Origin: a virus
Length of the DNA stretch: 64,000 nucleotides
Reading direction: 5' to 3' (one strand)
Virus record (IMG/VR): IMGVR_UViG_3300010376_000004
Shown here piece after piece: positions 1 to 64,000 of the stretch. The notes beneath the pieces are model-generated. The model saw only the letters and a list, made by a program, of their open reading frames with translations, did no database searches and was not told the origin of the DNA. Numbering within the stretch: the stretch's first letter is position 1; each line of letters begins with the position of its first letter. Both the position numbers and the translations under genes were made by a program.

Positions 1-1823
1 AAGCCGACTCGTTTCCAGTTCGGCTCAGCTTGGTTGCGGAAAGTACTTACGTCAGTATCATCCGGTGTGGGCAGCGATGGTGTTGAGCCTAAGCCATAAC
101 CCTGTATGGCCTCCTGGTTCTTCATGTATTGTTCTGCGACACTTTCCGCAGTCGGTCCTGGCCCTATCCCATAGAAGCGATCATCGAACGTCGGATCACC
201 GCCATCCGCATAGCCCTTGTGCGGCACGCCGCGCACAAACGACGGCATCCCCAAGCCGCCGCGCATCGGCATCTTGATGCGATTACCGATCGGCAATGAC
301 ATGCCGCCGGGATAGTTGATACGGCCACCGCTTTGCACGAGAAGGAATGGCAGCATCGCCAGCAGATCGGCACCGCCGGCCGCGCCGAGATCGGCAGCAG
401 CTCCAACGCCGAGATCCGCACCGACACCGGCTAGCGCATCCGCACCCGCGGCACCAGCAAAGTCTCCAAGCATCAATGATGGATCAAGAAACGTGACATC
501 GGCACCGGTCAGGCCAGCGAGCTCGCCGCCACCGCCGATCCCCAGCGTGCCGCCCGGCAGATCCATTGCCGTTGCAGCCCCTGCACCCTCCGAAGGATCG
601 CCATAGGCCGGCGTTGTCCCAGTACCCAATCCCTTGCCAAGGCCACCCATGCCCTTCATCAGGCCGGTCATGGAGCTAAGGCTGTCGCCGCCACCGCCCT
701 GCCCACCGCTGATCATCCGCTCAAATTCTGCAGGCGGTGGCGCGGCACTGCCGGGACGAGGCAAGCCCAAACCCTGGCCGCCCCTTGTCGCCATCGGCAC
801 ATAGCTTCTGGCCATGCCGCCATACGGCGTAGAACCTAAAATACTGCTGTAGTATGCGGCGCTTGGATCGTAGGCCAGCGGTGAGCCGCCCGGCATGCCG
901 CCTGTCTGATAGCCTTTGACGGCACCGCCGTCTTTCTGTCCTCCCCCTTTATAGCCAGACATGAACAGGCCGGCACCGCCGAGCACAGTGCCGAGCGCGC
1001 CCACGCCCTGCGCCAAACCACTCGGTGCCGGTCCTGTCGTCGTTGCCGTACCGGTCGAGGTGCCGCCGGCAACGCCGCCGAGGCCCGTTTCAAGCCCGGC
1101 CAACCATTGCGCAGTCTGGAACGGATAGCCTTGCGCCATGTAGTATTGTTGGACATTGAAATAGTCCTGCGCTTGCTGGGTTTGCTGCTGTTGACCGCCA
1201 ACGCCGAGCTGCGCGCCAGCACCTTGCAGCGCACCTTGCTGCCCCGTGAGGCCGATATTGGCCAACAACGCCGCTACTGCTTGCGGGTTCTGCTGGAACT
1301 GTTGCTGCGCCAATTGGACAGCTTGGCCGTATCCTTGGTTGTAAATGTTCGCAAATGTCGGCGCCTCGCCATAAGCCTGCTGGCCGGCCAGTGCGGCTTG
1401 CGTCAAGCCAACGCGATTGCCGCCAAGCGCGCCTTGCGCCACCGCATTGCCAAGCACTTGCTGTTGTTGGGAAGCGTTGAGCTGCTTAAGCCAATCAAGC
1501 GTCGAACCCGCAACCGTGTTCAGGTACGGGTCCATGTAATAGGCGATCTGTTGCCCGGTTAACGGCTGTGCAGCCCCTGCAGCAAGGTTTCCAGCACCCC
1601 AGATGTACGGCGCGGCAAAGCCGGCACCCTGGTTGATATTGGAAAGCGCGAGGTTCTGCTCTGGCGTGAAAGGCGCGATGCTCTCGCCCACATAGGGCGC
1701 AAAGGGTGTCTGCGAGACATCCTGCGCACGGCCAAGCAAGGACTGGTAAGCGGTGTTGAGATACGCTGGAGGCGTCGTTGTGTTCGACGTCTGCTGACTG
1801 ACTGTTTGCGAACCTTTGCTCAT
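1..1823 (-). CDS. Putative DNA ejection/pilot (internal virion) protein; 3' end runs off the left edge of the window (>600 aa); not in the ORF track
   Basis: Manual translation from ATG at 1823 (ATGA overlap with the upstream stop): MSKGSQTVSQQTSNTTTPPAYLNTAYQSLLGRAQ...; Gln/Gly/Ala-rich; no stop before position 1; located after the tail genes. Confidence 0.7.
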   Translation of the reverse strand, partial: MSKGSQTVSQQTSNTTTPPAYLNTAYQSLLGRAQDVSQTPFAPYVGESIAPFTPEQNLALSNINQGAGFAAPYIWGAGNLAAGAAQPLTGQQIAYYMDPYLNTVAGSTLDWLKQLNASQQQQVLGNAVAQGALGGNRVGLTQAALAGQQAYGEAPTFANIYNQGYGQAVQLAQQQFQQNPQAVAALLANIGLTGQQGALQGAGAQLGVGGQQQQTQQAQDYFNVQQYYMAQGYPFQTAQWLAGLETGLGGVAGGTSTGTATTTGPAPSGLAQGVGALGTVLGGAGLFMSGYKGGGQKDGGAVKGYQTGGMPGGSPLAYDPSAAYYSSILGSTPYGGMARSYVPMATRGGQGLGLPRPGSAAPPPAEFERMISGGQGGGGDSLSSMTGLMKGMGGLGKGLGTGTTPAYGDPSEGAGAATAMDLPGGTLGIGGGGELAGLTGADVTFLDPSLMLGDFAGAAGADALAGVGADLGVGAAADLGAAGGADLLAMLPFLLVQSGGRINYPGGMSLPIGNRIKMPMRGGLGMPSFVRGVPHKGYADGGDPTFDDRFYGIGPGPTAESVAEQYMKNQEAIQGYGLGSTPSLPTPDDTDVSTFRNQAEPNWKRVG

Positions 1824-2416
1824 TGTCCGCCACCATTTGTTATCGGCATGACCGGCAACGGCAATGTCGTCATCCGCGACGGTAACATGGCTTGGATGAT
1901 GTTTTTCTTGTTGTCGCGTCCGTGCGAATGACGCACCCATAGATCGTCGCACGGCTTGGTTTCTTCGTTTTGCCAATGCGCGCCAATGACGAAGAACGCG
2001 CCTGCCGGCGGGCCAAGCTTTTTGCGATACATGGTTACCTTGGCCTCGAGCCGTTTGTTGGTCACGATGCCGGTGAACAACGGCACGCCGAGCGTTCGCT
2101 GACAGGTCTTGGCGAACTCGAGCAGCTCGCGCGCATAATTGCTCTTGCGGTATTGCGGGCGAACAAAGTTGAACAGTTCCTCGAGATGCGTGTCGTGCGA
2201 ATACCAGAAATGGGAAAACGCCATGTAGATCGCGGCAGCAATTTCGTTCTCACCATCGATACAGCCGATAATGCCGCCTTTTCTATCGAAAGCACGGTAG
2301 AGCATTTCCCGCACTAACTGATCGTCCATGCTGAAAATGCCATTATCGGCATGCAGCGCATGACATAGCTCCATCAGTTGGACTTCGTCGCGTTGGGTGC
2401 CGATGCGTACTGTCAT
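1820..2416 (-). CDS. GNAT-family acetyltransferase-like protein
   Basis: GNAT-like motif (ELFNFVRPQYRKSNYARELLEFAK); coupled to both neighbours by overlapping start/stop codons. Confidence 0.65.
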   Translation of the reverse strand: MTVRIGTQRDEVQLMELCHALHADNGIFSMDDQLVREMLYRAFDRKGGIIGCIDGENEIAAAIYMAFSHFWYSHDTHLEELFNFVRPQYRKSNYARELLEFAKTCQRTLGVPLFTGIVTNKRLEAKVTMYRKKLGPPAGAFFVIGAHWQNEETKPCDDLWVRHSHGRDNKKNIIQAMLPSRMTTLPLPVMPITNGGGQ

Positions 2417-3417
2417 GTCTTGGCCGGGGCTGGGAGGTTGGCGACTGTCTTCGCATATTTCTTATGCGTGGACTTCACCCAATGATCCAAGATCGCATGG
2501 CCGCGATCCAGATCTCCGTTTCCCACCCGCGCCACTTGGTGTGGCGATAAGACGTATTCGCCGCCTGCGGCCATGATCGGCACTGGTCGGCCGCTGTTGC
2601 TATGGCGTGCGCCACCGGCCGAGAACCCGCCGCTTAGACCTTTCGGCAAGCCCGGTGCGCGCATTCCCATCTTCGGCAGGCCCATACCGCGACCCATTTT
2701 CATCGGCGGCCCGAACATGTTCTTGAGGATCTGCATGCCGTTGATGGTATTGCCCTGGCCCAAGGCGCTCACATGCGCTGCCGGCAGCACGTAGCTTCCG
2801 CTTGGAACATTGATGGCATGATGGTCAGTGCGGCCGCCAACTGCGGAAATGATCGGCCCGGTATGCATGCCCTCGCGCATCAGATTGCGCATTTCCTGAT
2901 GCTGCAGCCATGAGCCACCCAAGCCGCCGCCGAACTGCATTGACGGTCGACCCATGGCACCAAGGCCAAGCTGTGGCCATTGCTGTTGTAATTGTTGATG
3001 CCACCGTTGTTGCAATTGTTGTGGCCACTGTTGCAATTGTTGTGGCGACTGTTGCGAAAACTGTTGTCCTGACTGCTGCTGCCCAAACCGCCATTGCGGC
3101 GGGCCCATCTGACCGATACCGGGCGGCATTGAACCGATACCACCAGGTGTCTGGCCTAGACCACCAAGCATGCCACCAAGACCAGCGTAGCGGTTCGGCG
3201 CATCGGCCGATGGCATCGGCGCCGCGATCGGTGCCGCTCCTGTTTCGGCACCGCCGGTTTGCTTATGCGCGACATCGCCGCCAGTCTGCAGGCCCTTGCG
3301 CTTTTCTGACATCATGATCGCGATCGCTTGTTTTTGGCTCTTTACGATCGGACCTTTCTTCGAACCGGAGTGAAGCTGTCCGTGCTTCCACTTGTGCATG
3401 ACTTGGCTAGCTGGCAT
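2413..3417 (-). CDS. Putative internal virion protein: DUF6496-like N-terminus, Gln-rich middle, xxGG motifs
   Basis: N-terminus VMHKWKHGQLHSGSKKGPIVKSQKQAIAIMMSE; poly-Q segment; two similar C-terminal motifs (SGSYVLPAAHVSALG / GGEYVLSPHQVARVG). Confidence 0.55.
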   Translation of the reverse strand: MPASQVMHKWKHGQLHSGSKKGPIVKSQKQAIAIMMSEKRKGLQTGGDVAHKQTGGAETGAAPIAAPMPSADAPNRYAGLGGMLGGLGQTPGGIGSMPPGIGQMGPPQWRFGQQQSGQQFSQQSPQQLQQWPQQLQQRWHQQLQQQWPQLGLGAMGRPSMQFGGGLGGSWLQHQEMRNLMREGMHTGPIISAVGGRTDHHAINVPSGSYVLPAAHVSALGQGNTINGMQILKNMFGPPMKMGRGMGLPKMGMRAPGLPKGLSGGFSAGGARHSNSGRPVPIMAAGGEYVLSPHQVARVGNGDLDRGHAILDHWVKSTHKKYAKTVANLPAPAKT

Positions 3418-3435
3418 GGCGCATCTTATCCCTGA

Positions 3436-3852
3436 TCAGACAAACTCCAAAATGAGCAGGCAGTTGGTAGTTCCAGTTGTCGCGATAGCCGTCCAACCGC
3501 AGTTGCAGCCAAGATCCGGCGTAAAGATAATACTACTACCGCCTGCGATCCCAATGCTTTGGCCGACGACCGCTGTATTCAGCGGCGTAATGAAAATTGT
3601 CGAAGCTGCCGTGACATTGCAGTTGTAGAAAGCAATCGCTCGCCGTGTGGAACGAAATGGCACGATAGCCAAACCCGCCGCGGTGCCGATCGCTGTCTGC
3701 AACGTTGCCACTGGCGATGTGATGCCCTGCGTGGCGAACCGGCCGGGAGCGGCAAAAGCCTGCAAGATCGAACTGGTCGTGCCCGAGATGAACTGCGACA
3801 GGTTCAGGACACCGTTCTTTAAGTTCGAAACGACGTCATCAATTTGTGCCAT
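3436..3852 (-). CDS. Small structural protein
   Basis: 138-aa Thr/Ala-rich ORF coupled (TAATG) to the upstream tail gene. Confidence 0.55.
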   Translation of the reverse strand: MAQIDDVVSNLKNGVLNLSQFISGTTSSILQAFAAPGRFATQGITSPVATLQTAIGTAAGLAIVPFRSTRRAIAFYNCNVTAASTIFITPLNTAVVGQSIGIAGGSSIIFTPDLGCNCGWTAIATTGTTNCLLILEFV

Positions 3853-5921
3853 TAGCGCCGTCCTGCCGGTGCCCAGCGATAGCGAACGCGGCCGAGCCGC
3901 CAGAAGCTGTGCAGATCGCTCGACTGCACCGTGATCGACATTTGCCGGCCACGGAACCGGACGATCAGATACTGCGTGGACTGGGTAACCGTATAAGGTC
4001 CGTAGGTCTGCGGCGTGTCGCCAGGAAAGTTCACCACGTTAAACGTCAGGATGATCTGTGCGGCCTGTGAGGCACCGAAGAACCCCCATTTGAAGTCGGG
4101 CATGATCTGGTCGACAAAGGCAAAGTCCTCGCCTTCAGCAATAAAGAAATAGCCAGTGGTGAATGCCGCGTTTAATACCGCGCCATCAGCATCATTGGTG
4201 GTTTCATGCTGGTAGATCACGCCGCCGGTATTGGCACCGATCGGCATGCCAAGAATGCTCTGATCCATCCAGGCCGAGCGCTGCAATACGTTGGCGGCAC
4301 CATAGTCCCATGGCGCATCCGGTTCGGTGATGTTGAACTTGACGTAGCTGTCACACTCCCCGCTCGATGACGCGCTCGACGGGAATAGCCATCCTACTTC
4401 ATTAAACGGCGTATTCGGCATGGCACGAACATTTTGCGTAAAGCTTGTGTTGATGTTCTGGAATACGAAGTCCCACACCGGGCATGGCAAGACTTGTACG
4501 CCGCCTGCGGCGGCAGCATAGAAATTGGTCGGCCCCATCCAGTAAACATTTCCGCGCAGACGCTGCGCCGCATGTGAGGAAATCAGGCCTGCGCCAGAGC
4601 CAATTTCATTGAAGCCGAAGACAAAGGGCGGGCCTAAATAGTTCATTGCCCAACAGTCCAGCTCCGTCCAGATCAGGTTCTGGTTCGGAGTCGCCATGCC
4701 GCCGCGGATCGTCGTGCCTTTGGGGATGCGAAAACTGCCAGCTTGGTTTTGGTTGGCCAACGCCGTAAATTGCGTAAAGTCACCAACAGTAGACCAGCGC
4801 ACTAACAACGGATCTTGGTCAATGCCTCCCATCTGCAAGTTGACCGTTGAAGCCCAGCACACCAGGATCTGTTCTGACGTGGAAACAAAGATACCGCCAT
4901 TGAACGGCGGTGCCGTCGCCAGGATATCGGCCTGAAGAAAGCCACCAGTCGGATCGAAGAAATAAACGCCACCGCCTTGCGGACATGCCAGTGCGAACTC
5001 GCCCCAATTATCGCTAGTCCAGTCAGTTGCCGTGATCGGTGATCCGGTCGTAGCACTTCCACCGCCGCCGGTCCCAAGACCATAGCCGCCGCTGCCATAA
5101 GCACCGACCCCATAACCGGCGCCAGCAGGGGGTGGTCCCTGGCCGAGATAATAGACAATTTGGGTATTGCCAGCGTTCATCGAAAAACTGCTCGAGGCAG
5201 TCGCCTGAGTGGTCGCATTGATATTGAAGCTGTTGGGCAGGTTCAGGCCAACGACCGTGTAGTCTTTAAAAATAGTCACTCCGTTTCCGGTCGTTGAAAC
5301 CGGGAAGCTTACAATTATCCCAGCGCCAAATTGAGTGATGCCATGCCCATTCAATGTAACTTGGACAATACTGCTGCCGCTGGTGGTGGTGAACGATGGC
5401 ACGGCACCGCCGTTGCTCACATTGGCCGTTGCGTTGCTCGCAGCCAGGATCTGATAGGAACTGCCGCCCAGCGTTTGGTAAACCGGATAAATGCCGTTCA
5501 AGATGAGGCCGCCGACCGATACCGGCGTGTTGAATAGGATCGTATCGTTGAGGCCAATGCTATTAACGTTACTATCGGTAATGCTGACGACGTTACTGCC
5601 AATTGTCGTGGTGAAATTAGGCGCAAAATTTGAAGTGAATGTTCGCGGGGTAATATCCACCAAAGTGCTGCCAGTGATCATACCCAGCGTTGTGGTCGTG
5701 CCGACCAATAAATGAAGATTGCTGCTGAGATCCTCCCAAGCATGCAGATCGCGCGGCACGCCATTTAATGCAAATGGATAAAGCCGCGACCAGCCACCAT
5801 ACTTCTGCACCAATTGATCCCTGAACCGGACCAATTGGCTAGAGACAAAGCCGGCCGTCAGTAAGGTCGGTGTTCGCTCGACATTGACTCCCGGCTGCAA
5901 TGTGACTGAGCCGAACGGCAT
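3852..5921 (-). CDS. Tail nozzle/stabilisation protein (P22 gp10 / T7 gp12-like)
   Basis: 689 aa; N-terminus MPFGSVTLQPGVNVERT and C-terminus RFRGRQMSITVQSSDLHSFWRLGRVRY typical of podoviral nozzle proteins; synteny. Confidence 0.7.
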   Translation of the reverse strand: MPFGSVTLQPGVNVERTPTLLTAGFVSSQLVRFRDQLVQKYGGWSRLYPFALNGVPRDLHAWEDLSSNLHLLVGTTTTLGMITGSTLVDITPRTFTSNFAPNFTTTIGSNVVSITDSNVNSIGLNDTILFNTPVSVGGLILNGIYPVYQTLGGSSYQILAASNATANVSNGGAVPSFTTTSGSSIVQVTLNGHGITQFGAGIIVSFPVSTTGNGVTIFKDYTVVGLNLPNSFNINATTQATASSSFSMNAGNTQIVYYLGQGPPPAGAGYGVGAYGSGGYGLGTGGGGSATTGSPITATDWTSDNWGEFALACPQGGGVYFFDPTGGFLQADILATAPPFNGGIFVSTSEQILVCWASTVNLQMGGIDQDPLLVRWSTVGDFTQFTALANQNQAGSFRIPKGTTIRGGMATPNQNLIWTELDCWAMNYLGPPFVFGFNEIGSGAGLISSHAAQRLRGNVYWMGPTNFYAAAAGGVQVLPCPVWDFVFQNINTSFTQNVRAMPNTPFNEVGWLFPSSASSSGECDSYVKFNITEPDAPWDYGAANVLQRSAWMDQSILGMPIGANTGGVIYQHETTNDADGAVLNAAFTTGYFFIAEGEDFAFVDQIMPDFKWGFFGASQAAQIILTFNVVNFPGDTPQTYGPYTVTQSTQYLIVRFRGRQMSITVQSSDLHSFWRLGRVRYRWAPAGRR

Positions 5922-5925
5922 GGCG

Positions 5926-6909
5926 TCACGTCTTGATCAGCGCCAGGAACGAAACAATTGTCGGCTGCACTATCGTCATGGCACCGCCGCCGCCAGTGCT
6001 CGCATTGCTGACAGTGATACCGGTGGTGCTGGAACCCGTGGTGTGTGTACTAGTGGCGGTGGCAACGGTAAACTGCGACGTCCCATCCTGATGGAAGTTC
6101 GTGTCTCGATCCTGGTACGAATGCGAGTGGCCGGGATCGGTGACACTGGCGTTGTGCGTATGCGATGGCAGTTCGGAAACGGCGATCGCATGCGTTTCAG
6201 TCCCGCCGGCCGACCCCATGGTCGTACCGCTAACAGGACTGGTCATGCGGCCGGTAGAGCCAGTGTCATAAGCAACGCGCATGCGCGCCCGTTCATCGGG
6301 AACGCCGAATGTCGTCGCGCCATTGCCACCAAATGTCGAGCCTAATAGCGCGCCCAATGCCGGATAAACGCTGGTGCTATAAGTCGTGCCATCTTTGAGC
6401 AGGTACGGCTTGACGGTACAGGCAGTGATCCATGCCGGCACCGATGTGACACCGTGCAGATCGAGCGCAGCGCCGACCGGCATCGCGTCGACATAGTCAA
6501 TGTTTGTTCCATCGTGGAAGATCGTAACCTTCTGCCCAGGCGGCAACCCACAGGCATTGCCAAGACCAGATGAAGTTACCTGAACGTAGCTCGTGCCAAC
6601 CGTGCATTGGTTGTGGAACACATAGCGGCCCGGCATGCCAAGCGTCAGCACGCAATTGCCCGTTAACGTACCAGTCAATTTGATCAGCGAGTTCTGGCTC
6701 TGGTTGGGCCCGGCGCCGGGAGTAATCGAACCGGCAGGTAACGACAGCGCGATCGTAGTCGCCGACGACAGCGCTATGGTCGCCACGCCGCCGAGCATGC
6801 CGTCGATAGAGCTGAAATTGGGGTTCAGCGCTGCAGTACCCCAAGCCCCGGTCAGGTCGCCGGTATTTGGAACGATCAGCGCAACATTGATGGTGTTCGG
6901 TTCGGGCAT
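5926..6909 (-). CDS. Tail fibre protein with phage tail-collar domain
   Basis: Collar motif YLLKDGTTYSTSVYPALGALLGSTFGGNGATTFGVPDERAR; C-terminal GGTETH...HSH...IVQPT. Confidence 0.8.
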   Translation of the reverse strand: MPEPNTINVALIVPNTGDLTGAWGTAALNPNFSSIDGMLGGVATIALSSATTIALSLPAGSITPGAGPNQSQNSLIKLTGTLTGNCVLTLGMPGRYVFHNQCTVGTSYVQVTSSGLGNACGLPPGQKVTIFHDGTNIDYVDAMPVGAALDLHGVTSVPAWITACTVKPYLLKDGTTYSTSVYPALGALLGSTFGGNGATTFGVPDERARMRVAYDTGSTGRMTSPVSGTTMGSAGGTETHAIAVSELPSHTHNASVTDPGHSHSYQDRDTNFHQDGTSQFTVATATSTHTTGSSTTGITVSNASTGGGGAMTIVQPTIVSFLALIKT

Positions 6910-6910
6910 T

Positions 6911-7624
6911 TCATGTTCTCGGCGGTGTTACGATCGGCGATGGGGAGTGCGATGACCACCCTTCTGCCGTGAATTTCTTGCGTGCTTCTTCGACCTGGGC
7001 CGACCCATACAGCATCTTATAGCTGGCCTCCCATGCTGCCGCTTGCGCAGTCGCCATCTGGTTTGTTGTTGCAGTCTGGCCTTGGAAACCCCAAGCGAAC
7101 GACAAGGCACCGGCCAAGAATAGATCGGGGAAATATACGCTAAGTAGTGTCGTTACATTGGTCGAGGACAGGGCTAAGGGCCGGATCGTGCCGACCACTT
7201 CGACCTGATAGGGTTGATCAGGCCATGGTCCGACGATGATCGAAGTCTGCGTCGTCATCGCAAAATAAACTGGCACTGCGGAACCAGCGGCCGATGGGTA
7301 GAGCGTATTGATAAAGACACGCGATGTCGGCATCAGCTCGTTGCGCGTAGCAACATCCGGAGTTGTCTGGTTGGCAGGCGTCAATGCATAGATGTTCTCA
7401 AGCACGACGAAAGTGCCATTGGTGGACGGCAAATTGAAAGTCCTGGTGCCTGTCGTAAACGCTGCCGTCGCATCACGGGTGATAGTGTTGAGGAGATCTA
7501 GCTCGCGATAGCATCGCTGCTCAGCCGCGTCGATCGTCGCCGGCACCAAAGTGATAAAGTCGGCATCGGTCTGTCTGATGCTCAAGCCTTCCGCCAAACG
7601 CGATACGAAGTCCACGTAGTTCAT
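6911..7624 (-). CDS. Head-tail adaptor-like protein, paralogue 2
   Basis: MNYVDFVSRLAE...IDAAEQRCYRELDL...IIVGPWPDQPYQVEVVGTIRP; aligns by eye with 7621..8313. Confidence 0.6.
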   Translation of the reverse strand: MNYVDFVSRLAEGLSIRQTDADFITLVPATIDAAEQRCYRELDLLNTITRDATAAFTTGTRTFNLPSTNGTFVVLENIYALTPANQTTPDVATRNELMPTSRVFINTLYPSAAGSAVPVYFAMTTQTSIIVGPWPDQPYQVEVVGTIRPLALSSTNVTTLLSVYFPDLFLAGALSFAWGFQGQTATTNQMATAQAAAWEASYKMLYGSAQVEEARKKFTAEGWSSHSPSPIVTPPRT

Positions 7625-8313
7625 GGCCTAGCCCGCGCCTCAACATCCTGGTTGTACTTGCGACGCATTTCTTCAGCACTGGCCGATGCCATGTGCGCCT
7701 GATACTGGCTTTCCCAATGCTGACCTTGCTGCGGGTTATCACTCGCTGCGCTGAAGTTCTGCTGATAGCCGCTGGCGAACACCATCGACGCATCAATGAA
7801 CAGATCCGGCAGATATTGCGTCAGGTAGGTCGTTGAGTTCGACGCCGACAGCGGCGTTGGCCGGATGGTGCCGATGACCTCGACGTTATAGGACGCATCG
7901 GGCGGCGGCCCGACGATGATTGTCTGGTCGCTGATCATGGCAAATTTGGATGGCACTGATGTTCCAGATGCTGTCTCGAGCGGAAAAAGAAAGTCCAACA
8001 TGGCCCGCCATGTCGGTTGCAGTGGATTGCGTGTTCCGGTGGTTGTAGTCGAGCCGACCGGCGTGATGACATTGACGCCAGTCACCGTATTGAAACGGCC
8101 TGCCGACATTGGCAGCGCAAAAGTCCGGTTGTTGGGAGTCAAGTTCGCCGAGGTGTCCCGCACCACCGTTCCCAACAAATTAAGCTCACGATAGATGCGC
8201 TGCTCTGCATCATCGATGATGTTCGGCAGGATCGCCATGAAGTTCGGATCATTGGACGGAACCACTAGGAGAACGGCTAGATCAGATACGTATTGGCTGT
8301 AATTATAGGACAT
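7621..8313 (-). CDS. Head-tail adaptor-like protein, paralogue 1 (start moved to ATG 8313)
   Basis: MSYNYSQYVSDL...IDDAEQRIYRELNL...IIVGPPPDASYNVEVIGTIRP; TGATG coupling at 8313. Confidence 0.6.
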   Translation of the reverse strand: MSYNYSQYVSDLAVLLVVPSNDPNFMAILPNIIDDAEQRIYRELNLLGTVVRDTSANLTPNNRTFALPMSAGRFNTVTGVNVITPVGSTTTTGTRNPLQPTWRAMLDFLFPLETASGTSVPSKFAMISDQTIIVGPPPDASYNVEVIGTIRPTPLSASNSTTYLTQYLPDLFIDASMVFASGYQQNFSAASDNPQQGQHWESQYQAHMASASAEEMRRKYNQDVEARARP

Positions 8314-9293
8314 CACCAGCTCCTGAAAGCAACGATCTGGCAGTTCCAGGTCGCCAAATTCTGCTGGGTGAAGTTCGCTGCTTGGCTTCCGGCGGCAGTC
8401 TGAATGCTGTATGCGGCGGCATCGCCGAGAGCCGCCGGCAATGCAGTCCATGGCGGATTGGCGGCAGAAAACAAGCCGCCGACCTGGATAACAGCAAACA
8501 GCAGATCGCTGTAATTTGTCTTGATGGTCGGTTGGTTGACCAGCACCCCAAGACCGCTGGCAAACACTTCATTATCGAACGGCAACACAGAGGCACCGGA
8601 GAACTCGGCGACGAATGTCTCCATGGCCAGCAACGTGTTCGGCGCCGTCACGGTGATCGCCTTCAACGCGCCCGGCGGCACATTAGGCAGATAGAAAACG
8701 CACACGCCAACGGAGGCGCTGCCGCCGCCAGTGCCGCCAGTGCTGCCGGCAAGGCCAGTCTCAGCAAGCCCGGTCATGCCAAGACCAAGACCGCTGGTGC
8801 CTTCAGCCGCACCGCTGACGATAGTGCCCATAGCCGTGGTAATGCCAGCCGGCGTCAGTGTGTAGACATTAGGACGGGCGTCACTTGCGGCCAAACTGGG
8901 CGTGATCCCGTTGAACACCACGCCCAGCACGACCAAGTTGCCCTGCATCGGGTTGCGCGGTAGCGACACCGTGCATTGGGCTTGGTTGACACTACTCGCC
9001 GCTGCCTGCTGTACCAGAGCGAAGGCCGAACCTTCCTCCATGGTGTAAGGCTCTGGCCGCGCATTGAGGATCGGTTCAGGATCGGGAGGAAGAATGATGG
9101 TGCCGAGCTGGCGCTGCGGCTTGTCCAGCATATCTGGCGCCACTAGGATCTTCAGGTTCACCAATTGCGCGCCGCGCCAATCAAATTGCCAAGCCAATTT
9201 CTCATGGTTGGTGATGAAGCCGCTGCGGTCACATGTTCCCCAGCCGCGCGGCGATCGCGGGTTGACGCTAGCCCTTCGTGGATGCGGCCGCAT
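8313..9293 (-). CDS. Virion protein: conserved small N-terminal domain plus Gly/Thr-rich beta-rich extension
   Basis: N-terminal GTCDRSGF...DKPQ...PPDPEPILNARPE resembles a small protein usually found next to the adaptor in such phages. Confidence 0.5.
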   Translation of the reverse strand: MRPHPRRASVNPRSPRGWGTCDRSGFITNHEKLAWQFDWRGAQLVNLKILVAPDMLDKPQRQLGTIILPPDPEPILNARPEPYTMEEGSAFALVQQAAASSVNQAQCTVSLPRNPMQGNLVVLGVVFNGITPSLAASDARPNVYTLTPAGITTAMGTIVSGAAEGTSGLGLGMTGLAETGLAGSTGGTGGGSASVGVCVFYLPNVPPGALKAITVTAPNTLLAMETFVAEFSGASVLPFDNEVFASGLGVLVNQPTIKTNYSDLLFAVIQVGGLFSAANPPWTALPAALGDAAAYSIQTAAGSQAANFTQQNLATWNCQIVAFRSW

Positions 9294-9296
9294 GGC

Positions 9297-9992
9297 CTAG
9301 CGCCTGTAATACTGCGCCAACCCTGGCGCCAGCATGAAGGGCACATTCTCGGTATCCTGGGCCGCTGCCTGCTGCCATGCCTCCTGCGCGTCGGCCTTGC
9401 GGATCTGCTCCATTTGCGGTGCGTAAACGCGGCTGAGCCGGTGTGCCAAGCCGGCCACCAGCGCGTCGAGCCAGCGATAGGGAACGTCAGGCGTCTCCCC
9501 GCTGGGCAGATTAGCGTCGAACATCTGCGTGCAATAGAAGTAGTCCAGCGTATAAGGCCCGGCGTTATCAGGCACTGGCCAAAATGTAATGGTGGGCGAA
9601 ATCAGACGGTCAAACCAATAGACCGTAGGCGGGCCTCGCGTTTGCTGGTTGCCGAATGACAGATATTCGGTGCGGGATATAGGCGTAATGTAACGGCGGC
9701 TCTCATTGAGCGTACCGAAGTTCAATACGATGCTCGCATCCAAGATCATGATGGTCTGCGGCACGATCGGGTAAGTCGCCGTACCGGCAACGAGCGTCGT
9801 CTGTGTCCGGGTTACTTCCCACAGGTTCGGCGTCATGTTCGCCCAGGACGCGAACATGTAGTTCAGCTCTCTCCTGGCGGAAAACATGTGTTCCTGGCGG
9901 ATCTCTGGGGCGCGGATCTGCACCCGCTCGAAGGCCGAGAGGACCAGTTCACCGTTGGATGGCGCAAACGAGTAAGTACCGCTTGAGGTCAT
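9297..9992 (-). CDS. Head-tail connector/adaptor protein
   Basis: MTSSGTYSF...SAFERVQIR...ARRELNYMFASWAN...NLW...GPPTVYWFDR...DVPYRWLDALVAGLA. Confidence 0.65.
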   Translation of the reverse strand: MTSSGTYSFAPSNGELVLSAFERVQIRAPEIRQEHMFSARRELNYMFASWANMTPNLWEVTRTQTTLVAGTATYPIVPQTIMILDASIVLNFGTLNESRRYITPISRTEYLSFGNQQTRGPPTVYWFDRLISPTITFWPVPDNAGPYTLDYFYCTQMFDANLPSGETPDVPYRWLDALVAGLAHRLSRVYAPQMEQIRKADAQEAWQQAAAQDTENVPFMLAPGLAQYYRR

Positions 9993-10020
9993 TGCCTGAT
10001 CGCAGTTACCCCACCCACGA

Positions 10021-19483: not shown

Positions 19484-20106
19484 GGACTGCCGATCCCCGC
19501 CTGGATGACAGTAAAGCGCACTGTGCCGGTGCCGCCTGACATGTAAAGACGTACTGCAGTAATCGGATCATTGATCGGTCCATCCAGCGATCCAGTCTGA
19601 TTGACCAGCGTCGGATGGTTGAACGGCTGTGGAAACTGCACGCCCGCAGGGAGATTGTTCGGGTCGTCATAAGTGTACTGGACCGTCCACGTTACCCCTT
19701 GGGTCCCGACCTGAACGCCAGACACTTCGATGTTAACCGGCGAAACGTGCCAGTTCATTATGTTCCACAGCGTTGAGCCGGTTGAGTACGTCCCAAAGGA
19801 AACCGTATTCGCGTTCGCCGCCAAATTGCGGATCGACGTCACAACTTTGAAGTCCAAATTGGTCTGCGTCGTTGTCGCGTTCGGCCCTGCGATGCTTTCG
19901 GCGATCGGAAAACCGGCCGCGTTTAGTCCAGAAATAACGAATGTATTTGCGCTTTCGTTGCCGATCGCCGTGATCAATACGCGGCGGCCGGCATCCAATG
20001 TAGTGGTAGCAAGCGTAAAACTGGCAGGACCGATCGCGCCGACACTCGCCAGCAAGTTCGCATTGCCTGCAATGATGGAGTAGGTCGTTACATTTGGCAG
20101 CGACAT
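19480..20106 (-). CDS. Putative virion structural protein
   Basis: 208 aa, beta-rich, in the head operon. Confidence 0.55.
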   Translation of the reverse strand: MSLPNVTTYSIIAGNANLLASVGAIGPASFTLATTTLDAGRRVLITAIGNESANTFVISGLNAAGFPIAESIAGPNATTTQTNLDFKVVTSIRNLAANANTVSFGTYSTGSTLWNIMNWHVSPVNIEVSGVQVGTQGVTWTVQYTYDDPNNLPAGVQFPQPFNHPTLVNQTGSLDGPINDPITAVRLYMSGGTGTVRFTVIQAGIGSP

Positions 20107-20115
20107 AGCGCCTCT

Positions 20116-20367
20116 CTATCGTCGTGGCGCTTTATCCATTCTATGTCGGACTGCGCCGCCAGTCATCTTATGCGCCATCGCGATGCCGGGAAACTTGCGA
20201 TGCACCTTGGCGCGGATCTTCGCCTTCAATGCCGGTCCCGCGTGTTGCGAAGCTCGAGCCAGTGCGTTCCTGGCGTGACTTGCATCCGGTATGGGATAGG
20301 AACGATCCGGCCCCGCGAATGTCGAAGCTGGCAAGGCTTTGCGCTTAGCTGCCGTCAGCTTCGCCAT
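20116..20367 (-). CDS. Small basic protein (conserved phage hypothetical)
   Basis: MAKLTAAKRKALPASTFAGPDRSYPIPDASHARNALAR; TAATG coupling. Confidence 0.65.
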   Translation of the reverse strand: MAKLTAAKRKALPASTFAGPDRSYPIPDASHARNALARASQHAGPALKAKIRAKVHRKFPGIAMAHKMTGGAVRHRMDKAPRR

Positions 20368-20714
20368 TAGTCTCCACCTTCCTCCCTAGGTTCAGTTTCG
20401 GAGGCATGAGTGTGGTGAGCGCTCGTGAGCGGTGCATGATCAGAGCCGACACGGCCGCCTTTCTTGCGTCCAGGCCGATCGAGCCGTGGCCGCACATTGC
20501 CGCCGGTCATGCGATGAATGATCGCACCACCGTCTTTCCTGTGATGTTTCTTGTGATGCGCGCGACCGCCTTTCCTGAGGCCGTCCTTCGCGTATTCTTC
20601 CTTGCCTTCGGCTTCCTTGACCACATCCGGGTTGCCAGATGCTACCATCAGTTCGCGCTTACCATCTTCACGACCGCCATGCTTGCGATGGTGACGACCT
20701 TTATGACCTTTCAT
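20367..20714 (-). CDS. Small basic His/Lys/Arg-rich protein with xxGG motifs
   Basis: LRKGGRA, RKDGGAI, RMTGGNV, RKKGGRV. Confidence 0.6.
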   Translation of the reverse strand: MKGHKGRHHRKHGGREDGKRELMVASGNPDVVKEAEGKEEYAKDGLRKGGRAHHKKHHRKDGGAIIHRMTGGNVRPRLDRPGRKKGGRVGSDHAPLTSAHHTHASETEPREEGGD

Positions 20715-20724
20715 GTCGGTCCTC

Positions 20725-22002
20725 CTAAGTCCCTATGCTCTGCGCCACACCGATCAGCGACGTATAGTTCAACGGCGTTCCGAAGATCGCATTTTGCAGT
20801 TGCACGTTCTGGAAAATAGTAATGCGCGCTGAACCATTAAACGCACCGCCAGCAGCAGCCGAACCAGACGCTGATCCAACCAGGATGGTCGAAGCGTTGA
20901 TGATGCCACGGACATCACCTGACGTGGCAGTTGCCGGTGTAGTGACCGCAGCTGTCCACCCAGTATTGTTGATGGCAAAGCCGCCAGTATAGAAGATATC
21001 AGCAAATTCCCAGCGGTCAGACCGCAAGTTCATGCCGATATAATTGCCGACGCCCACAGAGACGTTGCCCATGGTACCGGTTGTCCCGGCCACCAGCGTC
21101 GTGATGCTTTGGATATATTTCCATGCCTTCTGGCCGAAAGTCGTTCCGGCAGATGTGCAAGTCAGTCTTTCAGTCATCAACTGGTTATAAATGTCGTAAC
21201 CGGTCACCAGCAACTGCGTCGTCTGACCGGAGGCAGATACGACCTGAACATTGCGCGCAACACCGGCCCACGGGTCCATGGCCGCGCCCAGGCCGCAGAG
21301 CCGATATGGCTCGGCCGCATTCGCCGCTGTCGTGCTAGGGCCAAACTGCGTGGCATAAGGGATGAACTGGCTGTACAGGTTGCCTTGGCCAATAGGAACA
21401 TTGCTGGCTGTTGTCTGCGGCACAGGCGCAACCTGCAATGTCGTCGCATTGGCCGGCGATGCAGTACCGAAAGCCGTCACCTGACAGAACAATGGCACGT
21501 TGGTGCCGCCGCCAGCGCCAGGAATGCACAACCATTGTCCAAGCGTAAAATATCTATTGTCCGCGACTGCGACGGTCGAGCTATTTGCCGTCGTTGTGCC
21601 GGTGGTAAACCCGAAGTCGATAGCACCACACGTAACGATGGCCGATGCATTCAGCGGCTGGATCGGAATGCCGGGCGAATAGACTTGAACACCAGCCGCA
21701 GTACCAGCGACTGCCGTGACCAAGTTCAGACCTACGCCAACAGTGGTCGAAGGTGCCTGCGCGGCGGCGATAGTAGTTGAACTCGAAGCAGATGGGATGG
21801 CGTCAACACTGACGCTGTAGAAAGCATTGTACCAGCCGTGCACACGGCCAGGAGACAGGCCATCCTTCGGCTGCGGATTGAAGATCGGGTTCGCGATCAG
21901 ATCGCCCTGATAGCCGATCGACGGGCCATCAAAAGCTTCGACACGACCATCAAGGAGGGAACCTAAAACAACGCCCGGTCCCCGGAAAATTGTCTCAGCC
22001 AT
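20725..22002 (-). CDS. Capsid-associated minor structural/decoration protein
   Basis: Immediately follows the major capsid gene; MAETIFRGP start; Thr/Ala/Gly-rich. Confidence 0.55.
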   Translation of the reverse strand: MAETIFRGPGVVLGSLLDGRVEAFDGPSIGYQGDLIANPIFNPQPKDGLSPGRVHGWYNAFYSVSVDAIPSASSSTTIAAAQAPSTTVGVGLNLVTAVAGTAAGVQVYSPGIPIQPLNASAIVTCGAIDFGFTTGTTTANSSTVAVADNRYFTLGQWLCIPGAGGGTNVPLFCQVTAFGTASPANATTLQVAPVPQTTASNVPIGQGNLYSQFIPYATQFGPSTTAANAAEPYRLCGLGAAMDPWAGVARNVQVVSASGQTTQLLVTGYDIYNQLMTERLTCTSAGTTFGQKAWKYIQSITTLVAGTTGTMGNVSVGVGNYIGMNLRSDRWEFADIFYTGGFAINNTGWTAAVTTPATATSGDVRGIINASTILVGSASGSAAAGGAFNGSARITIFQNVQLQNAIFGTPLNYTSLIGVAQSIGT

Positions 22003-22017
22003 TGTTTGCTCCGAAGA

Positions 22018-22932
22018 CTAGCTGGTCGGGAACTCGCCCCATGCTGCGCGTGGATCATTGTAGCCGAAACTATACCTCTCATAGGCCTTAACTAAGAGGT
22101 TATCCGTCACGTTATCGACCCACATATCGCTCTCGTACGGCACCCGCAGCATGTGGATGAGGCCTTCGATATTTGTCGTCAAGAACCACGCAAAGTTTGA
22201 GGTGAGAAAATCGAGAACGATGAAGCCTTCCGGCAGTCCTCCTGACAATGTCAAGATCGCATTGACATCGTTGTCAGCCGTTCCTGGCCGCAGCTCCGTC
22301 TTGGTGAGCCGGATGGCGATCGGCTCAAGGTTCGGCGGCACGATCAAACGCCGCGCGCGGGACAAGATACGAAGCCCGCGTTCATTGACAAATTGAACAC
22401 GAACGTTCGTCATATCAGCAAGAAGCGTGCTTTCGTTGAGGCTCTTCGGCACCGTCGAGGTGTTCGCCCAAGTGCCGCCGTCATATGGATGGTTGGTCGC
22501 AAACAATGCCACGCCATCACCAACGATGGACGACTGATAAGTCGTGCCAAGGTTCAAGATATTCGCAGCCTGGATCTCTTTGAACTGTGCGAACGCTTCT
22601 TGAAGTTTCAAATTCGTGGGGTTGAACTGCGCTTTGTAGATGTTGTCATCGATGGCTTTTCTTGTGATGGCATATCCCAAAGCCACCTCGAGATGGACGA
22701 ACGCCCAAGTGAAGCGCTCGCCTGCGTTGTTATCGAACTGCGTCGCTGCACCTTCATCTTTCAAATAAGGCAGCGCGGTGAACGCCATCTGCGTCGAGCG
22801 TTCGACGGCAAGGTTTGATCTGCGGGTCGTAAAGACTTTGTCCCACTGGCGCGGGATCATGTCATACGAACCTCTGACATCGAACAAACCCGGCAGAAGT
22901 TCGGAACGGATATTAGCTAATGCAATAGGCAT
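22018..22932 (-). CDS. Major capsid protein
   Basis: 304 aa; ELLPGL...DEGAATQFD...VALGYAITRKAIDDN...LIVPPNL...KAYERYSFGYNDPR pattern; synteny. Confidence 0.85.
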   Translation of the reverse strand: MPIALANIRSELLPGLFDVRGSYDMIPRQWDKVFTTRRSNLAVERSTQMAFTALPYLKDEGAATQFDNNAGERFTWAFVHLEVALGYAITRKAIDDNIYKAQFNPTNLKLQEAFAQFKEIQAANILNLGTTYQSSIVGDGVALFATNHPYDGGTWANTSTVPKSLNESTLLADMTNVRVQFVNERGLRILSRARRLIVPPNLEPIAIRLTKTELRPGTADNDVNAILTLSGGLPEGFIVLDFLTSNFAWFLTTNIEGLIHMLRVPYESDMWVDNVTDNLLVKAYERYSFGYNDPRAAWGEFPTS

Positions 22933-22948
22933 CTATCTCTCCCGTTCC

Positions 22949-23560
22949 TTAGCCGTGGGTGATCGTGCGGTTCAGTTGGAAGTTGAACGACACAATGACC
23001 CAGTTGTAGTTAGTCGTCGGGTCTGAACCGTTCCCGATCCCCTGATAGAGCTGGAATACTTTGAACGGCAGGAACGACGAGGTCGTACCCATGCCGGATG
23101 TGAGCGTTGCTTGATCGAGCGTGGCAATGGAGAAACCGCCGCCTGTCGTGTTCGGCACGCCACCCGTGAAGTTGACGTTCTTGCCGATATCAGCCGTGCC
23201 GATCGCAGTGGAGAAGCAGGCCGCTTGGAACAGTGCGTTCGGCGCACTGATCACGTAAGCGGTCGCATTCTGCGCAGCGCCAGCGCTCGGCCAGAACGGT
23301 GACGAGACCGGCGCGCCGCCGGTCGTCGGGATGAAGTTGCAGCCTTGGAAAATGCCGACAATAGGCTGCGTGGTCGCCAACGTGTTGGTGGCCTGGATGA
23401 TCGTGCCGGCAGGCGAGCTGGTGAAAGTAACCGGATCGCCGAAGCCTATGGCCGTCGCATAGGATGACGCGATCGTAAAACTCTGAAGCTGATAGTCGGG
23501 CGCCCCGCCGGGCAAGAAACCGACGTGCTTAAAGCCGTATTGTGCCTGGGTATTCGCCAC
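22949..23560 (-). CDS. Capsid-associated (decoration/stabilising) protein
   Basis: MANTQAQYGFKHVG...IASSYATAIGFGDPV...GIFQGC; directly upstream of the capsid gene. Confidence 0.6.
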   Translation of the reverse strand: MANTQAQYGFKHVGFLPGGAPDYQLQSFTIASSYATAIGFGDPVTFTSSPAGTIIQATNTLATTQPIVGIFQGCNFIPTTGGAPVSSPFWPSAGAAQNATAYVISAPNALFQAACFSTAIGTADIGKNVNFTGGVPNTTGGGFSIATLDQATLTSGMGTTSSFLPFKVFQLYQGIGNGSDPTTNYNWVIVSFNFQLNRTITHG

Positions 23561-23679
23561 AGCGCGACTCCGAACGGGTTGCTATCCCCGCCCGACAAAC
23601 CCTGCCTTGGCGATGAATGGGTGAACGGCACCGGCCCGGTGCCGCAATTGCCACATTAAACGGAAATTTTAGATCAATG

Positions 23680-24546
23680 TCAAATTGCCGGCGCCTCAAC
23701 CGGAACTGTCGGTCCATTTTTCCGCCGTCGGCCACGCTTTTTAAACTGAACGACTTTTTCCTTGCTGAACTGCATATTGGTTGTGGCGGCGATGCTGGGC
23801 GGCAGCACTGTCTGCGCCGCAGCCTGCGCCGCGGCGGCATCGCGCAGTTTCGTCTGCTCTTCCGCCCACTCCAGATAGCAACCGGAATAGTCATAGGGCC
23901 CGACATGGCTAATGCGATAGCCGATCGCCGCCCATACCTTGCCGCCCATCCTGTTCCAGCGCAGACAGAACGACAGATCCTCCGACACCACGCCACGTTC
24001 CGGCAGGTCCAGCTTTTCAAAAGCTCTGATCATGCGGGTACAGCCGGCCTTCTGCAGCATATCGGCCGCGGGATGAAGCTTTAGCCGTGTATCGACCAGC
24101 TCGGGCATTTCCTTTTCGAATTTTTCCGGCACGTCGCGCCGGATCAGCGTGCAACCCATGCCGACCCCTTCGCATCGCATGAAATTGGCGCGCCGCTCGG
24201 TATGCGTGCCGCCCTCGCCAGACCCGGCCCATGACAAAGGTATCTTGCGCTGCGGATAGATCGTCCCGACGATCGGTTCGTCCAGGTGCAGCATGTCCAG
24301 AACCATTTCAGGCGGAAATGCCATATCGGCATCGATGAATAGCATGTAGTCAAAGTTCTTCAGCGTGTCATACCAGATCGTCATCGCCATCGATCGCAAC
24401 TCGGCAATATCGGGGAATGACAGCGTCGACACCGAACCACCGATGGACCTGGAGGCCAGCGTCTGAACGAGGTTGTGGCTGGTCATGAAGGTCGAGGCAG
24501 AGATCTGCTGGCCGAAGGCCGGCACGAAAATAAACACGTTCTTCAC
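23680..24546 (-). CDS. GT-A fold glycosyltransferase-like protein
   Basis: YMLFIDADM (DxD motif) and SEDLSFCLRW...GGKVW. Confidence 0.75.
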   Translation of the reverse strand: MKNVFIFVPAFGQQISASTFMTSHNLVQTLASRSIGGSVSTLSFPDIAELRSMAMTIWYDTLKNFDYMLFIDADMAFPPEMVLDMLHLDEPIVGTIYPQRKIPLSWAGSGEGGTHTERRANFMRCEGVGMGCTLIRRDVPEKFEKEMPELVDTRLKLHPAADMLQKAGCTRMIRAFEKLDLPERGVVSEDLSFCLRWNRMGGKVWAAIGYRISHVGPYDYSGCYLEWAEEQTKLRDAAAAQAAAQTVLPPSIAATTNMQFSKEKVVQFKKRGRRRKNGPTVPVEAPAI

Positions 24547-24558
24547 GGATGGTCCCTC

Positions 24559-25302
24559 CTAAACTGCTGCTTCCATCTGCTTCTTGACCACCCTGCAAAA
24601 AGCATCTGTTGACATAGCGGATTGCTCAGCTGCCCGCCATAACAATGGCAAATAGCCGTCGATAAAGGCAAAGTCCACGTTTTCCCGCTGCCGCTTCCAC
24701 TTGATCTCACTGTCCCACAGAAAATAGGTATTCCATAGCTCTGGGCCGCGCTTGACCGCCTCCTCAAGCATGTCTTCATCACCGAACTTAAAGTGCTCAA
24801 CAACCGGAAGCTTTTCGACAAAGTTAAGCACGTCGTCATGGACCCAAATGAACCAGCGATGATGATAATAGCCACGATAGATCTCGCAGCCGCCAACCCC
24901 ATCAGCGCCCCGCACCAGCTCCACTAGAGGCGATGGGGTTTCAATGTAGCCCGCCTTACCGACCCGCTGTAGTTCGGCAATAAGCGGAAACGGGTCGCCC
25001 ATATCCTCCAGCATGTGCCGACAATAGACAAAGTCCACGTCCTTATGGCCGTAAGGCAATGGCCTTTCGGTAACATCCCATTGCAGAACCTCAAGCTTCG
25101 GTTCTATCCCGATCTGCTTCCAGATTATTTCCAATAAAGATCGATCGCGCTGATCGATCCCAACATCAGCACGGGGAAATGGGTTATGGCCGCAACCAAC
25201 ATCCACGACAAAGGCGTTCGCCGGAATGACATGGCTTGCCAACCATTCGGTGATAACCGGTACGGGATACCAAAAATGCTTATCTTTCCGCGACAGCGGC
25301 AT
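24559..25302 (-). CDS. Class I SAM-dependent methyltransferase
   Basis: VVDVGCG motif I; DFVYCRHMLED. Confidence 0.8.
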   Translation of the reverse strand: MPLSRKDKHFWYPVPVITEWLASHVIPANAFVVDVGCGHNPFPRADVGIDQRDRSLLEIIWKQIGIEPKLEVLQWDVTERPLPYGHKDVDFVYCRHMLEDMGDPFPLIAELQRVGKAGYIETPSPLVELVRGADGVGGCEIYRGYYHHRWFIWVHDDVLNFVEKLPVVEHFKFGDEDMLEEAVKRGPELWNTYFLWDSEIKWKRQRENVDFAFIDGYLPLLWRAAEQSAMSTDAFCRVVKKQMEAAV

Positions 25303-26423
25303 TACAGGAACTCAAGATGCGGCGGCGCCGATGTTTGCGGAAAGTCGACCTTGCCCTGCGTATAGTCCCAGAGCCATTGGTTCGTGTGCGTCTGCAAGCA
25401 CTGGGTTCCGCATCTTTCCCGCGGATCGAACTCATCCGACGCTAGATACCGAACGACATCCCAGTATCGATCACTTTCCCATATCTCCTTGAACCGCTTT
25501 TGCTCTGCACCAGCGATCCAGCCCATGTGAAATTTCCTAAACTTGCTATTGAAGTGAAAGCCGCAGGTGCTGACCAAACCATTGCCGCTGATCTGGAGCT
25601 GAAAGGGAGGGCCGAAGCACTTGCCATAGTGCCGCTTACCTTCATCCTCGAGCCGCGCCCACTTGACGATGATGCGCAGATCCTTGTCACCCATCGCTTC
25701 GGCTTGCTTGAACGTGTAATACAGCTTGTCATATTGCTTGTAGTCCAAGCCTAGGAAGCCTTCATCGTTATCGCTACAATGCTTGAAGATCACGTAATGC
25801 GGCCGCAACTCCTGACCCAAACGACACAGCGGTATGATCTGGTCCGCCATGTTCGGCATGGTGACCATTTGCATGTTTACCGTTACTGGGAGTTTGTCAC
25901 GTCGGACAATGGTCATCGCATCGCGAATGTTCTGTACTACCCGGTCGAAAAAGATCTGCTTTACTCCCATGATCTCAGCGTAACGTTTTCGCTCGCCTGC
26001 GGAAAAATTGAACCGTAGATAACTGATGTGCGGCAGGATGCGTTCCAAGACCGGCTTGGTAAGAGCAATACCGTTGGAACCAACCCCAATTTTGATGCCC
26101 AACTTAGCCGCATGCTCGATACTCTTAGCGTAATAAGGTACGAGCGTGCTTTCGCCGTCCGAGATAAGAGAGATGCCTTTGACACCGATCTCTGCTGCGT
26201 CATCAAGATAATCCAAGGCGATCTTTTCGGTGATCTCGCCGCCTTCACTGGCCTGCATTTGGGCGAAGCAGAAAGTGCAAGCAGCTTGGCACTTTCGGGT
26301 CCAAGCAACGTCCATGGTGATTGGCGCGATCCGCTCGCCGCGCTGCCATGCCTGGACACGGTCCTTCCACCAACCGATCTTGCTCGCATCGAGAATATAC
26401 TCATAGATGTCCATATCGCTCAT
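25302..26423 (-). CDS. Radical SAM protein, probably with a SPASM-type C-terminus
   Basis: CQAACTFC (CxxxCxxC); later Cys cluster C...GNGLVSTC...C...C. Confidence 0.85.
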   Translation of the reverse strand: MSDMDIYEYILDASKIGWWKDRVQAWQRGERIAPITMDVAWTRKCQAACTFCFAQMQASEGGEITEKIALDYLDDAAEIGVKGISLISDGESTLVPYYAKSIEHAAKLGIKIGVGSNGIALTKPVLERILPHISYLRFNFSAGERKRYAEIMGVKQIFFDRVVQNIRDAMTIVRRDKLPVTVNMQMVTMPNMADQIIPLCRLGQELRPHYVIFKHCSDNDEGFLGLDYKQYDKLYYTFKQAEAMGDKDLRIIVKWARLEDEGKRHYGKCFGPPFQLQISGNGLVSTCGFHFNSKFRKFHMGWIAGAEQKRFKEIWESDRYWDVVRYLASDEFDPRERCGTQCLQTHTNQWLWDYTQGKVDFPQTSAPPHLEFL

Positions 26424-26626
26424 AAGCGGTCCCGTTGTTGCGACGTCATCGCCCGACGCAACTTGCTGTCATCCCCCACCGTTTCCTTGAATACTTCCGC
26501 CGGCAGACCGCGCGATCGCAAGTTCTTCTCCATGTCGAGCATCACTTCGCCCTGCGTCGAGGCCGGAATGCCGGCGCCGAAACGAACGATAACATGGAAA
26601 TGGTCACTAAGCTTTCGCCCGTTCAT
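26420..26626 (-). CDS. Hypothetical protein
   Basis: 68-aa ORF, ATGA-coupled to the radical SAM gene. Confidence 0.5.
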   Translation of the reverse strand: MNGRKLSDHFHVIVRFGAGIPASTQGEVMLDMEKNLRSRGLPAEVFKETVGDDSKLRRAMTSQQRDRL

Positions 26627-27197
26627 TCTTATAATTTTCCGTATATTCCACGAGCAGCGTCGATACCGGCGACGCCAGTGCTACCTTATAGGCTGGGATA
26701 ATCTGCTCGGACTCCTTCAAGCGCACCACCTGAACCGTTCGCAACATCTCGGAAAATGGCTGCGTGAAGTCATCATTATGCTGCGGGCCAGGATCAAACG
26801 GCACTGACGACGGGATAGCTGTCCGGATGATAACCTTCGGCTGATAGCTCGAGTAAAGCGGTATCCGATCCAAATGGTTGATCAATTGGTTGGCCGCCAG
26901 TAACAGAAAGTTCCACCTTGGATAGATCGCGATCGGCAATACACCCTCAAGGCTAAGCCCAATGCAAAAGCCCATTTGAAAGTCTTCCGCTACCGGAAAC
27001 TCCAGGCGTGCCGCAGCCGGTATTCCCGACAATGTCTGGCTCATAGTCGTGCCGCCATTCAGTCCGACACCCTGGCCAATGAAGATCGCGCCTTCTTCAG
27101 CGCATAAGTGCATCGCCTCAACCAGCGCGCCGAAATAGCTAAAAGACGAGTTCTGGCTGGAGATCTTTTCGTCGAATTGGAGGTCCATGTTCCACAT
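26607..27197 (-). CDS. TPP-dependent dehydrogenase E1 beta / transketolase pyrimidine-binding subunit (start uncertain)
   Basis: IFIGQGV...LEFPVAEDFQMGFCIGLSLEG..PIAIYPRWNFLLLAANQLINH...PQH. Confidence 0.8.
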   Translation of the reverse strand: MWNMDLQFDEKISSQNSSFSYFGALVEAMHLCAEEGAIFIGQGVGLNGGTTMSQTLSGIPAAARLEFPVAEDFQMGFCIGLSLEGVLPIAIYPRWNFLLLAANQLINHLDRIPLYSSYQPKVIIRTAIPSSVPFDPGPQHNDDFTQPFSEMLRTVQVVRLKESEQIIPAYKVALASPVSTLLVEYTENYKNERAKA

Positions 27198-27630
27198 ACC
27201 TATGCAAGTGCTTCATCTGCTCGAAACATCGTTCACGGGTTGCCAAAATAGGCGCTGGCGTTCCCTGCGCATGTCTCCACTTCATCCTATAAGTCTCAGC
27301 GAATAGAAAGATCAGATCCGCCTGTTCCTTCTTAATGACAAGGTATGGGTAAACCTCCTTCAAAAGCGCATAAAACCTAGCAGAGGAAATATGCCAAGTA
27401 TAAACCTGACGACAATTCGGTTTCTTGCGTTTTTCGGAATAAATGCAGCCAACACCGGTAGTTTCTCTACACCACGCGACTAAACGATAATCCGTATTAC
27501 AGACTTTCAAGTAAGCCAGATAGCCAACGCTTTTCTCGCCAGAAGCCAATTTCGGACGATGCTTCATTATGCAGATGGTGCCTTCGCCATCGATAATTCC
27601 AGCAAAATAAGCTGCGGCTTTAGCGTCCAT
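27139..27630 (-). mobile_element. Free-standing LAGLIDADG homing endonuclease gene
   Basis: YFAGIIDGEGTI motif; V.NTD; YPYLVIKKEQA; visibly more AT-rich than its neighbours. Confidence 0.85.
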
Positions 27631-28229
27631 TAGAACACCACAAAGCGACCTATCCCTACGTGGGGACGGCTAAGCTTGTAGTCATACTTGGTTATCTCCG
27701 GTGTGGTCTTGAGCATGGTTTTGCCCCACGCGGCCCTGGTGTCGGTGGTTACCGATAAACCGTTGTCCTCGATGATCCAATGAACCGGCAAGTCGTGGCC
27801 TTCACAATACTGTCGGCACTCATGATACATGCCCGTTCGTGCTGCCATATCGCCAAGAAAGCAGTGGACGGTTTCTCGACCTCGACGTGCTTTAATTGCC
27901 CAAGCAAGGCCAGTTGCAATAGGAGCGATGCCACCAACCAAAGCACTAGAAAGCACACGATAGTCAGGAAAACAAAGCGCGATAGATCGCCCATTAATAA
28001 TGGCTTCCTTTACTTTCTTTGGCGGCACACCACGCAACAGACAATGATAATGCGCCCGCCATGTACACAGCACCCAGTCATAGCTCTTGATATTCTCAAA
28101 GATCCTGATCAGTTCGGCCTCATTACCGCCGGCCAGATGCACGGGTGCTTTGATGGCGCCAGCAGCGAACAGCTGCTCGATCTCCTCCTCAAAGCTAAGC
28201 AAGTCCCGTGCCGTCATCCGCTCAGTCAC
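27630..28229 (-). CDS. TPP-dependent dehydrogenase E1 alpha-like subunit
   Basis: PVHLAGGNE, WRAHYHCL, CFLGDMAA...IIEDN TPP-binding motif. Confidence 0.85.
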   Translation of the reverse strand: MTERMTARDLLSFEEEIEQLFAAGAIKAPVHLAGGNEAELIRIFENIKSYDWVLCTWRAHYHCLLRGVPPKKVKEAIINGRSIALCFPDYRVLSSALVGGIAPIATGLAWAIKARRGRETVHCFLGDMAARTGMYHECRQYCEGHDLPVHWIIEDNGLSVTTDTRAAWGKTMLKTTPEITKYDYKLSRPHVGIGRFVVF

Positions 28230-28747
28230 TGTACCGCCTCCAATAGCGCGTGCAGCAAACCTAAATGCACAGTCTCAACAATGCCATAGTTCGATGACGG
28301 CACCCAGAAATTATAAGCGCCGCATTGGCGCAACTGGTTATCAAAACGAAAGCCGCTCAATGTCACGACCTTGCCAAGAAGTGCCGCCTCCTTGGCGCAG
28401 CAAACGATGTTTTCGCTTTCCCCGGACGAAGAAATGGCAAATAGCACATCGCTGGGCGCAAACTTCAATTGCCTGAAGAAGACGTCCTTATAGCCATAGT
28501 CGTTCGACAGACAGGTCAGGGCCGCCGCATCGTTGTAGCATCGCGTTGCAAAATCGGCCTTGTTGAGGAAGTCGATTGCCATATGCGAAGCGATGGCCGC
28601 GCTGCCGCCATTGCCGATGAAATGCAACTGCCCATTCATCAGTTTTCTGACCTTGAGCAGATCCACAACCGCAGCAAAGTCTTCTTGCTGATCAGTCCGT
28701 GCGCTGACCAAAGCCTCGACAAAGGTTTCGATCCACGGCCCTTTCAT
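28226..28747 (-). CDS. gmhA: Phosphoheptose isomerase (SIS domain)
   Basis: FIGNGGSAAIASH, LTCLSNDYGY, AISSSGESEN, YGIVETVH. Confidence 0.85.
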   Translation of the reverse strand: MKGPWIETFVEALVSARTDQQEDFAAVVDLLKVRKLMNGQLHFIGNGGSAAIASHMAIDFLNKADFATRCYNDAAALTCLSNDYGYKDVFFRQLKFAPSDVLFAISSSGESENIVCCAKEAALLGKVVTLSGFRFDNQLRQCGAYNFWVPSSNYGIVETVHLGLLHALLEAVQ

Positions 28748-30111
28748 GCCAGCAAGGCCTCAATGGTCTGGATCAATTCACCACGGCGCACATTGCGCCG
28801 ATGGCCCACTATCGTCGTCTTGATAGCACCAGCCACTGAACCCGCAAACGCAGCCGCTTCCACCTCCAGGCCAGTCGCAAGCAATGGCGCTGCCACCGCA
28901 AGGAACGCATCACCGGCTCCCATCGTATCCAGCCCCCGCGACGAAAACGCCGGTAACATATCGCCCGACAAGGCACGAGCTCCTGGCTTGGCGCGATAGC
29001 CTGCCCAACATCCGTTTTTGCCCATGGTGATGATGAAATTATCGCACTCCTTGATCATGCCGCACAGATGATCACCGACGCTTATGATACTTTGCGTCCT
29101 GCATTGCGTGGCAAAGCGGGCTTCCGGCTCATCCACACAGATCAAATTGGCTTTGCGATAGTGCGTAACCGGGTTAAAACCGACGTTTCCCGCATTCGTC
29201 TGCGCATTAACAGCCAAAAATTTGGCATGACTGACTACATCGATCGCGCCATGCAGCATCAAGCCATGACCAAAGTCGATCACTATAATAGCATCCGAAG
29301 TACACACCTTGTCCGACAGTTCGCGCAAGAACCGCTCGTCGTGTCCCACGTCCAGACGCTGGTAAACCTCAAACAACTTTCGGGTGAAGTCCTTGTCGAC
29401 AAACCGTGTCTTTCTGATCCCATGGCCGCCAGACAGCCACGTCGCATTCTTAAACTCACCCTGACGCGACGCGGCTATGATGCCGCCATAAAATTCCTCC
29501 GCACTATCCTCGGCCGTCGCCAGGATGAATTCTTTTGACGGCTTGCCCAAGCCGGAAACATAGCGGTACTCATCGATGATGATCTCGCCGACAAATGTGA
29601 TCTTCATTTGGTCGGCTTTTTCGAAAGCGGTCAGGATCTTGTCGCGAAACCCATTATCCTTGGCCGTCTTGAGATAAAGTGTGGTTATTTCAGGAAGCCG
29701 CTGGGTATTGATTAGATGCGACGATGACGCCTGCTTTGCGCTCTTGGTAGCGTGGAAGTGTCCACCCCAGCTTTCCGTCGCAATGATCTCGCGCTGCAGG
29801 ACCGGATCGCCAAGATCAGCATAGTCAATGCCTTTGACATAGTAAGCCGGCTTTATTTCGTTGATGACGTCGATGGCATTCGGAGCATTGGACGGGATAA
29901 CGCGACTAACGCAGCGCAAGGCCGCCAAGGCATGCATACGCTCGGTTAAAGTAAAGTGCGGCCGGTCCAGACCCTTGCCCACATATTCATCGGCGGTAAC
30001 ACTGACCACCAACTCCTCTCCCAACTCGGCCGCTTCCTCCAGGTGACGGATGTGGCCGATATGGAGAAGGTCGAACGTGCCATGACATAGAACGGTTTTC
30101 TTAGTGGACAT
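28744..30111 (-). CDS. Bifunctional nucleotidyltransferase + PfkB sugar kinase (HldE/RfaE-like, reversed domain order)
   Basis: N-terminal GTFDLLHIGH (HxGH); C-terminal DTMGAGDAF PfkB signature. Confidence 0.85.
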   Translation of the reverse strand: MSTKKTVLCHGTFDLLHIGHIRHLEEAAELGEELVVSVTADEYVGKGLDRPHFTLTERMHALAALRCVSRVIPSNAPNAIDVINEIKPAYYVKGIDYADLGDPVLQREIIATESWGGHFHATKSAKQASSSHLINTQRLPEITTLYLKTAKDNGFRDKILTAFEKADQMKITFVGEIIIDEYRYVSGLGKPSKEFILATAEDSAEEFYGGIIAASRQGEFKNATWLSGGHGIRKTRFVDKDFTRKLFEVYQRLDVGHDERFLRELSDKVCTSDAIIVIDFGHGLMLHGAIDVVSHAKFLAVNAQTNAGNVGFNPVTHYRKANLICVDEPEARFATQCRTQSIISVGDHLCGMIKECDNFIITMGKNGCWAGYRAKPGARALSGDMLPAFSSRGLDTMGAGDAFLAVAAPLLATGLEVEAAAFAGSVAGAIKTTIVGHRRNVRRGELIQTIEALLA

Positions 30112-31057
30112 ATGTCCGTGCATCTGTGAACCCCCCTAGCAGATTGATGATGGTCTTCGGCGGCGTCAGCATCTGCCCAAATACTGCAGCCTCTTGCTTC
30201 GGCAAGGTTGCCAGAATACCCGGCACCGCATCGATCGCCTTCTGCTTCACCCTTTGGTAGCGCTCGTCCACAGCACTCAAACCAGACCAACTCTCCAGGT
30301 TACGCGCATTCGCCCGTACACTGTCATTAATCCACCGGCTGCGAAACTCGATCAGCGGCGCATGGTGGAGCAGTACCTCCTTGCGCCAAGACGGTTCGTT
30401 CAGGGCGCGGATGATGCGATGCGCATGCTCGCGCCGTACCATGTAGTTGGCATCAAACCATGTCGCCCACCACGCTGGCTCGCGCAGCTCTTGCGTCTTG
30501 CCAACCTTGCTCTGATCTGTCCGCACGTCGGCGAACGCAATGCGCCCGGTTATCCTGCCGATATCGTCGGTCCAATGATCACAGAACCAATATGGAAAAT
30601 ATTCCGGCTGCAGATAGCCCAGCAGCTCAGTCATCCGCTTAGTGAAAGAGATAACACCAGAAAATGAAGCATTAGCCAAATGACCATAGACCATGCCAAC
30701 GCGATCAGGGAATAGAGCAGCAGCTCGCAGGATCTTCTCATCGGCGTCTGGCGTGTTGAGCGGATCATCGTCGCCTAAGCAGGTATAGACATCGGCATTT
30801 TCGGCCAAGGCTCGGTTCCATTTGGCCGCGATCGTGTCCTCGCGCGGCGCTATGCAGAACTTCACGCGGTCAGCGCCGGCCGGTTTATTGACCGCATGCC
30901 ATACATTAACGACCTCATCGATCGTCGCCGTGTCATCGATATCGACCTGAACCATGAGCAAAGTATCAGGCCGTGACAGGCACGCCAAATTGCGTCCGAT
31001 TGTATCGATAAGCTTCTGCGGACGACTGCGCGTCGGCAAGGACACAACCAGACGCAT
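30101..31057 (-). CDS. GT2-like glycosyltransferase
   Basis: VVSLPTRSRP...VDIDD...AKWNRA...LGDDD...YFPYWFCDHW. Confidence 0.7.
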   Translation of the reverse strand: MRLVVSLPTRSRPQKLIDTIGRNLACLSRPDTLLMVQVDIDDTATIDEVVNVWHAVNKPAGADRVKFCIAPREDTIAAKWNRALAENADVYTCLGDDDPLNTPDADEKILRAAALFPDRVGMVYGHLANASFSGVISFTKRMTELLGYLQPEYFPYWFCDHWTDDIGRITGRIAFADVRTDQSKVGKTQELREPAWWATWFDANYMVRREHAHRIIRALNEPSWRKEVLLHHAPLIEFRSRWINDSVRANARNLESWSGLSAVDERYQRVKQKAIDAVPGILATLPKQEAAVFGQMLTPPKTIINLLGGFTDARTYVH

Positions 31058-31065
31058 AAAGGCCC

Positions 31066-31686
31066 TCAGTCTTCCGGCATCTGATATTTTGGCCGGCCGA
31101 CATCGAGCGCCGGATCGACAGTCACTTTGATATCGCCGCCCGTACCGCGGTAGCGTCCGCCCATTTCGATGCCACCGCGCATGGCTTGTCGCGCATTGAC
31201 ACGACCACCCATCAAGGCCGCATCGCGATCGCGCATTTGCTGCTTGGCCAAGTTTTCCTGCTCGTCCCTGGCTTCTTCAGTCAGAGCCATCGGACGTTCC
31301 ATGAGCATCTGGCCGCGAACGATGACCGGACCAGAATGACCTTTCGGCATGAAGAAACCGTCATGACGGGCCGCCGGCACCGGTCGCCAGCCGTTCTGAT
31401 GAAACTCCAGGTTCTGTGCCTGGAATACTTCGCTGTTGCCATAGGTCGTGACGGCGTTCCACTGATAACCCCAGCCATTCGGGATGAAGCTGAGCGGCAC
31501 ATCGAACGGATCGATGCCTTCCTTCCTCGAGCGCGTGAGGATCTCACCATTTCGTCCCTGCACCACCACGGCGCCGGTCTGGTCACGAACATCATCACGC
31601 TGCGTCTCGCGCACTGGCTCGCGCACTTGCTTTCTTGGCCGGCCGCGGCTGCGGCGCACCGGGTTGACTTGTGTCTGTTCATCCAT
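31066..31686 (-). CDS. Conserved head-module protein with an AT-hook-like motif
   Basis: RRSRGRPRK; GWGYQW...GWRPVP...GQMLMERP. Confidence 0.6.
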   Translation of the reverse strand: MDEQTQVNPVRRSRGRPRKQVREPVRETQRDDVRDQTGAVVVQGRNGEILTRSRKEGIDPFDVPLSFIPNGWGYQWNAVTTYGNSEVFQAQNLEFHQNGWRPVPAARHDGFFMPKGHSGPVIVRGQMLMERPMALTEEARDEQENLAKQQMRDRDAALMGGRVNARQAMRGGIEMGGRYRGTGGDIKVTVDPALDVGRPKYQMPED

Positions 31687-31688
31687 GA

Positions 31689-32630
31689 TCAGGCCTCATA
31701 ATTTGCCTTGTCGTACTGACCTTGCTCCTGAAGTTGCTTTTTCCGTCGCGCCATTTCCTGCAAGCCTATGGGATCGCCCTTCTTCCAGCGTTTCTGGCCT
31801 GACGGATCGTCGTAGTTCCACACAAGCGTACCATCAGTTGCGGTCGCCGCTTCGCCCTTTGATAAACGCACTTCATTGCTGCCGCCCGACGTACCGCCCG
31901 GCGACGGCACGACTGGCGCCACAGGCGCGGAATGCCGCCGTGGCAGCGTTGCTCCGCTATTTGTCTTCGGTGTCTCGGTTTTCATGCCGATCTTCCTTTC
32001 GACATGGTCAAAATATTGCGGCGAATCGACCGTAAGGCCTTCGCTGACCGCATCCCAATGCGCTGCCGTCAATCTAGCGTTCTTTTTCTGATCGGTGATC
32101 CAGTCGCGGTGGTTGCGCAGCCAATTGGCCGAGTTTGGCGTCTGCTGCGCCACCCGGTTGATGTAGTCATCGACTGGATCGCCAGCCGGTTGCTGCCGTT
32201 GCGGCTGTTGCTGCTGCATTTCCCAGGCATTTTTCATCTGCTCGTGGAAACGCAGATCGCCGCGCGCATCAGCGAGCCGTTCCTGCGCATCCGCAGCCTT
32301 GGCCCAGTCGCCAGCCTCCATCGCCGCCTTGTATTCCGACTTTGCCGCCAATGCCGCCGCCTTGGCGTTCTCAATGCCCTGCTCGGCGGCGCCGTAGCGC
32401 GTCTGCTGCGTCTCAGTTCTCGCGCTTTGCGCCTGCTCTTCAGCTTGCTGCCGCGCTTGGTCGGCGGCGCGGGCGCGCGCTTCAGCAGTCTCACGCGCTT
32501 CCTGGTCCTGCTTCTGCTGCGCCTGGATCTCATCGTATTGCTTTTTCAGCTCGGCAACCGGATCGCCTTGTTCTTCCTGTTTCTGTTCAGGCTCGACCTG
32601 GACAGTGATATCGCCATCCTCATCAGCCAT
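31689..32630 (-). CDS. Capsid scaffolding protein
   Basis: Acidic N-terminus, long coiled coil, position between GroES-like and capsid genes. Confidence 0.65.
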   Translation of the reverse strand: MADEDGDITVQVEPEQKQEEQGDPVAELKKQYDEIQAQQKQDQEARETAEARARAADQARQQAEEQAQSARTETQQTRYGAAEQGIENAKAAALAAKSEYKAAMEAGDWAKAADAQERLADARGDLRFHEQMKNAWEMQQQQPQRQQPAGDPVDDYINRVAQQTPNSANWLRNHRDWITDQKKNARLTAAHWDAVSEGLTVDSPQYFDHVERKIGMKTETPKTNSGATLPRRHSAPVAPVVPSPGGTSGGSNEVRLSKGEAATATDGTLVWNYDDPSGQKRWKKGDPIGLQEMARRKKQLQEQGQYDKANYEA

Positions 32631-33082
32631 TAGTAAATCCTCTCAGGTGAAGTGGTTTTGCCGACGATCGACGTGTCAACCAGCCACCGGATCGGTGTGC
32701 CATTGATGCCATCGCCAGCCACATGGAAATTTTCCCAGCCATCGGATGTTCGAAAGATCGCCCAGTCGCCTGGATCGACCCGAAAGTTGCCAAATTTAGA
32801 CGCACCATCGTCAACGAAGGCCAGCGAACCGACCTTCAGCACCAGACCTACTTTTCCCTGGAACCTGTCTTCCGCCAGCGAGCTGTCAGGACGATAAATG
32901 CTGCCGATCTTTTCTGGACGAATATAACTGGCGACCAATACTTGCTGTGCCGCTACTTCCAGATGGGAAATATCACCAACGGCACGCAAGACAGCGCCGC
33001 GCGGGTCAGAACCGGATGCTTCGGCAATTTGCCGAAGCGAAAGTGCTGCCGTAACCAATGAAACCTCACGGATAACCCCCAC
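32630..33082 (-). CDS. GroES/Cpn10-like co-chaperonin
   Basis: QVLVASYIRPEKIGSIYRPD...GLVLKVG...VDPGDWAIF. Confidence 0.65.
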   Translation of the reverse strand: MGVIREVSLVTAALSLRQIAEASGSDPRGAVLRAVGDISHLEVAAQQVLVASYIRPEKIGSIYRPDSSLAEDRFQGKVGLVLKVGSLAFVDDGASKFGNFRVDPGDWAIFRTSDGWENFHVAGDGINGTPIRWLVDTSIVGKTTSPERIY

Positions 33083-33089
33083 CCGTGAG

Positions 33090-33320
33090 TTAGCGTTCGC
33101 TCATCTCCGCTAAAGCCTCATCACACATCGCAATGGCTGTCGTCAGTCCGTTCATAATACCACAACGGAACCTATAGTCGGGCCAGTCTTGAGCCAAGCC
33201 TGAACCGAGATCAACCTGCATATTGCGTAAAAGCTCAGACAGACGGTTTTTCACCGTGATGTTCAAAGCTGGATGGTCAGTTGGGTAGAAACTAACCGCC
33301 CCACGCGGTCCAGTCGCCAT
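33090..33320 (-). CDS. Conserved small head-module protein
   Basis: LGSGLAQDWPDYRFRCGIMNGL. Confidence 0.55.
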   Translation of the reverse strand: MATGPRGAVSFYPTDHPALNITVKNRLSELLRNMQVDLGSGLAQDWPDYRFRCGIMNGLTTAIAMCDEALAEMSER

Positions 33321-33329
33321 TACCTATCC

Positions 33330-34322
33330 TCACGGCACTTTATCGACAAAACTCGGTGCCCGCTTGCGCTTGAGCAGTCGCGCCCCACCACCACCAGCGC
33401 CCTTATTAAAGTCTGGCGACATCGGTCCTTTGTCCGAAGTGATTGGACCGAGACCCTTCTTTGGATGATGCGGCGCCTCGACACCGTGGCCGTGCGTAGC
33501 ACCGGACGGCGGCTCCAGTCCACCAGAAGCCTTGCCATGATGCGGCTTGATGGTGTGGTGCGTACCCAAGCCGGCATGCTGCACGCGACCGCCATGCTTG
33601 TAGGTGATGACCTTCTTGCGGCCAATATCCATCCGGTCCTGCTTGCCGGGAGCATGATCGACCGGACGTGCCTTCTTACCTTCTTGATACGCGGGGCCGT
33701 CCGTGACTTTGCCGCCGCGCGCGAAACGGCTGACGCGCCCGCCCCTCGTGCGGGGTAACAGCCCTGGCGTTGCAACAGGGGATACCGCGGGCGGGCGCGC
33801 CATTGGCGCTGCCAAGCCGGGGGATGGACCCGGCGGCAGTGCGGGTGGACCCGCCATCGGCGGGCGAATAGGTGGCGGGACAGCTCCGGGTGGGGGGATG
33901 GGGAGGGCCGCCCCGCCTAGTGGTGGTGCTCCTGTGTGAGGTGACACCATCACATTCACGGTCGTATGAGCTTTTTTCCCCTTAGTCCTTCCACCCCGCG
34001 CCCGGTGCACAGACTTGTCGTTATCCGGCGCGCCTTCATAGGGCCGCAACGTCGGATGCTTAAGCATCTTCTGTTCTTTGACAAACTTTTCTGGCTCACC
34101 GTGCGCGCGCCCGCCCTTGGTCCGTCGCGGCCGATCGGCGCGATGCTTCACCCGTCCGCCCGCCGCGCGATGCGTAACTTCGCTTACGGCTTTGCGGATA
34201 GAAACGTTGGAGCTGCCGGGGGCGCTGTGCGCGTAGCCGCCATGCGCTAAGCCGTGCGTAATGGGATGCACCCTGCGGTGCTGCACATGGTGGTCGCGAT
34301 GCTCATTGTAGGGGTGAGCCAT
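33330..34322 (-). CDS. Basic His/Pro-rich protein with repeated xxGG motifs; putative internal/core protein
   Basis: At least seven [RKH]xxGG[RK] motifs; Pro-rich linker. Confidence 0.6.
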   Translation of the reverse strand: MAHPYNEHRDHHVQHRRVHPITHGLAHGGYAHSAPGSSNVSIRKAVSEVTHRAAGGRVKHRADRPRRTKGGRAHGEPEKFVKEQKMLKHPTLRPYEGAPDNDKSVHRARGGRTKGKKAHTTVNVMVSPHTGAPPLGGAALPIPPPGAVPPPIRPPMAGPPALPPGPSPGLAAPMARPPAVSPVATPGLLPRTRGGRVSRFARGGKVTDGPAYQEGKKARPVDHAPGKQDRMDIGRKKVITYKHGGRVQHAGLGTHHTIKPHHGKASGGLEPPSGATHGHGVEAPHHPKKGLGPITSDKGPMSPDFNKGAGGGGARLLKRKRAPSFVDKVP

Positions 34323-34363
34323 TTGTTCCTCTTATCATAACTTGCGTGAGTAACGCAAAATTT

Positions 34364-34543
34364 CTACTTCGATAGATGCGGCAGATCATCCGATAGTGAC
34401 ACGCTCTTGCCATTCTTGCGCTGCTGGGCGTCAATTTGCTTTTGCAGCTCGGCAATGACATTGACGACAGTGCCATAAGGCATTTGCTCCAATGCCCGGC
34501 CGATGATGACGACCATCTGTTCCGGTAAGTCAAAATGCAACAT
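34364..34543 (-). CDS. Small fibre-associated protein (start moved to ATG 34543)
   Basis: LPEQMVVIIGRALEQMPYGTVVNVIAELQKQ; follows the fibre gene. Confidence 0.5.
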   Translation of the reverse strand: MLHFDLPEQMVVIIGRALEQMPYGTVVNVIAELQKQIDAQQRKNGKSVSLSDDLPHLSK

Positions 34544-34553
34544 GATGTCTCCT

Positions 34554-37439
34554 TTATTTGCCGTAAACCGACCATTGCGAGCCATTATACCAAACTAAAT
34601 ACTTATTGGCGCCGCCGCCTGTGCCAATGGCTGCGCCCCAGGCCAGGGCCGCGCTTGAAGCATCAGACACATAAGCAAGCATTCCCGTTACCGGAGAACC
34701 CGGCAATGTCGCGACAGTGGAGGCAGCGGCCGTTACCACGCCGCCCGTATCGATGATGTATTTGCTCGTCCCTCCAACCTGGAGATCGAACAATTTCGAA
34801 CCCGTGCCGCTAGCAATGTTGGTCACGTTGACCAGCAATGCTGCATCGACAACGCCGGTCGTGTTCCAAAGCTGTGCGATCGAACATGCGGGCGTGGTTT
34901 GCGCACCGACCAAGCCAGAATCGCCGATCGAAACAACTGGCAATGGGGCAGGAGTTTGCGGCTGGATCAGAACTGTATGAGTTCCGCTCTGGCTGCCGCC
35001 GGTCGTATCGATAGCCGCCACGCCCTGCACCGCTAGGCCAATCTGAAATGAGTTCAGCGTAAAACCAGACTGCAAAACGTAATATTGCGTTCCGAACACA
35101 ATCGGAGCCGGTAACGTGCCCGTCGTTTGCAACATGACCGGCATACCAGGAGCAAAGCCATGGTTATTCAGAGTAATGACGGCGGGATTGGCAGCGGTAA
35201 TGGTGCAGACGCCGCCAGGGTTGAGGTTCTGTGTACCGCTCTGCGAACCTGATGTGTTGACTGCGGCCCCGCCATAGCTCGTCGATACCTCGAAATTGTT
35301 GGCAGTCAATCCGGCGGATATCACATAGTAGGTCGTGTTTGCCGACAAGCCTGTCGGCAGCGCCCCGGTGGTGGAAAGCAAGATCGGTTCACCGACGAAC
35401 AAGCCGTGAGCGGTTTGCGTAAATACTGCGGGACTGGCGATTGTAACTGTGAAATTTCCGCCAGTTTGAAAGAGATTATTATTGTAATTCGCATTGACGG
35501 TCTGACACACATTGGCCAGAACCAATGGTGAGGTTGTCACCCCCAAGGCTGCGCAAATCAGTCCTTCAAAGACGTTGAGCCCATATTGACCTTGGCTCCA
35601 GATATTTAGATTGCTGGTCGCATTAATCGGTCTGCCAGCCCATACTCCAACACCGCGATTACCGATATTTCCAGTACCATGATTAAGGATCGAATGGTCA
35701 GTAACAAGAAGACCAGCGTTGTTGTTCATCACGCCCATGCCGGGATTAGTCCAAGATGGAGGATAGATTTGAACCCCGGAACGATTGCGGATGAACCCAC
35801 GCATAACTTGCGATCCGGCTGCGGTTAAGTCGAACAAACGTCCACATACGCCAGTCGCCGAGATTGTAACGGTAACACCAGAAAAGCTCTGACTACCGGG
35901 CCAAATCAGATAAGTCGCACCCGAACCACCGCCAGCTGTTCCCGCCACTTGACCAACAATGAAAGTATTGGCTGCAACACCGGACCCCGTCACAGTACAA
36001 CCAGGATAGATCGAGAACCCGATAGAATCGGCGGTGGTGACCGTCATTACTTGACCGGCACCGCTGGCAGTTACCGTGCCCAGCGACACCGGAGAGCTGA
36101 AATCATTGGCTGAAGAATTAACACCTGTGACCTCACTATAACCATCCGTGTGATCAGCAATGCCGCCACCTGTATTAGCCGAGTTGAAGGTTCCGGTGAC
36201 GGTTGGTTGAAGCTCAATGCCGAAAACCAACGTGCAATTCGCCGCCCCGCCCTGAGACGGTGACGAATATATGCCCATAAATTGCGGGTGGCTGATAAGT
36301 CCGGTATTGGTCGGACTGACATTGATGGAAAACAAATTGCCGCCAGTGCCGCTTCCATAGTTGTAGTGGCCGGTGATACTGAGAAATGAAACGAAGTTGC
36401 CGTTCGGACCAGTTCCGGTGAAGTCATTGCCGATATTGACAAGACCCTGCACACCACCAACCGAGCCCAAGCCACTGTTATTGCCGACAGCAAGACCGGC
36501 GACATCGGTCACACCCAGATTGCTCATATTCACAAGCGGGGTGCCGGCGATCGAAAATACATGCTGGCCGCCGGTCGGCACGTTGTAATACAAGTTGCTG
36601 TCGCCAGTGCCACCGCCTTTGATGCCGATCAGATTGTTAAAGGTAAACGTGTTGTTGAATGAGATCTCGTTGAATGACGAGTCTGCCAACCCGAACAGCA
36701 TATTGTTGGCCGCCCCGGTGAACGACAGCGTCAGCGTATTGCTGCCGTTCCAGCTGCCGAAACCGCCGAAGGCGCCGCCATTATTGAACTGAACCGAATT
36801 GACGGCACCGCCTGGGCTGGTGATGGCCGTCAGTGTGCCGCTGGTCAATGTCAAACCAGTGCCAAGCACGGCTTCGCCCATCACGCCAGCATTGTCGTAG
36901 AACAAGCGGCCGGAAGTCCCACCGGAGATCGACGTCGAATTGACGGTGATGGATGTAATGGACGTCAGCGTCCCGCCAGATAACGACAAGCCGCTGCCAA
37001 CGATGGCTTCGCCCATCACGCCGGCATTGTCGTAGAACAGCCGGTTGTTGGTGCCACCGGAAATAGCCGTCGAATTGACGATGATGGTGCCGCTCGAGCC
37101 GCCCACCACATCCGATGCCAAGGCCGTCAAGGATACAACGGGTGCCGCAGTGAAATTAATGGCCGAACCGGAACCGGCCACGCCGTTATTGACGCTGCCA
37201 AGGATGGACGTGCGGGCAAAGCTCGAGGTCGATGAGGTAAAGACAGCGCGGCCCCATTCCCGCTGCGTCGGTGACGAGAGGCTGTCCTGGGCAAGATAGC
37301 TATAAGTGGCGCCGTTAGTCAGTTCGCCGAGAGTGACGCCTTGAGCCGGCGTGAGAAAGCTGTTGCGGGTTTGCGAAAAGACAAATGGACCCGTTCCGGC
37401 CGATGCGGCCTGGAAGCTGATGCCGTCAGCTAAGCTCAT
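34554..37439 (-). CDS. Tail fibre/spike protein
   Basis: 961 aa, Gly/Ser/Thr/Asn-rich; two internal duplications (RLFYDNAGVMGEA; TIASPAV...TTG.LP...YYV...GSQSGT). Confidence 0.75.
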   Translation of the reverse strand: MSLADGISFQAASAGTGPFVFSQTRNSFLTPAQGVTLGELTNGATYSYLAQDSLSSPTQREWGRAVFTSSTSSFARTSILGSVNNGVAGSGSAINFTAAPVVSLTALASDVVGGSSGTIIVNSTAISGGTNNRLFYDNAGVMGEAIVGSGLSLSGGTLTSITSITVNSTSISGGTSGRLFYDNAGVMGEAVLGTGLTLTSGTLTAITSPGGAVNSVQFNNGGAFGGFGSWNGSNTLTLSFTGAANNMLFGLADSSFNEISFNNTFTFNNLIGIKGGGTGDSNLYYNVPTGGQHVFSIAGTPLVNMSNLGVTDVAGLAVGNNSGLGSVGGVQGLVNIGNDFTGTGPNGNFVSFLSITGHYNYGSGTGGNLFSINVSPTNTGLISHPQFMGIYSSPSQGGAANCTLVFGIELQPTVTGTFNSANTGGGIADHTDGYSEVTGVNSSANDFSSPVSLGTVTASGAGQVMTVTTADSIGFSIYPGCTVTGSGVAANTFIVGQVAGTAGGGSGATYLIWPGSQSFSGVTVTISATGVCGRLFDLTAAGSQVMRGFIRNRSGVQIYPPSWTNPGMGVMNNNAGLLVTDHSILNHGTGNIGNRGVGVWAGRPINATSNLNIWSQGQYGLNVFEGLICAALGVTTSPLVLANVCQTVNANYNNNLFQTGGNFTVTIASPAVFTQTAHGLFVGEPILLSTTGALPTGLSANTTYYVISAGLTANNFEVSTSYGGAAVNTSGSQSGTQNLNPGGVCTITAANPAVITLNNHGFAPGMPVMLQTTGTLPAPIVFGTQYYVLQSGFTLNSFQIGLAVQGVAAIDTTGGSQSGTHTVLIQPQTPAPLPVVSIGDSGLVGAQTTPACSIAQLWNTTGVVDAALLVNVTNIASGTGSKLFDLQVGGTSKYIIDTGGVVTAAASTVATLPGSPVTGMLAYVSDASSAALAWGAAIGTGGGANKYLVWYNGSQWSVYGK

Positions 37440-39832
37440 GGCTCATCCTTCATCCGGCGTTCGACCAGCTCGGTCAGTCTTCTGATCTGCTCGGCCAATG
37501 CATCCATCCGGTCGCCGACGACGCGACCGCCCATCCATCGCGGCACCGGCTGCGGCGGATGCAAGGCCTCGTGAACGTTCAAGGCATGCTCGGCGATGTC
37601 GCGCACCCGGTCGTGAGCAAACTGCGCACGATCCATCATCTGATCATGCACGGCGCCGCCGCGATCGTGCGCAAGGTTGGCGAGGTCCATCCGACGATCG
37701 TGGATATCCTGGCTCTGATCGTGAGCCTGCTGCATGGCATCGAGATGCGCCTGCCGGGCGCTGTCGAGGTTATCACGTGCAGTATCGCGCTGGTGGATAA
37801 CCATCTCACGCGCTAGTTCCGCGCTGGCGATGTCACGCTGCGTCTGCAGCTTGTTCTGGCCCAAGGCCACCTGCTGCTGACCCAGTTGCGCCTTGGTATT
37901 GGCTTCCGCCGCATCGGTCTGCGCCTGCAGCATCTTAGCTTGACCGACCAGTGGATCGGGACCGGGCCGCCCTTGCGCCATCATCGCCGGGTCCATCGGT
38001 GGCGGATCTTGGACCAAACCATTGGGATCGACCCGGATGACGCGCATGATCCGCATCACCAGCTCTTTCAAATTGAAAAATGGCGTGAAGATCGGGTTGG
38101 CAGCGAACTGCACCAAACCCAGAGCCACGGCAATGCGATGGATGTGACTTGGCGTATTCGGGTCCGACCTTGGCCGCAGACGGCACGAACTTAAGGCCTG
38201 CAGAAACTTCTGCTCGTCCCAGAAACCAGTTGGGCAGATCTTATTGCGTTCCCAGAAAGTGGTCGGGTTCTCGCGAAACAGATCAGCCAACAAGTCAAGT
38301 TCTTCGGCCTGGGCCTGATGCATGCCTTTATGCGAGGCGGAAATGACTTTCGTCGCCTGCTCGATATTGGCGAGCATCGTTCCGACCGGTACGTTCTGGA
38401 TGCCCTCGCCGGCCGGCAAGTCAGCAACACCGCCGACCTCCTTGGCTTGGTTGGTCACCTTATCCATGAGCTGAAGAAGGCCCGGCGTGACATCACGGTA
38501 TGGCAGCGGAGCAACAACGTGGTTAATCGGCAGACCGCCAGTTTCCACAGGCGCAAAGGTGCCGGGAGACAACCGCATGTCGGACGTGTTTTGCCGGCCG
38601 CCGATCTTGGCGATCGTACCTGAGGGAAAGTTGGCGTACATGCCCGCGTCAAGTGCTTCACGCCATGCCGCCGTCATCGCCATCGAGCAATTGCCGACGA
38701 TACCGATCATGCCGGTGCCGTAAAAACCGGGACCGGGCACATACGGATAGCGCACATACATGCGCTTACGCTCGCACTGCTCGTCGTCCTCGCGCCAATT
38801 GCGCCGCACCGCCAGGATGGCGCGGGTGTCCTTCTCCAGCGTGACGATGTAGGGAAGCCGCACCCCAGTATTCTTGAACTTGGCCGGCGTGAACTCTGGC
38901 AGATCAAGTTCACACTGGCTCTCCCAGACTGTATAGGGCTGGTCTTCCGGACGGGTCGAGCGCTGCGTGCCCTGGATCTCACCGATCTTGCCTTCGATCG
39001 GCTCAACGAGATGAAACGGTTGCGTCAATGGCGTATCACGATAGGCGCCGATCTCCACCATCCGCTTGAGGTCGCTCGGACGCATCGGGATCTGGTGCGT
39101 GATCCGCTCGCACGACCTCAAGTCGCGGATGGTGTCGGACACGATCAGATCCTGCGCGTCGACACTTTCCGACACTGGCCGGCGCCGGCGCGGACAATAA
39201 TAGATCTTCTTGAAGCCAGAACCTTTGAAGTGCACGCCCCATAGCAGCATATGCGACGTGTCGGGGTAATACTCGCTCGCCGTCTCGGTCAGGTAATAGT
39301 TGAAGTCGCGCTCGAGCGCTTCGGCGAGGTCATCATCCACCACCGAAGCCTCGCCCATCCCGGTGTCGACCTTGACCGGCCCTTCCGCGGGCAACAGTTC
39401 GCCCTGCGAGTTGGCCCAGGACTTCAGGCAGGCTTCCAACAGCAACGGGTTGGTGACTTGGCTCTGGCCCTCAACCGCGGCCGAACTGTCGCCTGCAGTG
39501 ACGCGCGGCTCTTTCATATCCAGACCGAGAAAGTCCATTGCCCGGCGCACGATCTCCAGATAACCCTTGCGGCTGCGATCGTCGGCCTCGATGGCCTCGA
39601 ACAGTTCATTGGCCAGCTTGCCCAGCGCAGCCGCATCGAGCAGCCCGGCAAGGTTCTCGTCAAAACCGTGATCGCCTTCGGCGCGCTTGACGGCATTGAA
39701 GGAAATGACCACGCCGCCATCGGGCTGGTCACGCTCGACCGTGCCGGTCGCCGGATCAACGCGAACGCTATTGCTGTCCTCGTCAACGCGCACGGTGACG
39801 CCAGATACGGCTGCGCCCAAACCATCAGCCAT
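37436..39832 (-). CDS. Portal protein
   Basis: 798 aa; FDENLA...EAIEADDRSR, LPAEGPVK, GSGFKKIYY, GFYGTG pattern; near terL. Confidence 0.85.
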   Translation of the reverse strand: MADGLGAAVSGVTVRVDEDSNSVRVDPATGTVERDQPDGGVVISFNAVKRAEGDHGFDENLAGLLDAAALGKLANELFEAIEADDRSRKGYLEIVRRAMDFLGLDMKEPRVTAGDSSAAVEGQSQVTNPLLLEACLKSWANSQGELLPAEGPVKVDTGMGEASVVDDDLAEALERDFNYYLTETASEYYPDTSHMLLWGVHFKGSGFKKIYYCPRRRRPVSESVDAQDLIVSDTIRDLRSCERITHQIPMRPSDLKRMVEIGAYRDTPLTQPFHLVEPIEGKIGEIQGTQRSTRPEDQPYTVWESQCELDLPEFTPAKFKNTGVRLPYIVTLEKDTRAILAVRRNWREDDEQCERKRMYVRYPYVPGPGFYGTGMIGIVGNCSMAMTAAWREALDAGMYANFPSGTIAKIGGRQNTSDMRLSPGTFAPVETGGLPINHVVAPLPYRDVTPGLLQLMDKVTNQAKEVGGVADLPAGEGIQNVPVGTMLANIEQATKVISASHKGMHQAQAEELDLLADLFRENPTTFWERNKICPTGFWDEQKFLQALSSCRLRPRSDPNTPSHIHRIAVALGLVQFAANPIFTPFFNLKELVMRIMRVIRVDPNGLVQDPPPMDPAMMAQGRPGPDPLVGQAKMLQAQTDAAEANTKAQLGQQQVALGQNKLQTQRDIASAELAREMVIHQRDTARDNLDSARQAHLDAMQQAHDQSQDIHDRRMDLANLAHDRGGAVHDQMMDRAQFAHDRVRDIAEHALNVHEALHPPQPVPRWMGGRVVGDRMDALAEQIRRLTELVERRMKDEP

Positions 39833-40083
39833 CAGGCACTATCCTTGGGAAAATATTTGATCTCTTCAGAAACCCTGTCTTGGATCTTGCGGCCGCGCTC
39901 GCGCCGGGCCTCCTCGCGCAATTCGGCAAACGAGAATACCCTGATAGTGCCGCCGCGCAGCCGCTCGATCTCGTCAATGATCAATTGCACCTCGAGCTGG
40001 CTGAGAATATAGGACCGGCCTTCGTCACCAGCGGCAAGAAACCGCTTGAGGTTCTCCAACAATTGCTGTGTGGCTTCATTCAT
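39832..40083 (-). CDS. Hypothetical protein
   Basis: TGATG coupling to the portal gene. Confidence 0.5.
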   Translation of the reverse strand: MNEATQQLLENLKRFLAAGDEGRSYILSQLEVQLIIDEIERLRGGTIRVFSFAELREEARRERGRKIQDRVSEEIKYFPKDSA

Positions 40084-40328
40084 AGTTTGATCAGTGGCTT
40101 TTCCAGACTATCCAAGATGCGACGCTTCAGACTGTCGAGGCCCAAGTTCAGCTCGGCAGCATTGGTACCGCCAATGACCGCGCCATAACCCTTCGACATG
40201 CACACCACAATGCCGACCGTGTGGACATTGCCGCGCTCGGCTTCCTCCAGAGCCTCGCGCAGCTTGTCCACACAGTCCTTCTGCCCGTCCGTCAAGGAAA
40301 CGGGAAACACGATCTTGGGATTGGCCAT
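40080..40328 (-). CDS. Hypothetical protein
   Basis: 82-aa ORF, ATGA coupling. Confidence 0.55.
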   Translation of the reverse strand: MANPKIVFPVSLTDGQKDCVDKLREALEEAERGNVHTVGIVVCMSKGYGAVIGGTNAAELNLGLDSLKRRILDSLEKPLIKL

Positions 40329-40329
40329 A

Positions 40330-40737
40330 TCAGCTCGCGATGGCTAGACGCTTGGCCTTCTCGATCTCTTCTGCCGTATTGAGCGCCGGCAGTTGCAATA
40401 CCATCGCATACTGTCCCTGGCTCAAGCCGGTAAGCAGCATCACCTGACCGTCAGGAAATTCCAGCGCATCGTGATGGCGGTGCGGCTCGTTCTTGTTGAT
40501 CTGACGGAAGATCGCAACCTTATGTTTGGTATTGACGGCGAAACCGAAAAAGTTGTTGCCTCCGGCGCGAACCGGTTCATCAAACGCGATCTCGGTGCCG
40601 GGCAGCACGCAAACCGCTACGTCCTTGTCATCCAAACCCACAAAGCCGGATGTACCGGTGCCGAAGCTTTTGGTGATCAGATGTTCGCCAACCTTGGCTG
40701 GGCGAGAAGCAACATTCTGAAGACTGTAGTCGCACAT
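40330..40737 (-). CDS. Conserved hypothetical of a family I associate with Bradyrhizobium-like bacteria
   Basis: MCDYSL..VASRPAKVGE.L...AVC.LPGTE.AF...HHDA.EFPDG...VLQLP; GGAGG RBS. Confidence 0.7.
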   Translation of the reverse strand: MCDYSLQNVASRPAKVGEHLITKSFGTGTSGFVGLDDKDVAVCVLPGTEIAFDEPVRAGGNNFFGFAVNTKHKVAIFRQINKNEPHRHHDALEFPDGQVMLLTGLSQGQYAMVLQLPALNTAEEIEKAKRLAIAS

Positions 40738-40806
40738 CGTGAACCTCCGTTTTCCCCACCCGGCGGTTCAGCGTCCTCTATATCACTTCTTATTTTCCGG
40801 CGGTAG

Positions 40807-42552
40807 TTACACCGGGTATAACGCCTTCACTCTTGGCGGCATACGTCCACGCTCGCGCTCGTCATGATGCCGTTCTTCATCGGACAACAATAGCCCGGCA
40901 TCACGCGCAAAGCGCAACGCTTGCGTCATCGAGTCGACAAGATCGTCATGCCGATCGTAGGGAAACTTGGCCGCTTGCCGGATCACCAGTTCTGACCAGT
41001 CATATTTCGGTGCCCAGACCAGACCATTGGAGAACACCGGCTGGATGGCAAGCGCACGCGCCACCTTGTCGCCCTTGGTCTTGACCACCTGCACGCCGAA
41101 TTCGTGAATGCCGTAGCGGTTGCGCAACTCCTGCGCCGCGGAGTGGCCAGGGCCCTTGTCCTCGATCAAAAGCCGGTCGACCTTGAACGGACGCCCATAG
41201 AGCCACGTACAGCTGTCATAGACCCATTCCATCAAGCCCCAGTCCTTCAAGGTGCGCTGCCGCCACGCCTGATAGGTTTCATTCGCGGTGCGATCGATGC
41301 GCTTGGTCGAGAACTGCAGATGCTTAGCCCAGGCGCCGACCAGCATGATGCCGCGGCGGCCATCAGATAGATCAAAGATGCCCCATACTGTCAGCCCACT
41401 CGGGTCATTGCTCTCCTTCTCGGTGAAGGCACCATCGAGACTGGCGATGGTGTACGAGAACTCCGGAAATGTCTTAGAGGGCGGATCGTATAGTCCCCAC
41501 CATTCCGGCTGAAAAATGCCCTTGCCGCGCGGCACCGGACTTTGCTCGAATTGGCTGGCCCAGGCATAAGGACCAAGCTCCGATCTGGTGCGCGCCATCG
41601 CTTCGGCAGAGAACCGGTCAAGCCATGCCGGCTCGCCGGCATTGCCATCCAAATCGCCCGGATCAGCCCGCGGATCAACCCAGCCGATCTGGTTCTCGAT
41701 CAGAATGCCGCTATCATCAAAGGCCCGGCCAGGATCAAACTCCCACGGGATCATCAGATGGCAATAGTCAAAGTCATCACCAAGGGCGACACCGGAGACG
41801 TCATCTTCGTGCAGACGCTGCATGACGATGACGATGGCGCCATCATCGAGATTATTAAGGCGGCTGGATACGCTTTCGCGAAACCAGCGGACAGCTTTGG
41901 CGCGTTCGATATCGGATTCAGCTTCAAGCATATTATGCGGGTCATCTATTATGACCCGATCGCCTCTCTCGCCCAACGTGACGCCGCCAACCGATGACGC
42001 CAATTTCCATCCGGTGTTCTGGTTCATCACTTTGATGATCTGCGTATTGCGCATCGCCACACCATTGGCGCTCTTGGCCTTGGCACCCCATTGCGCCGAC
42101 GTCTCGATGCCATAGAGCTGCTGATATTTGGGCGAGACAAGCAAGATGCGAAACCGGTCATTGTCGCGCATCGTCAAGAGCTGCGAATAGGAGAACGTCA
42201 CATAGCGATAATGGCTCAAGCCCATCGGCCCCCACTCCCAGGCCGGCCAGAACACATCCGTCAGCAAACTCTTCATGGCACCTGGAAAGATATTGATGAG
42301 AAGCCGCTTGATCTCGCCTCTGGTGACCGCCTCGAGATGCTCGCACATCGCCCACAACGGCCAACCATCGACAAAGGCCGTTTCCGGCTCGAGCACGTTC
42401 CAGAAATAGCGCACGAAGCAGATCAATCCGCCCTGGCGCACGCCCTCATCATCATACCAGCCATAACGGCTCTGATCATGCCGCGCCTGCCGGCGATCGG
42501 CTTCAGCCTTACGGTTGAGCAGACCAGCATATTGCTTCTGGCTGACATTCAC
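40807..42552 (-). CDS. terL: Terminase large subunit
   Basis: LLINIFPGAMKS (Walker A-like), VIIDDPH (Walker B), VMQRLHEDD, nuclease domain ASLDGAF...HDDLVDSMTQAL. Confidence 0.93.
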   Translation of the reverse strand: MNVSQKQYAGLLNRKAEADRRQARHDQSRYGWYDDEGVRQGGLICFVRYFWNVLEPETAFVDGWPLWAMCEHLEAVTRGEIKRLLINIFPGAMKSLLTDVFWPAWEWGPMGLSHYRYVTFSYSQLLTMRDNDRFRILLVSPKYQQLYGIETSAQWGAKAKSANGVAMRNTQIIKVMNQNTGWKLASSVGGVTLGERGDRVIIDDPHNMLEAESDIERAKAVRWFRESVSSRLNNLDDGAIVIVMQRLHEDDVSGVALGDDFDYCHLMIPWEFDPGRAFDDSGILIENQIGWVDPRADPGDLDGNAGEPAWLDRFSAEAMARTRSELGPYAWASQFEQSPVPRGKGIFQPEWWGLYDPPSKTFPEFSYTIASLDGAFTEKESNDPSGLTVWGIFDLSDGRRGIMLVGAWAKHLQFSTKRIDRTANETYQAWRQRTLKDWGLMEWVYDSCTWLYGRPFKVDRLLIEDKGPGHSAAQELRNRYGIHEFGVQVVKTKGDKVARALAIQPVFSNGLVWAPKYDWSELVIRQAAKFPYDRHDDLVDSMTQALRFARDAGLLLSDEERHHDERERGRMPPRVKALYPV

Positions 42553-42555
42553 TCC

Positions 42556-42780
42556 TTAATGCCTTCTAATGCGTTCTAATGCGCGGCGGGCTATGATCTT
42601 GGCATCCTCGGCGTGATGACCGTTCGAAATCCGCTCCAGCGCCGTCCGCAGCCAGTCCCGCTCTGCCTGTATGGCCTCTAAGTTGTCAGCCAACTCCAGC
42701 AAATCGCGCAGCTTGGCGTTCTCGGCGGTGAGTGTTTTTACCAAGTCAACCGCGTCATGCCACTCATCTTCCCTGGCCAT
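42556..42780 (-). CDS. Small accessory protein, family Y
   Basis: AENAKLR...NGHHAEDAKIIARRALE. Confidence 0.6.
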   Translation of the reverse strand: MAREDEWHDAVDLVKTLTAENAKLRDLLELADNLEAIQAERDWLRTALERISNGHHAEDAKIIARRALERIRRH

Positions 42781-42782
42781 CC

Positions 42783-42953
42783 CTATTCCTCCAATGCTCG
42801 GCGGGCCGCTATTTGGTGCGGGAATGGATCGTCCTCGTCATATTGCATTTCGGCTATAGTTTCCAACGCCGCCCGCAGCTTGGCGTTCTCGGCCTTGAGT
42901 GGTCCGAGTTCTGCAAGATAATCTGTGTATCCCGACCCTGCTGGTATTCCCAT
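42783..42953 (-). CDS. Small accessory protein, family Y (start moved to ATG 42953)
   Basis: KAENAKLRAALE...AARRALEE. Confidence 0.6.
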   Translation of the reverse strand: MGIPAGSGYTDYLAELGPLKAENAKLRAALETIAEMQYDEDDPFPHQIAARRALEE

Positions 42954-42955
42954 TT

Positions 42956-43171
42956 CTATCCCTCCAATGCCGCGTCGATCATTTTTTGCCAATCTTCCAA
43001 TACGCCGGCTAAACCAAGCGCGCCGCCTTCAATGGGCAACAGCATTGCCAGAGTTGGCTCGCGCATCGCAGAAATGGCGGCGCGGGCCATTCTCTCATAT
43101 GAGTCAGATGTGCACGGCTCATAGGATGCGACCGCCTCAAGAGCTAGTGCCACGCGCTCGATCATGGTCAT
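42956..43171 (-). CDS. Small accessory protein, family X
   Basis: MIERVA...MARAAISAMREPT...WQKMIDAALE. Confidence 0.65.
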   Translation of the reverse strand: MTMIERVALALEAVASYEPCTSDSYERMARAAISAMREPTLAMLLPIEGGALGLAGVLEDWQKMIDAALEG

Positions 43172-43320
43172 TTGTCCTCCAATGCGCGGCGGGCTACAAT
43201 CTTAGCCTCTTCCGCATGGTGCCCGTTTGCTATTCGTGCCAGCGCCGCCCGCAGCTTGGCGTTTTCGGCCAGCGCGTCATTCAACTCGGCCGCTTCTACG
43301 AAACTCGTTCGCCGTTCCAT
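43168..43320 (-). CDS. Small accessory protein, family Y (50 aa; not in the ORF track)
   Basis: Manual translation MERRTSFVEAAELNDALAENAKLRAALARIANGHHAEEAKIVARRALEDK. Confidence 0.6.
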   Translation of the reverse strand: MERRTSFVEAAELNDALAENAKLRAALARIANGHHAEEAKIVARRALEDK

Positions 43321-43322
43321 CC

Positions 43323-43538
43323 CTATTCCTCCAATGCGGCGTCAATCATGGCCTGCCAGTTATGGCTAAATTCAAAACAGGCGTCATAGGCGGAAAGCAT
43401 TTCCTCAGACGGCTCGCGCATCGCCGCAATGGCGGTGCGCGCCATTCGTTCCATCTTGGCCGCTATAGCGACATCGGCTGGCCCATACTCCTCACCAAAA
43501 GCCGCGATAGCCAATGCCCGCGCTACGCGCTCGATCAT
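43323..43538 (-). CDS. Small accessory protein, family X
   Basis: MIERVARA...MARTAIAAMREPSEEM...WQAMIDAALEE. Confidence 0.65.
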   Translation of the reverse strand: MIERVARALAIAAFGEEYGPADVAIAAKMERMARTAIAAMREPSEEMLSAYDACFEFSHNWQAMIDAALEE

Positions 43539-43690
43539 GTCGGACGTGGAAGCACCACGTAGCTGTACATCGTTGATCCGGTAATGTGCATGTTGCTATC
43601 CGTCGTGTGGTAAAGCAGACACGGCGTATCGGCGAACCAAAACCACATCATTTCCCCACACGGCATATCGGTGAACCAAAACCACATCAT
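43535..43690 (-). CDS. 51-aa micro-ORF containing a 39-nt tandem duplication
   Basis: MMWFWFTDMPCGE-MMWFWFADTPCLL; ATGA overlaps at both ends. Confidence 0.45.
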   Translation of the reverse strand: MMWFWFTDMPCGEMMWFWFADTPCLLYHTTDSNMHITGSTMYSYVVLPRPT

Positions 43691-43896
43691 TTCCCCTCCA
43701 AGGCGGCGTCGATCATGGCTTGCCAGTGTTCGATGGCGTAGTGACCATGATAACTACGACATGCCGTTATCATCTCCTCAGACGGCTCCCGCATCGCCGC
43801 AATGGCGGCGCGGGCTACTTTCTCATAAAAGGCTTGGTGTGCGGTGCCGATCATCTGTTCCTTGATTGCCGCCGCCACGCGCTCGATCATACTCAT
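43687..43896 (-). CDS. Small accessory protein, family X (start moved to ATG 43896)
   Basis: MSMIERVAAA...ARAAIAAMREPSEEM...WQAMIDAALE. Confidence 0.65.
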   Translation of the reverse strand: MSMIERVAAAIKEQMIGTAHQAFYEKVARAAIAAMREPSEEMITACRSYHGHYAIEHWQAMIDAALEGK

Positions 43897-44102
43897 TCCC
43901 CCTCGCCATCCTCGCCCCCCATCACCCGGCGCGCAACATCCCACGGCTTGGCCTTGCCCCACACCTCAACCAAGATCCAGTCGGCAACCATCACCGCGGA
44001 AACCACCTCAGCCCTAACCTCGCTCTCGTCCCGCAATAGCGGCCGACCCGACAATAAAATCGCCGCCATCAGCGCTACACGATCCTCGCGTAACCACGCC
44101 AT
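43893..44102 (-). CDS. Hypothetical protein (start moved to ATG 44102)
   Basis: MAWLREDRVALMAAILL; ATGA coupling. Confidence 0.5.
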   Translation of the reverse strand: MAWLREDRVALMAAILLSGRPLLRDESEVRAEVVSAVMVADWILVEVWGKAKPWDVARRVMGGEDGEGE

Positions 44103-44274
44103 CTCATCCCCCACATCCCTTGGTCCACTGCCTGATCTGGCGCCGCTCCCGTACCTGCTGCCAGTCCTCAACAGCAGTGAAAGTCAACTGCACAAAAACA
44201 TAAATTCCAATAGGCCCAAAATACCACCAACACCCAGTGCGGAACCTGACCCCATAACCACCAAACCCACCCCA

Positions 44275-44511
44275 TCACTCACCCTCCCGCTTGACCCTCG
44301 CCCGACGACGTTCCCAAGTCCGTCGCGACATCCCCACCTTCTCCCACGGTCTTAACGCCGTAAAAGTCCGTCCGCGCTCCTCAATAAGCGGCCGCCCAGG
44401 CCGGCGACCACTGCCCTCCACTCCAGACCTTGGCTCAATCAGACTGCACTTCGGACATGCATCTTCCCTCCGTAGCCGCGGCGTGCCGCAATAAGCACAT
44501 CGTGTAGACAT
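44275..44511 (-). CDS. Zn-ribbon plus small DNA-binding-like protein (start moved to ATG 44511)
   Basis: CAYC...CPKC; PWEKVGMSRRTWERR. Confidence 0.55.
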   Translation of the reverse strand: MSTRCAYCGTPRLRREDACPKCSLIEPRSGVEGSGRRPGRPLIEERGRTFTALRPWEKVGMSRRTWERRRARVKREGE

Positions 44512-45092
44512 GACGGTATATTGACTGGATATTGACGCAATTGTCAAAGGCCTAACCAAAAAAAAATTTGGTGGGGCTGAGGAGGGGGATTCGCGTTTTC
44601 AGTTCCAGTTTAGGGGGGTGCCGGGGGGTCGAGGTGTCGAGGTGCCATATATAATGTGCGGAACAGAACGGGAAAGCCCTATTAGATCAAACATTTAGCC
44701 CGCAGCGGCCGGCGAGCGCGCTAGCGCCACCGGGGACGCTCGTACTTACTAACCAACGACTAATGCGCGTAAGCCATTGATATCATTGGCCGCAGATCTG
44801 TCTGCCAATCAGAGCGCCAGCGGCATACAGGCAACCAGCGAGGTCAGCCAGCGCTCGGAAACCCACATAGAACGGGCTCGGGCGAGAGAACCTAGGGCGG
44901 CGCAAATGTTTAGAGCTGGTCAGATGGTTGGAGTGGCAAGGCCTAAGGTGACGGATGTGCATCGCCATAGACCGCGAAGGCCACGCGGGCATTGCGATCT
45001 TCCTTGATGGCGTTCAGATAGCCGTAGACTTCGATATTACGGTAGCCGTAAATTGTACGCATAATCGGCAGCTTAGCCTCGATCGACGGATA

Positions 45093-45164
45093 AGCCAGCG
45101 AAATGCAGTCAACCATAATCAGCAAGCGAGCCATGGGAATGCAGCCAACCAAGAAACACTAGGG
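45093..45164 (+). repeat. Orphan two-unit TIGR-like guide array
   Basis: AGCCA-gcgaaatgc-AGTCAACCA-taatcagca-AGCG followed by AGCCA-tgggaatgc-AGCCAACCA-agaaacact-AGGG; same 36-nt pattern as the 55.7-57.1 kb arrays. Confidence 0.6.
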
Positions 45165-45926
45165 TGCCCAGCACGCGAGCCAGCGGCATGACATCAGCCG
45201 TTTTTCCGTCAGGATGATGGCTTCGAGCAATGTGGCTTCTGCGCTGGAGTTTATCAGTGTTACGGGTTGTGGTGTGATGACATCGATGGTGTGGCTTGGC
45301 GACAGCTTGTCGTAGATGCGGGCAGCAACGCCAGTATCTTTGAAGTGATGGCATTCGATGATCAGGTCGGACTTGGCCAATAATGGCTTGATGTCATCGA
45401 CCAGCATTTCCTCGCCGCCTTCATTATCGATCACGAACAGGCATGGTTGCGTCAGCTTGAGCACGCAATTGGTTTCATCGCCATGCCAAGTTTCGAGCCG
45501 ATCGCTCACGTTATTAAGCTCGGCCATTTGCCGGCAATGGCGCAATGCATCCGTTGAGATATCGATGGCAACGGCTTTGGCCTTTGGCAAGCGTTTGGCC
45601 AGACCAATGGCGTAATAGCCCTCGCAGCATCCGACATTAATGATGCTATGCGGCTTGCGGAGAATTGCCTTCTCGATCGCGTCATGCAGTTCATGTTCGT
45701 AATAGCCGGTCAGTTTCAGGCACAAATTGCCGTCATGCCAATGCGAGTCAGATGCGAAGATCGTGCCTTTGAATGGGCCAGAGCCAATGCGCCTGTTCTT
45801 GGTGGCACGGAACAGCTTGTAGTCGAGATGCTCGATGTCCATGCGGATCGACTGGAACTGGGCATCGAGTTCGGCGCGGATCTGGACGTCATCGATGCGG
45901 CCGAAACCTTCCGCAGCATCGTTCAT
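45159..45926 (-). CDS. Class I SAM-dependent methyltransferase (FkbM-like)
   Basis: IINVGCCEGYYAIGLA...AIDIS...FVIDNEGGE...LIIECH. Confidence 0.75.
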   Translation of the reverse strand: MNDAAEGFGRIDDVQIRAELDAQFQSIRMDIEHLDYKLFRATKNRRIGSGPFKGTIFASDSHWHDGNLCLKLTGYYEHELHDAIEKAILRKPHSIINVGCCEGYYAIGLAKRLPKAKAVAIDISTDALRHCRQMAELNNVSDRLETWHGDETNCVLKLTQPCLFVIDNEGGEEMLVDDIKPLLAKSDLIIECHHFKDTGVAARIYDKLSPSHTIDVITPQPVTLINSSAEATLLEAIILTEKRLMSCRWLACWAP

Positions 45927-46603
45927 GACTTATCGTCATCGCTGGGTTTATGGAACGTATAGTCGAGCTTGATGTCGACGCCGAGTTCTTTCGCCTGTTG
46001 CGCCAATTGGCTGATCAGTTCGGCATCGCTCAGTTTCGAGACATCAGATGCATCCGATGACTTGCCGAAGTTCAAGAATGCGCGCAGCTCCTTATTGGCT
46101 TGATGCTTGGACGCCAATTTCGGCACAAAACGGCCGCGGCCATCCGGCACGAGCTCATCGATCAGCTTGCGGCGGTCTGGTGTGATGTCCTCGAGCAGTT
46201 TCGGCCGCTGCCGCTTGATCTGCTCGCCTTCGATGATCTTGCCTTCATGATCGCGGGCCGGAGCGTCATAGCTCTCGAAATAGTCGCCAATATCGGCCTC
46301 ATGAACGGCCCATAGCTGCTCCTCGATGCGCTGGCGCTTCTCGATGGTTCGCTCTTCAGCCTGCCGGGTGAGATACGCGATACGATCGGCGATGGCTCGG
46401 TTCTTTTCGATCTTCCAGGCCCATTGATAGGCGCTACCAGCAGTGATCGGCTTATTGTCATTGGCTTTGCGATATGCATCGCCCCTTGGCAAAGCTTGCG
46501 CCCGGTAGCGCGCGAAACGCTCGTATTTGGCCACTTTCAGCGGCCTTGAGCCCGGAATGTATTCCACAGGCACCAATTGGTTTTTAGTCATGGCGCAGTT
46601 CAT
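45923..46603 (-). CDS. terS: Probable terminase small subunit
   Basis: ERFARYRAQ...DAYRKA HTH-like N-terminus; C-terminus SKLSDAEL; upstream of terL on the same strand. Confidence 0.55.
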   Translation of the reverse strand: MNCAMTKNQLVPVEYIPGSRPLKVAKYERFARYRAQALPRGDAYRKANDNKPITAGSAYQWAWKIEKNRAIADRIAYLTRQAEERTIEKRQRIEEQLWAVHEADIGDYFESYDAPARDHEGKIIEGEQIKRQRPKLLEDITPDRRKLIDELVPDGRGRFVPKLASKHQANKELRAFLNFGKSSDASDVSKLSDAELISQLAQQAKELGVDIKLDYTFHKPSDDDKS

Positions 46604-46618
46604 AACCTTGATGGGGGC

Positions 46619-46646
46619 TTGACATCGGCTCTGGCTTCGGTACGAT
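46619..46646 (+). promoter_or_regulatory. Putative sigma70-type promoter
   Basis: TTGACA-16 nt-TACGAT, followed by GGAGG and ATG 46671. Confidence 0.5.
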
Positions 46647-46670
46647 CATCCTGTACATCTGGAGGATGCA

Positions 46671-46871
46671 ATGGACGACGATGGCAAACTGATGCTCGAG
46701 CGCATCATCGACAAATTCGGCATCCAGCTCGTGCTGGAAACCGTTTCCGGCATTTGCGGCGCCAAAGCCGAACACATCGCTCACGATTGGCAGGATACAT
46801 CATTGGCCAAACGGTGGGCAACGATAGAAGGCGCGATCGGCGTGGCTTCAACCAAGGCGGGTGGACTGTGA
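46671..46871 (+). CDS. Hypothetical protein
   Basis: GGAGG RBS; LERIIDKFGIQLVLETVSGICGAKAEHI. Confidence 0.65.
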   Translation: MDDDGKLMLERIIDKFGIQLVLETVSGICGAKAEHIAHDWQDTSLAKRWATIEGAIGVASTKAGGL

Positions 46872-47161
46872 GTGGTCGGTTTAATATTGAGTGGTCCGTT
46901 AAATATGCGGGCACTCCTGGCACTAGCGATCCCGGTTACCGTGATTGCCGCGCCGTCGATAGTTCCGGCAACCAATATACTTTTAGCTGCAATCCAGACG
47001 GATCGAATGTTCGTGACGTTAGAATGAAGGGCGGCTATGGCGCGCACACCTGCCGCAAATTGTCAGCCGCGAACCTAGAAAAGCATGACCGACGCGAATT
47101 ACGTGAAAGCGCAATGATTGATTACCTTGAGGCGGAAGCCTGGACAACTAACGGAGAATGA
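46868..47161 (+). CDS. Hypothetical protein (GTG start 46868)
   Basis: GTGA coupling to the upstream gene and ATGA coupling to the downstream gene. Confidence 0.55.
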   Translation: MSGRFNIEWSVKYAGTPGTSDPGYRDCRAVDSSGNQYTFSCNPDGSNVRDVRMKGGYGAHTCRKLSAANLEKHDRRELRESAMIDYLEAEAWTTNGE

Positions 47162-47826
47162 CGATCAACGAAGCGGCGTCTTCGAATGATTCGAACACGG
47201 TCCCCGCCGAAACGTCGCCCGAAAATCAACCCGAAACGACCAAACAAACCGGGCAAACAGACGAAACGCCGGATTCGACGCCGGTCGAATCCGAGCCGAA
47301 AGTCGATCTGCCGCGCTCCGAGCCGAAGCGCAGCGGTAGCGGCGCAAAGTGGAAGCTGGCAAAGCATCCTGAGGCCGACCTCGTCGCCGATGGCATGGGC
47401 GAGAAAGTCGGCCTGATCTGGATCGGCACCCAGTTCTATAAAACTCCGCAGGCATTCGCCGAAGAAGCCAACCGCATGGGCGTGTCGCGGCGCATCCAGG
47501 CGGTGCCCAAGGGTTTCGAATTGGGCAAGCACTATGTCTGGTTCGCTCACCCCCATGTGCGCGAGGTCGAGGTCGAAGTGACCGACCCGGAAACCGGCGA
47601 ACTCAAGACCGAGAAACAATGGCAAGGCGGCGTATTCCGCATTGTCCAGCCGACGCGGATCGAGAAGATCGTCACGCAGACCCAGAGCGAGGACGAAGAT
47701 GAAATGACCAAGCTCGCCGATCGCGGCATCACCGCAGTCGTCGTGCCCGATGATGATAGGGATCACCAAGGTTCGGTCTACGACGATGACGCCAGCGAGC
47801 CTGCGCAGACGGAAATGCGAGTCTAA
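47158..47826 (+). CDS. Conserved phage hypothetical with a low-complexity N-terminus
   Basis: LIWIGTQFYKTPQAFAEEANRMGVSRRI...VWFAHP. Confidence 0.6.
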   Translation: MTINEAASSNDSNTVPAETSPENQPETTKQTGQTDETPDSTPVESEPKVDLPRSEPKRSGSGAKWKLAKHPEADLVADGMGEKVGLIWIGTQFYKTPQAFAEEANRMGVSRRIQAVPKGFELGKHYVWFAHPHVREVEVEVTDPETGELKTEKQWQGGVFRIVQPTRIEKIVTQTQSEDEDEMTKLADRGITAVVVPDDDRDHQGSVYDDDASEPAQTEMRV

Positions 47827-48368
47827 AGCTTGACCGCCCAGTCGTCTTCTGTCATCCAGGGCGGGTTGTAGGTTCCTGTGATACGAGGATCAGAACTTGG
47901 CGCCAGACATAGCTCTGGCGCCTTTTTTTTCACCTGATCGAGTTCCTCGGCCCGCTTGTGCTTTTTCCAGATCTCGTTTTGGCTGGCGATGAAGCGCAGC
48001 AATAATGGTGACGGCAGATCCGGGGAAATATTCTCGATGCTAGGTGGGGGCCAATATCCGAAAATAATCTTAAATTTAATCGCCGCCCAGCCAATTTTAT
48101 ATTTCTTGTTTTCCACAACCCAAAGCAAACCGGCGTAAGTACCTGATTGGGCTTCAATTTGTATTTTGCCGGATTTGTCGGTCCAATCCATCCAGACTTT
48201 GCGCCGATATATTTTCCGCGGAAAATGTGCGTGGCAATTGCTGCAATAATAATTAACCCGTTGCAAAGGGTTCAATATGCGCTGCCGTTTGCAGGCGATG
48301 CAAACCAAGAGGCCCATTACGCCGCCTCTGCAACCCGCTGGGGGGCCAATACCCGTCTGAACCGGCAA
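47823..48368 (-). CDS. Zn-finger plus domain resembling the C-terminal tail of phage SF2 helicases
   Basis: CIAC..CSNC; YAGLLW...KKYKIGWAAIKFKIIFGYWP...FIASQNEIWKK. Confidence 0.5.
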   Translation of the reverse strand: MPVQTGIGPPAGCRGGVMGLLVCIACKRQRILNPLQRVNYYCSNCHAHFPRKIYRRKVWMDWTDKSGKIQIEAQSGTYAGLLWVVENKKYKIGWAAIKFKIIFGYWPPPSIENISPDLPSPLLLRFIASQNEIWKKHKRAEELDQVKKKAPELCLAPSSDPRITGTYNPPWMTEDDWAVKL

Positions 48369-48601
48369 TGCTTGACATCGAGCTCAGCCGCTTTGCCGAT
48401 AATAGCCCGCGCCGCCGGCTGGCTCGCTCCGAGATAGTACATGGCGCAAAGGCGGCCCGCGGGCTCGCCCATTCGTTTTAACTGCCGGCAGGCATCAAGG
48501 AGCGGCTGACGCGAACGCCCCTGTACGGTCGCGCCGGCCATGCCCCCGTAATAGGCGAAGATACCCTTGCCGACCGGCTTAACCACGATGGCGCAGATCA
48601 T
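48317..48601 (-). CDS. Hypothetical protein
   Basis: GRSRQPLLDACRQLKRMG; ATGA coupling. Confidence 0.55.
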   Translation of the reverse strand: MICAIVVKPVGKGIFAYYGGMAGATVQGRSRQPLLDACRQLKRMGEPAGRLCAMYYLGASQPAARAIIGKAAELDVKHCRFRRVLAPQRVAEAA

Positions 48602-49557
48602 TCGGCCGCCTCGATCAGGTCACCGGTCATGAACAGATCGGTAAAGTCTGGCCGCAACTGACGCTGATGCATTTCGCCAAATGGTGGATGTGATAATGCC
48701 CGGACAATGTCGTAGAACTGTTCAGGCTTTTCAGAATGCTCGCCTCGTGACGCAGCAAAATAGTTCGGTAGATCATTACGCCGTACCGGGAGATCGCCAA
48801 GACTACAGAATAAGATGTGCTCAGTGGCGTTACGGAAATACTGACCCTGACCAAAGCTTGGTTTTATCCAAGTCACAATATCCCGCAGCTCAAAGCCCCA
48901 ATACCGCACCAATTCAATAGCTTTGAAAATGTAAGCATTAGTCGTCCAACACCATAAATGACAATTCGGCTCTGCCCATTGCAGCATGTTCAATGCATAA
49001 AGCTCTTCCATGCTTTGCCGGGCATAGCCACACTTCGCATTTACCTGCTTTGAGTATTTTTCGTATTCCCAGGCTGGATCGACAATTAACGCTCGGTATT
49101 TTCCTGGACGCGGGACCAATTTCGCAATACGCTTGCGATCGGTTTCCACCTTTTCCAAATTGATGATGGTTTTAATTTCATTTCGCCGCAGAGCCGGCGA
49201 AATGGTCTTATCGGCTACATAACGCTTGAGCTTTTCATCATCCAAACTAGTAAGCTGCAAAATGGTATTGTAGTCGGGAGGAAGGCAGTCAACCAAATTG
49301 CAGTCATTGAAAAGCTTTTGCTTATTATTTGTCCACTTTACCATCCGCATGCAACCTTGAGCGGTATGGCGGGAAAAATTTAGGCCATCCAAAAAAGTCA
49401 ACCATTCGCCATGTGGTATCTGTGCTTTAGCCTCTATTAAGTCCTCGCCAAACGCGATGAAGCCTTGAACTACATTATCTACAATTTCCTGCCACTTCTC
49501 CTTTAACCGTATGCCCCATTGCTCGACAGTCAAAGCCTCTGCCGCCACAGCCATCAT
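48598..49557 (-). CDS. MT-A70-family adenine methyltransferase with DUF3102-like N-terminus (start moved to ATG 49557)
   Basis: GEDLIEAKAQIPHGEW; KYRALIVDPAW, HLWCWTT, WGFE...TWIK, GQYFRNATEHILF, HSEKPE. Confidence 0.85.
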   Translation of the reverse strand: MMAVAAEALTVEQWGIRLKEKWQEIVDNVVQGFIAFGEDLIEAKAQIPHGEWLTFLDGLNFSRHTAQGCMRMVKWTNNKQKLFNDCNLVDCLPPDYNTILQLTSLDDEKLKRYVADKTISPALRRNEIKTIINLEKVETDRKRIAKLVPRPGKYRALIVDPAWEYEKYSKQVNAKCGYARQSMEELYALNMLQWAEPNCHLWCWTTNAYIFKAIELVRYWGFELRDIVTWIKPSFGQGQYFRNATEHILFCSLGDLPVRRNDLPNYFAASRGEHSEKPEQFYDIVRALSHPPFGEMHQRQLRPDFTDLFMTGDLIEAAE

Positions 49558-49645
49558 GGCCACACCCCAAAATGTTTCATGGATTGCGTTGGGCGATGAG
49601 TGTAACTGATTCGCTAACGTCGTGTATGACACTTTAGTTACTACA

Positions 49646-50764
49646 ATGAAGATCGCTTTTCTTGCCCACAAGCTTTTCGATCAGCGCGCCGGCGCAGCGC
49701 TTTGCACGGCATTCCGCGATCTCGGCCATCACGCTGCCGTTGTGGACAGATGCGAACAAAACTTTGACGTCGTCATCGAAGCGTGCCACGCGCGATCGGA
49801 AGCCACCCCCAAGGATGCCGTGCACATCGCGTGGGTGCAGGAATATTATGCTGGCGGCAGCGATCCGGACTACGATGACTGCTTCGATCGCGATCTGATC
49901 TATACGTTCGGCAAACCGGAGATCATTAGCTGTCCGCGGTTCAAGCATTGGCGCGGAAGCTTGTGCATGGCGGTCGAGCCGCAATTGCTGGACCGGCCAA
50001 TGGTCGAGCCTACTCTGGACTTCTCGATCGCCGGCTTTATTGGTGCCCCCGCATGGTTCAAAAAGCAGTCAGAACTGCCGGCAAAGCTGGAACCCGGCCA
50101 TGGCTATAACATCATGGCCGAGCTGATGGACCTGATCGTAAGAGAAACGCGGGTCAAGCCGTTAACCGGCTCATTCGATCAAGCCGCGGAGTTTGCCTAT
50201 TTCAAGGATATCCTGGCCAAATACCTCAACGACAGCTGGTTTGTGCCGCCGAAGGTACGGCCGAGCCTCTATGGCGTGGCGGCCCAGAATATCCATGAAA
50301 CCGCACGAACGCTGAACCGCTATACCGTCGCCAAGCTGATCCTGCAGGTATCGAAGAACATCGAGTTTCGCGGCTTGCATTGGGACTGCTGGCCAGAGTT
50401 GGCAGACTACGCCAAGCCATTCACCGATGACCGTGAAGGCTTATTCGATCTCTACCAGCGCAGCCGCATCAATGTTCATGACAACATTTTCGGCTTCGCC
50501 ATGCACTCCCGCGTATTGGAGGCAATGGCGGTCGGCGGCTTCATCATGGCCAATGAAAGCCCGCATTACGGTGCCGCCGGCCAAATGACCGAAACATTCG
50601 AACCCGGCATCCATTTTGGTCAATACAACGCCCAAACCTTCGTGCCGGAAGCTCAGTATTGGCTCAAGGCCGACCGGTCAAAACCGGTCGCCAAAGCCAG
50701 AAAGATCATTGCCACACGGCATCTATGGAAACACCGCGCCGAACAGATCCTTGGCGATCTTTAA
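49646..50764 (+). CDS. GT-B glycosyltransferase (CgeB / Glyco_trans_1_2-like; start moved to ATG 49646)
   Basis: LYQRSRINVH...HSRVLEAMAVGGFIM...FEPGIHF. Confidence 0.75.
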   Translation: MKIAFLAHKLFDQRAGAALCTAFRDLGHHAAVVDRCEQNFDVVIEACHARSEATPKDAVHIAWVQEYYAGGSDPDYDDCFDRDLIYTFGKPEIISCPRFKHWRGSLCMAVEPQLLDRPMVEPTLDFSIAGFIGAPAWFKKQSELPAKLEPGHGYNIMAELMDLIVRETRVKPLTGSFDQAAEFAYFKDILAKYLNDSWFVPPKVRPSLYGVAAQNIHETARTLNRYTVAKLILQVSKNIEFRGLHWDCWPELADYAKPFTDDREGLFDLYQRSRINVHDNIFGFAMHSRVLEAMAVGGFIMANESPHYGAAGQMTETFEPGIHFGQYNAQTFVPEAQYWLKADRSKPVAKARKIIATRHLWKHRAEQILGDL

Positions 50765-51027
50765 AAAGGGATCTCGTCATTGTACGGCGGTTTGCCATCA
50801 TTACCGCCTACCACCCTGAGACCCGGCTTTGATGACGCCTGCTTTTCCTTGCGCTTGAACGAGAACGACATCCACTTGGTGCCTTTGGCTGACTCCTTAA
50901 GCCATCCGTTCATCCAATAGTCCACGCCATCGATCCTAGCCTCGCCGCGATAATCCGCGTGCGCCTCTTCCTCTTTGCGGTCATTCCGAAACAGCGAACC
51001 AGTATTGTCGCGGGTTTCCCAAGGCAT
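50761..51027 (-). CDS. Conserved small phage protein, putative ssDNA-binding
   Basis: DNTGSLFRNDRK...DYRG...IDGVDYWMNGW...KWMSFSFK; acidic tip YNDEIPF as in SSBs. Confidence 0.65.
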   Translation of the reverse strand: MPWETRDNTGSLFRNDRKEEEAHADYRGEARIDGVDYWMNGWLKESAKGTKWMSFSFKRKEKQASSKPGLRVVGGNDGKPPYNDEIPF

Positions 51028-51286
51028 GTCCCACCTTTTTCAAAATTCACGCCGGGTAAGGAGTAAACTTCTAATCTTTACCACTCCATCCTCTCCTCTG
51101 AGCTAGCTTTACCTCTGAGAGAGAGATCTCTTCTTCTCGGTGACTCTCTTCGAGTCTGTTACAGCGGTGAAGCGAAGTAAGGACTCTGAGCAAGCCTCTC
51201 TAGTAAGAAGACTTGCAAAAAGCGCAATAATCCGCTATTTCGTAAATCGCAATCGCGATTCACGACAACATACCCACCCTGCTTCG

Positions 51287-51321
51287 AAGCGCCGCCTACT
51301 CACGGCGGCGCTTTCCTTTTT
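51287..51321 (+). terminator. Putative intrinsic terminator
   Basis: AAGCGCCGCC-tactcac-GGCGGCGCTT stem followed by TCCTTTTT. Confidence 0.5.
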
Positions 51322-51342
51322 GAACTTGAGTCGCGGAAAAGT

Positions 51343-51750
51343 CTAGTCGGAATTTAATTCTTCAACTTCTATCCTCAACAATGGTGTTGCTGCGTAAGCT
51401 TTGACGATGCGAACATCGGCGAGCTGTGCATCATCGACCCAGACGATGCCGTTTAACCCGTCCACCATTTTCAAAATATTATCGGCATCCGGTTTTCCCG
51501 GCCGGTCCAGCGCGATCAATGCGCGGCGATACTGCTCTTTACTGAAGCTTTTCGGGATCTCGAAAAATGCACTGACCGTGACGCGCAATGGGCCAGTAAA
51601 CACATCGGCGCCCTTCATAGAGATCGCGCCTTGCCAAGCTAGGCTGCGTTCATAAGCCGTGGTTTGTGCGTCGGTGTAGATGTGGCCATGACCAAAGCGC
51701 GGCCGGCCCTTGCCGCGGGGCTGACCCGGCAGTTCAATGACAACTTTCAA
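51343..51750 (-). CDS. rusA: RusA-family Holliday junction resolvase
   Basis: GQPRGKGRPRF...KPDADNILK..DGLNGIVWVDDAQ. Confidence 0.9.
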   Translation of the reverse strand: MKVVIELPGQPRGKGRPRFGHGHIYTDAQTTAYERSLAWQGAISMKGADVFTGPLRVTVSAFFEIPKSFSKEQYRRALIALDRPGKPDADNILKMVDGLNGIVWVDDAQLADVRIVKAYAATPLLRIEVEELNSD

Positions 51751-51937
51751 CGGTCAGACCGACAGAATGCGCGGCCTCGTCGTCGGCGCGGATCGCCTCG
51801 ATCAACTCAGCCAACAATGTAGCCTGACCGGGGGCTTGATGTCCGGTTATAGTCTCGATGCTCGCTTGGACAGTCTCTAGCCATGCCAGCGTGTCTGGCC
51901 CAAGGGTAATTGCAATGCGCTTCTTTCGCATTTCCAT
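51734..51937 (-). CDS. Small DNA-binding-like protein (start moved to ATG 51937)
   Basis: GGAGG RBS; KRIAITLGPDTLAWL, ribbon-helix-helix-like. Confidence 0.45.
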   Translation of the reverse strand: MEMRKKRIAITLGPDTLAWLETVQASIETITGHQAPGQATLLAELIEAIRADDEAAHSVGLTVESCH

Positions 51938-51961
51938 GTCAACCTCCACCCATTTATCCGG

Positions 51962-52261
51962 TTAACGCGACTTATGACGCTTTAAATTGGTTACGTGACG
52001 TCCCTGCGATAGGTTTTCTTTAGTGAAATATATAGGTTGCAAATCCGGCCATGGCTCACCTCTGGGCCATTTAGCCGCGAACTTCGCCAACATCTCGCCG
52101 AACCGCTCGACCGATATCGATCGATCCCGGTTAGCCAAGTCCCTGAAGAAAATGCCGTTGCCATAAAACTGAGCTGATACTTTGGTGAGCGAATCGCCTG
52201 TGGCTCGAGCATAAGCGTCGGCCAAGGTTAGCGCATTCTTGCGACTCACTTCTGCGAACAT
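51962..52261 (-). CDS. Cro-like HTH regulator of alphaproteobacterial phages
   Basis: LADAYARATGDSLTKVSAQFYGNG...SISVERF...FAAKWP. Confidence 0.6.
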   Translation of the reverse strand: MFAEVSRKNALTLADAYARATGDSLTKVSAQFYGNGIFFRDLANRDRSISVERFGEMLAKFAAKWPRGEPWPDLQPIYFTKENLSQGRHVTNLKRHKSR

Positions 52262-52431
52262 ATTGACCCCCTTACACTATCCACAGGTAGAAAGCTACCC
52301 ATTGACATGTGCGGTATAAATATCCTATGGGGATAAGTCTGACAAGGGTGGGATATGAACGGTCTAGCGATCATTCTAACCATTTACGCGATCGGCTTCG
52401 TCCTAGTCGGTGCCTGCGCTGTGGGGCTGCG

Positions 52432-52638
52432 ATGAGCCGCGCCAGCTACACCGCCGAACAGCGCGCCAAGAAGGCCGCGCGCATTGCCCATCTGCTCGCC
52501 CGTCATTGCAGTTATTGTAACGCCAAAGCCGGCGAGTTCTGCCGCACCAATAGCAACCTGGAAATACTAGCGATCGGGCAGATGCACGAGGCGCGCTTGC
52601 TCTCGCCGCACGTTCGGCGCCGCAGGGGGTATCCATGA
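52432..52638 (+). CDS. Small Zn-finger protein (start moved to ATG 52432)
   Basis: CSYCNAKAGEFC...HEAR. Confidence 0.55.
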   Translation: MSRASYTAEQRAKKAARIAHLLARHCSYCNAKAGEFCRTNSNLEILAIGQMHEARLLSPHVRRRRGYP

Positions 52639-52736
52639 GGATCGAGATCCAATGGCATTGGCAGAAATGGCGTTTGGGGTGGAAAGGCCTCAATTGCTAC
52701 CGCTTTGGCCCAATGCGCGTGTTCTGGTGGGACTGA
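52635..52736 (+). CDS. 33-aa Trp-rich micro-ORF
   Basis: ATGA coupling; MRIEIQWHWQKWRLGWKGLNCYRFGPMRVFWWD. Confidence 0.4.
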   Translation: MRIEIQWHWQKWRLGWKGLNCYRFGPMRVFWWD

Positions 52737-52821
52737 CATGGGACCGCTTATCAGACGCCTGATCGCTTTAACCCATCCCCGCGCCAGCGGGGTTGCGCCG
52801 GACAGAACCGCAACCGGCGCC

Positions 52822-52860
52822 GCCGGGAGGGACCGCAGATCATCCCTCCCGGCACTTTCT
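52822..52860 (+). terminator. GC-rich hairpin; possible terminator or RNA-stability element
   Basis: Perfect 11-bp stem GCCGGGAGGGA/TCCCTCCCGGC with only a weak U-tract (ACTTTCT). Confidence 0.4.
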
Positions 52861-52881
52861 CAACCAAGAGGGTGGACAACC

Positions 52882-53367
52882 ATGACTGACGATATCGAAC
52901 TACCGGTCGAGGCAAACCTACCGACACCGGAACATGACCCTGCGAAAGAGGCTGCGATGCAAGCCGCATTCTTTCATCAGCAGGCGATAGACGAACGTAA
53001 ACGCATCATGGATGCGTTGCATCAGGCCACTAAGGCTCTGGAGCAGAAAAATTTCCAGATCGAGCAGCTCAATTTGGCTCTCGCAGAACGGCAGAACCGC
53101 CATGACAGCCTGCAGAATTCCTACAACGAACTTATCCAAGACAAAGCCGATCTCGAGGCCATCTTGGACAACCACCAGCGTGATCTGGAGAATATGGCTG
53201 CTAAGCTGTCGCGCTTTGAATTCAGCCGCGTTCGCCGCGTTAATAAGCGTAAACGCGGCAATGGCGATGCCATGCCTGACCCAGTCGGAAGCAAGGGCGA
53301 AGTGGCCGAACAGCCACCTGTATTGGCACACGGAAGCACGGTGCTGGACCAACCGGCCGAAGGCTGA
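52882..53367 (+). CDS. Coiled-coil protein (start moved to ATG 52882)
   Basis: Heptad-rich; purine-rich RBS upstream. Confidence 0.6.
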   Translation: MTDDIELPVEANLPTPEHDPAKEAAMQAAFFHQQAIDERKRIMDALHQATKALEQKNFQIEQLNLALAERQNRHDSLQNSYNELIQDKADLEAILDNHQRDLENMAAKLSRFEFSRVRRVNKRKRGNGDAMPDPVGSKGEVAEQPPVLAHGSTVLDQPAEG

Positions 53368-53662
53368 TGGTCCATTCGACGACAGGCCAAAAATGAAGAT
53401 CAAGCTTCCCCCTCCTACTCCCAACAATGTAGCTACGGGGGAGCCGCGGCCGGCCACTGACCTGGAAAGGGTGGGAACCGGTGGACCGGCCGCGGAGCTT
53501 TACTTTCCCGAGCTAAAACCGGGAGAAACTTTGGCTGCTGCCCCAGTGTTCTGGCCGATGCCGATCGCGTGGCTAAACCCGCTGTCGATGGTGTATTGGC
53601 CGGTCATATTGGACGTCGATCAAAGGCCATTTGTGGTGTGGACGAAACGGGTGGGACAATGA
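53261..53662 (+). CDS. Hypothetical protein overlapping the upstream gene (start uncertain)
   Basis: CLTQSEARAKWPNSHLYWHTEARCW. Confidence 0.45.
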   Translation: MAMPCLTQSEARAKWPNSHLYWHTEARCWTNRPKADGPFDDRPKMKIKLPPPTPNNVATGEPRPATDLERVGTGGPAAELYFPELKPGETLAAAPVFWPMPIAWLNPLSMVYWPVILDVDQRPFVVWTKRVGQ

Positions 53663-53711
53663 AAACTGATCTGGACGCAATCGATAAAATCAAGGCGGAG
53701 ATGGGTGGACA

Positions 53712-54551
53712 ATGACAACCAAGACTAACCCGGAAGTTCAGCTTCCGCCATTGCCGCAGCAAGCGCATACGGCGGTGCCAAGCGATATGCCGGTATCGCA
53801 GCAGCAAGCCATCACTCCGATGGACATGCTGTCACGCGCCATCGAGCATGGCTCTTCCGTCGAGGTGATGGAACGGCTGCTGGCATTGCAGGAACGCTGG
53901 CAAGCCAACCAGGACGCTCGCGAGGACGTTTGGCAGAAGCAGGAAGCCAAGATCCAGTTCACGCAAGCACTGATCGCTGCCAAAAGACAACTGCCGATTA
54001 TCGTCAAGAACCGTGAAGCAAGCTTTGCGACCGAAAAAGGCCGCACCTCTTATCAATATGAAGACCTTGCCACGATCGCCAAGGTCATTGATCCGATCCT
54101 GGGTCAGCATGGCCTGACGTATTTCTTTGAAACCAGCCAGACGCCGGATGAGATGATCGTGACGTGTGTCCTAGCCCATGAGCTAGGCCATGAGGTGCGC
54201 AATACGCTGCGCGGGCCAGTGGACAAGACCGGGTCCAAAAACCCGATCCAGGCAATGGGATCATCAGTCACCTACCTGCAGCGATACACGCTAAAGGCCG
54301 CATTAGGCGTTGCCGCGGCACGCGACGACGACGGTCACGGCGGTAATGGCAACGGCAATGGCGGCAGGATCACGCCAGAGCAGGTCGAACTCCTCAAGAT
54401 CGCAATCGATGCCGCGGACGTTGGCACCGAAAGTTGGATACTCAACAACGTCAGCAAACTTACCAAGAGAGAAATAACGAGGCTGGAAGATATCCCGGCG
54501 AAGTATGTCATCCGCTCGTTCGACGCGGTAAGGAAAAGGAAAAACAGATGA
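53712..54551 (+). CDS. erf: ERF-family single-strand annealing protein
   Basis: SYQYEDLATI...ILGQHGL...QAMGSSVTYLQRYTLKAALGV...DDDG. Confidence 0.9.
   Translation: MTTKTNPEVQLPPLPQQAHTAVPSDMPVSQQQAITPMDMLSRAIEHGSSVEVMERLLALQERWQANQDAREDVWQKQEAKIQFTQALIAAKRQLPIIVKNREASFATEKGRTSYQYEDLATIAKVIDPILGQHGLTYFFETSQTPDEMIVTCVLAHELGHEVRNTLRGPVDKTGSKNPIQAMGSSVTYLQRYTLKAALGVAAARDDDGHGGNGNGNGGRITPEQVELLKIAIDAADVGTESWILNNVSKLTKREITRLEDIPAKYVIRSFDAVRKRKNR

Positions 54552-64000: not shown

Follow-up and report, generated by a model that had tools for sequence, protein, structure and literature searches.

A two-unit TIGR-like array 10.8 kb from tas in a soil phage genome: probable member of a distal array lineage and possible source of guides in trans

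Annotation of the dual-repeat TIGR arrays that belong to TIGR-TasA systems (Faure et al. 2025, PMC12045711; Xu et al. 2026, bioRxiv 10.64898/2026.09.09.750476) has so far been confined to the surroundings of tas genes; the published surveys examined tas flanks only, and the 2026 survey left the question whether 'arrayless' tas genes use another guide source. The window analysed here is a stretch of 64,000 nucleotides that makes up most of a phage genome of about 68-69 kb, known only from soil metagenomes. It contains a tas gene flanked by TIGR arrays and, more than 10 kb away, two further TIGR-like units in tandem that lie within the packaging region. Is this mini-array a genuine TIGR array and, if so, does it still provide guides to the distant Tas protein, or is it the remnant of a longer array?

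Anatomy of the mini-array

The tas gene (55956..56906, + strand) encodes a protein of the TasA type (316 aa, no nuclease domain), the presumed partner of the mini-array in trans; the window has no second tas copy. In phmmer searches against the PDB, Tas matched two proteins in their Nop domains, SpTasH (E 1.4e-7) and TaTasR (E 2e-6). Y301 of Tas aligns with the catalytic Y289 of the SpTasH dyad Y289/H296 (PMC13421893) and H310 is two residues off the position of H296: the histidine of the processing dyad was assigned by proximity, not by exact alignment. With this assignment, the effector is a Nop-domain Tas with a C-terminal Tyr/His processing dyad. Six TIGR units lie upstream of tas (55706..55930) and two arrays lie downstream (56938-56982, one unit; 56988-57064, two units); all are on the + strand and served as reference. 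Their grammar is an edge repeat AGCGAGCCA, a 9-nt spacer, a loop repeat of the form AG-N4-CCA and a second 9-nt spacer, in agreement with published arrays (PMC12045711).

The mini-array spans 45089-45169 of the + strand in an 18-nt register: edge and loop take turns twice, each followed by a 9-nt spacer, before an edge-like end. It starts with a 5'-truncated edge GATAAGCCA (45089..45097) of the xxxxAGCCA form that is also present at eight array starts in relatives (for example CATAAGCCA and AATAAGCCA). Unit 1 continues with spacer A (45098..45106, 9 nt), the loop AGTCAACCA (45107..45115) and spacer B (45116..45124, 9 nt), and is followed by a full edge AGCGAGCCA (45125..45133) that is identical at 9/9 positions to the edge of the tas-flanking arrays. 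Unit 2 has spacer A (45134..45142, 9 nt), the loop AGCCAACCA (45143..45151) and spacer B (45152..45160, 9 nt), the last two bases of which lie within the stop codon of a methyltransferase gene. The array closes with an edge-like sequence AGGGTGCCC (45161..45169) that matches the edge at 6/9 positions and is antisense to the last codons of this gene (W-A-P-stop).

The sequence-only reading had described one perfect and one near-perfect 36-nt unit in tandem, with a loop one base from a loop at 57042 and a distance of 10.5 kb to the Tas gene. Both units (45093-45128 and 45129-45164) have the sequence that had been claimed, and the loop at 57042, AGTCAGCCA, indeed differs from AGTCAACCA by one base. 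The distance of 10.5 kb holds to the first proximal array, but the tas start codon is 10.8 kb away. At the 3' end of unit 2, which had been read as near-perfect, the AG box is present; the AGCG half-edge is absent, and in its place is AGGG(TGCCC), the antisense of C-terminal methyltransferase codons. As these codons are conserved, AGGGTGCCC with its terminal AGGG is not an independent edge repeat, and the 3' processing site of a unit that ends in methyltransferase coding sequence is doubtful. Neither unit thus has two full edges: the 5' edge of unit 1 is truncated and unit 2 ends with AGGG. The spacers A of the two units are identical at 6/9 positions.

In most respects the mini-array resembles the described dual-repeat TIGR arrays (PMC12045711): two 9-nt repeats, edge and loop, alternate with two 9-nt spacers per 36-nt unit, all four spacers (4/4) are preceded by CCA and followed by AG, and the first edge is 5'-truncated. 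The same CCA box has been described for ParTasR guides. Strand and edge sequence are the same as in the arrays beside tas, and both loops fit AG-N4-CCA; their subtype, AGYYAACCA, differs from that of the proximal arrays of the same phage. In other respects the mini-array is unlike described arrays. These mostly have 5-15 units rather than two, and they are positioned upstream, downstream or inside tas, whereas the mini-array is located 10.8 kb upstream, with about ten genes in between, inside the packaging operon but on the opposite strand. A 3'-truncated edge and then a rho-independent terminator close the described arrays, while the mini-array has a typical start but no convincing terminator after it, and its 3' end, AGGG instead of AGCG, is coding sequence of the neighbouring gene.

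The orientation antisense to late genes, and the overlap with a stop codon, had both been noted from the sequence and are borne out by the gene map. The stop codon that bounds the array on the right (45159-45161) belongs to a minus-strand gene for a SAM-dependent methyltransferase (255 aa, 45159..45926). In an alignment of ten methyltransferase homologues, W249, L250 and W253 are invariant and A251 and C252 nearly so, and the C-terminal C-W-L-A-C-W motif (C-C-W-L-A-C-W) is conserved across the family, even in a contig that has no array. Antisense to this tail, next to the real array, is a coding-driven look-alike, an 8/9 copy of the TIGR edge at 45174. We ruled out that the tail and this 8/9 word are former array sequence, as the W-L-A-C-W tail is found family-wide, including in the array-free contig.

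On the left, the array overlaps a small minus-strand gene (44943..45134; 63 aa from ATG 45134, with alternative starts at ATG 45116 and TTG 45152). The sequence-only reading had listed it as a possible ORF and had left room for dual use or coincidence. The ORF exists: its codon-usage score is 0.25 per codon (true frames 0.31 +/- 0.13, other frames -0.40) and its core (44952-45092) is conserved. An exhaustive HMMER search identified one homologue, P0002, with 66% identity in the C-terminal 47 residues (E 3e-12) and an unrelated N-terminus; on the + strand the match runs to 45092, and the AGCCA half-edge begins at the next base. The caveat was justified, as the C-terminal 47 residues belong to a conserved protein while the start codon is inside the array. 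In fact, every candidate start of the small gene lies in the array and is antisense to a repeat end plus the first spacer base: CCA+T results in ATG 45134 and ATG 45116, and CCA+A in TTG 45152. The codons that overlap the array have a weak coding score (0.07 per codon). Taken from the end of the P0002 match at 45092 to the methyltransferase stop at 45159, the TIGR units take up precisely the 66 nt that separate the two conserved coding segments.

Chance expectation and the distal array of a sister phage

Three AG-N4-CCA repeats spaced by 18 nt occur only in the tas-flanking arrays and in the mini-array, with no match in 100 shuffles. When scored with a matrix built from the conserved columns of nine tas-proximal units, the two units of the mini-array reach 22.6 and 20.6 bits, more than one of the training units. 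Their tandem sum of 43.2 bits compares with a null maximum of 2.8 +/- 4.0 and a highest value of 25.2 in 300 Markov-1 simulations of 64-kb sequences. The profile scan proposed in the sequence-only reading was done with an Infernal sequence profile of 22 tas-proximal units from the window phage and its closest relative, searched against both strands: 45093-45133 scores 23 bits (E = 9.8e-6) and no unrelated site falls below E = 0.4. Frequent hits of similar score in shuffled sequence had been named as the result that would speak against the array; none of the 100 shuffles contained the three-repeat pattern and none of the 300 simulations reached the tandem score. Two weak single TIGR-like pieces, both on the + strand and neither significant, were seen elsewhere: one at 44814-44852 (7.9 bits, E 0.62), between a conserved non-coding block and the mini-array, and one at 52281-52306 (7.3 bits, E 0.94).

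A Tas-based search of IMG/VR identified the closest relative, the phage contig IMGVR_UViG_3300021560_000090 (G001; its coordinates are given as L014). The Tas proteins of the two phages share 90% identity, and synteny between contig and window extends over window positions 41.3-56.9 kb. G001 has a distal array of 9-10 well-formed TIGR units on the tas strand (L014 ~4356-4690), located between a segment that matches window positions 44603-44812 and the gene of the small terminase (terS). The edges of this array are AGCGAGCCA or AGCGTGCCA. There is no spacer common to the G001 distal array and the window, so that spacer turnover between the sister phages is complete (two units versus 9-10, none shared). 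The 3' end of the G001 array overlaps the stop of another minus-strand ORF of 74 aa, and G001 has neither the methyltransferase gene nor the small gene. The CCA and AG boxes are all intact, while the flanking DNA of the window phage and G001 has diverged beyond alignment.

The loops of the distal arrays have the form AGYYAACCA in both phages (AGTCAACCA, AGCCAACCA, AGCTAACCA): AGTCAACCA is found identically at L014 4392 and AGCCAACCA is present twice in the G001 array. Such loops are absent from the ~84 non-redundant tas-proximal units of the window phage and nine relatives' loci, and among the 92 non-redundant units of the window phage and its relatives they are restricted to the two distal arrays. 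They are present in tas-adjacent arrays of other phages with Tas proteins up to 62% identical, and the subtype is therefore compatible with this Tas clade. Unit 1 of the mini-array has its counterpart in the first G001 unit that is complete (at L014 4374): in the alignment the loop is identical and spacer A agrees at 6/9 positions. Together with the 6/9 likeness of the two spacers A within the window, this points to descent of both distal arrays from a common 5' end, with local duplication.

Synteny, the shared loop subtype and the unit alignment indicate that the mini-array is a much shorter orthologue of a distal array lineage and no coincidence. The stretch 45089-45169 is thus very probably a true TIGR array of this lineage, separate from the arrays that flank tas; the earlier proposal of a separate TIGR array gains from the identical strand and grammar and from the larger array at the same place in the sister phage.

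Three relatives that are more distant, with complete or near-complete genomes, have all their arrays less than 5 kb from tas and on the tas strand. A terS-based search for further relatives returned one fragment, which ends 620 nt after terS and carries no array, and a DNA search of the GenBank phage collection gave no match. One distal spacer A of G001, TATGACGAT (L014 4564-4572), is identical at 8/9 positions to a proximal spacer A of the window, CATGACGAT (present at 55715-55723 and 55895-55903), a hint that the arrays share targets or have exchanged units.

Among the contigs of four soil DNA runs, those of two runs contain the array stretch unchanged, and both runs may be its source. The contigs of one soil run break at 45036 and restart at 45176, a gap that carries no weight as evidence, and a 151-nt contig of a fourth soil run is an exact match to 44592-44742.

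Guide source, remnant or other role

About 265 nt upstream of the mini-array (+ strand), between the terminase genes, is a conserved non-coding block (44560..44825); its counterpart in G001 (L014 3920-4174) is ~180 nt upstream of the array there. The block contains a G-rich word, the perfectly conserved TATATAAT and a 72-nt stretch with 93% identity between the window and G001. Its first half (~85 nt) is also found in two further phage fragments without TIGR units, including that of a third relative; one match is at L151 8648-8722. Promoter, leader and packaging site are all conceivable roles of the block. A role as leader of the array is unsupported, given the presence of its first half in the TIGR-free fragment of the third relative, and a blastn-short search of the fetched relatives' loci did not find the block upstream of any other array. 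Between the large terminase gene and the block are direct repeats with a period of ~370 nt and 60-80% identity (42575-43960), which are tandem paralogous small minus-strand genes (~70 aa).

Scans for transcription signals found neither a sigma-70-type promoter upstream of the distal array on the + strand nor a convincing terminator downstream of it, in the window or in G001; a weak 4-bp hairpin with a T-run is present ~25 nt downstream of the mini-array. The RNA fold of 44655-45215 is not more stable than that of shuffled sequences (z = +1.2), and an Rfam scan of 42500-46000 had no match at E <= 1. Searches of sequencing runs for the phage listed no RNA data set.

Our preferred reading is that 45089-45169 is a genuine short distal dual-repeat array which, if its + strand is transcribed, would feed guides to TasA in trans; for this whole statement we estimate a probability of roughly 0.55. 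Transcription, processing, loading in trans and any target of the mini-array are the parts that we infer. Whether it still yields one or two Tas-loaded guides in trans is, judged from the sequence, an evenly balanced question. The array lineage occupies the part of the packaging region that separates the genes of the small and large terminase, and the two units run in the direction of tas; in the window phage the array is squeezed into the 66-nt gap between the methyltransferase stop and the conserved core of the small gene. The proposed mechanism is as follows. If the + strand is transcribed, a dimer of TasA (55956-56906) would bind the CCA and AG boxes and cut the edge at about 45128/45129. 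This would release at least the first 36-nt guide (45093-45128), predicted to start at the AGCCA at 45093, and possibly the second (45129-45164). The guides would direct TasA to 18-bp DNA sites, where transcription would be blocked rather than DNA cut. TasA proteins are RNA-guided repressors (bioRxiv 10.64898/2026.09.09.750476), so that the mini-array would be expected to add one or two guides for DNA binding at specific sequences.

In favour of a working guide source are the intact boxes and central edge despite diverged flanks, the usual truncated-edge start, the large array that the sister phage has kept at the same site, and the processing tyrosine of Tas. In experiments, short arrays (one to three units) have been processed; the published minimal arrays needed full edges (PMC12045711). 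Against a guide source are the negative promoter and terminator scans, the position antisense in a late operon, the overlap with the start of a real gene, the small number of two units, neither with two full edges, and the closeness of all arrays to tas (within 5 kb) in the complete, more distant relatives. Target searches covered both possible tandem arrangements of each guide: neither in the window and G001 (up to 3 mismatches) nor in 1.1 Mb of related loci (up to 2 mismatches) did the hits of the two guides exceed those of shuffled-spacer controls.

The main rival, possible but on the doubtful side, is a silent remnant: a longer ancestral array would have been cut down to two units by the gain of the methyltransferase gene and the small gene, would no longer be transcribed or processed, and would survive because it supplies the start codon and N-terminus of the small gene. 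The difference between two units and the 9-10 of G001 fits this, as do the negative promoter and terminator scans, the replacement of the 3' edge by coding sequence, and the fact that both flanking genes are missing from G001. In addition, homology breaks off at either border of the array, on the right with the methyltransferase stop (45159-45161) and on the left where the P0002 match ends (45092). However, every box position and the 9/9 edge are intact in surroundings that have diverged beyond alignment, and the array start is of the normal type. Moreover, conservation between the small gene and P0002, its only homologue, does not extend to the N-terminus, and coding constraint is therefore no explanation for the exact repeat sequences.

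A more elaborate version of the guide-source reading, which we regard as unlikely, is that the distal array evolves separately as a guide cassette, has a promoter and loop subtype of its own and programs the single TasA in trans. The antisense position would then time its expression: on before late transcription, and turned off by the converging late transcript. If so, arrays far from tas would be a general unannotated guide source that could explain 'arrayless' tas genes.

Very unlikely is a role in cis, with the + strand providing antisense RNA against the small-gene and methyltransferase messages, or with the array DNA mattering mainly because the small protein starts there and has its N-terminus encoded there. 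In favour are the antisense position in the late operon, the candidate starts of the small gene (ATG 45134, ATG 45116, TTG 45152), each of which is the antisense of a repeat end, and the array of G001, which likewise overlaps the stop of a minus-strand gene at its 3' end. But G001 has its array without the small gene, the codons shared with the array are only weakly coding (0.07 per codon), and the scans of the + strand found no promoter.

The weakest explanation, a chance or coding-driven look-alike that arises from codons of the overlapping minus-strand genes and is unrelated to TIGR, is highly improbable and close to refuted: the antisense of the methyltransferase W-L-A-C-W tail alone makes both the edge-like word at 45174 and the AGGGTGCCC end, so that coding sequence is able to mimic single repeats, but unit 1 and most of unit 2 lie outside this gene, the array-overlapped N-terminus of the small gene is not conserved, the profile E-value is ~1e-5 with a tandem score reached in 0/300 simulations, and the syntenic 9-10-unit array of G001 has the same rare loop subtype in a region without homologues of the overlapping genes.

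Relation to known guide arrays

The nearest analogy to a genuine distal array is an orphan or distal CRISPR array that uses Cas proteins encoded elsewhere: in both cases the guide array is detached from its effector and presumably acts in trans, and like orphan CRISPR arrays, the mini-array is short in comparison with the array of a related genome. Unlike CRISPR, with which it is not related, the TIGR system relies on an effector with a Nop domain, has split spacers in tandem and is not known to have adaptation machinery. A second likeness is to the intragenic TIGR units within tas (Xu et al. 2026), in which guide units also overlap protein-coding sequence; those units are on the sense strand of tas, whereas the mini-array overlaps the start of an unrelated small gene in antisense and is an example of guide repeats that give a start codon to an antisense gene.

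Published surveys were limited to the flanks of tas; the conserved site described here lies beyond that range, at a distance of more than 10 kb, and its arrays have a loop subtype of their own and full spacer turnover. The array lineage has been kept 10.8 kb from tas in two sister phages, which means that arrays can live far from their effector; array searches should therefore cover whole phage genomes. The distal array bears on the question of 'arrayless' tas genes, and with one Tas and two array classes the phage is a small natural system in which trans-loading can be tested.

Arrays far from tas may recur: a distant relative with a Tas of 31% identity has a TIGR-like array (L010 20100-20650) 9-9.5 kb downstream of tas and on the same strand. 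The edge repeat permits no inference of the host, as it is present in >120 genome contigs of many phyla, and the family of this edge and loop unit is thus very widespread. The same edge and loop unit was found on at least nine contigs of one Wenzhouxiangellaceae MAG (L050, L060, L062, L068, L074, L077, L095, L097 and L101).
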